Part shown: positions 1 to 64,000 of the stretch, piece after piece | How the letters are laid out: every line of letters begins with the position of its first letter | How positions within the stretch are numbered: position 1 is the first letter of the stretch | Assembly: GCF_004010195.1 (NCBI RefSeq) | Contig: NC_057718.1 | Coordinates: 55,613,285-55,677,284, forward strand | DNA length: 64,000 bases | Direction of reading: 5' to 3' | Origin: Chiloscyllium plagiosum | Taxonomy: Eukaryota | Position numbers and translations under genes: made by a program | Notes under the pieces: generated by a model | Seen by the model: only the letters and a program-made list of their open reading frames with translations | Databases searched by the model: none | Told to the model about the DNA's origin: nothing

Positions 1-365
1 TTGTCTTGTACACACTTAACAAATTTCTCTCCATCTAAACCCTTAACACTATGGCAGTGCCAGTCTATGTTTGGAAAGTTAAAATCCCTTACCATAACCA
101 CCCTATTTTTCTTACAGATAGCTCAGATCCTGGATGTATTTCCTGGAATATCCTCCCTCACCACAGCTGTAATGCTATCCCTTATCAAAAATGCCACACC
201 GCCCTCCTCTCTTGCCTCCCTTTCTCTCCTTCCTGTAGCATTTGTATCCTGGAACTTTAAGCTGCCAGTCCTGCCCATCCCTAAGCCATGTTTCTGTAAT
301 TGTTATGATATCCCAGCCCCATGTTCCTAACCATGCCCTGAGTTCATCTGCCTTCCGTGTTAGGC
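1..365 (-). mobile_element. CR1 LINE ORF2 apurinic-endonuclease fragment with internal deletion
   Basis: Minus strand reads DIITITETWL...PGYKCYRKERKGGKRGG and RVVMVRDFNFPNIDW (GDFN-type motif). Confidence 0.8.
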
Positions 366-366
366 C

Positions 367-2030
367 CCTTTTTCCGTTTCCCTAGCCCCCAATACCCTAT
401 CTTCAGCATGGACATCCAATCCCTGTACACATCCATCTGCCATGGTAAAGGCCTCCAAACCCTCCGTTTCTTCCTCTCCTGCCAACCCAACCAGTACCCC
501 TCCGCAGACACCCATTCGATTGGTAGAACTGGTCCTCACCCTCATCAGCTTCTCATTCGACTCCTCCCACTTCCTTCAGATCAAAGGGGTAGCTCTAGGC
601 CCTAGTTATGACAGCCTCTTCATCGGATACATGGAACAATCCATCTTCCGCAGTTACACTGGCACCCTTCCCCACCTTTTCCTCCGCTACATTGATGACT
701 GTTTCAGTGCCAGCCCGTGTTCCCATGAGGAGGTCGAACAGTTCATCGGCAATACATTCCACCCTGTCCTCAGGTTCACCTGGACAATCTCAGACACCTC
801 CCTCCCCTTCCTGGACCTCTCCATCTCCATCTCCAGCCACCTACTCAACACGGACCTCTACTTCAAATCCACCGACCCCACAACTACCTGAATTACACCT
901 CCAACTACCCCATCCTATAAAAACGTGATCCCTTACTCCCAATTCCTCTGCCTCTGTCGTATCTGCTCCTAGGAGGAGCAATTGCAATCCAGCACATCCC
1001 AGATGGCCTCCTATTTTAAGGGCTACAATTTCACCTCCCACGTGGTCAGCAAGCCCTCCAGCGCATCTCTCCTATTTCCTGCACCTCTGCCCTTGAACCT
1101 AACCCGTCCATCCACAACAAGGGTAGAAACCCCTTGATCCTCACCTTCCACCTCACCAATCTCCGGATACTGTGCATCATTCTCCATCATTTCTGCCACT
1201 TACAATCAGACTCCACCACCAGAGATATATTTCCCACCCCATCCCTATCAGCATTCCGCAGAGACCATTCCTTCCACGACTTCCTCGATAAATCACCTCC
1301 AACCATCCCACTTTCCACCCCCAGCACCTTCCCTTGACACGCAAGAGGTGTAAAACCTGCAGCTACCCCTCCACCAATATCCAAGGCCCGAAAGGATCTT
1401 TTCACGTTTGGCAGAGATTTTCCTACACATCCACCCATGTCATCTACTGTGTCCGTTGCTCTTGATGTGGTATCCTCTACATCAGGGAGACAGAACGACA
1501 ACTCGCAGATCATTTCAGGGAACACCTCTGAGACACACACCAATAGCCCCACTGCCATGTGGCTGACCATGTCAACTCCCATTCCAAGGGCATGCAAGTC
1601 CTGGGCCTCCAAGTCCTGCTCCACGAAATCCAAGCCACCTGGAGGAAGAATGCCTCATCTTCGGCCTTCGGACCCTTCAACCATACAGCATCAACGTTGA
1701 TTTCAACAGTTTCCTCATCTCCCCTCCCCCCACCTCATCCCAGAACCAACCCTCCAACTTGGCACCGCCCTCTTGAACTGTCCTGCTTGCCCATCTTCTT
1801 TTCCACCTATCTGCTCCACCCTCCCCTCCCAGCTATCACCATAATCCCCCACCTCCATCTACCTATTACCTTCCCCGCTACCTTACCCACACCCCTTCAA
1901 CATTCCTGATGAAAGGCTTATGCCTGAAACATTGATTCTCCTGCTCCTCGGATGTTGCCTGACCTGTAGTGCTGTTCCAGCGGCACACTTTTTGACTGAT
2001 CTCCAGCATCTGCAGTCCACACTTTCTCCT
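367..2030 (+). mobile_element. Penelope-like element (family A), 5'-truncated and frameshifted: RT, GIY-YIG, pLTR with hammerhead core
   Basis: MDIQSLYTSI, LRYIDD and LPFLD RT motifs; decayed VIYC..C..C..LYI GIY-YIG region near 1440-1500; conserved terminus CTGATGA...GAAAC...CCAGCATCTGCAGTCCACACTTTCTCC. Confidence 0.85.
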
Positions 2031-4569
2031 TTGATCTCTAGCAATCAAGTACCCAGATTTTGAAATGGATCACATGACCCCATCTCTATTTTCCCTAAAT
2101 TTAAAAGTACTGTCCCAAAATATAGTAATCTTATGAACCTCATAATAATCTGGACTAGCAAGATTGGACCAATAATGTTGATTATGTCTGGCTTGCATTT
2201 TGCAAAACAGAAATTTTGAATTTTACTGCATCTTTTGTAATATTTAAATTGAAATGTTTTGCAATGTGATTTTTGGAATTGTATGAATGAAATGTATTTC
2301 TGAGCAAATAAAAATGTATCTCCTGATCTCCAGCAATGTTGTTGCCCGAAATGCCTAACAAGCAACGCATTTGTACTCCAGAAAATGGCTGACTGCTAAC
2401 TTTTCAAAGGCCTTTTGGAATGGGCTTTGCCAGTGATGCACATCCTGTGAATAGACTATTTTAATCAGACAGCCTTTATCTTGGTTTATTTGTTGATTAT
2501 TAGAAAATAAGCCAAAGATTACCTACAGAGAAGATATTGGTGTTGATATTTAATTTAAAAACTGCTCTCTTCTAAACGATTTATAAACGTTTAAAGATTT
2601 TCATTTATATAAAAATGTGATGATGAACATCTGAGCATTTTGAGCTAATTTTTCTACTTTGTCATTTATGTTTTGAAAAACCTGTGAAAGTTAGCAAATT
2701 CACTAACATAACACTAAATTTTTCAGTTTTCCTGCAGTTCAGAAATTGGTATGTCATCGTCCATTCAATTTAAAATAAGTTTTGATGGATTGTTTCAAAG
2801 CAAAAACAAAAGATAGAAACAGGTTACTGATGGAGAAACATGTAGTAAGACATTTATCAGAATGTATTAGCAGCTAATTTATCGGAAATGGAGCCTGGCT
2901 GGTGCCAAACATAAAGGAGAATTTAGAGTGCTATGGCAGTTTGCATTCCGTTTTCCTAGCTTCAAGAGCATGCTACTCATGGAAATGCTGACAGACTACA
3001 ATCATCTTAGTCTTACTGGAACTCTGTTTGCCCTGACTACAGAACTTCCTCTGTTTCTGAACACGACTGCTTTCAGTGTTCATAAAATCCTAGAAACATT
3101 ATCTCCGTATCTGGCACAGTCTGCCCAATCCACTAACCTGTCTATGCTTGATTAAAATATTTCTCAGTCTTCCTTATTTTGCTAAACCCTCTACTTTTGT
3201 GTCATTAGAAAATCATCTGTGGGTCCAGATCAGCTACATACAGTAAGATTATGCAAAGTCAGGAAGAAAGGATCAAGGGTGAAGGTGAAAGTGACAAGAG
3301 AGGAGGTGATAAGTAATAAGTGAGTAGTAGAAAAGGAGTAGAGGAGATTGAGGATAGACTGAACAGACGAGAGAAGGCAGGGTGTAAAACAGTGAAAGGA
3401 AGTAAACAAAAAAGAGAGAAGCAAGAGCAAGAGGTGCTCAGGAAAGAGATGTCATACAATGGACTGCATCAATGCCTGAGAAGTTCTCTGTGCAAGTGGT
3501 GAAGTGATACCAACAACTAGAAAAATCACCAATACTGGTAATTTGGAGAGTTAAGGAAATTCAAATCTGTGCCAGTTGAGGGGAGGGCTGAGGATGCTGT
3601 AGAGGTGGTGCTGGAGTTAAACCATTGAATAACCAATTCTGAGTGGACAATATGTGGCAATGTGGAAAAGGGTTGTTTATTGGGAATCACAGTTGGGAAA
3701 AAATAAAAAGAAAATGGAGTAGGAGTTGCTTCTGAGGTGGAGCTGCAAGCAGTATGTAATTTGTGAAAAAGGGAGCAACCATTTGTAGGTGGGTTGGAGA
3801 TGCAACCAACAGTGAATGAATAAGAATTTTTACGTTAAGACAGAAGAGGATGTGCAATGAGTCCAACCAAGACATACTGCTCACGAGAATGGTATGTTCA
3901 TTTCATCTGCTCTACTGAGGAGAGGATTTGATCTGGGAAGGTGTAAATAATAGACAGATTCTTATAGGCTCTAAAATGCATTGTGAAATGGGCTCATTTC
4001 CAGGTAATAACCTGCACTTGTGAGCAGGAAGTGGGGACTGCAGATGCTGGACGTTAGAGAGGGCTTATGCCAGAAACATCAATTCTCCTGTTCCTCGTAT
4101 GCTTCCTGACGTGCTGTGCTTTCCCAGCACCACATCTTTTGACTCTCCACCTGTTAGCAATATACCGGTAGCCTCTTAATTGGTCATCTGTTTGTTTGCC
4201 ATCCAACTGTGGACCACAGGCAAAGTCCGGATGCTGAAGATCCAATCAGGACTTCCGCTCAGCCTTGAAAGGAGTGCTGAATGCTGCTGCTGTAGGTGAG
4301 GGACTTGAGAGTATCCCTATCTTGGGAACCCTTTGAAAAGATATTTGCTTTTTACATTTAAAGTATTCCTACTGCTGATTGATCACCCCTAATCATTGTG
4401 GCTCTGTTCATGGTAAGGAGACAGTAGTTTTTATGGAGAGAATTTGTACATGAGGGACCCTCTGATAATTTGCTGATAAACCAACTCCAAACATCTGCCA
4501 TCAGGTTGTCTGCATGCTGTTAGAAGGATTCTCCAATCTGTCCACAGTTGGGTGCTTAATTATTCAACT

Positions 4570-7190
4570 AGGAGAAACTGAGGGCTGCAGATGCTGGAGT
4601 ATCAGAGTCGAGAGTGTAGTGCTGGAAAAACAGCAGGTCAGGCAGCATCCGAGGAGCAGGAGAATTGACATTTCGGGCATAAGCCCTTCATCAGGAATGA
4701 AGCTTGTGAACCAAAGGGGTAGAGAGATAAATGGGAAGAGGGGTAGGGCTGGGGGGAAAGGAAGCTGAGAGTGCGATAGGTAGATGAAGGCGGGGAGAAT
4801 AGTGATAGGTCGGAGAGGGTGGAATGGATAGGTGGGAAGGAGGATGTATTGGTAGGTCAGGCCAATAGGGCAGTGGCGTGTTGGAAGGTTGAATCTGGGA
4901 TAAGATGGGGGGAGGAGGGGAAATGAAGAAACTGGTGAAATCCATATTGATCGCGTGTGTTTGGAGGGTCCCAAGGCAGAAGATGGGGCTTTCTTCCTCC
5001 AGCCGTCTGGTGGTTAGGGTTTGGTGATGGAGGAGGCCCAGCACCTGCCTGTCCTTGGCAGAGTGTTTGGCTACGAGACGGTGGGGTTGCTTCGTGCATG
5101 TGTACCGGAGATGTTCTCTGAAGCGTTCTGCAAGTAGGTGTCCTGTCTCCCAAATGTAGAGGAGACCGCATCAGGAGCAATGGATATAGTAAATGATATG
5201 TGGAAGCGCAGGGAAATCTCTGATGGATGTGGGTCCTTTGGGTCCTTGGACAGAAGTAAGGTGGGAGGCATGGGCAGAGAGAGTCATGGAATAAATGGTC
5301 TTTATGGAATGCATAAAGGAGTGGGGAGGGAAGTATATCTCTGGTGGTGGGGTCCATTTGTAGGTGGCGGAAATGGCAGAGGATGACGTGATGGGGTTGA
5401 AGATGAGGACCAGGGGGGTTCTGTCCTTGTTGCGGTTGGAAGAATGGGGTTCGAGGCGGTGGTGAGGGAAGTCGATGAGGTGCACTGCAGGGCATCATCG
5501 ATCATGTAGGAGGGGAAATTGCAGTCTTTGAAGAAGGTGGCCATCTGGTGTGTTCTGTAGTGGAATTGCCCTCCTGGGAGTAGAAGAGGCAGAGTCGGAG
5601 GAATTGCAAATAAGGGATAGCAGGAGGCAGGGTGGGAGGAGGTGTAGTCCAGGTAGCTGTGGGAGTCGGTTTGTAGAAGATGTCCATGTTCAGTCGGTCA
5701 CTGTTGATGGAGAGATCCAGGAAGGGAAGGGAGGTGTCCGAGATGGTCCAGGTGAACTTAAGGTTTGGGTTGAATGAAGTGGTGAAATTAATGAACTGTT
5801 CAACCTCTTTGATTAGATTAGGTTGGATTCCCTACAGTGTGGGACCAGACCATTTGCCCCAACAAGTCCACACTGACCCTCTGAAGAGTAACCCACTCAG
5901 ACCCATTTCCCTCTGACTGATTCACCAAACACTATGGGAAATTTAGCATGGTCAATTCACCTGATCTGCACATCTTTGGACTGTGGGAGGAAATCGGAGT
6001 GGAAGCACGAGGTGGCGCCGCGACAGTCATCAATGCAGCGGAGGAAAAGGTGGGGAATGGTGCTGGTGTAGACTGTCCCATGTACCTGATGAAGAGACAG
6101 GCATAGCTGAGGCCCATGCGGGTGCCCATGGTTACTCTTTGGTCTGGAGGAAGTGGGAGGATTCGAAGGAGAAATTATTGAGCATGAGGACCAGTTCAGC
6201 CAAAAGAATGAGGTTGTCAGTGGAAGGGTACTGGTAGGGATGCCGGGAGAGGATGAAACGGAGGCCTTAGAGGCCTTCATCATGGCAGATAGAGGTGTAT
6301 ACGGACTGGATGTCCATGGTGAAGATGAGGCATTGGGAGCCAGGGAAATGAAAGCCATGGAGGAGGTGGAAGGCATGGGTGGTGTCCTGAACATAAGTGG
6401 GGAGATCCTGGGCCAGGCAGATAGGACAATATCAAGGTATGTGAGGCAGGAGCCACCCGGGATGATAGGTCGGCCAGGGCAATAAGGTTTGTGAATTTTA
6501 GATAAGAGGTGGGGCCAGGTGGTGCGGGTTCCTGGACAATGAGGTTGGAAGCTGTGGGTGGGAGATCCGCCGAGGTGATTAGGTTGTGTATGGTTGAGGA
6601 GATGATGGTTTGGTGATGGGAGGTGAGGTCATCATCAACAGGACGCCTACTTGCAGAGTGCTTTGGAGAAAATCTCTGGGGCACATGCATGAAGCAACCC
6701 CACCGTCCCGTAGCTAAACACTTTAACTCCCCCTCCAACTCCACCAAGGACATGCAGGTGCTGGGTCTCCTCCATCACCAAACCCTAATCACCCAATGCC
6801 TGGAGGAAGAAAGCCCCATCTTCAGCCTTGGGACCCTCCAAACACACATGATCAATATGGATTTCACCAGTTTCTTCATTTCCCCTCCTCCCACCTTATC
6901 CCAGATCCAACCTTCCAACACACCACCGCCCTCATGACCTGTCCTACCAGTCCATCTTCCTTCCCACCCTCCTCTCTGACCTATTAACTTCATCCCCACC
7001 TCCATCCACTATTGTACTCTTGGCTACTTTCTCCCCAGCCACAACCCCCTCCCATTTATCCCTCCAGCCCGGAGGCTCCCTGCACTATTCTTGATGAAGG
7101 GCTTTTGCCCGAAATGTAGATTTTTGTTTTTGCTCCTTGGATGCTTCCTGACCTTCTATGCTTTTCCAGCACCACTCTAATCTAGACTCT
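4570..7190 (-). mobile_element. Penelope-like element (family A) with inverted pLTR: minus-strand body 4570-~6630 and plus-strand inverted 3' arm ~6636-7190; interrupted by a SINE
   Basis: MGTRMGLSYACLF and LFLRCIDD RT motifs on the minus strand. 6636-7190 is reverse-complementary to ~4600-5150. Confidence 0.85.
5811..5992 (-). mobile_element. HE1-type SINE 3' fragment nested in the PLE
   Basis: (TTAGA)n tail plus CCCAACAAGTCCACAC and TTCACCTGATCTGCACATCTTTGGACTGTGGGAGGAAA, shared with full copies. Confidence 0.8.
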
Positions 7191-7319
7191 GCTAAGGTTA
7201 AGCCTATATTTGTAGCTTGAGGTTTTGAAGAATGCTTGGGGGCAAGAGAGATTAGGGTAGATTCTCCTACAGTTGGAAAGGTAAGTTTGAAAATCTTTTT
7301 GGCCAACATTCTGAGCTAT

Positions 7320-7476
7320 CTCCCCCCCCCAGCCCTATTCCCCTCTGATGTATCTCTCTACCCCCTTGGCTCACAAGCTTCATTCCTGTTGAAGGGCTTG
7401 TGCCTCAAGCGTCAATTCTCTGCTCTTCGGATGCTGCTTGACTTGCAGTGTTTTTGCAGTAACACACTCTCGACTC
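7320..7476 (+). mobile_element. Degenerate PLE family A terminal fragment
   Basis: CATTCCTGTTGAAGGGCTTGTGCC...GGATGCTGC...ACACACTCTCGACTC. Confidence 0.65.
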
Positions 7477-8374
7477 GGCCTAATTAATTCAAATTGACAA
7501 CCTTCCACTGTTGGACAGATAAACACTGCATTTGATCACTTCCATAAGATTGTTGGAGGTGGGAATATATTGGACCACTGACTCGAGACTTTCATATTAA
7601 AGTTTTCACTATGCCTTCAGTCCTGTGTCCATGAGCTAGGACAGTTCTATCAATGTATGCTAAATTTTCTTTGCTCATTTCAATCAACTGCTGGCAATTT
7701 CACTTTTCCTTTGCAGAATTTTGGCATGTGACCTGATTGTTTCCTTGGACCTGATTTTTTTTATTGTTGCCCTTTATGAGCTACTTAAAATGCAGTTTTT
7801 TTTTCATATGAACTGCTTAATTTTTTCCCTTCTGGATTTTTCTCCAGATATAATATGATTCTCCTGAGCTTTCTTTAATTTGTTTTTAAAGCTATCCATC
7901 CTAAATTTCTTTATGTTCTTTGTTGATAATGGTGCATTTTAAGTCTTGTATTTTTGCTATTCCACTTTATATCAGACTGCTCACCATTTGTAATTATTTT
8001 TCACATTCTTGTTTCTACTCCAGTGTAAGATCATCTAACATAGTTGCAGTTTACTGTAAATGCAATTTACAATTTGAAAGATCTGACTTACAACTATAAG
8101 TTATTCAAAATGATTTTAACTGGTTCATCTCTAAGTGTGTTTTTGTGAAGCATTATGTATAATGTTTAAAGTCTGTAGGCTAAGTTCACTGGTCCAAAAT
8201 TGGAGTTTAGGGCAGATTTGGTGCTTTTGTTTTAGTCCTACCTAGCTCCAGTCTGTGTGCTCTGAGAGCATTGGAGGAATTTACCTTTGTGTTAAATGTA
8301 GTAAAGTGAAATTCCAGTTTTAAATACTCAGAATGCAAAATATCTATTCAGTATAATTTATTTTACCTTGGTAG

Positions 8375-8542
<168 letters not shown>

Positions 8543-8693
8543 TGACTTTTTGCTTTAAAATATGACTTAAATAAATTTTGAGCACTCCAGAACATCACAA
8601 GAAGTTACTGTTTTTAATCTATAACAGTTTTTCTTTATATTAACTTACATAATAGTGGTGCCAGAGGTTCCTGTATCGATTATTTTGCTTTAA

Positions 8694-8969
<276 letters not shown>

Positions 8970-9761
8970 TAATTTATTTTTGTGTTATTATTAGAAGAGA
9001 GAGTACTATTTTCAACATAACTATTTTCCAGTGGTTTTTTAATAAAGCCAAAATGTCATCATTGTACTACTTAAACAAATTCGTATAGAAAAATAATGAT
9101 ATGAATATTAGGCATGCAATATTTCTTGGGTTACAAAACTTTATTTTTTATGTATACTCACTGTTTGGTGCAAATTTTCTCAAAAATGTCTAAAATATTA
9201 ATCTCAATGTTTGGGTTTTGGTAGCCCAATTTATATTAATACAAGGGCATAGTTATTAAAAGTAAACAAGCTCTGGGTGCATTGGTCTTGGGGTTCTCCA
9301 TTCTCAATTTTGGACATGAAATTACTGCAGTCTCATTGCATGCCTGAATTTGGAGACCTAAGGCTAGGCTAGAATTGGGCTAGAATTAATATTGATTCAA
9401 AAGATAATAATTTTATCAAGAGAGCTGTGAAGGCAGCAGCCTGAAGGTAATTCATGAGGAGGTATTATGAAGCAGCAAAGCAGGGGATATGAAATGGAAT
9501 GCTCAGATGTGTAAGGGACCTAAGATGTGTTTTGGGTAGCCACTAGGGACATCTGAAAGATTGTCTAAACCAATCCCAGGTTGAGCATTGTTCAGGCACC
9601 CTTTGAGCAGAAGTCATCGGTTCATGTTGTACAATGTGGTACAACCTTGAAAAGACTGATTACTTGAGGAAAGTCAACCTATCAATTATTTGCCAATGGG
9701 TGACACATTAAGAATCCTTTTTTTATTAGAAAAGTCTTTACTGTATCAAATAAAATAAAGT

Positions 9762-9945
9762 TTCCATAGTTCTATAGGACAATTGGGCTGCCCTGTCATT
9801 AGAGAGAGTTAACTGATTCTTTAACCTGTGGGTCACCATGCCTCACACAAGGGGGTGATTGAGAAGGAGAGTCCTGGTAATCTCAGGAATTGAACCCATG
9901 CTGTTGGGCATCATTACATCGCAAACCAGATGTCCAGATAACTGA
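9762..9945 (-). mobile_element. tRNA-derived SINE, second family (related copy at 29343-29527)
   Basis: B-box-like GGGTTCAATTCC on the minus strand; the two copies share TCATTAGAGAGAG...TTTAACCT..GGGTCACCA. Confidence 0.55.
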
Positions 9946-11626
9946 CTTCCAAATGACTAAATACACTGTTGATTAGCTATTATTTTCTTATTAAGTGCCA
10001 TTTACATTACAACTATAGAAATAAATAATCCCTTGTAGCTCAACACTATCCTTGAAAATCTAAGGCTTAAAGCAAAAAAATCACTGTGCTCCAAGCTTAA
10101 AGTGGGCTGTTTCTTTGGTGATCTCTAATACTAGAACTGTTTCTCACTCTAAAGGTTAGACTTCAGCTGTCTTCTTCTATCTCTAAACTAAACTAAAACT
10201 TTGAGGCTCTTTTAATTCTAATGAATTTGCTCTGTAAATTGAGTGCAAGCTCTCCTCTACAATTCGCATGTTGAACAATAGTGTCAGCATTTTGTCTGCT
10301 TAGGGTATCAGTCTGGTTACTTTTAACTGCTTCTTGTTTTCTATCTCTTAGTTGACTGCAAGCAAAAACAAAATTGCAGTCCCTGTCTACCTGGGTTTGT
10401 AGGGAAGCCTGTAACTTGATCTCAAAAATTCTTCTCAAGCCACTTCCCAGCAATGGAAAATGCTTGAGTTTTGTGTCTAAGTAGAAATGCTTCTCAGTTA
10501 TCGATGATCACAATTGCTTCTCATATTAGAAGTAAAGAGGAAGTTTTTTTTCAATAATAGCTATTTACAACTTAATATTGATACTATTGATATGATGAAG
10601 ATGGGAAGCGTGCACTGTCACCCTCTAGTCCTACTATTCCATGGGTCACAACATAGTTTTACCTAGTTCCCAATATGGCCATGCTATACTCTTTATATTA
10701 AAATCAGAATAAAAGATCCATTGATCAGGTTTTTAAATAAATAAAAATTTATTATTTATTATAACTAAAGATTATTAAACATAAATGCAAAACTGGTTAA
10801 GAAACATAATTTGTAATATGAAAATGTAAGTATTATTCCTCTAAAAAAACCCAAAACATACACATCAAGTAAAGGACAAGAAAATTGATTTTTCTCTGCA
10901 GAGATTCACTTTTGGGGAAAAGAAAATTTTATTTCTTGAAGGAAGGTAGCAGAAATCATAGAATCTTCAGATGGCCATCAATCTGGCATTCTGGGGCACA
11001 TGCAGTTTTCTCTGGGGTCTTGGCAGATGTAGTTTACTCAGAAAAAATGTGTCGTGAAGTCTTCCCAACACCCTGAAGGATGATAATCTGGTTTTGGATA
11101 TTTTCCTAATCAAACTGTTATTAACACCTCTGGAGCAGGTAGGACTTGAACCCAGGCCTCCTGGCTCAGCATCAGGACACTACCACCACACCACATGAGC
11201 CTCAACAATCCGGTTTCACACTGGGCTCACAAAACAATGTTTCGGAAAGGCATGGAGATGAGCTGGGCAGCATTTCTTTCAGGGAGCTTTTCCTCAAACA
11301 ATGTCTAACCATAGCAATAAAATAGTAATTTCAAAGAAGTGAATTCAAGTGATTAACTGAATTCATGTGACTACAAAAAAATGCCTTGTTACATGAAATT
11401 CCAAACTCCAAAATGACCTTTCGAGGATCCCTTTTTTTTTTGAAAGAACAGTTCTCCACAGAACTCCATCTTTTTTTATACAAATCTTTAAAAAATGATT
11501 TCTCAAAAAATATTAAATATGACACTACATTTCTGGTACTTAAGGGGACCTCTAAGTGTAAATATCTTGTAGTTTCCTCAAAAAAAGAATCTGTCTTCTT
11601 TTGGTCTCTTACAATTAAACTACAGT

Positions 11627-11940
11627 GGGCGGCACGGTGGCACAGTGGTTAGCACTGCTACCTCAGCGCCAGAGACCCGGGTTTAATTCCCGCCTCAGGC
11701 GACTGACTGTGTGGAGTTTGCACGTTCTCCCCTTGTCTGCGTGGGTTTCCTCCGGGTGCTCCGGTTTCCTCCCACCATCCAAAGATGGCAGGGTCAGGTG
11801 AATTGGCCATACTAAATTGCCTGTAGTGTTAGGTAAGGGGTAAATGTAGGGGTATGGGTGGGTTTCACTTCGGCGGGTCGGTGTGGACTTGTTGGGCCAA
11901 AGGGCCTGTTTCCACACTGTAATCTAATCTAATCTAATCT
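11627..11940 (+). mobile_element. Full-length HE1-type (V-SINE) SINE
   Basis: tRNA-like head with A and B boxes, central GTGGGTTTCCTCCGGGTGCTCCGGTTTCCTCCCA domain, CR1-like 3' end, (AATCT)n tail; CTACAGT target duplication. Confidence 0.9.
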
Positions 11941-11941
11941 A

Positions 11942-12139
11942 CAGTCAGTTCTGCTATAATGCCCTACTTCTGTTCTTGTAAAATCTGTGTTAAAAGAAAA
12001 TCATGTTATAGTAGTACTGTTTAAACTATTGAGGCCGGAATCGCGTTAAACCTTCGTGCTTTAGAAACTGTCTTCAATTTGTCAGGCGTGTTATAGCGAT
12101 TTTGAATTACTGAAACACGCATTATAGCAGAACGACCTG
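11942..12139. mobile_element. Tc1/mariner-pogo (Tigger-like) MITE
   Basis: Terminal inverted repeats CAGTCAGTTCTGCTATAATGC and GCATTATAGCAGAACGACCTG, with TA on both sides. Confidence 0.75.
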
Positions 12140-12661
12140 TAGCTGGACTGATTGCCATGCAGGCTCCAGCATATGTCATATCGCTTCTTTCTTTTATGCT
12201 AAATTTAAACGTGCTGTTCTAAATTACAACATTCTTATAAATCAAAAGATATAGTCCCAAAGCATACTAATCTTATAAAACTTCAAAATTGTAACAAATG
12301 AATGGAAAAAGGAAGAATTTCTATGGCAGTACACTAAGTCCTCATTATTCACAAGGGCTGGAGGTACAGACATCCCATGAATAGTGTAAAAAAAAATGCA
12401 GATTCCACTAAGGCCTTCTTCTATATATCCAATACCCCCACGAGTAAACATCAATGGTCCTAGAATGTTATAAAAGCAAACCACAGTAGGAAGACTGCAG
12501 CAGTTCAAGAGGATAATTCACTATCACCTTCTTGAGCAACTAGGGATGGGCAATAAATCCTGGCTAGCCAGGGATACTCATGTCCCACATGTGAATAAAA
12601 AACAGAGGAAAAGTGAGCCCAAAGTGATCATAGCCCCCATAGAGAATGAAGCTGAGGAAAT

Positions 12662-13285
12662 AATAGAAACATGGAAAACAAGTGCAGGAGTAGGCTATTT
12701 GGCCCTTCGAGCCTGTGCCACCATTCAATATGACCATGACTGATAATGCAACTTCAGTATCCCACTCCTGCTTTCTATCCATAACCTTGATCCCTTTAGT
12801 CACAAGGGCCATGTTCAGCTCCCTCTTGAATATATCTGACGAACTGGCCCCAACAGCTTTCTGTGGTAAACAATCCCATAGATTCACAACTCTGAGTGAA
12901 AAAATTCTTCCTCATCTCAGACCTGAATGGCTAAGACTGTGATCCCTAGTGCTGGACTTCCCCAACATCAGGAGCATTCTTTCCACATCTAGCCTGTCCA
13001 GTACCATCAGGATTTTACATGATTGTATGAGATCCCCCCTCCCCCCATTCTTCTGAATTCCAGTGAGTACAAACCCAGCCAATCTAGTCTATTTTCATAT
13101 GTCAGTCCTGCCATCCTAGGAATCAGTCTGACGAATTTTTGCTGGACTCCCTCAATAGCAGGAACGTCCTTCCTCAGTTTAGGAAACCAAAATTGCACGC
13201 TATACTCAAGGTGTGACCTCACCAAGGCATTATATAACTGCAGCAAGACATCCTTACTCCTATCCTCAAATCTAGTCCTGTACTC
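12662..13285 (-). mobile_element. CR1 LINE 3' end
   Basis: LYNALVRSHLEYSVQFW, LGLYSLEFRR and NLWDCLPQKAV are typical of the CR1 ORF2 C-terminus. Confidence 0.85.
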
Positions 13286-13289
13286 AAAT

Positions 13290-15135
13290 CCTAGTAATGA
13301 GGAACCAGGTGAATTTAATGCACAAATAGCTTTCCAAACTGCACCTTCTAAAGAATCAAGGGGTAGGTAGGTGGGTAGAAATAAATACAGTTGTTAAGTA
13401 AAATGTACGTTGGAAAATAATGGGGTAAAAAGCTGATACGTTCCCTGGACCTAATGGCTTAGGTCCTAGGATGTTAAAGGAAGTAGCTGCACAGATAGTG
13501 AATGCATTGGTGATAATCATCCAAGAATCCTTAGATTTTGGAGAAGTCCAAGAGGATTTGAAAACTACCAATTTACACCTTTAGTTTAGAAGGGATGGAG
13601 ACAAAACAGGTAGCTATAGGCCACTTAACAAATATCTGTTATTCTCCTTTTATGAATAATATAATGGCAGAGCATTTAGAAATACATAATATAATGAAAC
13701 AGAGTCAGCATGGCTTTATGAATGGGAAATCATGTCTGACAGTCTTATGAAAATTGTATCAGAAGATAACAAGCAGGAAAAATGAAGGGAAACTCGTAAC
13801 ATGTAGGATTTTGAAATGGTTTTTGTTAAGAAACTGTAAAAAGGGCTATTTAATAAGATAACACGTTGTAGTATATTAGCATGGATAGATGTTTGGTGAA
13901 CGAATAGAAGATAGAGTTGGGATAAGTGAGTCGTTTTCAGGCTGGCAACTTCTAACTAGTAGAGTGCTTCAAGGTTCTGGACTTAATTATTACAATGCAT
14001 ATTAATGGTTTGGATGAGGGAAGTGTAGCCATTTTTAAGGATGATACAAAATAGATGGCAAGTGGCGAAGATGACAAAGCAATTTTGTAGAGGGATACAA
14101 ATAGTTAAGTAGGTGGATAAGAACTTGCAGATGGAATGTAACATGGGAAAATGTGAGCTTGTGTACTGTGGCAGGAAGAATATTTCTTAAATGGGCGGCG
14201 CAGTGGCACAGTGGTTAGCACTATTGCCTCACAGCGCCAGAGACCAAGGTTCAATTCCCGCCTCAGGCGACTGTCTGTGTGGAGTTTGCACATTCCCCCC
14301 GTGTCTGTGCGGGTTTCCTTCGGTTGCTCCGGTTTCCTCCCAGTCCAAAAATGTGCAGATTAGGTGAATTGGCCACGCTAAATTGCCCGTAGTGTTAGGT
14401 GAAGGGGTAAATGTAGGGGAATAGGTCTGGATGGGTTGCTCTTCAGAAGGTCGGTGTGGACTTGTTGGGCTGAAGGCTAAGTAAGTAATCTAAAAAAAAC
14501 TACAGAAAGTTGCAGTACACAGGGATTTAGGGGTCCTTGTGTATAACTCATAAAGAGCTACCATACAAATTCAGCAGTTAAATGGGAAGGTCAATGAATT
14601 ATTGGCCTTTATTTCAAAGGGAATGCAGTGCTAAAATTATACAAGGCACTAGTTAGACCACATTTAGAATACCATGAACAGTTTTGGTCTCTTTATCTAA
14701 GGAAAGATGTACTGGCATTCCAGAGAAGATTCACTGTATTGATCCTGGATATGAGAGATTTTCTTGTTTGAAATGATTGAGTATATTGAGTCTGGAAGAA
14801 TGAGAGGCAAACTATGTTGAACCATATATATTCTTGAGGGACTTGATGAGGTTGGCGCAGAAATCTCAAATAAGGGGTTGCCCATTTAAGGTTGAGATGT
14901 AGAGGAATTTCTTCTATCAGAGAACAGAAAATTTTTCACCATAGAGCAGAGTTGAAGCTGTGTCATTAAGTATATTCAAGACTGAGATAGACAGATTTTT
15001 AATCTGTAAGCAAATTCAGGTGTAATGGATTTAGGCAGTAAAGCAGAGTTGAGGATTATCAAATCAACCATGATCTCTTTCAGTGGTGAGTAGACTGAAT
15101 GATCGAATGCTCTACTTCTGCTCCTATGTCTTTAA
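13290..15135 (+). mobile_element. Old CR1 LINE RT-to-3'-end remnant, interrupted by an HE1 SINE
   Basis: Decayed PGPNG..PRMLKE, SQHGFMNGKSCLT and LVRPHLEY motifs. Confidence 0.75.
14193..14492 (+). mobile_element. HE1-type SINE
   Basis: Same head and central domain as 11627-11940. Confidence 0.9.
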
Positions 15136-16311
15136 CCAACACTGTCCTTTACCTAGAATTTAATATATTATCTGTTTTTGATCTCTGGATCAGATCACTC
15201 TAGTAACTGCTGTGATGTAGAAATGATATGGGTGAAATGTGTGCCATATAGAGAAAAGCTTGCACCTGATGATGTTGTTCCTACAATGGAAAGGGACCAT
15301 CACTCCCATATGTCCAGTTTCTCTTTCACGATGGCCATGTACTCCTTCCAGATGTTTGTGCACACGGCTTGACCTCTCTGAGTGATACAACCAGTAACGT
15401 TAGTAGTCTGACCTAATGGTGTAACAAGCAAATAATTGTCAGCACAGTTCCCAAAGAACATTGCTGTTGTTAAGAATTACGTTGACACTCAAGACTAGCT
15501 GAACACTTCATTGACGTACATCAACCTGTACAGCAACAGCAGATCTGAACAGAAGATGCTGATATTGCTCAGATATCTTTGCTGTCTGGAATTTTCACTA
15601 TCATCGTATGCCCAAATGTTTCCTGGTGGACTCTGCTAAAGCGGTAGTAAGCATATAAACAAAAGACTGCCTTGCCTGACTCCAGTAAGCATTCTGATTC
15701 CTAACCATTGAGTGAAACAGTATTACTGATATATATGTTGAGTCATTATATCCATTTAAGGATTCTCTTCCTATTTTGAAGGTTATGTCTATGATATAGG
15801 AGTGAAATATTCTGTTAAAGACCTTTCTTCTCCACACTGATGAGTTATCTGTCTATACCCACCCCTGTCTCACACAAGGATAACTAGCCCTATGTATTGT
15901 GAGAGTATCAGAGACATTTCCGCAGTATAAAATGGATGTAGTGAAATGCTCAGTCTTTTGGGCTGACGTGAGAAATATTTCTTCACATTATTTCTGCTGC
16001 AAGGAGGTAACTACCTACTACCTCCTCAGCATTGGAGGTGGTGAGGTTGCCTCCCTATTGCAGAAATGCATTCCAGAGAAATGGGAGTCCTTTTCTCTCA
16101 ACCAGATTGATGACTCGTGGGACAACCACTACTAATTGTTTGCAGGTGCTGAGGTGTAGTATTCCCCATTCTGGCAAGAACAGGTCAGCTTTGACTTTGG
16201 CAAGATTTCCAAGATTAAATAACCTTCAGCAGGTAGGCAATGGCTTAGTGGTATTATTGCTTTACTGTTAATTCAGACACTCAGGAAATATTCTGGGAAT
16301 CCAGGTTCGAA

Positions 16312-17580
16312 TTTGGACTTCAACAAGATGTTCAACAAGCTTCCATTTTGTAGACTGGTTTACAAGGTTGGATCACATGGAATACAAGGAGAACTAGTCA
16401 GTTGGATACAAAATTGGCTCGGAGGTAGAAGACAGAGTGGTGGTGGAGAGTTACTTTTTGGACTGGAGGCCTGTGATCAGTGGTGTGCCATAAGATTGGT
16501 ACTGGGTTCACTGCTTTATGTCATTTATATAAATGATTTGGATATGAACATACATATAGTTAGTAAGTTGGCAGGTGACACCAAAATTGATGGTGTAGTG
16601 GACAGCGAAGAAGGTTACCTCAGAGTACAAATGGGACCTTGATCAAATGGACTGATGGACAAAGGGGAAGCAATAGAGTTTAATCTAGATAAACATGAGG
16701 TGTTACATTTTGGAAAGGCAAAATATACACTTAATGGTAAGGTCCTGAGGAGTGTTGCCAAATAAAGAGACCTTGGAGTGCAGGTTCATAGTTCCTTGAA
16801 AGTGGAGTCACATATATACAGGGTAGTGAAGAAGGCATTTGGTATGCTTGCCTTTATTAGTCAGTGCATTGAGTATAGCATTTCCTGATGAAAGGCTTAT
16901 GCCCGAAATGTCGATTCTCCTACTCCTCGGATGCTACCTGACCTGCTGAGCTTTTCCAGCACCACACTCTCGACTCATTTTCTCCTATAGCATTTGGGAT
17001 GTCATGTTGCGACTGTACAAGATATTGGTTAGGCCACTTTTGGAATACTGCATTCAGTTCTGAACTCCCTGCTATTGGAAAGATGTTGTGAAATTTGAAA
17101 AAGTTCCAAAAAGATTTACAAGGATATTGCCAGGGTTGGATGGATTAAATCTAGAGAGGGGCTGAATAGGCTAGGTCTATTTGCCCTGGAGCATCAGAAG
17201 CTGGGGTGACCTTTATAGAAGTTTATAAAATCATGAGGAGCATGGATAGAATGAATACTTAAGGTCTTTTTCCCAAGGTGGATTGGGGTCCAAAACTAGA
17301 AGGCATAGGTTTAGGGTGAGAGGGGAAAGATTAAAAGGGACTTAAAGGGCAACTATTCCACACAGAGGATGATGCGTGTTTGGAATGAACTGTCAGAACA
17401 AATGGTGGATGCTGGTACAATTATAGTATTTAAAAGGCATCTGGATGGTAAGGGTTTAGAGGGATATGGGCCAAATGCTGAAAAATGGAATGAGATTAAT
17501 TTAGGATATCTGATCGGCATGGATGAGTTGAACCAAAGGGTCCGTTTCCGTGCTGTACATATCTTTGACTCTATGATTCT
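16312..17580 (+). mobile_element. CR1 LINE 3' part with a nested PLE mini-element at 16884-16985
   Basis: LDFNKMFNK, WIQNWL, YINDLD and SKLAGDTK motifs; 3' (CTATGA)-type tail. Nested insert has TATAGCATTT duplications at 16874-16883 and 16986-16995. Confidence 0.85.
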
Positions 17581-18280
17581 ATGTTGGCAAGATGTTATGT
17601 ATGGTGGCCAGGATTGGATGCTGGCATAGCCACGTTGGTGGGGCAGTGCCCAGAGTGTCAACAAGGATGAAACATACCACCCATAACTTCCCACATTCAT
17701 GGGAATGGCCGGGTAAATCCTGGACTAGGTTACTTGTTGACTTCATCAGTCCTTTCATGGGCTCTATGTTGTTAGTCATGTGATGCCCATTCAAAGAGGT
17801 TAGATGTGTTTAGAGTTGATTTGTCAGGTACGACATTTGAGAAGCTGCAATCGTCTTTTACAATACACGGACTCCTGGAGGTTTTGGTAACAGACAATGA
17901 GCCATCGTTTACCAGCAGGCAATTTGAGTATTTTCCTGAAGTCAAATGAGATTTGATATGTAAGAACAGCCCCATACCATCCATAATCAATGGTTTGTCA
18001 GAGACAGCAGCCCAAACTTTGAAGGCTGGCTTAAAGAAACAGCCTATAGCTTCATTCAATGCCACAATGTCTGGCACCTGTTTGATTAAAGAACCATCTT
18101 CATGGAACTACAGAGAGCTCCAGCAGAACTGCGAAGGGGGAAATAATTCTGCACCAGGTGAAACCTGATCATCACAGATCTGGGGGGTAGATGGTGGAGT
18201 GAAATGGCATCCAGATTAAAAGGCATCTGATTGTGTATATGCCAATGCTGGACACAAGCCTCCTTTAAACGAGAGATGAG

Positions 18281-18990
18281 GTGGAGGTGCCAGTTTTGGA
18301 CTGGCATGGACAAAGTTAAAAATCGCATATGGACTGATAGCCTACAGACTCTGCACTTTCTGAACAAAACAGAACGTACTTGCAAATACAAATCTGCATA
18401 TGCAAATTCACCCTATAGATGTATGTGGGTGAGAGATAGTGTGTGTATGTGTGAGTGCACTCTCTCTCTCTCACACACGCGCACACACACACTCTCACAC
18501 TCACGCATATTCTCAGACTCTCCGCGCACGCACACAGACAGACACACACACACAGGCGCACACACACATATTCAGTTAGTCCATGTGACATTTTATAAAT
18601 TCCTGCTTTGGAAATAGAACTAGTTTGACTCATGGTTGGGAAGCAGACAGTCTCTGACCTCATACTTTTTAATGCATAGTCTGAGCTGAGATGTCACCTG
18701 TTTTTTACATAAAACCGTCAGTGACCTCTGAACTGACTTGAAGGAAGTTCTGGGATTTACATATTAATTAATTGAAGCTTGCACCTCCATCCTGTGATTA
18801 AAAACTTTACAGCAATCTAGGTTTGTTGAAGACATCGCATCAGGTGTATGACACGTTGATCTTTTACTATAAATTCTGTGTCCTATGATCCTGCCCCACT
18901 AGCTACCTGATGAAGGAGCAGTGCTCTGAAAGCTTGTACTTCCAGATAAACCTGTTGGGCTACAGCCTAGTAGTGTGTGATTTTGAACTA
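18281..18990 (+). mobile_element. PLE family B non-coding pLTR element with (GT)/(CA) tract, nested in the Gypsy integrase
   Basis: Shares body and terminus (CTGATGAAGGAGC...GAAAGCT...AAACCTGTTGG...TGTGTGATTTT) with 58309-58965. Confidence 0.65.
18904..18938 (+). ncRNA. Putative minimal hammerhead ribozyme (family B)
   Basis: tac-CTGATGA-a-ggagc(agt)gctct-GAAA-gc-TT-gta: both core boxes, helix II, 3-bp helix I (tac/gta) and palindromic AGCT in place of helix III. Confidence 0.6.
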
Positions 18991-19564
18991 AGCTTCAGGG
19001 GACCAAGTGTAGTGTTGAAACCACTGGAATGCTCCTGAATTGGTTAAAGGCATGGTTGATGCGAGGTCAGGTCCAATGATGATTAAATTTTAGGTAGGAG
19101 AGGTGGTCCTGAACAAGCATGTGGACCACATAGAAGCCGTAACATTTTAAAACGGGCAGGCGCAAAATATATCTTATCCTTCAAAACATCCGCAAGGCTG
19201 TCAGAACCTGTGGGTTCTATTGTCGAAGAAACCTTTGAGGACAAGATGGACACAGCAGAGGTCATGGCCCCGTTGCCATTACCACCTGAGAATGAGGAGG
19301 ACTTTCTTCTGAGATGATCCAGGCATAAGAGGTGGGATATAATCTGATACATGCTGTCAGGTTCAGTCGGAAGAACTGGACTTGGTGCAAAAACACCCCA
19401 GGGAAAACTACAGGGAAAGGAATGGGCGTACATGCTAGGACGTGTAAGGATGTAATGAATGGAACGAGGTCAGCCAGGTGGACCACATAGAATGAGTCCC
19501 CTGATTGCGGCTGTTAACTTGGTCCAATCAGGGAGGCCTGACTGACAGATATAAACAGAGTGTC

Positions 19565-20422
19565 CACTACCGCACTTAGGTGGTAGTGTGGGGAAAAAGA
19601 AAAAAAAAGAAAAAAACAAAAAAAGAAAAAAAAGGAAAAGAAAGAAAAAAAATAAACAGAGTGGCCAACTCTATTTTGATTTAATCCCTGCCCTGCCCTT
19701 CACTGTTTGATCAAGCAGTATTGCCCTTTGATGAGAAAGGCACTGCTTGTCATTGGCCACCCGGGTGTTTTCCTATCTTCCTGGTGGTGGAATTTGAATA
19801 AAGATTCGTGCACTTCGTGCCTTTCACTGTGTCTCACACCTGCACACACACACACCATGGGTGCTGGGGATAAAATAAGCACTACCGCACTTAGGTGGTA
19901 GTGTGGGGGTTAAATTATATATGAAAAAAAATAAGAAGAAAATAAACAGAGTGTCCAACTCTATTTTGATTTAATCCCTGCCCTGCCCTTCACTGACAAG
20001 CAGTATTGCCCTTTGATGAGAAAGGCACTGCTTGTCATTGGCCACTCGGGTGTTTCCTTTCTTCCTGGTGGTGGAAATTGAATAAAGATTCATACAGCTT
20101 GTGTCTCACACCTGCACACACACAACATGGGTGCTGGGGCAAAAATAAGCACTACCGCAGCTAGGCGGTAGTGTGGAGATTAATATAAAGAGAAAAAAAA
20201 GAAAAAATAAACAAGAGTGTCCAACTCTATTTTGATTTAATCCTTGCCCTGCCCTTCACTGATTGATCAAGCAGCATTGCCCTTTGATGAGAAGGGCACT
20301 GCTTGTCGCTGGCCACTCGGGTGTTTCCTTTCTTCCTGGTGGTGGAAATTTGAATAAAGATTCGTGCACCTTATGTCTTTCACAGTGTCTCACACCTGCA
20401 CACACACAAAAAAATTTTTAAA
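19565..20422 (+). mobile_element. Four head-to-tail polyadenylated copies of a non-LTR retroelement 3' end (possibly Tx1-like), separated by copies of the LTR target motif
   Basis: Units 19565-19650, 19666-19941, 19956-20206 and 20222-20422, each ending in an A-rich tail followed by an (AT)AAACAG(G)AGTGTC-like motif. Confidence 0.75.
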
Positions 20423-20877
20423 AATAGGAGTGTCAGAGATTCTGTTCACTTTGAAAAAAAGATAAACAGGAGTGGCAGGGGTTTTGCTCACTGTAGGAGT
20501 CAGCCTTGAACTAGCTGGATGAATGTCATGTACCACGACTATGTAAATAAAGGGTGACTTGGTGACAGGATACCAGCCTTCATGAAGTTATTTCACGAGG
20601 AGATGTGATTCCAGACAGCAACTGTAATCGGAAAAGAAAGTAAAATTAAATTCAGGAAAGACGGAGGCAACAAAAAGCAAGAGGCAACAGATCTGAAATT
20701 GTTGAATTCAGTGATAAATGTGAAAAGCTATCAAGTGTTTGGTGCTTGAGTTTGTGCTAGAACATTGAAGGGTTCAAGGACATGGGTCAGTATGGGAGCA
20801 AACTGGAAATTCTGAGTCACACTTGTGGACTGAGTAGAAGTTTGCTATAGAGCAATCATCCAATCTGCATTTGGTCT

Positions 20878-20973
20878 GAAAATGTGTTGCTGGAAAAGCG
20901 CAGCAGGTCAGGCAGCATCCAAGGAGCAGGAGAATCGACGTTTCGGGCATAAGCCCTTCTTCAGGAATGGATT
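20878..20973 (-). mobile_element. ~96-bp PLE family A mini-element
   Basis: TGCATTTGGTCT duplicated at 20866-20877 and 20974-20985. Confidence 0.8.
20937..20964 (-). ncRNA. Putative minimal hammerhead ribozyme (family A, core intact)
   Basis: Minus strand CTGAAGA-a-gggc(ttat)gccc-GAAA-cg-TC with palindromic ACGT and GUC triplet; helix I is weak (attc/gatt). Confidence 0.6.
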
Positions 20974-21248
20974 TGCATTTGGTCTATACAATGTCGATCA
21001 GATTGCACTGTGTATGAAAGATACAGCATGCTAAATTAAAATTTTCAGGCCAGGATGCCTCACATGGAGGGGCGCAATCTCCAAATTTTCCAACTTGTAA
21101 ATTAAAAAGTCTCTAAGCCAGGCAGCCTTTATGGAGGGTAACCCCATCCATCTAGCCTCCTGTATCTGTAGCTAAAGCCAAACAGGAGGAGAGGTTCTTG
21201 AGGATGGTTCGGAGCGCTGGGTCCCCCAGATCGCCATTGACAGGCTAT

Positions 21249-21931
21249 TGTTACGACACGGGATAAACCCCACTGCTTAATTTAAGCCAGCAACACAAAA
21301 GATAATCTGTGGAAATTCATGAGGCTAAGAAATATTTAAAGTAAGAAGTAACAACTTTATTTCTTAAAGTATAACAGAGAATAATAACTAACAACTATTT
21401 ACGATACCTATATTTTACATTCCCTTCAATAATACTAATCCGATAAATACCATGATTAAGATTTACCAAAAAAATCTAATTTCGAAACCAGGCAGCAGTC
21501 AAATCTTCCCTTTGTATGTTCCTCTGTAGATTTTCTTATTCTTAGGGACTTCTGTTTCACACGTCATTGATAGGTAAAGGTACCTTTAAAAGAGCTGTGT
21601 TTTGGGCAGTCTGTACAGCCTGGTGGCTTGACAGTTCTCCTCTAACTGTTCGATTTGTTTTCAGTTTTAGACCCAAAGCATCGGATCATTTCATTGGTGT
21701 TAATAGTGTCGAAATTCTAATTCAAACTTGATTGGAGTTTGGTATTTTGGCATAGTTTAAACTGATTGGATTAATTTGAATTTGTTTTTGTCACATAGCA
21801 ACCCAGCCAATTCTAGCTGTTCTGAACAAGCCTTACATTGTTACCTTGTTCCGGACTCTCTGTGCCTCTCTAAGTCATTGCTAGCTTTTCCACTTTCTTA
21901 AAGGTACAGTATCCCTTTCACCTTTATTACA
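21249..21931 (-). mobile_element. Solo LTR
   Basis: TGTTA...TTACA termini, CTAT target duplication, collinear with 39890-40588. Orientation inferred from the AATAAA position. Confidence 0.85.
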
Positions 21932-22051
21932 CTATCTCCATGGAGCTGGCATATTTCCTGACATCTTTGAACGCCCAGATACCGGCTGGAAAATTTCAGC
22001 TGTTTTTTGGCAATTTCATAACTGGTCCTTTAACTTGCTAGATTAGCTACT

Positions 22052-22192
22052 AGGAGATGGTGAGGACTGCAGATACTGGAGAAGTGGCATTGGAAAAAGT
22101 GCAGCAGGTCAGGCAGCATCTGAGGAGCAAGAGAGTTGACGTTTTGGACTTAACCCTTCATCAGGAGTGGGAAAGGGGAAGTGGGCAGAGAA
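22052..22192 (-). mobile_element. PLE family A terminal mini-element
   Basis: Tail GGAGATGGTGAGGACTGCAGATACTGGAG plus a decayed hammerhead core; ATTAGCTACT on both sides. Confidence 0.7.
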
Positions 22193-22534
22193 ATTAGCTA
22201 CTGGCCACTTGAAACTATTTAGCCTGATTCTGAGAAAATAGCCCAGGTGCAAAATGATCCCAACAAGCAAGGCATAGCGGCCAGTGCAGAACATTTTCAT
22301 GGTTGCCCACCTCTGAATTTATCTCCATCAAAGACTAAAGTGAACCTCCCCAGTGGTGGAAATCTCTTAGATCTCAGAGCCACAGGCATTTGCCAAGGAA
22401 AGTGATGTGGCAATGAAACTGAAGTTTGGTAAATGCTGATCAAATATGAGAAGAATATAGAAAACAATAGGTGGAATTTTGTTCAAACCCCATTTGCCAG
22501 AGAGCAGAACTTCTTCAGTGGTGGGCATCCCTAG

Positions 22535-24935
22535 CACATAAAACAATATAGTGCAGAACAGGCCCTTTGGCCCTCGATGTTGTGCCAACCTGTGTACTAT
22601 TCTAAGCTCATCCCCTTACACTATCCCATCATCATCCATGTGCCTAACCAAGGATTGTTTAAATCTCCCTAATGTGGCTGAGTTAACTACATTGGCAGGC
22701 ATGGCATTCCATGCCCTTACCACTCTGAGTAAGAAACCTGCCTCTGACATCTGTCTTAAATCTATCTCCCCTCAATTTGTAGTTATGCCCCCTTGTACAC
22801 ACTGATGTCATCATCCTAGGAAAAAAGACTTTCACTGTCTACCCTATCTAATCCTCTGATCATCTTGTATGTCTCTATCAAATACCCTCTTAGCTTTCTT
22901 CTTTCCAATGAGAACAGACCCAAGTCTCTCAGCCTTTCCTCATAAGAGCTTCCCTCCAGATCAGGCAACATCCTGGTAAATCCTCTGTGCACCTTTTCCA
23001 ATGCTTACACATCCTTCCTGTAATGGGCCGACCAGAACTGCACACAATATTCCAAGTGCGGCCGCACTAGCGTTTTGTATAGTTGCAGCAGGTCTGGAAC
23101 TCAACCTAACAATGAAACCTAACACACCGTATGCTTTCTTAATAGCACTATCAACCTGGGTGGCAACTTTCAGGGATCTAGTACATGGACTCCAAGATCC
23201 CTCTGCGCATCCTCACTACTAAGAATCTTCCCATTGACCCAGTACTCTACCTTCCTGTTATTCTTCCCAAAGTGAATCACCTCTCATTTAGCTGCACTGA
23301 ACTCTATTTGCCATTTCTCTGCCCAATTCTGCAGTTTATCCAAGTCCTCCCGCAACCTGTAACATTCTTCTACACTGTCACTACTCCACCAACTTTAGTG
23401 TCATCTACAAACTTGCTAACCCATCCAACTATGCCTGCATCTAAGTCATTTATAAAAATGACAAACAACAGTGGTCCCAAAACAGATCCTTGTGGCACAC
23501 CACTAGTAACCGGACTCCAGGCTGAATATTTTCCATCAACCACCACTCGCTGCCTTCTTTCAGAAAACTAGTTTCTAATCCAAACTGCTAAATCACTCTC
23601 AATCACATGCCTCCACATTTTCTCCAATAGTCTACCATGTGGAAACTGAAGTCCATGTACACCACGTCAACTGCCCTAACCTCATCTACTTGCTTGGGTC
23701 ACCTTCTCAAAAAACTCAATGTGGTTTGTGAGACACAACCTGCCCTTGACAAATCCATGTTGACTATCTGAAATCAAATTGTTGCTTGCTAGATGATTAC
23801 AAAGACTATCTTTTCTCATCCTTTTCAAAACCTTTCCTACAATAGATGTATGGATCACTGGTCTATAATTACCTGGGTCATCTCTGCTGCCCTTCTTGCA
23901 CAAGGGCACAATATTTGTAATCCTCCAGTCCTCTGGTACTAAATCTGTAGACAATGACAACTCAAAGATCAAAGCCAAAGGCTCCACTATCTCCTCCTCA
24001 GCTTCCCAGAGAATCCTCTGTTAAATCCCATCTGGCCCAGGGGACTTGTCTACTTTCACTCCTTCTAGAATTGATAACACCTTTTCATAATTAACCTCGA
24101 TCCTTTCTCATCTCATATCTCATTCTTCTCCTCGACAATATTTTCCTTTTCCTGAGTGAAAACCAATGAGAAATGTTCGTTTGGTACCTCTCCAATCTCC
24201 ACAGGGTCCACACTCAACTTCCCACTTCTGTCTTTGACTGGCCCTATTCCTACCCTAGTCATCCTTTTATTTCTCACATACCTATAGAAAGCTTTAGGGT
24301 TCTCCTTTATTTTACCTGCTAAAGACTGCTCATGTCCTCTCTTTGCTCTTCTTAACTCTCTCTTTAAATCCTTCCTAGCTAATCATTAACTCTCCAACAC
24401 CTCATCTGAACAATCTCATCTCATCAACATATAAGCCTCCTTCCGCTTAACAAGAGACGCAATTTCTGTGGTAAACCACGGTTCCCTTACCTTATCACTT
24501 CCTCCCTGCCTGACAGGAACATATCTATCAAGGACACTCAATATCTTTTCCTTAAACCAGTTCCACATTTCCATTATCCCCATCCCCTGCATTTTGCTAC
24601 CCCATTCAATGCATCCTAATTCTTGCTTAATCGCATTATAATTGCCCTTCCCCCATCGATAACTCTTGTCCTGTGGCATGTACCTATCTCTTTCCATTGC
24701 TAAACTAAACGTAACTAAATTATGGTCACTGTCTCCAAAGTGCTCACCTACAACTAAATCAAACACTTGGTCTGGTTCATTATCAATCACCAGATCCAGT
24801 GTGGCCTCCCCTCTTTTTGACCCTTCGACATATTGTCAGGAAACACTCCTGCATACATTGGACAAAAACTGATCCATCCGACGTACTATAGTTATAGCAT
24901 TTCCAGTCAATATGGGGGAAGTTAAAGTCCCCCCG
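22535..24935 (-). mobile_element. CR1 LINE ORF2 remnant (endonuclease, RT, 3' UTR) with internal deletion near 23650
   Basis: GDFNFP, GDSDHN, PGNYRPV, SQHGFVKGRLCLTN and LGLFSLERRKLRG motifs. Confidence 0.9.
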
Positions 24936-24974
24936 TAGAAGAGAAGTGATAGTGAATTAAATACTCAGACAAAA

Positions 24975-25830
24975 AAGCAAGATATTGTGGGTGTTGGCAA
25001 ACTGAAATAAAAACAGTAAGTGCTAGAAATACTCTCAGGTCTTACACCATCTTTCAAAAGGGAAACAGAATTAACATTTCAGATCTTTTACAGCTGGGGT
25101 TCATGTGACCCAATTACAAAAGGATTGGTGCTGCATTGCCAAAGGGAGGTGATTGGGACAAGTAACAAAATAAAAGAATGTCAGAGGAGATGGGAATAGC
25201 TGAATCATAAGCAGCAGCAGTTTAAAAGTGAGCAAAAATACAAGGAAGTAAATCCAAAATAAGCAAAAAAAAGGAAACAAAATTGAGTCAGTATTACAGT
25301 TTGATATTATTGAACTCCATGTTGAGTCCTTAAGGGTGTAAAGTTCTTAATTGAAAAGTAACATATTGTTCCTCAAGTTCACATTAAGCTTCATTGGAAC
25401 ACTGCAGCAGGCTGAGGACAGAGAGACCACAGTGACAACAAGACAAAATAAAGATGGTGCACAACTAGAAGCTAGGTGCCACACTCATGGTCCAAACAGG
25501 TTGTTTCACAAGTGGAACCTAATCTATGTTTGGTCTCCCGTTGTAAAGAGAAAAGAAGAGTGTGAGGAAATAATGCAGTATACTAAAGCATTATAAAAAA
25601 GCATTTTATTTTATCTTTGAAGGAGGGCTTGGTGCTTCCAACTGTGAGGAGGAAGGAGGTAAAATGATATTACATTTCATGCTTTTGCATGGAAAAATGC
25701 TATGAGAAAAGGAGGATGTGCTGGAGCTGATTGACCAAACTGTTGCAGAGAGATCAGACACTACAAATTGCTGAAATGGGAGAGGATGATGTGTTTGGTG
25801 GTAGCATTTTGTAAAATGGTCTTAAAGCAA
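24975..25830 (-). mobile_element. Old PLE-like 3' fragment
   Basis: Resembles the terminus and body at 46270-46800 (CTGAAATAAAAACAG...TGCTAGAAATACTC; TTGGTCTCCCGTTGTA). Confidence 0.45.
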
Positions 25831-26076
25831 TTGGATTCAAAGTGGTAGGTTTTAAGAGTGTTAGAGAGTGGGCTAGTGATGTGGAGAGCTTTAGGGAGGG
25901 AATTCTGGAGATTTTGGCCAGGTCAACTGAGCTATGCATCAAAGCAGAGTTATTAAAGTCAGGCATGTGCAAATAACCAGATATGGAGAAATGCTGAGAT
26001 TTCAGACTATTGTAAGGCTAGAAGAAATGACAAAGGCAAATGTGAAGCTATGGAAAAATTTTAAAGTTGAGAAACT

Positions 26077-26286
26077 GTGTCTGCGTGGGTTTCCTCCGGG
26101 GGCTCCGGTTTCCTCCCACAGTCCAAAGATGTGCAAGTCAGGTGAATTGGCCAAGCTAAATTGCCCGTAGTGTTAGGTAAAGGGGTAAATGTAGGGGTAT
26201 GGGTGGGTTACGCTTCGGCGGGTCGGTGTGGACTTGTTGGGCCGAAGGGCCTGTTTCCACACTGTAAGTAATCTAATCTAATCTAA
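26077..26286 (+). mobile_element. 5'-truncated HE1-type SINE
   Basis: Near-identical to the 3' two-thirds of 11627-11940. Confidence 0.9.
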
Positions 26287-26869
26287 AAAAAACTATTGAT
26301 GTGGGAGCCAATGAAGTCCAGTGAGCACAAAGGTTATCCTGGAGTGAATAGGACATGGTACAAGTTAAGAGTTGCTGAATCAAGAAGAATATATTGCCAG
26401 TACAGTTACATAGAAAACAATACATACTATTCTTTTCGTTCAGAGGCCTTACATAAAAATGATCAAGAAAAGTGTCCATTTTGGTACCGTAGTATAGTGG
26501 CCCTGGTAATAGTCTCAGGAGTGGGGGGGGGTGGTAGCTTGAACAACTTGTAACTGCCTCATATCTCTACAGCAAGAGCAAAAGACCATTTTAATCCATA
26601 AAGTAGGTATTTTGAAGAGATTTGATTGATGTCTTTAAATTAGTTAAAAGATTATAATTTGTCTAAATGAAAAGATAATTATATGAGCACGATGGAGGTT
26701 AGCTACTGGACGATGCTGAGTCATTGTCATCTGGAATAAGTTGTTAGTTTTTATGGTAAAACATGTATATAAAACAATTTTTTTCTTGTCTTTGAATTTG
26801 GATTTCAAAATAGAGTCAAGTGGATCTGGGTTACTTCTGCAATGATTGTTTAGAAGGTTGGAAAGTCAT

Positions 26870-27475
26870 CTCTGAAATGACTGCCAGATTGCCACCCCTT
26901 GGCATCATGGTAGCCCACAAACCCACCAACACACTAAAACAACAGCTAATGAATTTGAACAACAAGACAACAAGAAAAACTAATGTCAGTTACAAAATAC
27001 CTTGCAAGAATGTAACAAACACTATATTGGACAAACAGGCAGAAAACTAGCCACCAGGATACATGAACATCAACTAGCTAGAAAAAGACATGACCCACTC
27101 TCACTAGTATTCAGACATAGGATCAGGACTTCCCACTTCGACTGGGACAACACATCCATCCTAAGACAAGCCAAACAGAGACACGCACGATAATTCCTAG
27201 AAGCATGGCATTCCAACCAAAACTCTATCAACAAACACATTGACTTGGATCCCATTTACCACCCCCTGAGAAAAGAACCACAGGAAATGACATCACCAAC
27301 TCAAGGAAACACAAACACATAAATAGAAAGTGGGCTATACCACCAGTGCTTAATCTGGAGGCTCACTGAAGATGTTACCTAGTACAGTGCGAAATGTCTG
27401 ACAACGAACCTTCCAGCTCAGTGAGCAAACCTACATTCAAAACTCAACCTGAGCTACAAATCTTCTCAAAATCGC
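26870..27475 (+). mobile_element. Penelope-like element (family C) 3' end with GIY-YIG endonuclease
   Basis: NVSYKIPC plus CNKHYIGQTGRKLATRIHEH, HFDWDNTSIL and FLEAWHS motifs, followed by a hammerhead-like core. Confidence 0.85.
27363..27401 (+). ncRNA. Putative degenerate hammerhead ribozyme (family C)
   Basis: tca-CTGAAGA-tgttacctagtacagtgc-GAAA-tg-TC-tga; helix I tca/tga, helix II eroded. Confidence 0.5.
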
Positions 27476-27483
27476 TCTTCAAA

Positions 27484-27813
27484 GATTAGATTAGATTCCC
27501 TACAGTATGGAACAGGTCCTTTGGCCCAACAAGTCCACACTGACCCTCCGAAGAGTAACCCAACCAGATCCATTCCCCTACCCTATATTTACTCCTGACT
27601 AATGCACCTAACACTATGAGCAATTTAGCAGGGCCAATTCACTTAACCTGCACATCTTTGGATTGTGAGAGGAAATTGGAGCACCTGGAGGAAACACATG
27701 CAGACACACGGAATATGCAAACTCCACACAGACAGTCGCTGAAGTTGGGAATTAAACCTGGGTCCCTCGTGCTCTGAGGCAGCAGTGCTAAACACTGAGT
27801 CACCGTCCTGCCC
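27484..27813 (-). mobile_element. HE1-type SINE, older subfamily
   Basis: Reverse complement of HE1 head, central domain and tail. Confidence 0.85.
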
Positions 27814-28309
27814 TGAATTCTATTAGGTTTGTAAGACATGACCATTTCTGCACAAAACCATGCTGCCTATCATTGATAAGCCCATTTTCTTCCAAATGGG
27901 TATATATCCTATTCCTCAGTATCTTCTCCTGTAGCTACCCCACCACTGACGTCAGGCTCACAGTCCTGTAATTTTCTGGATTATCCCTGCTACCATTCTT
28001 AAACAAGGGAACAACTTGAACTTTAAAACAACTTTAGAGTAGAAATATTCATGTTGTTAGAGCTATTAAAAAGTTTGGGCTGTCAGAATTGTGAAATGGA
28101 TATGCCATTGAGCTTGAAAGGTAGTTATAAAATTGTCTGTGCCCCTCAGGAGAAGGAAACTGGCAAACCTCAATTGAATAAGGATTCAAAACTGAGCTCA
28201 GAATGATATTTCTCTGGAATTAAGTCTCTGTAATCGATTGTGTTTGGAAACGGGTTGCAGCTTTGTTTTGTTGTTTGTGTCTAAGATTTTTCTAACTTTT
28301 CTTTTGAAA

Positions 28310-29020
28310 GAACATAAGACTGTAAGATATATTAGTCGAAGCAAGCCATTTAACCCATTATGTGATAATCCTTAATTTCATTTTCCTGACTTTTCTCAAT
28401 AACCCTTCATTCCCTTACTGACTAAAAAAGTCTTTTTAATCTCAGCCTTAAATATACTTAACACCGTCTCTACAGCACTCTGTGGCAAAGAATTCCACAG
28501 ATTCACTGCACTCCAACAGAAGAAATTCCCTCCCATCTTTGTTTTAAATGGATGACTCTTTATTCTGTGATTAAGCCTCTGATCCTACATTCTCCCACAA
28601 AAGGAAACAATTTTTCAACATCTACCCTGTCAAGTCTTTAAGAACCTTAAGTTTCAATAAGGTCATGTCTCATTTTTTTAAACTCGAATGAGTATATGCT
28701 CAATCTATTTCTTCACATAAGACAGTTCCTCCACACTCCGTATTGCTTCTATTGCCAGTATAGCTTCCCTTAGATAAGATGCCCAAAACTGTTCACAGAA
28801 TTCCAGAGGTGGTCTGACTAGTGACTTCTACAATTTTAGCTAGACCTCCCCGTTTTAATACTACATTGCTTTTGAAATAAACACCAACATTTTATTTGCC
28901 TTAATACCTGTTGAACTTGTATGCTACATTTTTGTTATTTTTATGAGAACTCCCAAATTCTTCTGTGCTGGAGCATTCTGCATTCTTTCACCATTTAAAT
29001 AATGTTCAGCTCCTGTATTC
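28310..29020 (-). mobile_element. Old CR1 LINE 3' fragment
   Basis: YLNGERMQ..QKNLGVL and decayed LVRPPLEFCEQFW on the minus strand. Confidence 0.7.
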
Positions 29021-29559
29021 TTCCTGTCAAAGAAATAAATTTCTGTTCTTCTGTTAAAAAACAGCGGCAGCCTCATGCAAATATGTTTCAGTGACAATAT
29101 GTAATCTATCAAACAGATTCTATCTGGAATCTGACTTGTTCAGTATTACCATTAGCTGTAATCTTAACAATGTGCAATGATTGTGGTTCATGAATAGGGA
29201 GCATAGCAAGTCTTTAAGTCAGCATACTATAGTATTTATGTCAATTAATGCCTGTTTGTTTTCTTAGTCTGATCATTGATCCTTGTACTGTATCTGATTT
29301 CTGTAGTGTGTGGGTGGAGCTAAGGAGTCATGTGAACATATATGACCATAGGGCTGCTGTCTCATTAGAGAGAGATAGCTGGAGACGAGTTTAACCTAAG
29401 GGTCACCATACCTCAGGTGATAGGCAAAGTCAAGAAGGTAACCTTCATGGTTACCTCAGCTGGTGTGGGAATTGAACCTGTGCTGTTGGTATAGTCAGCA
29501 TCACAAACCAGTCATTCAGCTAACTGAATCCCAGATTAGCTGGACTGCCCAGGGTTTGC

Positions 29560-30842
29560 ATTCTCCAGGATACTGGCCTATAAATTCTCTTCCTCAGTTT
29601 GCTGTCTGAACTCAGCATTCTGGCAGCAACTATAATGGCTTGCTGGCCCGGATCCTGAAGAAAATTGTAACTGGCCAAGGCTTGGCTTTGTTTTGTTGGT
29701 TTTGCTGTAGGCTGACTTAGAATATGTTCAGGATATGTCCTGAGTGTGGCTATTTAATTGCCTTCACTCAAGTGGTGTTCCCTTAGCTCAGTCAACCTGG
29801 CGAGGGTGATTCCTTCCATTGGAAGCACTGCAACACGTGCTCTGCTTGCCTCATTCTCCAATGGCAAAGCCATTTGTAGTGCCTATTTGAAGTCCAGTTG
29901 GGCTTCAGCTTATAGGCACTTTTGCATAGTTACATCATTAATCCCACATACCAAATGGTATTTCAGCATCTCATTAAGGGTTAAATCAAGGTCACATGCC
30001 GCTGCCAGTCCTTTTAACCTTGTCAAAAATCCTGATACAGATTCTCCTGGTTCTTGAATTGCTGAGCAAAACCGATCGTGTTGTAGAATTAGAGAAGACT
30101 TGGGGTCATAATATTCCTTAACTAAATCCATCAAATCTTGAAAGGTTTTATTATCTGGTGCCTCTGGGAAAGTTAGGCTCCTAATAACTGAAAAAACTGT
30201 GGGTCCACAAGCTGTCAGGAAAATTACTGGTTGTTTTTCATCTGCCTCAATGTCATTTGCCTGGAAAGAAATAACACATTCTTTCCACATATTGGGCCAA
30301 GTCTTTGACAGCAGGGTCAAACGAGTCGAGCTTCCCAAATATTGGCATGATGCCAGAAATGATTATCCCAACTCAAAAAGCAACTGTTCCAAATGAATTT
30401 CTACAGAAACATATCCCAATCTCATCACCACTGTAGTAATTCCACAGAGACTGGTATCCCATCACCAAGTTACCTTTTATTTACGCGTGAACAGTCCTTG
30501 ACTTTAGTACTGACTCTTTAGAGTCAACTATCAGAGTAGCAGTATCTTTGACACCTCTGTTTTTTTTTATCGAGTGCAGAAACTTTATTCACATTCCACC
30601 ACCAGGAAGAAAAAGCACCCTAGTGGCCAGTGACAAGCAGTACCCCTCTCGTCAAGGGCAATGTCTACATGAACGAAAAAGTGAACTGAAGAGGGCAGGG
30701 ATTAATTCAAAGTAGATTTGGGGCAGGGGACACTCCTGTTTATAACTATCAGCCAGGTTCTTGATTGGGGCTGCTAATCTGATCCAATCAGAAAAGTCAG
30801 ATTCCATGAGGTCTGCCAGCTGACGTTGTTACAATCACTACA
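29560..30842 (-). mobile_element. Gypsy LTR retrotransposon 5' part: 5' LTR (30432-30842), TGG-initiated PBS and decayed gag
   Basis: Gag motifs FLTACG, QEPGESVSGFLTRLKGLAAAC and LVCGIND. LTR homologous to 19451-20595. Confidence 0.8.
30560..30728 (-). mobile_element. Polyadenylated retroelement 3' end inserted at the LTR TATA-adjacent motif
   Basis: Homologous to the 19666-19810 unit; flanked on the minus strand by AAACAGGAGTGTC and AAACAGAGGTGTC. Confidence 0.75.
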
Positions 30843-32615
30843 TATTGTTCCATTCATTTAAGAAGTAGATGATACTACTTTGGGGCCAAGTTGCAGTTTT
30901 GCCCATAATTTCACCTTCTATTGTGGCCTAATTTTGTTCTGGTTGGTTAGTATGGTTATATGACTAGCGTATGTATGTTTGGCTAATTCAGAATCATCAG
31001 TTTGGAACTTTGCATCATCAACAGCATCAGAATTGGACTTTGTATTTTGCTGGTGATATTCACAAGGGAGTATAGTAAGTTATCTAGTGTGGTCAATATA
31101 CTGTAGTATTTGTTTGATTTTCCTTATTTGATCACAAATCCTTATAAAACACTCAATTGTTTTAGCTTGTTTTTAGAGCTGGAAAATTGTGTCTGACTCC
31201 ACTTATGAGCATAAAGCATTCTTGCAAAGATTTGAACTCTGTTGCAAAGATGCAAGATGCTGTAACTGAGAAGAAGATTAAAGATTAAATTGCTTGGATT
31301 TGGAGTTAGAATACCCTCTGTATTGCTGTGGGATGGAATAGGTAAATGTGATCTCCAGTGAACCAATCCAAAGAAAATGTAGTGATGAAAATTTGAAAGT
31401 GTACTGCATTTAGAAGTAGATAATGAAGATCTACACTCCAACTACCATCATCTCCTGGAACTTGTTAGGTTACTTCATAGTCAGAGATTAAATTCCTAGA
31501 ACTTCGTCGCAGATTGGCCTAAAATGTTTTACTCTTTTGTTTTGGATCTCAGCAGTGGTTGTGTTGGAGAAGTTGGGCAGCTGGCTATGGGACCATAGTG
31601 ATGATGTATTTAGAAATTGTCTACATGGCATGATGGACCAACTGTTTTTCTTTTGTGATATATTAAATATGCTTGCACCACTATTTATTATCACATATAT
31701 TTATTGCAAATACATTGAAAAGTGTTGTATAATGTCACTGCACTCTGGCATCATATTAAAACACAGAAATAAACCAGACATATAATATAAAGGTAGAAAA
31801 ATTTTTAAAAAGCTGAAAATTCAACATTACAGTCCTCATTAAGTGCTTAGCATGGGCCTGGATCTGGGCTCATCCAACTGGATGCTCTGACCAACATCAG
31901 CACAAAGCAGTTAGCCAGCCTTGAAGTTTCAATTTTTAAGTATTGGATGATATTCTTAACTATAACTTGGCCTGAATACACACTTGATTTTTATATGGTT
32001 TTGAAATGTGTCCCTTTAGATCTCCTGTGTTGCTTCAGAATTTGCTGGAGCGGTACATAGCATAGTGCTATGTTAATTAGCTTTTCTCCCTGAGCCAAGA
32101 GCTTGGAAAAAACTTTGGTCTACAAGTTTCTGAAATTAAAGTTGATAACAATGGGGATCTGGAACTTTGGAGAAAATGACACAACAAATAATCTCTTTAA
32201 ACAATAAGATTCATGGATTGAAAACAGAGAAATGAAGGTGAAGGAATTAGAAAGAATAGATCAAATAAGACATAGAAAAAGAAAAGAAAGACAAATAAAA
32301 TTTGGGTTCAGGCAGAGAGGAAAAATTTTAAAACAATGAGAACAATATTGAATTTTAAAATTTGAAAATCTCAACAGTAATTTATACCTGCAGGAGTAAT
32401 ATTCCATGATTTCATGTGTTCCATTCCCAAGAGTGGCTTTCCTGAAACATAAATCTTGTAACTAAGTATTTTCTTTATCAGGCAAACCTAACTAGCCTAG
32501 CTTTCTGTGGTGTTTTTAACTGCAATTAATGTGCGACTGAATTACATTGGTTGTCTCTTGGTCAGTTCCTGCATGACCTGTCCAACTTTCTTTCAAAAAA
32601 AGGACACATAGGACA

Positions 32616-32793
32616 TCAGGACTGCAGGTGCTGGAGATCAGAGCCGAAGAGTGTGGTGCTGGAAAAGCACAGCCGGTCAGACAGCATCCAAGGAGTAGGA
32701 GAATCATGTTTCGGGCATACGCCCTTCATCAGGAATGAGCTCATTTTGATGAAGGGCTTATGCCCAAAACGTCAATTCTCCTGCTCCTAAGAT
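32616..32793. mobile_element. PLE family A fold-back mini-element
   Basis: Tail plus inverted arms around the palindromic centre AATGAGCTCATT. Confidence 0.75.
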
Positions 32794-33431
32794 GATTCCA
32801 GGATACCAAATTTAGACAGTGTAGTTCATGGAATTAATTTCTCAACCACTCCACAAACTACAAGTATGAATTTGTAAGGTGGACACTGCTGCACCTCCTT
32901 AAAGAGTGAGACACTCAAATTGCAGGTAAGGTAACCTTCAGGCATATCTACTATTGCAAACTGTCTGCAAGTAGTTTAGAATGTTTTTGAAGGTGTTGTG
33001 TTGAATTCCTGATTTGGCAATTAATGTTACTACATCCTCACAGGAATGACAGAAGAGTTAGTTGGCTCATATACATAAAGGTTGCAACAGGTCTGAGTAC
33101 AACAGTAGTCTCAGTGGATCTGCACAGGTAGATGGAGCAGAGATATCAAGAGGGAAGGCTTTTACTGATGACTTCTGCCAAGTTGAAACTTGACACCTCA
33201 TGCTTCTTGATAGTGAATGGAGGTTGTCCAGCATTGCAGTCAATGCACACAGCAGCTCAGTGGTCCATGGTCATTAGTACTTTCCTTAGGTGTGCAGCAA
33301 AACTTACCTCTGAGCACTCTAATGCAGAACCTATCTGTTGGGTCACTTGATCTAGCAAATGATCCATGCTTTTGACTGGCCTAGGTGCAGTCTGCTTCTG
33401 CCTGGATGATTCACTATATGCTGACGCTATA

Positions 33432-33895
33432 CAGGTAGTTCTGGAGTAATGTGCGTTTCAGCAGCGCAATTTGGCTATAACATTGCTGAAGAATTAGGGA
33501 ACAGTATTTTTGGAGAATGCTCACCTCCATCGGCAATAATGCAATTCTCTAGGGGATCAGTTTGTATGCTTCGTTCTGTGCTAGTGTCCACGTGTGTGCT
33601 ACATCGGTGCTGGTCATCGTGCCATTCTGCACATGTGCGATGTCAGCTCCGGTCTTAGTGCTGTTCTGCGCATCCGCCAATGTCACCTAACAACAGATTA
33701 GCTTTCTGTGAGAGGTACTGTACATTTTTTAAATGTATTGTGTTAAATTTACTTTTGCTTTATTAACAACTATGATTTCAACCTTTATTCATGTTGTGCT
33801 ATGCTTTGCGTTAGACTTTTGGGTTATTTTTGAGCGATTGTGAGTGATTTTTTTTGCTAGTCTGCTCCTTGCCAACTTTTCCCATAGGCCCCAAC
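33432..33895. mobile_element. Possible Tigger-like DNA transposon remnant
   Basis: TA-CAGGTAGTTCTG..TAATG resembles the TIR of the 11942-12139 MITE; the other end was not found. Confidence 0.35.
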
Positions 33896-34779
33896 TCTGC
33901 CTCATCAAAGAAATGAAAATGCCATCAGCTGACATTGATGAGACTGAAAATTTCTGGCTCAGTTCTTCCTTCCATGATGAAAATCCAGTCCCATGTCTCC
34001 AGTTTTCTCATTTCTACTTTAGATATTCTTATCATTATTTAATTATTTGTTTGTATTACAACTTTAACTCTTTTAAACATTCATTCCATGTCAGACAAAC
34101 ACTCTTATTCCTGTTCTTCTCTTTTAAGTGGTCTGTGTAGCTAAATGATATTAGGTGAGAGGTGATATTTTAACTCATCTACCCATCTACCAATTCTGTT
34201 AAAATTCTAGATTATCCTTAATTGTTTTCAGCTATGAAGATGAGAGAACACACAGCATTTCTTATTTATTCATCTCAAACCTGCTGACTGACCATTGTAT
34301 CCATTATTTTCTGTTTTGTTTTAGATTTTCACACTGCATATGTTCGTCCTGATTTTAGTCTAATGTGCTAAGTGAGAACAGCGTACATTTGTGACAAATG
34401 CATGATGTTCACTCACCACAATTTCAGTGAAACAAAAAAATCAAGTTGGATGTTCAACCTATATATACCCCATTCTTACTGGGTACAATAGGTTAAATTT
34501 GGGGAACATGTTCTTTAAAAACTGCTTCTTAGTAACGATAAATGATGTATGTTTGGAAAAGTTGAATGCATTTACAGTTTGAATTATTTCTTGCATCGTA
34601 ATGTTAATGATGGTTTACTTTGGAAAGAATATGAAGCATGATTGTACTCTTCTGACAAAAAATGGAAATTAGTCTTACCTAATGAATTCAGAATGTTCAA
34701 GAAGGGGTTTAAATTATATCTATTTAAGGAGCTAAACTCAAGTGGACAAACGATTATTTTAGAGAGCAATACAAAATAA

Positions 34780-34956
<177 letters not shown>

Positions 34957-36310
34957 TAAGAAGACATTTTCTTCATTGCCCTCTGCTAAGAGAAAAGAAC
35001 AAGCTAAATATTAGTGACACTCCATAAATAAATACATGAGGGAACAATGGAAGATTAAGGAAGATTATCTAGCACGAGACTGTTGGTTAAGAAAGAATGT
35101 GAAGGAATTAGGAGAAAACTTTAAAAAATAATTAAGAAGGGAAAGAAGAACAATGAAATTATATTATTGAGGAGTGTAAAATTAAATAGTAAAATATTTC
35201 ATAGCTACATTAATTAAAAAAAGACTGATATGGGGCAGGATCATTAAGAGGTAGACAAGATAATACTACAGGTAAAAGTAGAGAGAAAACAAAGAAGTTG
35301 AATAACTATTTTGCTTCAGTATTTCCTTCTGCGATTGAATAGATAGGCATGTCATAATTAGCTGAGATAAGTGATGAGATATCTACAATTAAATTTAAAT
35401 TGGGGGCTGTACACAAATAAGCTAAGCAAGCCAGAAGAGGTTAAAGAACCTGGTCTTGTTGGATTACATCAATGTACTTAAAGAGAATTGAGGAAAGAGA
35501 GAGAAGAGTAATTGCACATGTTTAGTAATTCTTTAGAAAATGATTTAGAAAAAGAAACATAGCTATTGCAATCCTTACATTTTAAAAGGGGACACTATGT
35601 GTCCATGAAATTATAGATCTGTCAGAGGTAGGAAAATAAAGAAATCCATACTAAAGGAGAGAATAAAATTGTAACTACAAATGAGAAGTTTACTTATGAA
35701 TAGTCAGTATGGATTTCAATGGGGAAAATCTTACTTAACTACCCTTATTAATTTTTTATAGAAATAACAGTGAGTGAATGTAGTGCAATCAATGTACATT
35801 ATCTGGATTTTCAAAAAGTATTCAATAAACTACCCTATAACAGGCTAGTGAATAAGATCAGGGAATGTGAAATTAGGGGAAAATGGTACAATGCATTGCT
35901 AGCGGGCTTCATGACAAGAATAAAAATAGTTAATCAGTGGTAGAAGGTGTGAAGTGGTAGTGATGTTCCACAAGATTCACCATTTATATTAATAACTTGA
36001 ACTTCAAAATAAAAATTTCTAAAAATTTTATTACTTTTAAATTTTCAGGTGACACCAAATTAGTGGTGATCAGCAATGTTTAGGAGAGCTGCAATTTATT
36101 AGAATTAAGGAGTCAAAGTGGAGAAATAATTGTCAAATGGAGTTTGACAACAATAAATGAGCAAGTTGATTCATGTTGGTAGATGGGGAGGTCACTTACC
36201 GCTTGGAAAGCACAAATCTATGTGGGTAGAAGAACAGATTATCTCAGAGTACATCAGTCACTGAAAGTTTGTCGCAGGTTAGCATGGTCACTTAAAAAAA
36301 GCAACCTAAG

Positions 36311-36621
36311 TAGATTAGATTACTTACAGTATGGAAACAGGCCCTTCGGCCCAACAAGTCCACACTGCCCCGCCGAAGCGCAACCCACCCATACCCCTAC
36401 ATTTACCCCTTACCTAACACTACGGACAATTTAGCATGGCCAATTCACCTGACCTGCACATCTTTGGACTGTGGGAGGAAACCGGAGCACCCGGAGGAAA
36501 CCCATGCAGACATGGGGAGAACGTGCAAACTCCACACAGTCAGTCGCCTGAGGCGGGAATTGAACCCGGGTCTCTGGCGCTGTGAGGCAGCAGTGCTAAC
36601 CACTGTGCCACCGTGCCGCCC
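36311..36621 (-). mobile_element. Full-length young HE1-type SINE
   Basis: Near-identical reverse complement of 11627-11940; CTAAGTA duplication. Confidence 0.9.
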
Positions 36622-37140
36622 ACTAAGTACTAGGTTTATTTTAGAGGTTTAGCAAAGTAGGAAAGTTATGCTAAATTTGTATTGAATGTTAGACCAGACT
36701 CCGAGTACTGCATCCAATTCGAATTGCCATATTTAAAAAAATACATAGATCCTAAAGAAAGTATAGAGAAGATTTACACCGATGATACCGGAAAGTTTTG
36801 GGTATGCGTTATCAGAAAAGAAATGCCAGGCTGAGTCTCTTCTATCTTGGTGGGGGGAAAATGGTAGGTTGATAAATGATCTTTGAGAGTTCTTTGAAGT
36901 TATGAGATGTTTTAATAGAGTAGAAACAGAGAGAATATTTGCTCTTATGAAAAACAAAAGTAGAGATGATGGGAGAGTCATCACAAAATCCAATAAGGAA
37001 CTCCGAAGAACCCTCTTCATCCAAGAGTGGTAAGAAAGTAGAATTTCTTGTCACACAGTGGGTAAAGTGAAAATATAGATGTATTTAAGGGAAAAGTAGC
37101 CAAGCGTATTATGCAGAACTGGCTGCTATGGTAAATTTAG

Positions 37141-37894
37141 TATTATGAATAATTTATAATTTTGAGATTTTTTTATTTTGTATGTTAAGAGGGAAAGACA
37201 TGGGTAGACCTTTTTAAGTTCATTAGTGAGCTTAGGGCTGTGGCATATAGAAGTTTGGAGAGCTATTTTGGTTTATGTGCATTTTTGAGGTTTTAAACCC
37301 TAAGGTTAATAGTTCTATGCACTAGAAAATAGATAAATGAGGGCAAAAAAGTGCTATTGCCTGGCGGTAGGGCGCTAGTAACACATAGAGAATAGCAGAA
37401 TTCACATAGTTGGTTAGTGTGGAATATGCTCGATACTGAAGGATTGTTGACACTGAATTTAGAGAACTCAGGTTTTCTTAGAAGTTAAAGTCATTATGAG
37501 TTCATTTGCAGTTTGTTTTAGGTGTCTCTGAGAGAAGCACTAGATAAAGGGAAAAAGTGTTTAGTGACTGCAAAGAAATTCACAGAAGCTTGTGCTGAGC
37601 AAGAAACTTAAGTGTGAAGGTTTGGTTTCCCAGATATTGCTAGGAAATAGGGCTAATATGAGCTTGAATCCTTATATGATATGTGCTATGAAATCATTTC
37701 AGTCTTTTTATTTATGGTGTAATACAGCTCAGGCCTTTTTTGTTTAATAAATACTTCATTCTTTGTGTACCTTTTGTGAACATGTACAGTAATTGGCCTT
37801 CATGACTACTAAACAAATAAAGCTAGGATTTAACAAACTTGTTTTCTTCTGGGATCTGGCTTGTCCAGTATTAACATTGGCTAGGGTCATAACA
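37141..37894 (+). mobile_element. Solo LTR
   Basis: TATTATG...CATAACA inverted termini (one mismatch), TTAG/TTAA flanks, AATAAA at ~37746. Confidence 0.6.
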
Positions 37895-38127
37895 TTAAAT
37901 GAGAATAGATGGGAGGAGGCTTCAGTGGTACACAACAAGGCCATGCTGGTTTTTATGTAACACTGAAGCCTCCTCCCATCTATTCTCATTTAATGTTATG
38001 ACCCTAGCCGATGTTAATACTGGACAAGCCAGATCCCAGAAGAAAACAAGTTTGTTAAATCCTAGCATTATTTGTTTAGTAATAGATGGGAGGAGGCTTC
38101 AGTGGTGCATAAAAATCAGCATGGCCT

Positions 38128-38810
38128 TGTTGTGAGTAAATCACAAGTTACCTTTACTTCGGCTACTTATTTGGAAATATCACAGATAATCAAGTACTGA
38201 AACAATAATTTAAGCTTTATTGCATGTATCAACTAAAATAAGACCCCTTAAGTAAACAAGCTAAGCCTCACAACTCAACTTGGCTATTACCTGATTAATG
38301 ATGGAATCTGGCCAGGATTCTAAACAAAAGTCTCTGGAAGTCTCCAGGGATCGATCCTTTTGCATTATTGTTCTTCAAAGTTCTGTTACTGACTTGTTCT
38401 GGTGTTGGATTTTTCTACAATTTTCTCTTTTAAGTTTGTGGTGTGGCATTGATGATTCAATGGATTCTTTTTTCCCCAACATTGATTACTTTCCTGGAGA
38501 CCTGAAGTCCGTAGCTTGCCTTCTTATCTGAAGTAGGTCCTCTGTTCCTTGTTATATTCAGGGTTAGCTGTCTGTTTAAAACATAGCTTTTCTTGCAATT
38601 AATCCCTTTTCTTCAGAATATTACTTAAGCAGACATAATTGCCCATTTGTTACAAGACAGAAAGTTATCAACCACTTGTTATCTCCTGTCTTCCAGAAGT
38701 GACCAATTCACGTGTTGCTTTTTAAATTTTTTATTGACATCTTTCACCTGTAGAAACAGTTTATTCCAGAAAGAGTTATTCATTCAATCTGTGAAGTTTG
38801 CATTGTCACA
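38128..38810. mobile_element. Solo LTR
   Basis: TGT...ACA termini, exact GCCT target duplication, interrupts a CR1 3' UTR. Confidence 0.7.
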
Positions 38811-39042
38811 GCCTGGTTGGGCTAAATGGTCAATTTCAGTGCCATATATCCTATGTAAACAGAAGTATATCTTTGTTTACAGGTGCAGACACAATGGGCT
38901 TTGTTTGCCATAACATTTCTGTGGTTCTATAGTAAAAGATCATTGACCTACATGATGTCAGTTTTCCATCATCTCCAGAATGTAACTGTGACCCATTGCT
39001 GGCGAGTATAATTCACACTGGGCTTAACATGGCAAGAATGAG

Positions 39043-39373
39043 CCAGCCCGGTGGCTCAGTGGTTAGTACTGCTGCCTCACAGTGCCAGGGAACCGGGTTC
39101 AACTCCAGCCTCGGAGTTTGCACATTCACCCCGTGTCTGCGTGGGTTTCCTCAGGGTGCTCCAGTTTCCTTCCACAGTCCAAAGATGTGCAGGTTAGGTG
39201 GATAGACCATGCAAAGTTGCCTATAGTGGTCAGGGATGTGTAGGTTAGGTGCATTAGTCAGGGGAAATGTAAAGTTATGGGGTAGGGGAATGGGTCTAGG
39301 TGGGATGCTCTTCGGAGGGTCAGTGTGGACTTGTTGGGCCAAATGGCCTGTTTCCACACCGTAGGGATTCTAT
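39043..39373 (+). mobile_element. HE1-type SINE, older
   Basis: tRNA-like head, central domain and 3' tail. Confidence 0.85.
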
Positions 39374-39889
39374 GAATAGTAGAAATTCTGGGAAAGCAAT
39401 GCATGGCAGTTATTCCTTCAAGCTGTCAGTAACGTATTTCAGGTTTGATTCTGGAAGGCACTTGCTTGTCATGGAGCATAATTTCTTGATATTACATTTG
39501 ATTATGCTTCTTGTATCTCCATTGCATTATATGTTATGCCCCTTGCTTATGTTGAATGCTAGCTCTACAACCAGTTTGCAAATTTTCAATCTATTCTGTA
39601 TCGCTTCCAGATTTAAACTGGCTCATAAGAAAGAAATAAGAGCTTAAGTACGTCATTAAGATTTTCGCACCTGTTGTGTCATTTAACAAGATCATGGCTG
39701 ATATTCTACCTCAATTCTATGTGCACGTACAGAGGGGAAATTTGGAGTAATGTGCACAGTATTAGTTACCCTATTTAAAGAAGGTTATAGATATGTAGGA
39801 AGCCATTTAACGATGATTTGAGGTAGATTAGATTCCTTACAGTGTGGAAACAGGCCCTTCGGCCCAACAAGTCCACACCCAGACCCATC

Positions 39890-40588
39890 TGTTAAGACAC
39901 TGGGTAAACCCTCCTGCCTAATTTAAAACCAGCAACAGAGAAAAGATTTATCCCGTGCCGTAATCTGTAAAACTCCGAGTGGCCAAGAACTATTTAAGAA
40001 ATAAAGTTGTTAATTTTTACTTTAAAGTATAACAGAGAATATTTAACTAACCACTATTTGCAATTTCTTCTTCTAACCTATCTTTTACCTTCCCTTCTAT
40101 ACTAGTCCAACAAACTCGCAATTAAGATTTACAAATCCACACTTATCTCAAAACCAGGCTGCTTTCGTGCTTCTATTCGGATCTTCCTGTGTCTTTTTTT
40201 CTTCTTCTTAGGAACTTCTGTGTCACAGGTTACTAATAGAAAAGGTACTTATAAGAGAGCTATTTTTCAAGCAGTCTGTTTACATGCTGGGCTTGGCAGT
40301 TCTTCTCTCAACTGTTCAATTTTCCCCGGTCTTAAACTCCCAAAACATCAGATTGTGCCATTGGCTTTTAAGATTGTCAGTACACTCAATTCAAATTGGA
40401 TTGGAGTTTGATATGTTTTGGGGTATAATTTAAACTGATTGGCTGAATTCAAATTTGTGTTTTTGTCTCATAGCAACTCAGCAAGTGCTGTTTGTTCTGA
40501 ATCAAATGTTACTTTGTAAATTCTCCAGCACTCGGTTTACTTGCCAAGTTCTTCACTCTCTTAAAGATAGACCCACATCTTCATAACA
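39890..40588 (-). mobile_element. Solo LTR inserted in an HE1 SINE fragment (39824-39889 and 40589-40642)
   Basis: TGTTA...TAACA termini, CATC duplication, collinear with 21249-21931. Confidence 0.85.
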
Positions 40589-41328
40589 CATCTCCCTCTG
40601 ACTAATGCACCTAACACTATGGCCTGCACATCTTTGGATTGTGGCAATGTGTCTGTTGCCTTCATGAATTTGCACCAGACTCAAATGCTGTTGGGAACCC
40701 AGACTGGCCTCTGTTGCAGTGGCCATGAGTTGGTGCGAGTACTGCTTTGATGATGCAGAAGTGGCTGGGAACCCAAAATCTCCCCAATGCAGCTGCCACG
40801 AGTCCATGCTGCTGAGCCTACTCGCATCTGCACAGGGCCCACTTGCCAATGCTGTTGCTGCGACCGAGCTCTTTACCAAAACGTAAGTAGTATTTTTCGA
40901 AACCAAGAAAATAAATGAAAAGAAAAGCAGACAGAGTGGCTGAGCCATGGGTTCAGAGGCTACTCCACTACCATCTTACCAGAAGGAGATAATGGAACTG
41001 AGGTGGAAGACAGCTCTCAAAGTGAACTCCTACAATTTGATGAGCTAACATAGAAATACTGAGACAGTTGGACAGTGTGTTGGATATTTGGAGAAGGGAC
41101 AATGAAGGATTTTCTAAGACTACTGAGGAAGTATGAGCCAATCTGTGGAAATATATATGGATGCATTATGCTAGCTAGACACGATTTGGGTGTAGGAGAG
41201 TAGAACCAATAAATCATCCTTGTGGCCAGATAAACAAGTTGGTAGAAACAGAAGCTCAGTACATGTTAAAGAGCCCCTTGATTGGACCTGGTCAAAGCAG
41301 CGGGAGTTCATCAGTGTAAGAGGAGTTG

Positions 41329-41900
41329 ATGGCCTAGACATATTATCGCTAGACAAGTAATCCAGAGATGATAGTGTGTTTCTGGAAAAGCACAGCAGGT
41401 CAGGCGGCATCCAAGGAGCAGGAAAATTGACGTTTTGGGCCGGAGCCCTTTGTCATTCCTGATGAAGGATTCAGGCCCAAAACGTTGATTTTCCTGCTCC
41501 TCGAATGCTGCCTGACCTGCTGTGTTTTTCCAGCAACACACTCTCAACTCTGATCTCCAGCATCTGCAGATCTCACTGCCTCCTACATAATCCAGAGACT
41601 CTGGTAATGTTCTGGGGGGGACCCTGGTTCAGATCTTGCCATGGTAGGTGGTAGAATTTGAATTCAATAAACATCTGGAATTAGGAGTCTGATGATGACT
41701 GTGAATCATTGTTGATTGTTGGAAAAACTCGTCTGGTTTATTAATACTTTTTAGGCAAGGAAACTGCTGATCTTACCTGGTCTGGCCTATACATAACTCC
41801 AGAACCACAGCAATATGATTGACACTTAAGTGCCCTTTGGGCAATTAGGCATGGGTAATAAATGCTAGCCGTGATGCCCATATTCCTGTGAATGAATATA
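41329..41900 (+). mobile_element. tRNA-derived SINE (third family; related pieces at ~16240-16311 and ~54410-54650) with a nested PLE fold-back mini-element at 41369-41587
   Basis: Shared GCTAGACAAGTAATCCAGA...GGTTC...GAATTTGAATTCA motif; nested element bounded by TAATCCAGAGA at 41358-41368 and 41588-41598. Confidence 0.65.
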
Positions 41901-42049
41901 AAAAATATATAGTGTTGATTCCTAGACCTGGATTAACTAGACTTTGACTAATTTATACAAAAGTGAACACAGACATGAAAACAGATTTGTCCTCAGTTGT
42001 ATCCAGTTAAAAGATTGCATTTATATTGTTGGCAGTGCCGTATTTCTTT

Positions 42050-42950
42050 CTAAAGATTGATCTTAAGGGATATCATCAAGAGCCATTTAAGTTAAGGGCT
42101 AAATAAATCTCTGCTTTTGTTACCCCAAATGGCATTGTGTGATGCCATTTCAGTCAATGAAGACCCTAGACATATTCTAAAGACTTATGAATCAAGTCAT
42201 AACTGGTGTTTGTAACTATGTCATGTATTTAGATGATGTTGTGGTTTATAGTAGCACTTGGGAAAATCATGTGAAACAAGTTGAAGACCTATTTTAGCAT
42301 TTATAGTTAGCTGGATTAGTGATAAATTTAGCCAAAAGTGAATTTGCAAATGCATGAGTGACTTAGTTCGAACATTTGGTTGGACAAAGACTGGTGTTGC
42401 CAAGGACAGTGAAAGTGAAGCCTTCATTATAATTTAGTATTTCCTAAATCATTGGATTTTATGGAATGAGTGTATGTTTCAGGAAATTTCTGTGTAACTT
42501 CAGTTCAACAGCTGCATCTTTTAACACAAAACAAGCAAACATCACATTATCGACAAAATGCACAGCACTTGAGAAGCTGAAGGCAACCTTAATGAATAAA
42601 CAAGTGTTGATTGTCCCTGACTTTTCTATACCTTTTGAAAGTAACAGTTGAATTGGAGGAGGATGTTGTCTTCTTACAGGATAATGTGAAAGGAATAGAG
42701 AAACTAGTGGGATGCTTCTAAGAAACTAAACCAGAATCAGAAGAAACACTCTACAAAGAAAAAGAGACTTTGAGTTTGTTTCCAAGATGGAAACAAGGAA
42801 ACACCAATTTGCACGCTTCATAAGGCACTAGCATTTATTGAAAAGTTTAAAGTTTGGAACATGTGACTATTCTGATTGAGCCTTTTGTTGCAACCATATT
42901 ATAAAAATTATTTATCTTAATGAAAAAGGTATGGATACATTATCCTATAT
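42050..42950 (+). mobile_element. Highly decayed Gypsy RT-RNase H fragment
   Basis: SAFVTPNG, YLDD (~42226), INLAKSEF and PDFSIPF remnants. Confidence 0.6.
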
Positions 42951-43669
42951 GTAAAATCTTAGAATAAGTTAAAAATTTAAAAAGTTTTGCCAATATTCTA
43001 TTTTCTGTATGTGTATATATGTGTTTAAAGGAGGAATTTATAATACAATTAGAGCTTTAGTGAGTAATGTTATGTACCTATGGTTTATATCTGTTTATTT
43101 GTAGCTAAAGTCCAATTACTTATAATAAATAATAACTTTTGTTTAGCACAGAAATCAGTTTGTGCTTTATATCAACCTTAGACTGAATGTCAGGTAAATT
43201 GGGGTACAGTGTATACCTTTTAAAAAAAATTGGTACAATTCAAGTGGGACTCGATTTACAGCATGCTACTCCAGAGGGATGTAACAGGTATCTTACTGAA
43301 GTACTTCAAAAATCCAAATATACTCCATCTACCAGTTCCTCTTTATCTATCCTGCTTCTTACCTGCTCAAAATAAACTGTAATAAGTTTGTTATGTATGA
43401 TTTCCCCTTCATGAAGCCATGCTAACTCTGATTGATGATATCATGTATTTCTAATTGCTCTGCCATTATATCCTTTATAGTAAACTTTAACATTTTCCCA
43501 GTGATAAATGTCTAGCTAACTAGTCTATTGTTACCAGTTTTTGTCTCCATTTTTGAATACATATGTTACGTTGACAGTTTTCTGATCCTCAGGGATTTGA
43601 TTCTTGGAAAATTACAAACAATGCATTCACTATCTTTGTAGTTATTTCCAGAGTCCTACAGGCTTTATG

Positions 43670-43881
43670 GAGAAAGTGAGGTCTGCAGATGCTGGAGATC
43701 AGAGATGGAAATGTGTTGCTGGAAAAGCGCAGCAGGTCAGGCAGCATCTAGGGAACAGGAGAATCGACGTTTAGGGCATTAGCCCTTCTTCAGGAAGAAG
43801 GGCTAATGCCCGAAACGTCGATTCTCCTGTTCCCTAGATGCTGCCTGACCTGCTGCGCTTTTCCAGCAACACATTTCCATC
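43670..43881. mobile_element. Young PLE family A fold-back mini-element
   Basis: TCCTACAGGCTTTATG duplicated at 43654-43669 and 43882-43897; unpaired tail plus ~90-bp inverted arms around a 2-nt centre. Confidence 0.9.
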
Positions 43882-44675
43882 TCCTACAGGCTTTATGCCC
43901 TGTTAATTCCCCTAGTACTTTTTCTCTAGTGATAGTTACTATGTTTACCTACATTACTTCCCCTCCCCCTCTGTTGCATGTTTTTATCTTTCAATTCTAA
44001 GTCTAATCTACTAGTGTCAGTTGTAGTGTGTAATTTACAATCTTTTAAAATTGTTGAGGTTTAATTAATTCAGTTATAACTAACTACTTATAAATGCCTA
44101 TTGTAATTGGATATCAATCAGAACCTCAAAATATTTTCTTTGAGAAAACCTTCCACTGATATCACTGACCTGGACAATATGCTCGTAACAATAGAACATT
44201 GATGGAGGAACCTGAAATTTGGCATTCAGAGTTGTAAAAATCTTTCAATAGTTAAAGATAGGTCAAAAGTTAACAATATTGAAGATATGAGACCGTTAGC
44301 AGTGGTTTGTAAGTTTTATTTTAAGAGAAAAACTTAATGTAGGAATTTAATTTTAACTGACTACTCTTTCACTCATATGTCTTAGTTAAAAATATAAACA
44401 TTCTGATTTATCAGTAGAACACTGCTTTCTGGAATCAGAGCTATGAGCAGACTTCTTCCACCCTCTGAAAACATGTAAAATAATGAGTCAGTTTGGGAAA
44501 ATATGGAGACATCAGAAAAATGTGATCCTCAAGAAAAAAAAATCTGATTTTGCAGCCAAAGTTTGAACAACTTGTTCATTGTTATGTCATTTAAACACAG
44601 TTTGCTATTCTCCCATGAGGCAGAGATAAACTTGATAGTAGCAATTACTGACATGAAAGTGTACTCACCACTTAA

Positions 44676-44940
44676 ATTAGATTCCCTACAATGTGGAAAC
44701 AGCCAAACCAGTACACAACAACCCTCTGAAGAGTAACCCACCCAGATCCATTTCCCTCTGACTAATGCACCTAACACTATGGGCAATTTAGCATAGCCAA
44801 TTCACCTGGTGCATATCTTTGGACTGTGGGAGGAAACCCACGCAGACACAGAGAGAATGTGCAAACTCACCTGAGGCTGGAATCAAAACTGGGACCCTGG
44901 TGCTGTGAGGCAGCAGTGCTAACCACTGAGCCACTGTGCT
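44676..44940 (-). mobile_element. HE1-type SINE with internal deletions
   Basis: HE1 tail and head motifs in reverse complement. Confidence 0.8.
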
Positions 44941-45359
44941 ACATCTCCTCCTTGCCCCCCTCCCCAGTACACAGAGCTTTTATCAGACAGACAGAAGCCT
45001 CAACACACAATCATGGTACTTCTCCAACAAACTTGGAATGCTGTTATCCACCTTCGTGCTGTACTTTGTAGTGCATTGACACCTTTTGTTGCTACTTTTT
45101 GTGTAGGGACCGACACCCATCTCATCAATGGAGCAGGATGGACCTCTTAGCATGTCTTCTTAGCATTCCCTTTAACTTGGATACTCACAGTATCCTTGCC
45201 TTGCTTTTATGTGTTTTGCTGCCTCACTTAGAACTTACAGGCTCACAGTATTGCTCTCTTGCTTTGCTGTTTAGCATGGACAGGCAGCTTGTCATGGTTG
45301 TCGGCATGATCAATCAATGAGGTTGACATGTTGCTGCACAGCTCACCATTTCTTGAAAT

Positions 45360-46005
45360 TCCTGGAGTCGCAGGTAGATAGGATAGTGAAGAAGGCTTTT
45401 GGTATGCTTTCCTGTGTTGGTCAGAGCATTGAATATAGGAGTTGGGAGGTCTTGTGACTGTATAGGATATTGGTTAGGCCACTTTTGGAATATTGTGTGC
45501 AATTCTGGTCTCCCTCCTATTGGAAGGATGTTGTTAAACTTGAAAGGGTTCAGAAAAGATTTACAAGGATGTTGCCAAGGTTGGAGGTTGAAGAGAGTGG
45601 GGCTATTGTCCCAGGAGCATAGGAGACTGAGGGCTGACGTGACAGACGTTTATAAAATCATGGCAGGTAGGATAGGGTAAATAGAGAAGGTCTTTTCCTT
45701 GAGGTGGGTGAGTCCAGAACTAGGGTGCATGGGTTTAAAGTGAGGGGAATTATTTAAAAGGGACCTACGGGGCAACGTTTTCATGCAGAAGGTGGTGCGT
45801 GTATACAATGAGCTACAGAGGAGGTGGTGGAGGATGGTACAATTATAATATTTAAAAGCATCTGAATGGGCACATGAATAGGAAGGGCTTATAAGGATAT
45901 GGCCAAATGCTAGCAAATGGGACTAGATTTATTTAGGATATCTGGTCGATATGGAAAAGTTGGGCCGAAGGGTCTGCTTCCATGCTTTATATCTCTATGA
46001 TTCAA
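45360..46005 (+). mobile_element. CR1 LINE 3' end
   Basis: [28 protein letters not shown] and a (CTATGA)-type tail. Confidence 0.85.
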
Positions 46006-46269
46006 TGAGAAGCAAAACTTTGTGAGAAGTTACCCTTTTTTTCCTGTTCAGCCCTCAGCCCAAGTTGTGCAATTAAAATTCTAATGTCTTTTATTTCAAA
46101 AATCTTCCATTTTAATCTGATTATTAATCTAAAATTTGGATCCAGAAGTTGCTGAATTTGTGCTCCACTTTATTTTAAAAATTAACCTGTCCAGCTCAAA
46201 CTTGAACCCAAGCCTCCTGACTCAAAGGTAGGAACACTATCACTTTGCCACAAGAGCCTTCAATACTTA

Positions 46270-47330
46270 ATAAAAATCGAAAGAACTGCGGATGCTGTAA
46301 ATCAGAGACAAAAATAGAAATTGCTGGAAAAGCTCAGCAGGTCTGGCAGTATTTGTGCAGAGAAATCAGAGTTAACATTCGGGTTGAGTGATCCTTCCTC
46401 AGAGCTAGCTGATGGTAACTAGGAAAATGTCAGTTCAAATGCAGAAGATACGGTGGGGGAGGGGGTAAGAAGTAAACGCTAGATGAGGATAGAGCCCAAA
46501 GAGAGAGAAGAGCAGTTGGACAGACAAAGGAGTGGATAATGATCTGGCTAGGAGGGTGAATAGCTATTAATAGGGACTGTTAGTGGCTAACAATGGGTTG
46601 TGTATAATAACAGACTATGTGATAACAAGCCCTGGTGTGCGGGGGGTTTGGGTAGGGACATGGGAGAGCTCAAGCCCTAAATTTATTGAACTTGACATTG
46701 AGTTGGAAGACTGCAGGAACTCCAAATAGAAAATGAGGTGTTATTCTTCCAGCTTGCACTGAGCTTCGCTGGGGCACTGCAAGCAAGCCAAGAAGTTGGC
46801 CAGGGTACAGGGTGGTATGTTGAAGTGGTTTGTTCTGATGATGCCAACTGCAACAAAGGAGATTCTGAAATATCCACATTTTTCCTCAGTCAAGGATTCC
46901 CCAGCACTGTTGACATGGTCCTCAGCTGGGTCTGACCCATCTCCCGCCCTTCAACCCCTCTTTTCCCTCCTGCAACAATGATCGGGACCCCTTTTCCTTA
47001 CCTATCATCCCACCAGCATTCACACCTCCAAAGGATCATCAGCCACCATTTCCACCACCTCCAGAGGGATGCCACCACTAGACACATATTCCCCTATCCG
47101 CTCTTGTCAGTCTTCCACAGACACCATTCCCTCCGGGACACAGTGGTCCACTCTTCCCTCGTCCCAACATTCCCCCACAAGTTCACGGCACCTTCCGTTG
47201 CAACCGTAGAAGGTATAACACTTGTCAATTTACTTCCTCCCTCATGAGTAACCAAGGTCCCAGATACATTTAGTCTACTGCATTCGCTGCTCACAATTTG
47301 GTCTCCTCCACATTGTGGAAACAAAGTGTA
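46270..47330. mobile_element. PLE remnant with inverted arrangement: minus-strand terminus 46270-~46800, plus-strand ORF remnant ~46815-47330
   Basis: HFHHLQRDATTRHIFP..LSVFHRHHSLRD matches the PLE at 367-2030; decayed CTGAGGA...CGAA core on the minus strand near 46372-46403. Confidence 0.7.
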
Positions 47331-47334
47331 GTCC

Positions 47335-50300
47335 AGAAATGATCGGGGCCTCTTTAAGAGATTTAGACAGTGAGTGGTAGGTGCTAGTGTCTTTATTTCG
47401 GGTGTTGGTTTGGTTGGGTGGACAAAGCTTGGGATAGCAATGGCTCTTTCAGTGGCGAAGAGTTTTCTGGAGGTGGATGAGGTGACTTTGGAAATTTTTC
47501 AGAAGGTGAATAAGACCAAGCTGCAGAAGTTAGTAGTCAAGCTGGTGTTGAAGCTACCTCCTAATGTGAGGAAAGATGTAGCAGTAGCTCCACATTCAAA
47601 TTTGCTAGAAACACTATCAGGATCTATAGATATGCCAATAATTCAATTGCAAATGAAGCAGCTTGAGGTAGAGGTGAGAGATAAGGAGAAGGCAGCAGAA
47701 TTGAAACAGTTTGAGTTATGATTAAAAGCAGAAGAGAGAGAAAAGAGAGAGCAGCAGAAGGGGAGAAAAGAGAGAGCAGTAGAAGAGAGAGAAAAGGAGA
47801 GAACTTCAGAAACTAACACTTAAAAGGGGAAGTCAGCATAAAATGATGGAGGTGAAAGCTTAAAGTAGGGTTAGTGAGGCAGAGTGAGGATGAGCAAGTC
47901 CCTGGTAATTAAAAGCCTAGTGAAAAACTGTTTAAGTATGTTCAAGCATGGCCTAAATTTGATGAGAAGGATGCGGAAGACTTTTTCATCTCATTTGAAA
48001 AAGTGGCAAAACAAATGCAGTGGCCAGTGACCATTGATCCAAACAAAACTTGTAGTAGAGCTAGTGAGATCTTTGCATCACTATGAGAGGAGGTATCTGG
48101 GGAGTATGAGGAGGTGAAAAAAGCCATCTCAAGTTCATATGAGTTTGTACCAGAAGCCTATAGACAATGTTTCAGGAATCTAAGGAGGAACCTTGGTCAA
48201 ACCTATCTTGAGTTTGAAAGGATCAAATAGAGTAATTTTGATAAATGGATAAGAGCTTTAAAAATAGATCAAACTACAATGCCTTTAGAGAGGTAATTAT
48301 TTTGGAAGAATTCAAAAATTAATTGCCTGAAAGGGAAAGGTAGATCTTAGTGAAGTTCATAAGGATAACTTACCATAGGGTAAAAAAGAAACCCTTGAAG
48401 TGGACAAAAATGCAAAAAGCTCCGGTGTCTTCATTGTAATAAAGTGGGACACATGAAATCACAGTGTTGATAGGCTAGGAGGAAGCAAGGTGTAGGAAAA
48501 CAGGACAAGCCTGGAAGTTTTGTTGGCATGGTAACAGAAAGCACAGTGGAAGCTAGAAAGCTGCATCGGAGGTTGATTAAGGAGCACATGCCAGATTTGT
48601 TTAAAAAATAAACATGCAAGGGTAAAGTTTATCCACATAGGCCAGGAGTACCGAGTAAAGAGGTTACAATATTAAGGGACACAGTCTGTGATGCTGAAGG
48701 ATGAGGAGATATGTACTACTGAAGGACAATTGTCAGAAGAGATACTGGTAACAGGAATTCATGGAGAAACTAAAAACGCTCGATTATGTAAACTGAGGCT
48801 AGAGTGTCCAGAATAGAGTGGAGAATTTGTGGTAGGAGTACTGGACAAACTGTCAGCTCCAGGAATACAACTTGGCCTTGCAAATGATATAACTGATTCA
48901 CTGGTAGGTGTATTGCCTACTCTATGGAAAAGCTAGTGGAGACACAGGCAACTGAAGCAATACAGAAGATTTATCTGGGAATCTTCCCAGATTGTGTCTT
49001 AACGAGATCAGAGTCACAAGTTGAACGAGGAGAGATCAAAAGGCACAAATAAGGAAGCGCAAGTAGCATTATCAAAATACATTTTTTGATCAGATGAGCG
49101 GGACAGAACAAGAGCAAATAGATAAATATGCAAAATATCTTTAGCTCTGCTAAGGTTATTGAGTTGCAGCAGAAAGATTAAAATTTAAAATAGTTGTATG
49201 AAAAGGCATACACAGAGAAGGAGAGTGAATAAATCTATGTGTATTATTACTTAACAAATGATGTCTTAATGAGGAAATGGAGACCATCGCATATTCAAGC
49301 AGATGAGAAATGGGCAGAAGTTCATCAAATTGTTTTGCCAGTAGGGTATAGAAAGGAGGTGCTGCGAATGGCACATGAGCTGTCACTTAGAGGTCATTCA
49401 GGAGTAAGGAAAACACAGGCTAAAAAACAAAGACATTTTTACTGGCCTGGACGACACAAGGATGTAGTTGAATTTTGCCAGACAAATCATACATGTTAGT
49501 TAAATGGAAAACCACAGACAGTAATAAAACCTGCACCTTTTATACCTATTCCAACATTTGAAGAATCCTTCACAAGAGTCTTGATTGATTGCTTAGGTCT
49601 TCTACTCAAAACAAAAGGTGGGAATAAATATTTATTAGCAGTAATGGATGCATCAACTAGATTTCCCGAGGCAGTCACATTATGCAATATCACAGCAAAA
49701 AGGGTTGTAGAGGAATTAATCAATTTTTTTTTACTAGATACGGACTACCAATAAAGATCCAGTCAGATCAAGGGTCAAACTTCACATCCAAACTATTCAA
49801 GGAAGTTATGGATAACTTGGGAATAAAACAACTCAAATCTACTGGGTACCATCCAGAATCGAAATGAGTGCTAGAAAGTGATATCAAACACTAAAGACCA
49901 TGTTGAGGGTTTATAGTGAGGACTATCCAAATGATTGAAATAAGGGAGTTCTGTTTGTGCTTTTTGCAATCAGAGATGCATTGAATGAATGGACCAAATT
50001 CAGACCATATGAATTATTTTTTGGGCATGAAGGAAGAGGGCTGTTAAAATTGATTAAGGAGAAATTAGTGTCAGAATTGAGAGACCACCCATTTGGACTA
50101 TATGTCAAATTTTAGAGAACAACTAAATAGAGCTGGGGAGTTTGCTGGACAGCATTTAAAAGTATTTAGCATACAATGGAACACGAAGTGGACAAGAAAT
50201 CAAAAATTCACAATTTTGCCATTGGGATAAGGTATTGGTGTTACATCCCGTAATAGGTGAACCTTTAAAAGCAAGGTTTAGTGGACCTTATCAAACAAGA

Positions 50301-52915
50301 GGAAATTGAGTGAGATGAACTACTTGTTAGGGGCTCCAGGCAGGAAGAAATTAGATTAGATTACATACAGTGTGGAAACAGGCCCTTCGGCCCAACAAGT
50401 CCACACCGCCCCGCCGAAGCGCAACCCACCCATACCCCTACCCCTACATCTACCCCTTACCTAACACTACGGGCAATTTAGCCTGGCCAATTCACCTGAC
50501 CTGCACATCTTTGGACTGTGGGAGGAAACCGGAGCACCCGGAGGAAACCCACGCAGACACGGGGAGAACGTGCAAACTCCACACAGTCAGTCGCCTGAGG
50601 CGGGAATTGAACCCGGGTCTCTGGCGCTGTGAGGCAGCAGTGCTAACCACTGGGTTACCGTGCCGCCCAAATCTCTCAGCATGCTCAAAAGGTATTTTGA
50701 CGGAGAAGGAAAGCAAGAGGAGGTGTTAATGGTTACAGCCCAGAAGAAAGAACCAAGTTCAGACGATTCTGAATTGGACATTCCTCAAATCAAATTGGAC
50801 AATGAGGAAATTGTCAAAAATTGGGATAAATTATTGAGTTACCTTCCACAAGAAAATTGAAATGACCTGAAAGAATTATTACTATCACATGAGGAGATAT
50901 ATGGAAATAAACTGGGAAGTACTAACCTAATTGTGCAAGATGAAAATATAGGAGATGCTGTTCTGATTAAACAACATCCTTATAGGATGTCTCAAGTTGG
51001 CACAGATTCAGAAGGAGTTAAACGCATGTTCCAAGATAGCATAATCAAAGTGAGTTACAGTGACTGCAGCTCACCCACAGTCATGGTGCCAGAGCCAGAT
51101 GGTACCCAACAGTTATGTGTGGACTATCGCAAAGTCAGTGCAGTTACAAAGACTGATTTTGAGCACTGTGTTGAAAATGTGAGAAAGAAACTTACATTTC
51201 TAAGCTGAACTTGCTCAGAGGCAACTGGCAAGTACTTCGTCAGGGAGGGCAAAGACAATTTCGGCTTTCGTAACACCTAATGGACCATATCAGTTCAGAG
51301 TCGTGCTATTTGCTATGAAAAATGCTCCAGCCACATTTTGGAGACAAATTAATAATGTCATTGCCAGATACCCAATTGCGTGGTGTATATTGATGACCTG
51401 GTGATTTTTAGTCACTCATGGAAGGAACATTTACAGCATTTATCGGACTTGTTCATTTGTCTTCGGAAGGTAGGCTCGGTGGTAAACCTAGCTAAAAGTG
51501 AGTTTGCCAAAGCCCAAGTCACCTTCCTGGGCCATGTTATTGGACATGAACAAATGGTCCCAAACGAATGCAAAAATGAAAGTAATTGGGGAATTTCCCA
51601 CACTATTGATGAAAAGAGCAGTACTACGATTCCTGGGATTGAGTGGATTTTACCAAAAGTTTGTGCTGAATTTTAGCGGTGTGGCTGCTCCACTCACTGA
51701 ATTGTTAAAAAAGGGCAAGAAGTTTCAATGGATAGCAGACTGTCAAAAGGCATTTGACAGCCTAAAAACTGTATTAACCACTGCCCCAGTATTAGCCACA
51801 TCAGATTACATGAAGCCTTTCAAAGTGGCTATTGATGCCGGTGATGGGGTTGGTCAGTGTGGTGCTCCTACAGGAGGTTGACGAGGGGACAGAAAAACCC
51901 ATCAGGTATTTTTCCAGGAAGTTGAACATTCATCAACAGAAATACTCGACAGTTGAGAAAGAGAGTTTGAGCTTGGTGTTGGCATTACAACACTTCAATG
52001 TTTATATTACCAGCAACACATCTGAGACAATTGTATACACTGACCATAACCTATTAACATTTGTGGAGAAAATGCCAGACTGTTTAGATGGCGCTTGTTG
52101 TTGTAGCCATTTAATTTCACAATTGTGCATTTGGCAGGTCGCAAAACCATGATTGCTGATGCGTTGTCAAGACTCGAATGAGATATGAAGGTGTTTGGTG
52201 GCGGGTGTGCCACGACCTGAATTCGAATGTGGTTGTGCATGTTTGCATGTGTCTAGTCAGTGTAGTGTATATGTGTGTGTTTTTTTTGAGGAATTTTGAA
52301 AATAAAGCCGTCTTTTTTAAGGGGGAGCGATGTGTCACAAAACTGGTCATTTTTTCTAAAAGCTGTTCCTTTTTTCAAGGATACTGTATCCTTGGCTTTT
52401 TCAGAGAGGTCGTAAAACAGTCCGGGCTTTGAAATGACTGGTTTGGTACAGAGATGAAAGGATTTACTGAGAGGCCTTTTTGTTTATACGTAAACAGATG
52501 GGACTTTAGGCCAAAGCTTTTATGTTTTAGAAGTGGCCTGTATAATGAAAGTGGAGTGATCAGTCCTAAAAGCTGAAGACTTGTTTGAGTCAGTGCAGCA
52601 GAAGCTGTGTGGAAACAGCCTGATAAAGTCTCTCTCCTTCTGCCCTTCTAACTTCGACCTGTTAGTCTTTGTTTAATTTTTGCTCTGTGTTTAAGGAGTT
52701 TGTTTATTGGGACTGTTGCAGCATAATTTAAGTCTAGTTTGGATATTTTGTGGGTATTCTTTATTCTTTTTTTGTCTATTTTAAAACCTAGTTGTCAACC
52801 TAGCTAACTTAATCCAGGTAATTGTCACTGTACACTTACCGAAACAAATAGCAAAGTTACGGTCTGGGTTGCCTGCTTAAGAATGTTTTGAGTGGTCTGG
52901 CCTAGACCATAAAAA
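47335..52915 (+). mobile_element. Gmr1-type Gypsy LTR retrotransposon, decayed: gag, protease, integrase, RT, RNase H, polypurine tract, 3' LTR (~52331-52915); 5' LTR not seen
   Basis: CLHCNKVGHMKSQC knuckle at 48426-48467; VTILRDT ~48663; HHCC-like, IDCLG, SDQGSNF and YHPES at 49370-49860; YIDD ~51386; YSTVEKE, TDH and ADALSR to ~52172; AAGGGGGAG before TGT. Confidence 0.9.
50351..50668 (-). mobile_element. Full-length young HE1-type SINE nested in the Gypsy pol
   Basis: Near-identical to 36311-36621; AAAT duplication. Confidence 0.9.
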
Positions 52916-53501
52916 TACCTATAACATGTACCAGCAGCTTACACAGCTAAGACACCGTGCATCAGCCAAATAACTATATTTCAAAGTTTGCAGCGAGAAG
53001 CCCTCAATCATGCCACAAGGTAATGTTTTTAATTGGGAGTCTGACCATAATCAGCCGAGAAAGCATCAATCTGCCATTTGGTTTCTTAGGGCGGTCAGAT
53101 TCTTGGGAGAGGATCACAGCTAGACTTGCAGGTCTAGTGCAACCAGTCAAGGGATTAGCAGTAAGTCAGTTGGGGAGGTGCAATCAGGGGTCTGGTCAAT
53201 TGTCAGTTGGGACTGTCATTCCAAGCCATTAAGGGGATTTGGGCAACAGTCAGTCCTGAGTATCTGTTCACTAAAAGTCAAAATGAGCTACAGGGCCACC
53301 ATCGTGACAGAGTAGCATGCAGGGAGCAACAGGGAGCAACTCAATAAATGAAGATGGAAGACAAGAGTGCATTGGACAACGTGGATGGGTGGACAATCAA
53401 TGGTCACCACCATCCTGGCTTCAATAGATGACTGCCCCAATACCTGAAGTGAATAGAAAAAGATTTTTCTTGCCTGCGGAGTCAGGCTCAACTTGTGACT
53501 G

Positions 53502-53800
53502 AATCATAGAACCCCTACAGTGTGGAAACATGCCCTTTAGCCCAACAGGTCCACACCAACCCTCTGAAGAGTAACCCACCCAGACCCACTCCCCTATATT
53601 TACTCCTGACTAATGAACTTAACCTACACATCCCTGAACATCACATCTTTGGACTGTGGAAGGAAACCGGAGCACCTGGAAGAAATCCACGCAGTCATGG
53701 AGAGAATATGCAAACTCCACACAGACCGTCGCACAAGGCTGGAATCAAACCTGGGTTCCTGGTGCTGTGAGGCAGCAGTGCTAACCACTGTGCTGCTCCA
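53502..53800 (-). mobile_element. HE1-type SINE, older
   Basis: HE1 tail, central domain and head in reverse complement. Confidence 0.8.
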
Positions 53801-54664
53801 ATGAGGCCCTTTAGGGAACAGTTGCATGAATTAGGCAGGACGGGTTAAAGACATCAGTAATCATAGAACCCTGTATGTGAAAAGTATGCAGTGATCAACT
53901 ATGTGGGATACAATCCTGGCCACTGGTAATCTTAATCATGTCATTTACCATTACAAATTGATCATTGCTATTTCTGTGAAACAGAAATAATTACAGTAGC
54001 TTTAGGAGCATCACTGTAGGTGTAATTTGCAAGGTCAATCAGCATGGAACAGATTTCTTCACACCTTGGATTATAAATATTTGTCAGCATTGTCTTATAT
54101 TCAATGTAGCCTTTCTTGGTTAATGTGGGCGGCATGGGGTGGTGGGACAAGATTTCAGTTATCCTACTGCACTTGCAATCTCCTCCTGTATTTGAGTGAC
54201 ATGGCTTTTGTGATCAGAATAAGATACACTATGCCAACAATCAATGTATAGGCCATCCAGGTCAGAGCCTTCCATGTCTGATTCTATTAAGGACTATGCA
54301 AAACTGTCATTTGCGTATGATATGACTATTTGCTACATGCATTACTGAGAACATCTTGTTTCTGGGGGTATTCCTGAAATTGTTTGATTAGAAATGTGAT
54401 TAGTGGATCTGACCATGCTGGTATTGTTGCTAGACAAGTAATCCAGATACTCTGGCAAATTTGGGATTTGCACCCCTCCATGGAAGTTTGAATTCAGTTT
54501 GAATTAGAAGTCTAATGATGACCATGAGGCCATTGTTTGTTGAAGAAATCTATCTGGTTCGCTACTATCCCTTTTTAGGGAAAGTAATTACCATCCTTTA
54601 TTGGTTTGTTTGAACTCTGAACCCCACGTGGTTGTGCTGAAGTCAGTCATCACAGCTCCAAGAG

Positions 54665-54792
54665 TTCCTGAAGGTAGATATTTTCTAATTAATCTGTTCA
54701 AAGATGTTATGACACATCTGGAGCAGTTGGGACTTGATTCCGGGCTTCCTGGCTCAGAGGTGGGGATACTACCACTGCACCACAAGGTCCCA
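54665..54792 (-). mobile_element. Short tRNA-derived SINE fragment (relatives at ~11095-11202 and ~46180-46258)
   Basis: Shared GACTTGA(A/T).CC.GGC.TCCTGGCTCAG...ACTACCAC..CACCACA. Confidence 0.55.
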
Positions 54793-55605
54793 AAGTTCCT
54801 GAGGGTAGTGTCCTCACCCCATTAAGTATCACAGTGGTCATTTATGCCTGAAGCCAAAGGACGTAGGTAGAGTTCTAAGTGAATACATTGCGTCGGTGCT
54901 CACTAGTGAGAGGGATGACGTGGGTATAGAGTTCAGGGAGAAGGGCTATGTTATGATTAAAGAAATCAGCACAGAGAGTGAAGATTCTGAGTGATCTGGC
55001 AAGCTTAAAAGTACATAACTCTCCAGGACCAGATGAAGTGTATCCCAAGATGTTGATTGAGGCAAGAGAGAAAATAGTAGCAGTGTTATCAATAATTTTG
55101 AATACCTCCCTGGCCACAGTACGGACACTAGAAGAATGGAGGACATCTATTGTGGTTCTGTTATTCAAGAAAGGAACATGAGATAAACCTGGAAACTACA
55201 GGCTGAACAGACTACCTTTAGTGGTTGGGAAATTATTGATTGCAATTCAGAGGGACAGAATTAATCTGCACTTGGAGATTAATCATGAATCATCAGCATG
55301 CTTTTGTTAAGGGGAGAGGTCAGGTCTGACCAACCTTATTGAATTTTTCATAGTGGTAACTGGGTGTGTAGATCAGTGTAGTGTATTTTAATTGAATTTC
55401 AACAACACATTTGTTAAGGTTTCTAATGGGAGACTGAAAATGAAGCTAATGAGATCCAAGGAAGTTTGACTAATTGGATACAGAATTGGCTGAGTGACAT
55501 GAAGAAGAGGGTAATAGTTGAGTTTTCTTTGACTGAACATCTGTATCAAGTGGGGTTCTGCAGAGATCACTTGAGGCCATTACTGTTAGACTTAACTGTA
55601 GGAGA

Positions 55606-56614
55606 CAAAGACAGAACCCACCCCCCGGTCCGCATCTTCCACCCCACCAACCTCTGCATAAACCGCATCATCCTCTGACACTTGCATCACCTACGAATGT
55701 ACCCCACCACCAGGGATGTATTTCCCTCCCCACCCTTACCTGCTTACTGCAAAAACCATTCGCTCCGTGACTACCTAGTCAGGACCACGCCCCCCCAACA
55801 ACCCACCCTCCCCTCCTGGCACCTTATCCTGCTACCGCAGGAATTGCAAAATCTGCACCTCCCACATCACCTCATTCAAGGCCTCAAAGGAGACTTCCAC
55901 ATTCATCAAAGTTTCATCTGCACTTCCACAAATGTCATTTATTGCATCCGTTGCTCCCAATGTGGTCTCCTTTACATTGGGGAGTCTAGACGCCTTCTCA
56001 CAGAGTGCTTCAGGGAACATCTCCTAGACACCCACACCAATCAACCCCACCATCCTGTGGCCAAACATTTCAACTTCCCCTCCACTCTGCCAAGGACATA
56101 CAGGTCTTGGGGCTCCTCACTGCCACTCCTTCACCACCTGACACCTGGAGGAAGAACGCCTCATCTTCCGCCTCAGAACCCTTCAACCCCAGGGCATCAA
56201 TGTGGACTTCACCAGTTTCCTCATTTCCCCTCCCCCCACCTTGCCCAAGTTCCAACTTCCAGCTCAACACCATCCTCATTTCCTGTCCCACCTGTCAATC
56301 TTCCTTCGCACCTATCCGCTCCACCCTCCTCTCCGACCAATCACCTTTACCCCTTCCTCCATCCACTTATNNNNNNNNNNNNNCACCTATCCGCTCCACC
56401 CTCCTCTCCGACCAATCACCTTTACCCCTTCCTCCATCCTCTTATTGCACTCCCAGCTACCTTCTCCCCAGCCCCACCCCCTCCCATTTATCTCTCTGCA
56501 CCCCCGAGGCTTCCAGCCTCATTCCTGATGAAGGACTCCTGCCCGAAACATCGATTTTCCTGCCGCTCGGATGCTACCTGACCTGCAGTGCATTTCCAGC
56601 ACCACTATAATCTT
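55606..56614 (+). mobile_element. Penelope-like element (family A) 3' part with GIY-YIG
   Basis: NVIYCIRCSQCGLLYIGESRRLLTECFREH in ORF 55682..56581; hammerhead-like core at 56525-56552. Confidence 0.9.
56371..56383. other. Assembly gap (13 N) with duplicated flanks
   Basis: 56309-56370 is repeated at 56384-56444. Confidence 0.9.
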
Positions 56615-56632
56615 GACTTAAATGTAGGAGAG

Positions 56633-56780
56633 CTGAAAATGTGTTGCTGGAAAAGCCCTTCTTCAAGCTCATGCCCGAAACGTCGATTCTCCTGCTCCTT
56701 GGATGCTGCCTGACCTGCTGTGCTTTTCCAGCAACACATTTTCAGCTCTGATCTCCAGCATCTGCAGTCCTCACTTTCTC
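56633..56780 (+). mobile_element. PLE family A mini-element with short inverted arm
   Basis: CTTAAATGTAGGAGAG at 56617-56632 and 56781-56796. Confidence 0.8.
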
Positions 56781-57689
56781 CTTAAATGTAGGAGAGTTGA
56801 TCAATATGCTGTGGATGATATGAAAATTGGTGGTGTGGTAAATAGGAGGTTAGCCTTAGAATACAAAAGGATATAGATGCCTGATCAGTGGGAAATGAAA
56901 TTCAATTCAGATAAATGTGATGTGATGCACCTGGGCAGGATGAACAAGGCAGACAAAGGAATACATGATAAATGGTAGAAACACTGAGGATCAGACGGAC
57001 GTTGATGTGCATGTCCACCTGTTCCTTATGGTTTTGGGATAATTACTTAAAGTGGTTAGGAAGGGATATGGAATACTTGTCTTTATTGGGGAGGCATAGA
57101 GTTTAGGAACAGGGAGGTGATGCTGGAAATCTAGCAATAGCTTAACTAATGTTTCATGGCGTATTGTACAGTTCTGGATTCCACATATAGGAGGGATTTG
57201 ATTGCACTGGAGAGAGTACAGAGGAGGTTTACCAGGATTTGCTTAGCCTGGAGAGTTTTAGTTATGAAAAGATCGCGGATAGACTAGTGTTATTTTCCTT
57301 AGAGCGGCAGAGGCTGAAGGGGAGGGACATGATTGAGATGTATAAACAGGAAGATACCTTTCTACTTGGTGGAAGGATCAATGACCGGGAGCACACCTTT
57401 AAAGTAGGGGCAGGAGGTTTAGAAGGTGTGTGAAAGAGTTCTTCCTCACACAGAGTGGTGTGAATCTGGAACTCGCTGACTATAAGGGTGCTAAGGTAGA
57501 AACCCTCACAAAAACGTTTAGTATTTAGATGTTCCAATGTGACGCCAAGGCATACAAGGCTTTGGGCAAGTGCTGGAAAATTGGACTACAATAATTAGTC
57601 TTTGGCCAGTGCAGATTTCATTTGCAAAGGACCTTTGCTGTGCTGCAGACCTCTTGTTCTTGCTTAAAGTCTGAAATGTAGATGTTAGC

Positions 57690-58130
57690 TGATGACTACA
57701 CGATGTTTGCAACTTCTCTGATATTGATATAATCCATGTCCAAATGCAGCTAAAGCTGGACATAAATGGACTTGGGCTGACAAGTAGCAATTAACATTCT
57801 TGCCAGGCAGCGACCATATCCAAGAGAAATTAACCAATGCCCATGGCATTCAATGCCATTAACATCAAGGAATACCCAGCTATCAACATACTGGGTGTTA
57901 CCATTGACCAGATACTGAACTGGGCTATCCATGTAAGTACATTGGCTACTAGAGCAGGTCAGAGGCTAGGAGTCCTGTTTCCCAAAGCCTGTCCACATAT
58001 ACAAGGCACAAATCATGAATGTGATGAAAATCTCTCCATTAAACTGGATGAGTGCAGATACAACAACACTCAAGAAGATTGACACCATCAAGGGCATAGC
58101 AGCTGTTTGATTTACACCAAACCATCTGCA
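57690..58130 (+). mobile_element. LINE (CR1/L2-group) ORF2 C-terminal remnant
   Basis: INILGVTIDQILNWAIHV..LATRAGQRLG. Confidence 0.6.
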
Positions 58131-58308
58131 AACTTGATGCCCATATCCTTGAATTCTTGGGTTCCCGTTTCACTTTAATTTTTGGATGTCTCATAAGGAG
58201 GTTATTTGGAGACCAGGGCTACCATTTAAAAATGTGGCTTCCTCAGTGATGCAACACTCTGTCTGAATCTAAGTATAGATTCAATGCAGATCATTCTTCT
58301 GCTAGGAC

Positions 58309-58965
58309 TTGGAGGTGCCGATGTTGGACTGGGAAGCCCATTGTCTATTTGACTATGGTCCTAGCAGAGAATGTTAAAAATCACACAACACCAGGTTATA
58401 GTCCAACAGGTTTATTTGGAAGCAGTAGCTTTTGGAGCGCTGCTCCTTCATCAGGTGGTTGTGGAGGTTAAGATCATGCTCACAGAAGTAAATGAGCAAA
58501 ATAAAATGTAATTCTGCAAAAACAAATTCACCCCATAATTACATTTTACTTTGCTCAAAAACTGCATGAATCCATGTTAAACCATGTAAAACTATAAAAA
58601 GGGTTTGTCAGTCTGACATAGCATTGGGATACACTCAGACTTCACACCTATTGTTTAAAAACCTGAGCTATCTTGAGAATGTAAGTTAAAAGAAGTTCTT
58701 TGGATTTATATATCAAAGAACAGAAACCAGCATATCCTATTAGAAAGGATGAAAGTTTTAATCTGAGATTGTTTACTGTATCACATCTCCATGACACTGG
58801 ATTCCTTTGGCTATAAAGTTGACATTTTACCACTTTTTGAAGACTTTCCAACATGTGAGCTTGATCTTAATCTCCACAATCAACTGATGAAGGAGCGGTG
58901 CTTCAAAAGCTAGTGCTTCAAAATAAACCTGTTGGATTATAACCTGGTGTTGTGTGATTTTTAAC
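58309..58965. mobile_element. PLE family B non-coding element with inverted pLTR arms
   Basis: Arms 58373-58484 and 58854-58965, each with CTGATGAAGGAGC; ATTC(T)TCTGCTAGGAC duplicated at 58293-58308 and 58966-58980. Confidence 0.8.
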
Positions 58966-61354
58966 ATTCTCTGCTAGGACCATAGTCAAATAGACAATGG
59001 GCTTCTTGAAAATAAGATTCTGATTCTTGGATCAGTCTGAGAGAGCTTTGCTATGAACAATTGGAGCAGGCAAGGGGTGAATGTGATGGACATTGGAAGA
59101 ATGGCAGCAATATCCTGAGAGGGAAGACAGAAGACATTGAACAGGAGGAACATCACCTCCTTTGTTGCGATAGAATCTTGTAGCATTGGGCTTGACAAGG
59201 AAGATGGGATTTAGTTAACATTACATCCAAAGGATCTGAACTAGCTGTAGTGATCATTCCTTGACTGTAAATTTGTTGCTTCTTGAAGGGACTGCTTGTT
59301 TATGCTCCAAGTTTTTTTTGCTTTTCATGCTGTTCAATACAAGTTGACATTTTACCACTTTTTGAAGACTTTCCAACATGTGAAGAATCCCACACTGAAT
59401 AATGACAAGATATTAGACTTGGCATTGGGGCAAGAGTAGCACTCCCTGAGATGAGATTATTAAATGGTATGGTGTTATATCTGGGTGTAGCTTCATTCTT
59501 GTAGCTGCAGTTGCTGACAGATGATGTAAGGTAGCAGTGCACTTACAAATAATATTTTGTTTCTAATGAAGTATCACATATGCCAATTATATGCCTTCAG
59601 ATACTGTTCTTTTTCGATTCCCTCCCATTATATGTACTGTGAGAAGTTGTTCATGACTAGCAGCAATTGGCAGCTAAGCAATCCCAGAAGAACCCTGATT
59701 GGCTAGTACTTCTGCCATTGGTGATTACAAGATAGCTTGAGTGGAGTGCCATAAGAGGTGTGGTGCATACATAATAAGGTGAGAGCAGATTATTTCATGA
59801 GAACACAAGAGTTCATGAAAAGAAGCCTTCCGTGAAATTTCTCAGTTTCCTTTGGTAAAGTTTAGCCCTACTTATTTTCCTTGGGCTTTGAAAATTCAGT
59901 GTCTTTATTCAAGGTGTAAGTTAGAAATTAAATATACTTTATGCATTTTTTCTTCAGCTTGATATACTTAAATTAAGCATGGATAACCTGTTTAAATGTT
60001 GAATTTAAAAGAAACCTATTCCAGTTCATCTGACCTACATTCCAATAATTTCAAGCAGCACAAAGCTGAAATACTGTAACATGGAGAGAAACAATTTGAG
60101 TATCCACTCAGAAAAGTGAACAATAAAATGTTTCAACTTGTATATGAACTAAAAGACTATCAAAGATAGGGCAGATGTGTATTTGAGCCAACTAGGTAGA
60201 GCATGGATTGAACAAAAAGGAAAAATAAACAAAGGGCCACATCGGTTCATAGTGCAGAACCAGGGCCAAAACTGGATGAGGAAGATAATTAGACAGAGCA
60301 CAGAGGATATCTGAAGTTTCAGGAGTGGTACAAGACTGACTGACAGTATAAGGCATGAAGAATGAAATAAGACAAAATGTCCAGGGGACCCAAGGTGCTG
60401 AAACACTATATTTGCCAGGAAGCTTGCAGTCTGACAAGTTTCTATAGTGGTTCTCATTAAAAATGTAGACAAAATCATTTTTAATGAAGTGGTATTGCAG
60501 GAATTTTCTGAGATTCTAGATTTAGGTGTTTTGATCCCAACTGATGTTGCTGGACAAGTGAGATCTTAGAATATGAGCTGGCTTGATAGACTACATTTTG
60601 GCTTTAACAAGGTGGTGGTCTTTTACTGAACAGCACACACTCAATGCTTCAGATTGGAATTTCACCACAATAGTTAATCACACAAAAGAAATGTAGTTAA
60701 AATGGTTTAAAAGAAATCCTGTTTCAAAAGTAAAAATGCTATCCCACTAATCCCAACAGCATCCCATTCAGTACTGAAATATCAGAGAGAATTGTCTTCT
60801 CATATCACATAGGATTTGACTTAGCTGTGGCTTAACTTCCCAGTCATGAGAAGCTCATCCTCTTCCTTGATTCATCATGTAACCAAGGTTAAATTTTCTG
60901 AGCTTCAAACAAGTCCCTCAGCATTTTAACCAAACACATCTGGTCTGTAAACTTCAATTAAACTCCATGACACAGAGGTAACCTCATTTAAAATTGTTTT
61001 AAAAATTAGCCTTATTCCAAAGAGCAATTTTGTATATCCAGCTTCAGTTAAGAAATTTCCGGAACTGCTCAATATGGGCCTTAGCACAAGCCCACATTTC
61101 CTGAATCTTTTCGGAAAGCTAAATACTGTACTTTGTGTGCTCAAATTTTCTCTGCCTTGATTAAATGGTAAATAAAATTCATTTTTCATTTCAAATACTT
61201 TAAAGATTGCAAAACAGCAGCAGTATGTTTCCTTCCTTGTATTCAGAAGCAAAAAACAATGCTGACTTCTTTTTCTTCAAGAGATTTATAATGTCATTTT
61301 GACTAATATCCACTCTCACAGTATGGATAAAATATTTGAGGATCTTTATTTTAG

Positions 61355-61681
<327 letters not shown>

Positions 61682-62505
61682 TGATCTTTTTCTCCCTTAT
61701 TTGGAAATGCATGCCTTCATCTATGCCATGTTATAATTCTTTCATTTCTGTATGGTCATAGTAAAGCTGCTCATGAAAACAATAAGTGGATATTGACCTA
61801 TTAAATACAGTTTCAAATGATTCGTGCAATTCTTATTAGAGAAAAATTACATTTATAGTTTCGACCAAATTGTGCAAGTGTATTTGCATATTTGCAAAGA
61901 CAAGGTGCCACTGGCAACTTCCTGCATACTCACCATTACATGAACCAGTTACTGTTGATGATGCTGGCTTGTCCTCTGCCTATCTGAAGTAGCTGATCAT
62001 GGATGACCAAGACATAAGCTGATGTCAATCGTTAATGCGTTGTAAGAATATCAAGAATGGATAGTAAATATGTAAACACTATTTAGGCATTCCAGAGATT
62101 AACTTTTAATTTTGTCCCTTGTTACTCATACACTCCTCAGCAGAAAGTCTTTCTTGGTCCTCTCATATGTTGTTGGTTCCAATGTGGACCATGAAAGGCA
62201 GATTCTTCCCCTCCTGTTCCAAGTTCAATTCCAGGCTTGAGGAGATCTTCATAATCCTGGTAATGGACAAGCAACATTGCCATTTGGGACTTGTGTGTTC
62301 TGCTGCAAAGAACAATGTCTGTCTGTTTAACTATACTGTCCTTCATTATTGCATCAAGTTAACTTTTTTTCCATCTCCCACAAAAAACCTTGAATATCCC
62401 TGGATTGTTAAACTGTGGTCAGTTTACATCTCTTCCCTTCAGTTGCTAGTCTTGTCTACACAAGCTGACTAAAGTTGAATCTGCTGGACAATGCAGGCGT
62501 TAAGA

Positions 62506-62722
62506 TTCGAGTGTGTGGTGCTAGAAAAGCACAGCAGGTCAGGCAGCATCCGAGGAGCAGGAGAATCAAACTTACAGGCAAGAGCGGCCTCATTTCTGAT
62601 GAAGGATTCTTGCCCGAAATGTCAATTCTCCTGCTTCTCTGATGCTGCCTAACCTGCTGTGCTTTTCTAGCACCACACTCTCAACTCTGATCTCCAGCAT
62701 CTGCAGTTCTCACTTTCTCCTC
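62506..62722. mobile_element. PLE family A fold-back mini-element
   Basis: Inverted arms plus tail; ATGCAGGCGTTAAGA (62491-62505) and ATGCAGGGGCTAAGA (62723-62737). Confidence 0.8.
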
Positions 62723-63589
62723 ATGCAGGGGCTAAGACTGTTTCAACCTTATAGACTCCCAGACCTGCAATGCCTATATTCTCATCCTCCTGGCTTTGGT
62801 TCTAGGCCAAATCTATATTACCATACCTAGAGATGTAAATGCCTTCTGGAGTAAAATGCCCAGGTAATTTCCTCCCTTGCCTGTTTGAAGGTTGGGTTCT
62901 TGCTCATCACCTCCTAAATTGATATTTGTTAAGCAGCAGACAGTTAACACAGGTATGATTACAATAGATTACTTGGGTGTTCACCACATTATAGTACTGT
63001 ACATCACTTGGCTATTATTTAATTGTTTTTATTTAAATATTTGCTTGGTCGTGTATAACTTAAACACTTAAAAAGAGTAAAGAAGTTGAAGCTTTTCATC
63101 TTACACTCATCAGAATTAAGATGAAAGAAACCAGATTTGAATAAATAACATTAATTTAAACAAAGTGAGGGGCTAATTGGGAGGGCCATTTTTGGCGCGG
63201 TGATGCAGCAGAAACAGTTAACTGTCAATCTTAATTCACAAACTATGCTATTGACTGTAATTTGTTTGGGAATTGCCATGGGAATGTAACAGAATTGAGA
63301 GATCCATGACAGCATTTCTTTTTGCTACCCCCATTTCTCCTTGCTACACCCACCTCCCACCCTCCAAACCTCCAATCAAAAGATGCAGTGTATATACAAA
63401 TTTGTTCTGCCTAAAACAGGGTCCTGTTTGATGATATATGTAGCTTCTAGTGACCACAAATGTATCACACTGTAAGTCCAGCTAATGGTCTCAGATTGGT
63501 TTTGTATTCTGATTTTTTTTTTTGGCACAGTCTGAATTATTTAAATGTTGTTCAGTAGCAGAATCTGATCTGATGTTGGTCTTAGTATT

Positions 63590-63900
63590 CTGAAGACCTC
63601 ACCATATAGTTGATGAATCATCTTCATTTTGAAATATCACCTTAAGGAAGCACTGAGGGACTCCAGTTGGAAGATTTCAATGTCCATCAAGAAGAATAAC
63701 TCAGAAGCATAACTACTGACCAAGTTCACTACACCCTAAAGGTTGTTTTTGTTAAGTGGGTCTGTGTCAGGTGGTGAGGGAACCAACAGAAGGTAAATAT
63801 CTCTTTGACCTCAATCTCACCAAGCTACCTGTTGCAGATGTGTCCTTTGATGACAGACCTTATCAGTACAAGTGATCACCACAGTCCTTTTGGTGATGTA
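63590..63900 (+). mobile_element. LINE endonuclease remnant
   Basis: EDFNVH, QVVREPT.G..LFDL and SDH motifs. Confidence 0.5.
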
Positions 63901-63958
63901 ATCTGACTTCACAGTCGACCTAAAGGCACAGGAGCAGGAGTTAGTCATTCAACTCATT

Positions 63959-64000
63959 GGGAGAAAGTGAGAACTGCAGATGCTGGAGATCAGAGCTGAA
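63959..64000 (-). mobile_element. PLE family A tail, cut by the window edge
   Basis: GGAGAAAGTGAGAACTGCAGATGCTGGAGATCAGAGCTGAA. Confidence 0.7.

Follow-up and report, generated by a model that had tools for sequence, protein, structure and literature searches.

Human L1 leaves copies that are truncated at the 5' end, hold an AATAAA signal and a poly(A) tail, lie between target duplicates of about 15 bp and may carry transduced 3' sequence. The enzyme nicks at the junction of a T tract and an A, with the consensus 5'-TTTT/AA-3' (PMC1950540). LINEs of the Tx1 type are known to target transposons, LTR elements included, in frogs and crocodilians, and tandem copies round a duplicated target are also known. 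Tx1 is cited as an example of insertion into other transposons (PMC6719617), and the Tx1L endonuclease nicks almost solely at its target site (PMC1950540, PMC6719617, PMC4494074). A non-LTR retrotransposon has been defined as target-specific when more than 20% of its flanks are of one type (Kojima 2015, PMC4494074), and the main text of that paper describes two crocodilian Tx1-clade LINEs, Tx1-8_Crp and Tx1-4_AMi, that insert preferentially into LTR retrotransposons. It also describes tandem copies of SINEU-3 around a 16-bp duplicated target, which were read as sequential insertions; for SINEU-3 and Tx1-Mar in Mariner-N4_AMi, hitch-hiking was tested with truncated copies and transcription from the target was proposed.

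Here we analysed a window of 64,000 nucleotides (the whole stretch of Chiloscyllium plagiosum DNA under study) in which A-tailed pieces of one element lie at the TATA-like box of an LTR. Like the probable LINE studied here, Tx1-8_Crp and Tx1-4_AMi are reported to target LTR retrotransposons, although the main text of PMC4494074 names no LTR family and no position for them. The target in our window is instead a 14-15-base word at a TATA-like box, and the element is known from its 3' ends alone. SINEU-3 and Tx1-Mar, as described there, resemble the present array in forming tandem copies round a duplicated target, but their target is a DNA transposon and the SINEU-3 body is derived from U2 snRNA, whereas the element here has no RNA-gene head. 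Tx1L of Xenopus laevis is likewise a LINE aimed at one site in another transposon; in the cited accounts its target is the DNA transposon Tx1D and its specificity is biochemical, whereas here specificity is read from sequence. Human L1 shares with our element the poly(A) tail, AATAAA, 5' truncation, target duplication, putative 3' transduction and probable type of nick site, but its short consensus lets it enter a great many unrelated places, whereas the pieces here have one 15-base word in one LTR family in common.

An earlier sequence-only reading of this locus had presented the kind of target as new. This was overstated, because the main text of PMC4494074 already reports Tx1 LINEs that prefer LTR retrotransposons and already suggests that the target may drive transcription. 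No LINE targeting an LTR TATA box, and no such family in cartilaginous fish, was found in literature titles and abstract openings; Repbase, subscription journals and the supplements of PMC4494074 lie outside this search, and Repbase or the supplements may name the crocodilian site. The gain is therefore a new target, not a new mechanism: a clean case, present in very many copies, in which the core promoter of one transposon is the target of another. The re-created 15-base target is a ready substrate for testing how a LINE endonuclease reads sequence, which bears on tools for site-specific gene insertion.

Layout of the array in LTR a

The Gypsy-type LTR a spans from TG at 19451 to CA at 20595, and four A-tailed pieces fill the region just 3' of its TATAAA. 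Six target words of 13-15 bases (T1-T6) set these pieces apart from one another and from a short stretch derived from the LTR, as follows.

18990..19450, + strand: broken reading frames 5' of LTR a, which may resemble the end of a Gypsy pol gene
19451..19564, + strand: left part of host LTR a, 114 bp; begins TG; CCAAT 19524, TATAAA 19550; identity to its counterpart in LTR b about 70%
19551..19564, + strand: target word T1, overlapping the TATA-like box
19565..19651, + strand: copy 1; 9-bp hairpin 19565-19588, then the A-rich tail
19652..19665, + strand: target word T2
19666..19941, + strand: copy 2; putative stop TAA 19682-19684, AATAAA 19797, (CA)n, hairpin 19880-19903, tail
19942..19955, + strand: target word T3
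19956..20206, + strand: copy 3; like copy 2 but for two deletions in it; hairpin variant with full Watson-Crick stem
20207..20221, + strand: target word T4
20222..20421, + strand: copy 4; body up to (CA)n at 20408, A/T tract after
20422..20461, + strand: target word T5 (20422-20434) and the LTR-derived piece
20462..20476, + strand: target word T6
20477..20595, + strand: right part of host LTR a, 119 bp; own AATAAA 20546; terminal CA

The CCAAT and TATAAA positions and the target words or variants placed by the sequence-only reading at 19551, 19652, 19942, 20207, 20422 and 20462 were all correct when re-read from the sequence and by script, and the four A-tailed pieces between them were seen as claimed, with every coordinate right. 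The exact word ATAAACAG(N)AGTGTC occurs three times in the window and in none of 100 shuffles. Its loose form (2 edits) occurs 9 times, compared to a mean of 2.4 in 30 shuffles, which is weak taken alone; the word is significant because it is placed directly before every element piece, not because of this loose-match count. Tail and target word together spell AATAAA at 19651, 19941 and 20206.

Copy 1 holds only the hairpin and an A-rich tail of 58 nt, and copy 4 ends at the (CA)n tract, both as had been described. That the tails differ is clear for copies 1 and 4, but those of copies 2 and 3 can be aligned and have a common TTAA..TATA..G-interrupted pattern. The first 29 nt of copy 1 are identical to the corresponding part of copy 2. 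In their common body copies 2, 3 and 4 are 92.5-94.7% identical, and each has substitutions of its own (6, 4 and 5, respectively), a star-like pattern. They have in common their 5' base and three alleles that are in the minority across the family (20251 G, 20270 A and 20290 A, with 5%, 11% and 18% of family depth in sequencing run X1). From the common 5' base, the minority alleles and the alignable tails of copies 2 and 3, we infer that copies 2-3, perhaps 2-4, stem from a single source or from local duplication, and copies 2-3 may be a local duplication. The caveat that part of the array may be tandem duplication is supported by the same features. Copy 1 is likely to be a separate and late event, since its 5' start is unlike theirs and its long tail opens directly in A's.

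These features are also what would be seen if a single old insertion had hitch-hiked within the LTR as the latter spread and had then been duplicated locally by unequal recombination: copies 2-4 begin at an identical base, hold minority alleles in common and diverge in a star-like manner, and the tails of copies 2-3 can be aligned. Local duplication probably explains copies 2-3, but as the whole explanation it is unlikely. The separate start and tail of copy 1 already disagree with hitch-hiking, which we regard as very improbable in view of this and of the second locus and contigs described below.

The hairpin is more stable than its shuffles (z -2.8 in copy 1, z -3.8 in copy 3), while for a stem-loop inside the body, at 19735-19795, shuffled letters fold equally well (z -0.46). 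The peptide S-N-S-I-L-I-stop, said to lie near the start of copies 2-4, was found in copies 3 and 4, while copy 2 reads A-N-S-I-L-I-stop; the reading takes two of its letters from the target word. We rejected this peptide as evidence for a clade. A fifth piece at 30 kb reads P-K-S-T-L-N-stop.

The stretch 20435-20461 had been taken for element sequence and is corrected here to 19 LTR bases with a short A tract. The piece 20422-20461 consists of a target word, 19 LTR-downstream bases and seven A's, and differs from T6 and its downstream sequence at 6 of 29 positions. The chance of this many mismatches is 0.007-0.02 at a divergence of 6-7.5% (as among copies 2-4), 0.06 at 10% and 0.26 at 15%. 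Other contigs continue from this piece straight into LTR sequence (joints 20454 to 20541-20544). The piece is a candidate 3' transduction, in which LTR sequence would have been carried from a donor in another LTR copy; it may also be an older local duplication. It stops 28-29 bases past a tail-target AATAAA, the hexamer at this junction being degenerate; transcripts usually end 10-30 bases past AATAAA.

A second filled LTR and searches of the window

Self-comparison of the window revealed a second locus, absent from the sequence-only reading. LTR b (30432-30842, minus strand) is about 70% identical to LTR a on both sides of the insertion site.

30729..30842, - strand: left part of host LTR b, 114 bp; ends in a target word at 30743-30729
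30571..30728, - strand: fifth element piece, 74-76% identical to copies 2-4; AATAAA 30589
30550..30570, - strand: A tract and a second, diverged target word
30432..30549, - strand: right part of host LTR b, 118 bp; terminal CA; followed by a stretch that we take to be primer-binding-site-like
29910..30362, - strand: gag-like ORF behind LTR b (Pfam and ESM Atlas)

The last target base lies 114 bp from the LTR 5' end in LTR a and LTR b alike; CCAAT has offset 74 in one and 75 in the other, and TATAAA offset 100 and 99, respectively. The fifth piece reaches 8 nt beyond the 5' start of copies 2-4, and its 3' end is 13 nt past its AATAAA. The claim that one LTR site was hit repeatedly is supported, as a second, separately truncated piece lies at the same LTR offset and the joints described below give more 5' starts by a target. 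The different ends of this piece argue against hitch-hiking of a single insertion. In favour of hitch-hiking, and against independent insertion, divergence between the two loci is similar for the element (about 25%) and the LTR (about 30%), as co-descent predicts; equally, the window holds no empty LTR of this family, both being filled.

The gag-like ORF had sub-threshold matches to two Pfam families, Retrotrans_gag (E 0.0075) and PNMA (E 0.005), and its best ESM Atlas score (0.97) was for a cluster in which 23% of the members carry Retrotrans_gag; two protein searches gave no relative at E 0.001. An LTR running from TG to CA and followed by a gag-like ORF is the arrangement of a Gypsy-type LTR retrotransposon, and it is on the ORF behind LTR b that the assignment of the host as an LTR retrotransposon is based. 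No pol of the host family was detected in the window, and the three ORFs tested within 18990..19450 had no Pfam match. The bases just 3' of LTR a (20596-20610) can be aligned to the primer-binding-site-like stretch that follows LTR b. Pol-like remnants precede LTR a, yet a primer-binding-site-like stretch follows it, and LTR a may be shared by two tandem elements.

Sensitive searches with the LTR halves and the element pieces recovered only these two LTRs and only five element pieces in the window, all five inside the two LTRs. The element was absent from the other 63 of 65 TATAAA hexamers in the window, from a 10-base near-match to the target at 57341 and from another Gypsy element at 47.4-52.9 kb. 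This distribution counts against the LTR being only a hot spot, where a very abundant, loosely targeted L1-type LINE enters many TTT/A-like sites and simply finds a favourable, copy-gathering one in the LTR TATAAA. In favour of a hot spot, the site read on its minus strand resembles the L1 consensus 5'-TTTT/AA-3' (PMC1950540). With the depths and joints from public runs also considered (see below), we judge this alternative to be improbable.

Pfam was run on 148 ORFs of the window, in sets of 12 and 136 (from a list of 160, 14 were left out, most overlapping high-copy short repeats), and no L1/Tx1 coding fragment was found among these 148. Equally, no tRNA and no Rfam match at gathering score was found in the window, and none of 8 weak Rfam matches in 18400-21600 overlaps the array. 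The element does not have the head from a tRNA, 5S, 7SL or snRNA by which a SINE is recognised, whereas the A-rich 3' tail, 5' truncation and target duplication of more than 10 bp that define the L1/Tx1 group are all present. The element motif had no loci in metagenome and viral contigs, and the LTR motif none in metagenome, viral and prokaryote contigs.

Depth, joints and RNA in public sequencing runs

Positions 20100-20860 were matched at 80% likeness to four of 24 public runs, the reference being without the hairpin, tail, T4 and left LTR half. Matches were obtained for 11,568 of 25.8 million contigs in run X1, 10,184 of 21.2 million in X13 (from an organism other than that of X1), 718 of 1.84 million in X15 and 1,283 of 12.96 million raw RNA reads in X21. 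The summed depth of the element body peaked at about 2.0 million, against 15 for the single-copy flank, in X1 and at 0.3 million, against 8, in X13, and that of the LTR core was 217,000 and 106,000, respectively; these sums are not copy numbers. The element is a very high-copy repeat. The body-to-core ratio comes to 9.4 for X1 and 2.9 for X13, and that of LTR core to flank to about 14,400 and 13,300 (again, not copy numbers). As the first ratio differs between the two runs while the second is alike, multiplication of the element seems to have been separate from that of the LTR, and the threefold difference between two organisms counts against hitch-hiking. With 3 to 9 times the depth of the LTR core, the body could include many off-target copies, as a mere hot spot would predict, although the ratio can be inflated by stacking and by LTR divergence.

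The right end of LTR a is seen in the contigs, of which 445 in X1 and 673 in X13 diverge at 20595 into unrelated letters. One X13 contig covers 20552-20859 and differs at 10 positions, which places the LTR end at the orthologous locus as well.

Fifteen of 115 joints were listed, with the letters between the two sides given for 12 of 40; these 12 comprise six element-end joints, five LTR-to-LTR joints and one internal deletion. Among the joints listed, five of the six element-end joints lie within three edits of the target word. Three of the six are detectable only because the reference holds the target, while the other three, which join element to element, are free of that bias. Two of these three unbiased joints carry the target word (2 and 3 edits; up to three edits were found in 8 of 2000 random controls), which argues against loose targeting; the third is without it (6 edits, chance level), which agrees with a hot spot and weighs against our preferred reading of a target-preferring LINE.

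At least seven further 5' starts occur among the joints listed (20273, 20280, 20291, 20300, 20322, 20330 and 20390), at least four of which adjoin a target word in the contigs. Arrays of differently truncated copies therefore exist at other loci, which a single hitch-hiking insertion would not give. Independent copies with different 5' ends at one site, as expected of a target-specific element, were found both in the two LTRs and in these contig starts.

Off-target copies appear as loose ends and never as joints, and 24 of 813 loose ends were listed. Of 24 pieces listed, eight start at 20220 or 20222. Such a recurring start, together with the single base at which three copies of the array begin, could mean that the unit from 19666 is a short SINE-like non-autonomous retroposon moved by a target-specific LINE, its common start being a true 5' end; SINEU-3 forms tandem arrays of this kind in the main text of PMC4494074. 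We give this possibility very little credence. The unit is without a tRNA or Rfam head, the copy at 30 kb extends further 5', and one contig of the RNA run has 208 further letters upstream. Moreover, six of the pieces listed match from 20220, two letters before the start, and none from 20216, where the four preceding target letters begin, as would be the case if element sequence continued upstream. A microhomology of 2 bases, shared by the target end and the upstream sequence of the element, may explain the recurring start.

In X21, about 97% of the body depth has its first mate on the minus strand. The second mate represents the RNA strand in such libraries, and minus-strand first mates then fit sense reads. 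As proof of independent transcription this bias was rejected, because oligo-dT priming on genomic A tails looks identical. At 20408 and 20409, 258 and 55 reads, respectively, leave the reference into the sequence of 19855-19869 and then into A's. These reads represent polyadenylated or A-primed RNA containing the element end, and they suggest that many copies stop about 40 bases short of the hairpin end; a DNA joint (20411 to 20455) also ends near this point. At least four distinct 3' end points are present when the 30 kb piece and copy 4 are included, as would be expected under poly(A)-dependent, L1-like mobilisation.

Proposed insertion mechanism and setting in the window

In two diverged LTRs, the pieces lie at the same site, in the same orientation and between flanking targets; they have varied 5' and 3' ends and A-rich tails, and the element is abundant. 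We consider it likely that they are the 3' ends of a target-preferring LINE of the L1/Tx1 type, with some local duplication. By analogy, the element appears to work like a target-specific Tx1 LINE, and the arrays described in the main text of PMC4494074 are a precedent for its architecture. Against this reading, its coding part is represented here by only 6-8 codons before a putative stop, and the six-codon reading has changed in the 30 kb piece.

The pieces would then be 5'-truncated 3' ends, inserted by target-primed reverse transcription. A putative APE-type endonuclease would nick the minus strand inside the TATAAA of the Gypsy-type LTR, at a site combining an L1-like consensus with an added preference for the following bases, and the A tail would prime reverse transcription at the nick. 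A second-strand cut 14-15 bases away would duplicate the target word, and the duplicated word would re-create the site, which is then likely to be hit again. The serial target-primed insertion proposed by the sequence-only reading fits the A-tailed insertions at one LTR site and the duplicated target; it does not extend to the whole of copies 2-4, which are probably in part local duplication.

The orientation of the pieces makes LTR-driven transcription possible. Transcription starts 25-31 bases past a TATA box. Such a start would lie some 10-17 bases inside the first copy and would shorten the copy with each round, which argues against the LTR as the only promoter. A tentative and rather unlikely extension is that the LINE is parasitic on the promoter: it would home to the LTR TATA box and be transcribed from the LTR CCAAT/TATA promoter, the Gypsy element would be cut off from its own start site, the tail-target AATAAA would release transcripts about 30 bases on, and 20422-20461 would be the footprint of an LTR-driven source copy. 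If the LTR does drive the LINE and is disabled by it, the two would form a testable parasite-of-a-parasite relation that may limit the spread of Gypsy.

In character the window is intronic DNA of a vertebrate type, and its repeats may resemble those of sharks. Pfam identified exons of an EML-type WD40 beta-propeller gene in window ORFs at 8694-8969 and 61355-61681 on the + strand, and the array at 19451-20595 probably sits in an intron of this EML-type gene. LTR a and LTR b both lie between the EML-type exons, one sense and one antisense. Long, near-perfect inverted repeats occur at 58333-59005 and 37807-38134 (152 nt at 93%, and 277 nt self-complementary at 94%). At 56371-56383 a 13-N assembly gap has a 62-base direct repeat on either side, probably a scaffolding artefact.

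A core motif that we take to be hammerhead-ribozyme-like occurs 12 times in the window, compared to 2.1 expected. No Rfam hammerhead match at gathering score was found at the motif sites, and simple folding recovered none. Its positions include the following.

1906, 4694, 16885, 18907, 32732, 56525 and 62596: hammerhead-like core motif

Six of the 12 belong to one high-copy repeat that itself occurs in inverted pairs (43702-43883, 41363-41552, 62491-62700) and looks like a Penelope-like element.

The other Gypsy element, at 47370-52910 on the + strand, is broken and belongs to a family other than the host of the array. Its integrase zinc-binding domain lies upstream of the RT, an order that we take to be Gmr1-type.

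49233-49496, + strand: integrase zinc-binding domain
51356-51673, + strand: RT
51492-52149, + strand: RNase H

This element is interrupted at about 50350-50670 by a short repeat.
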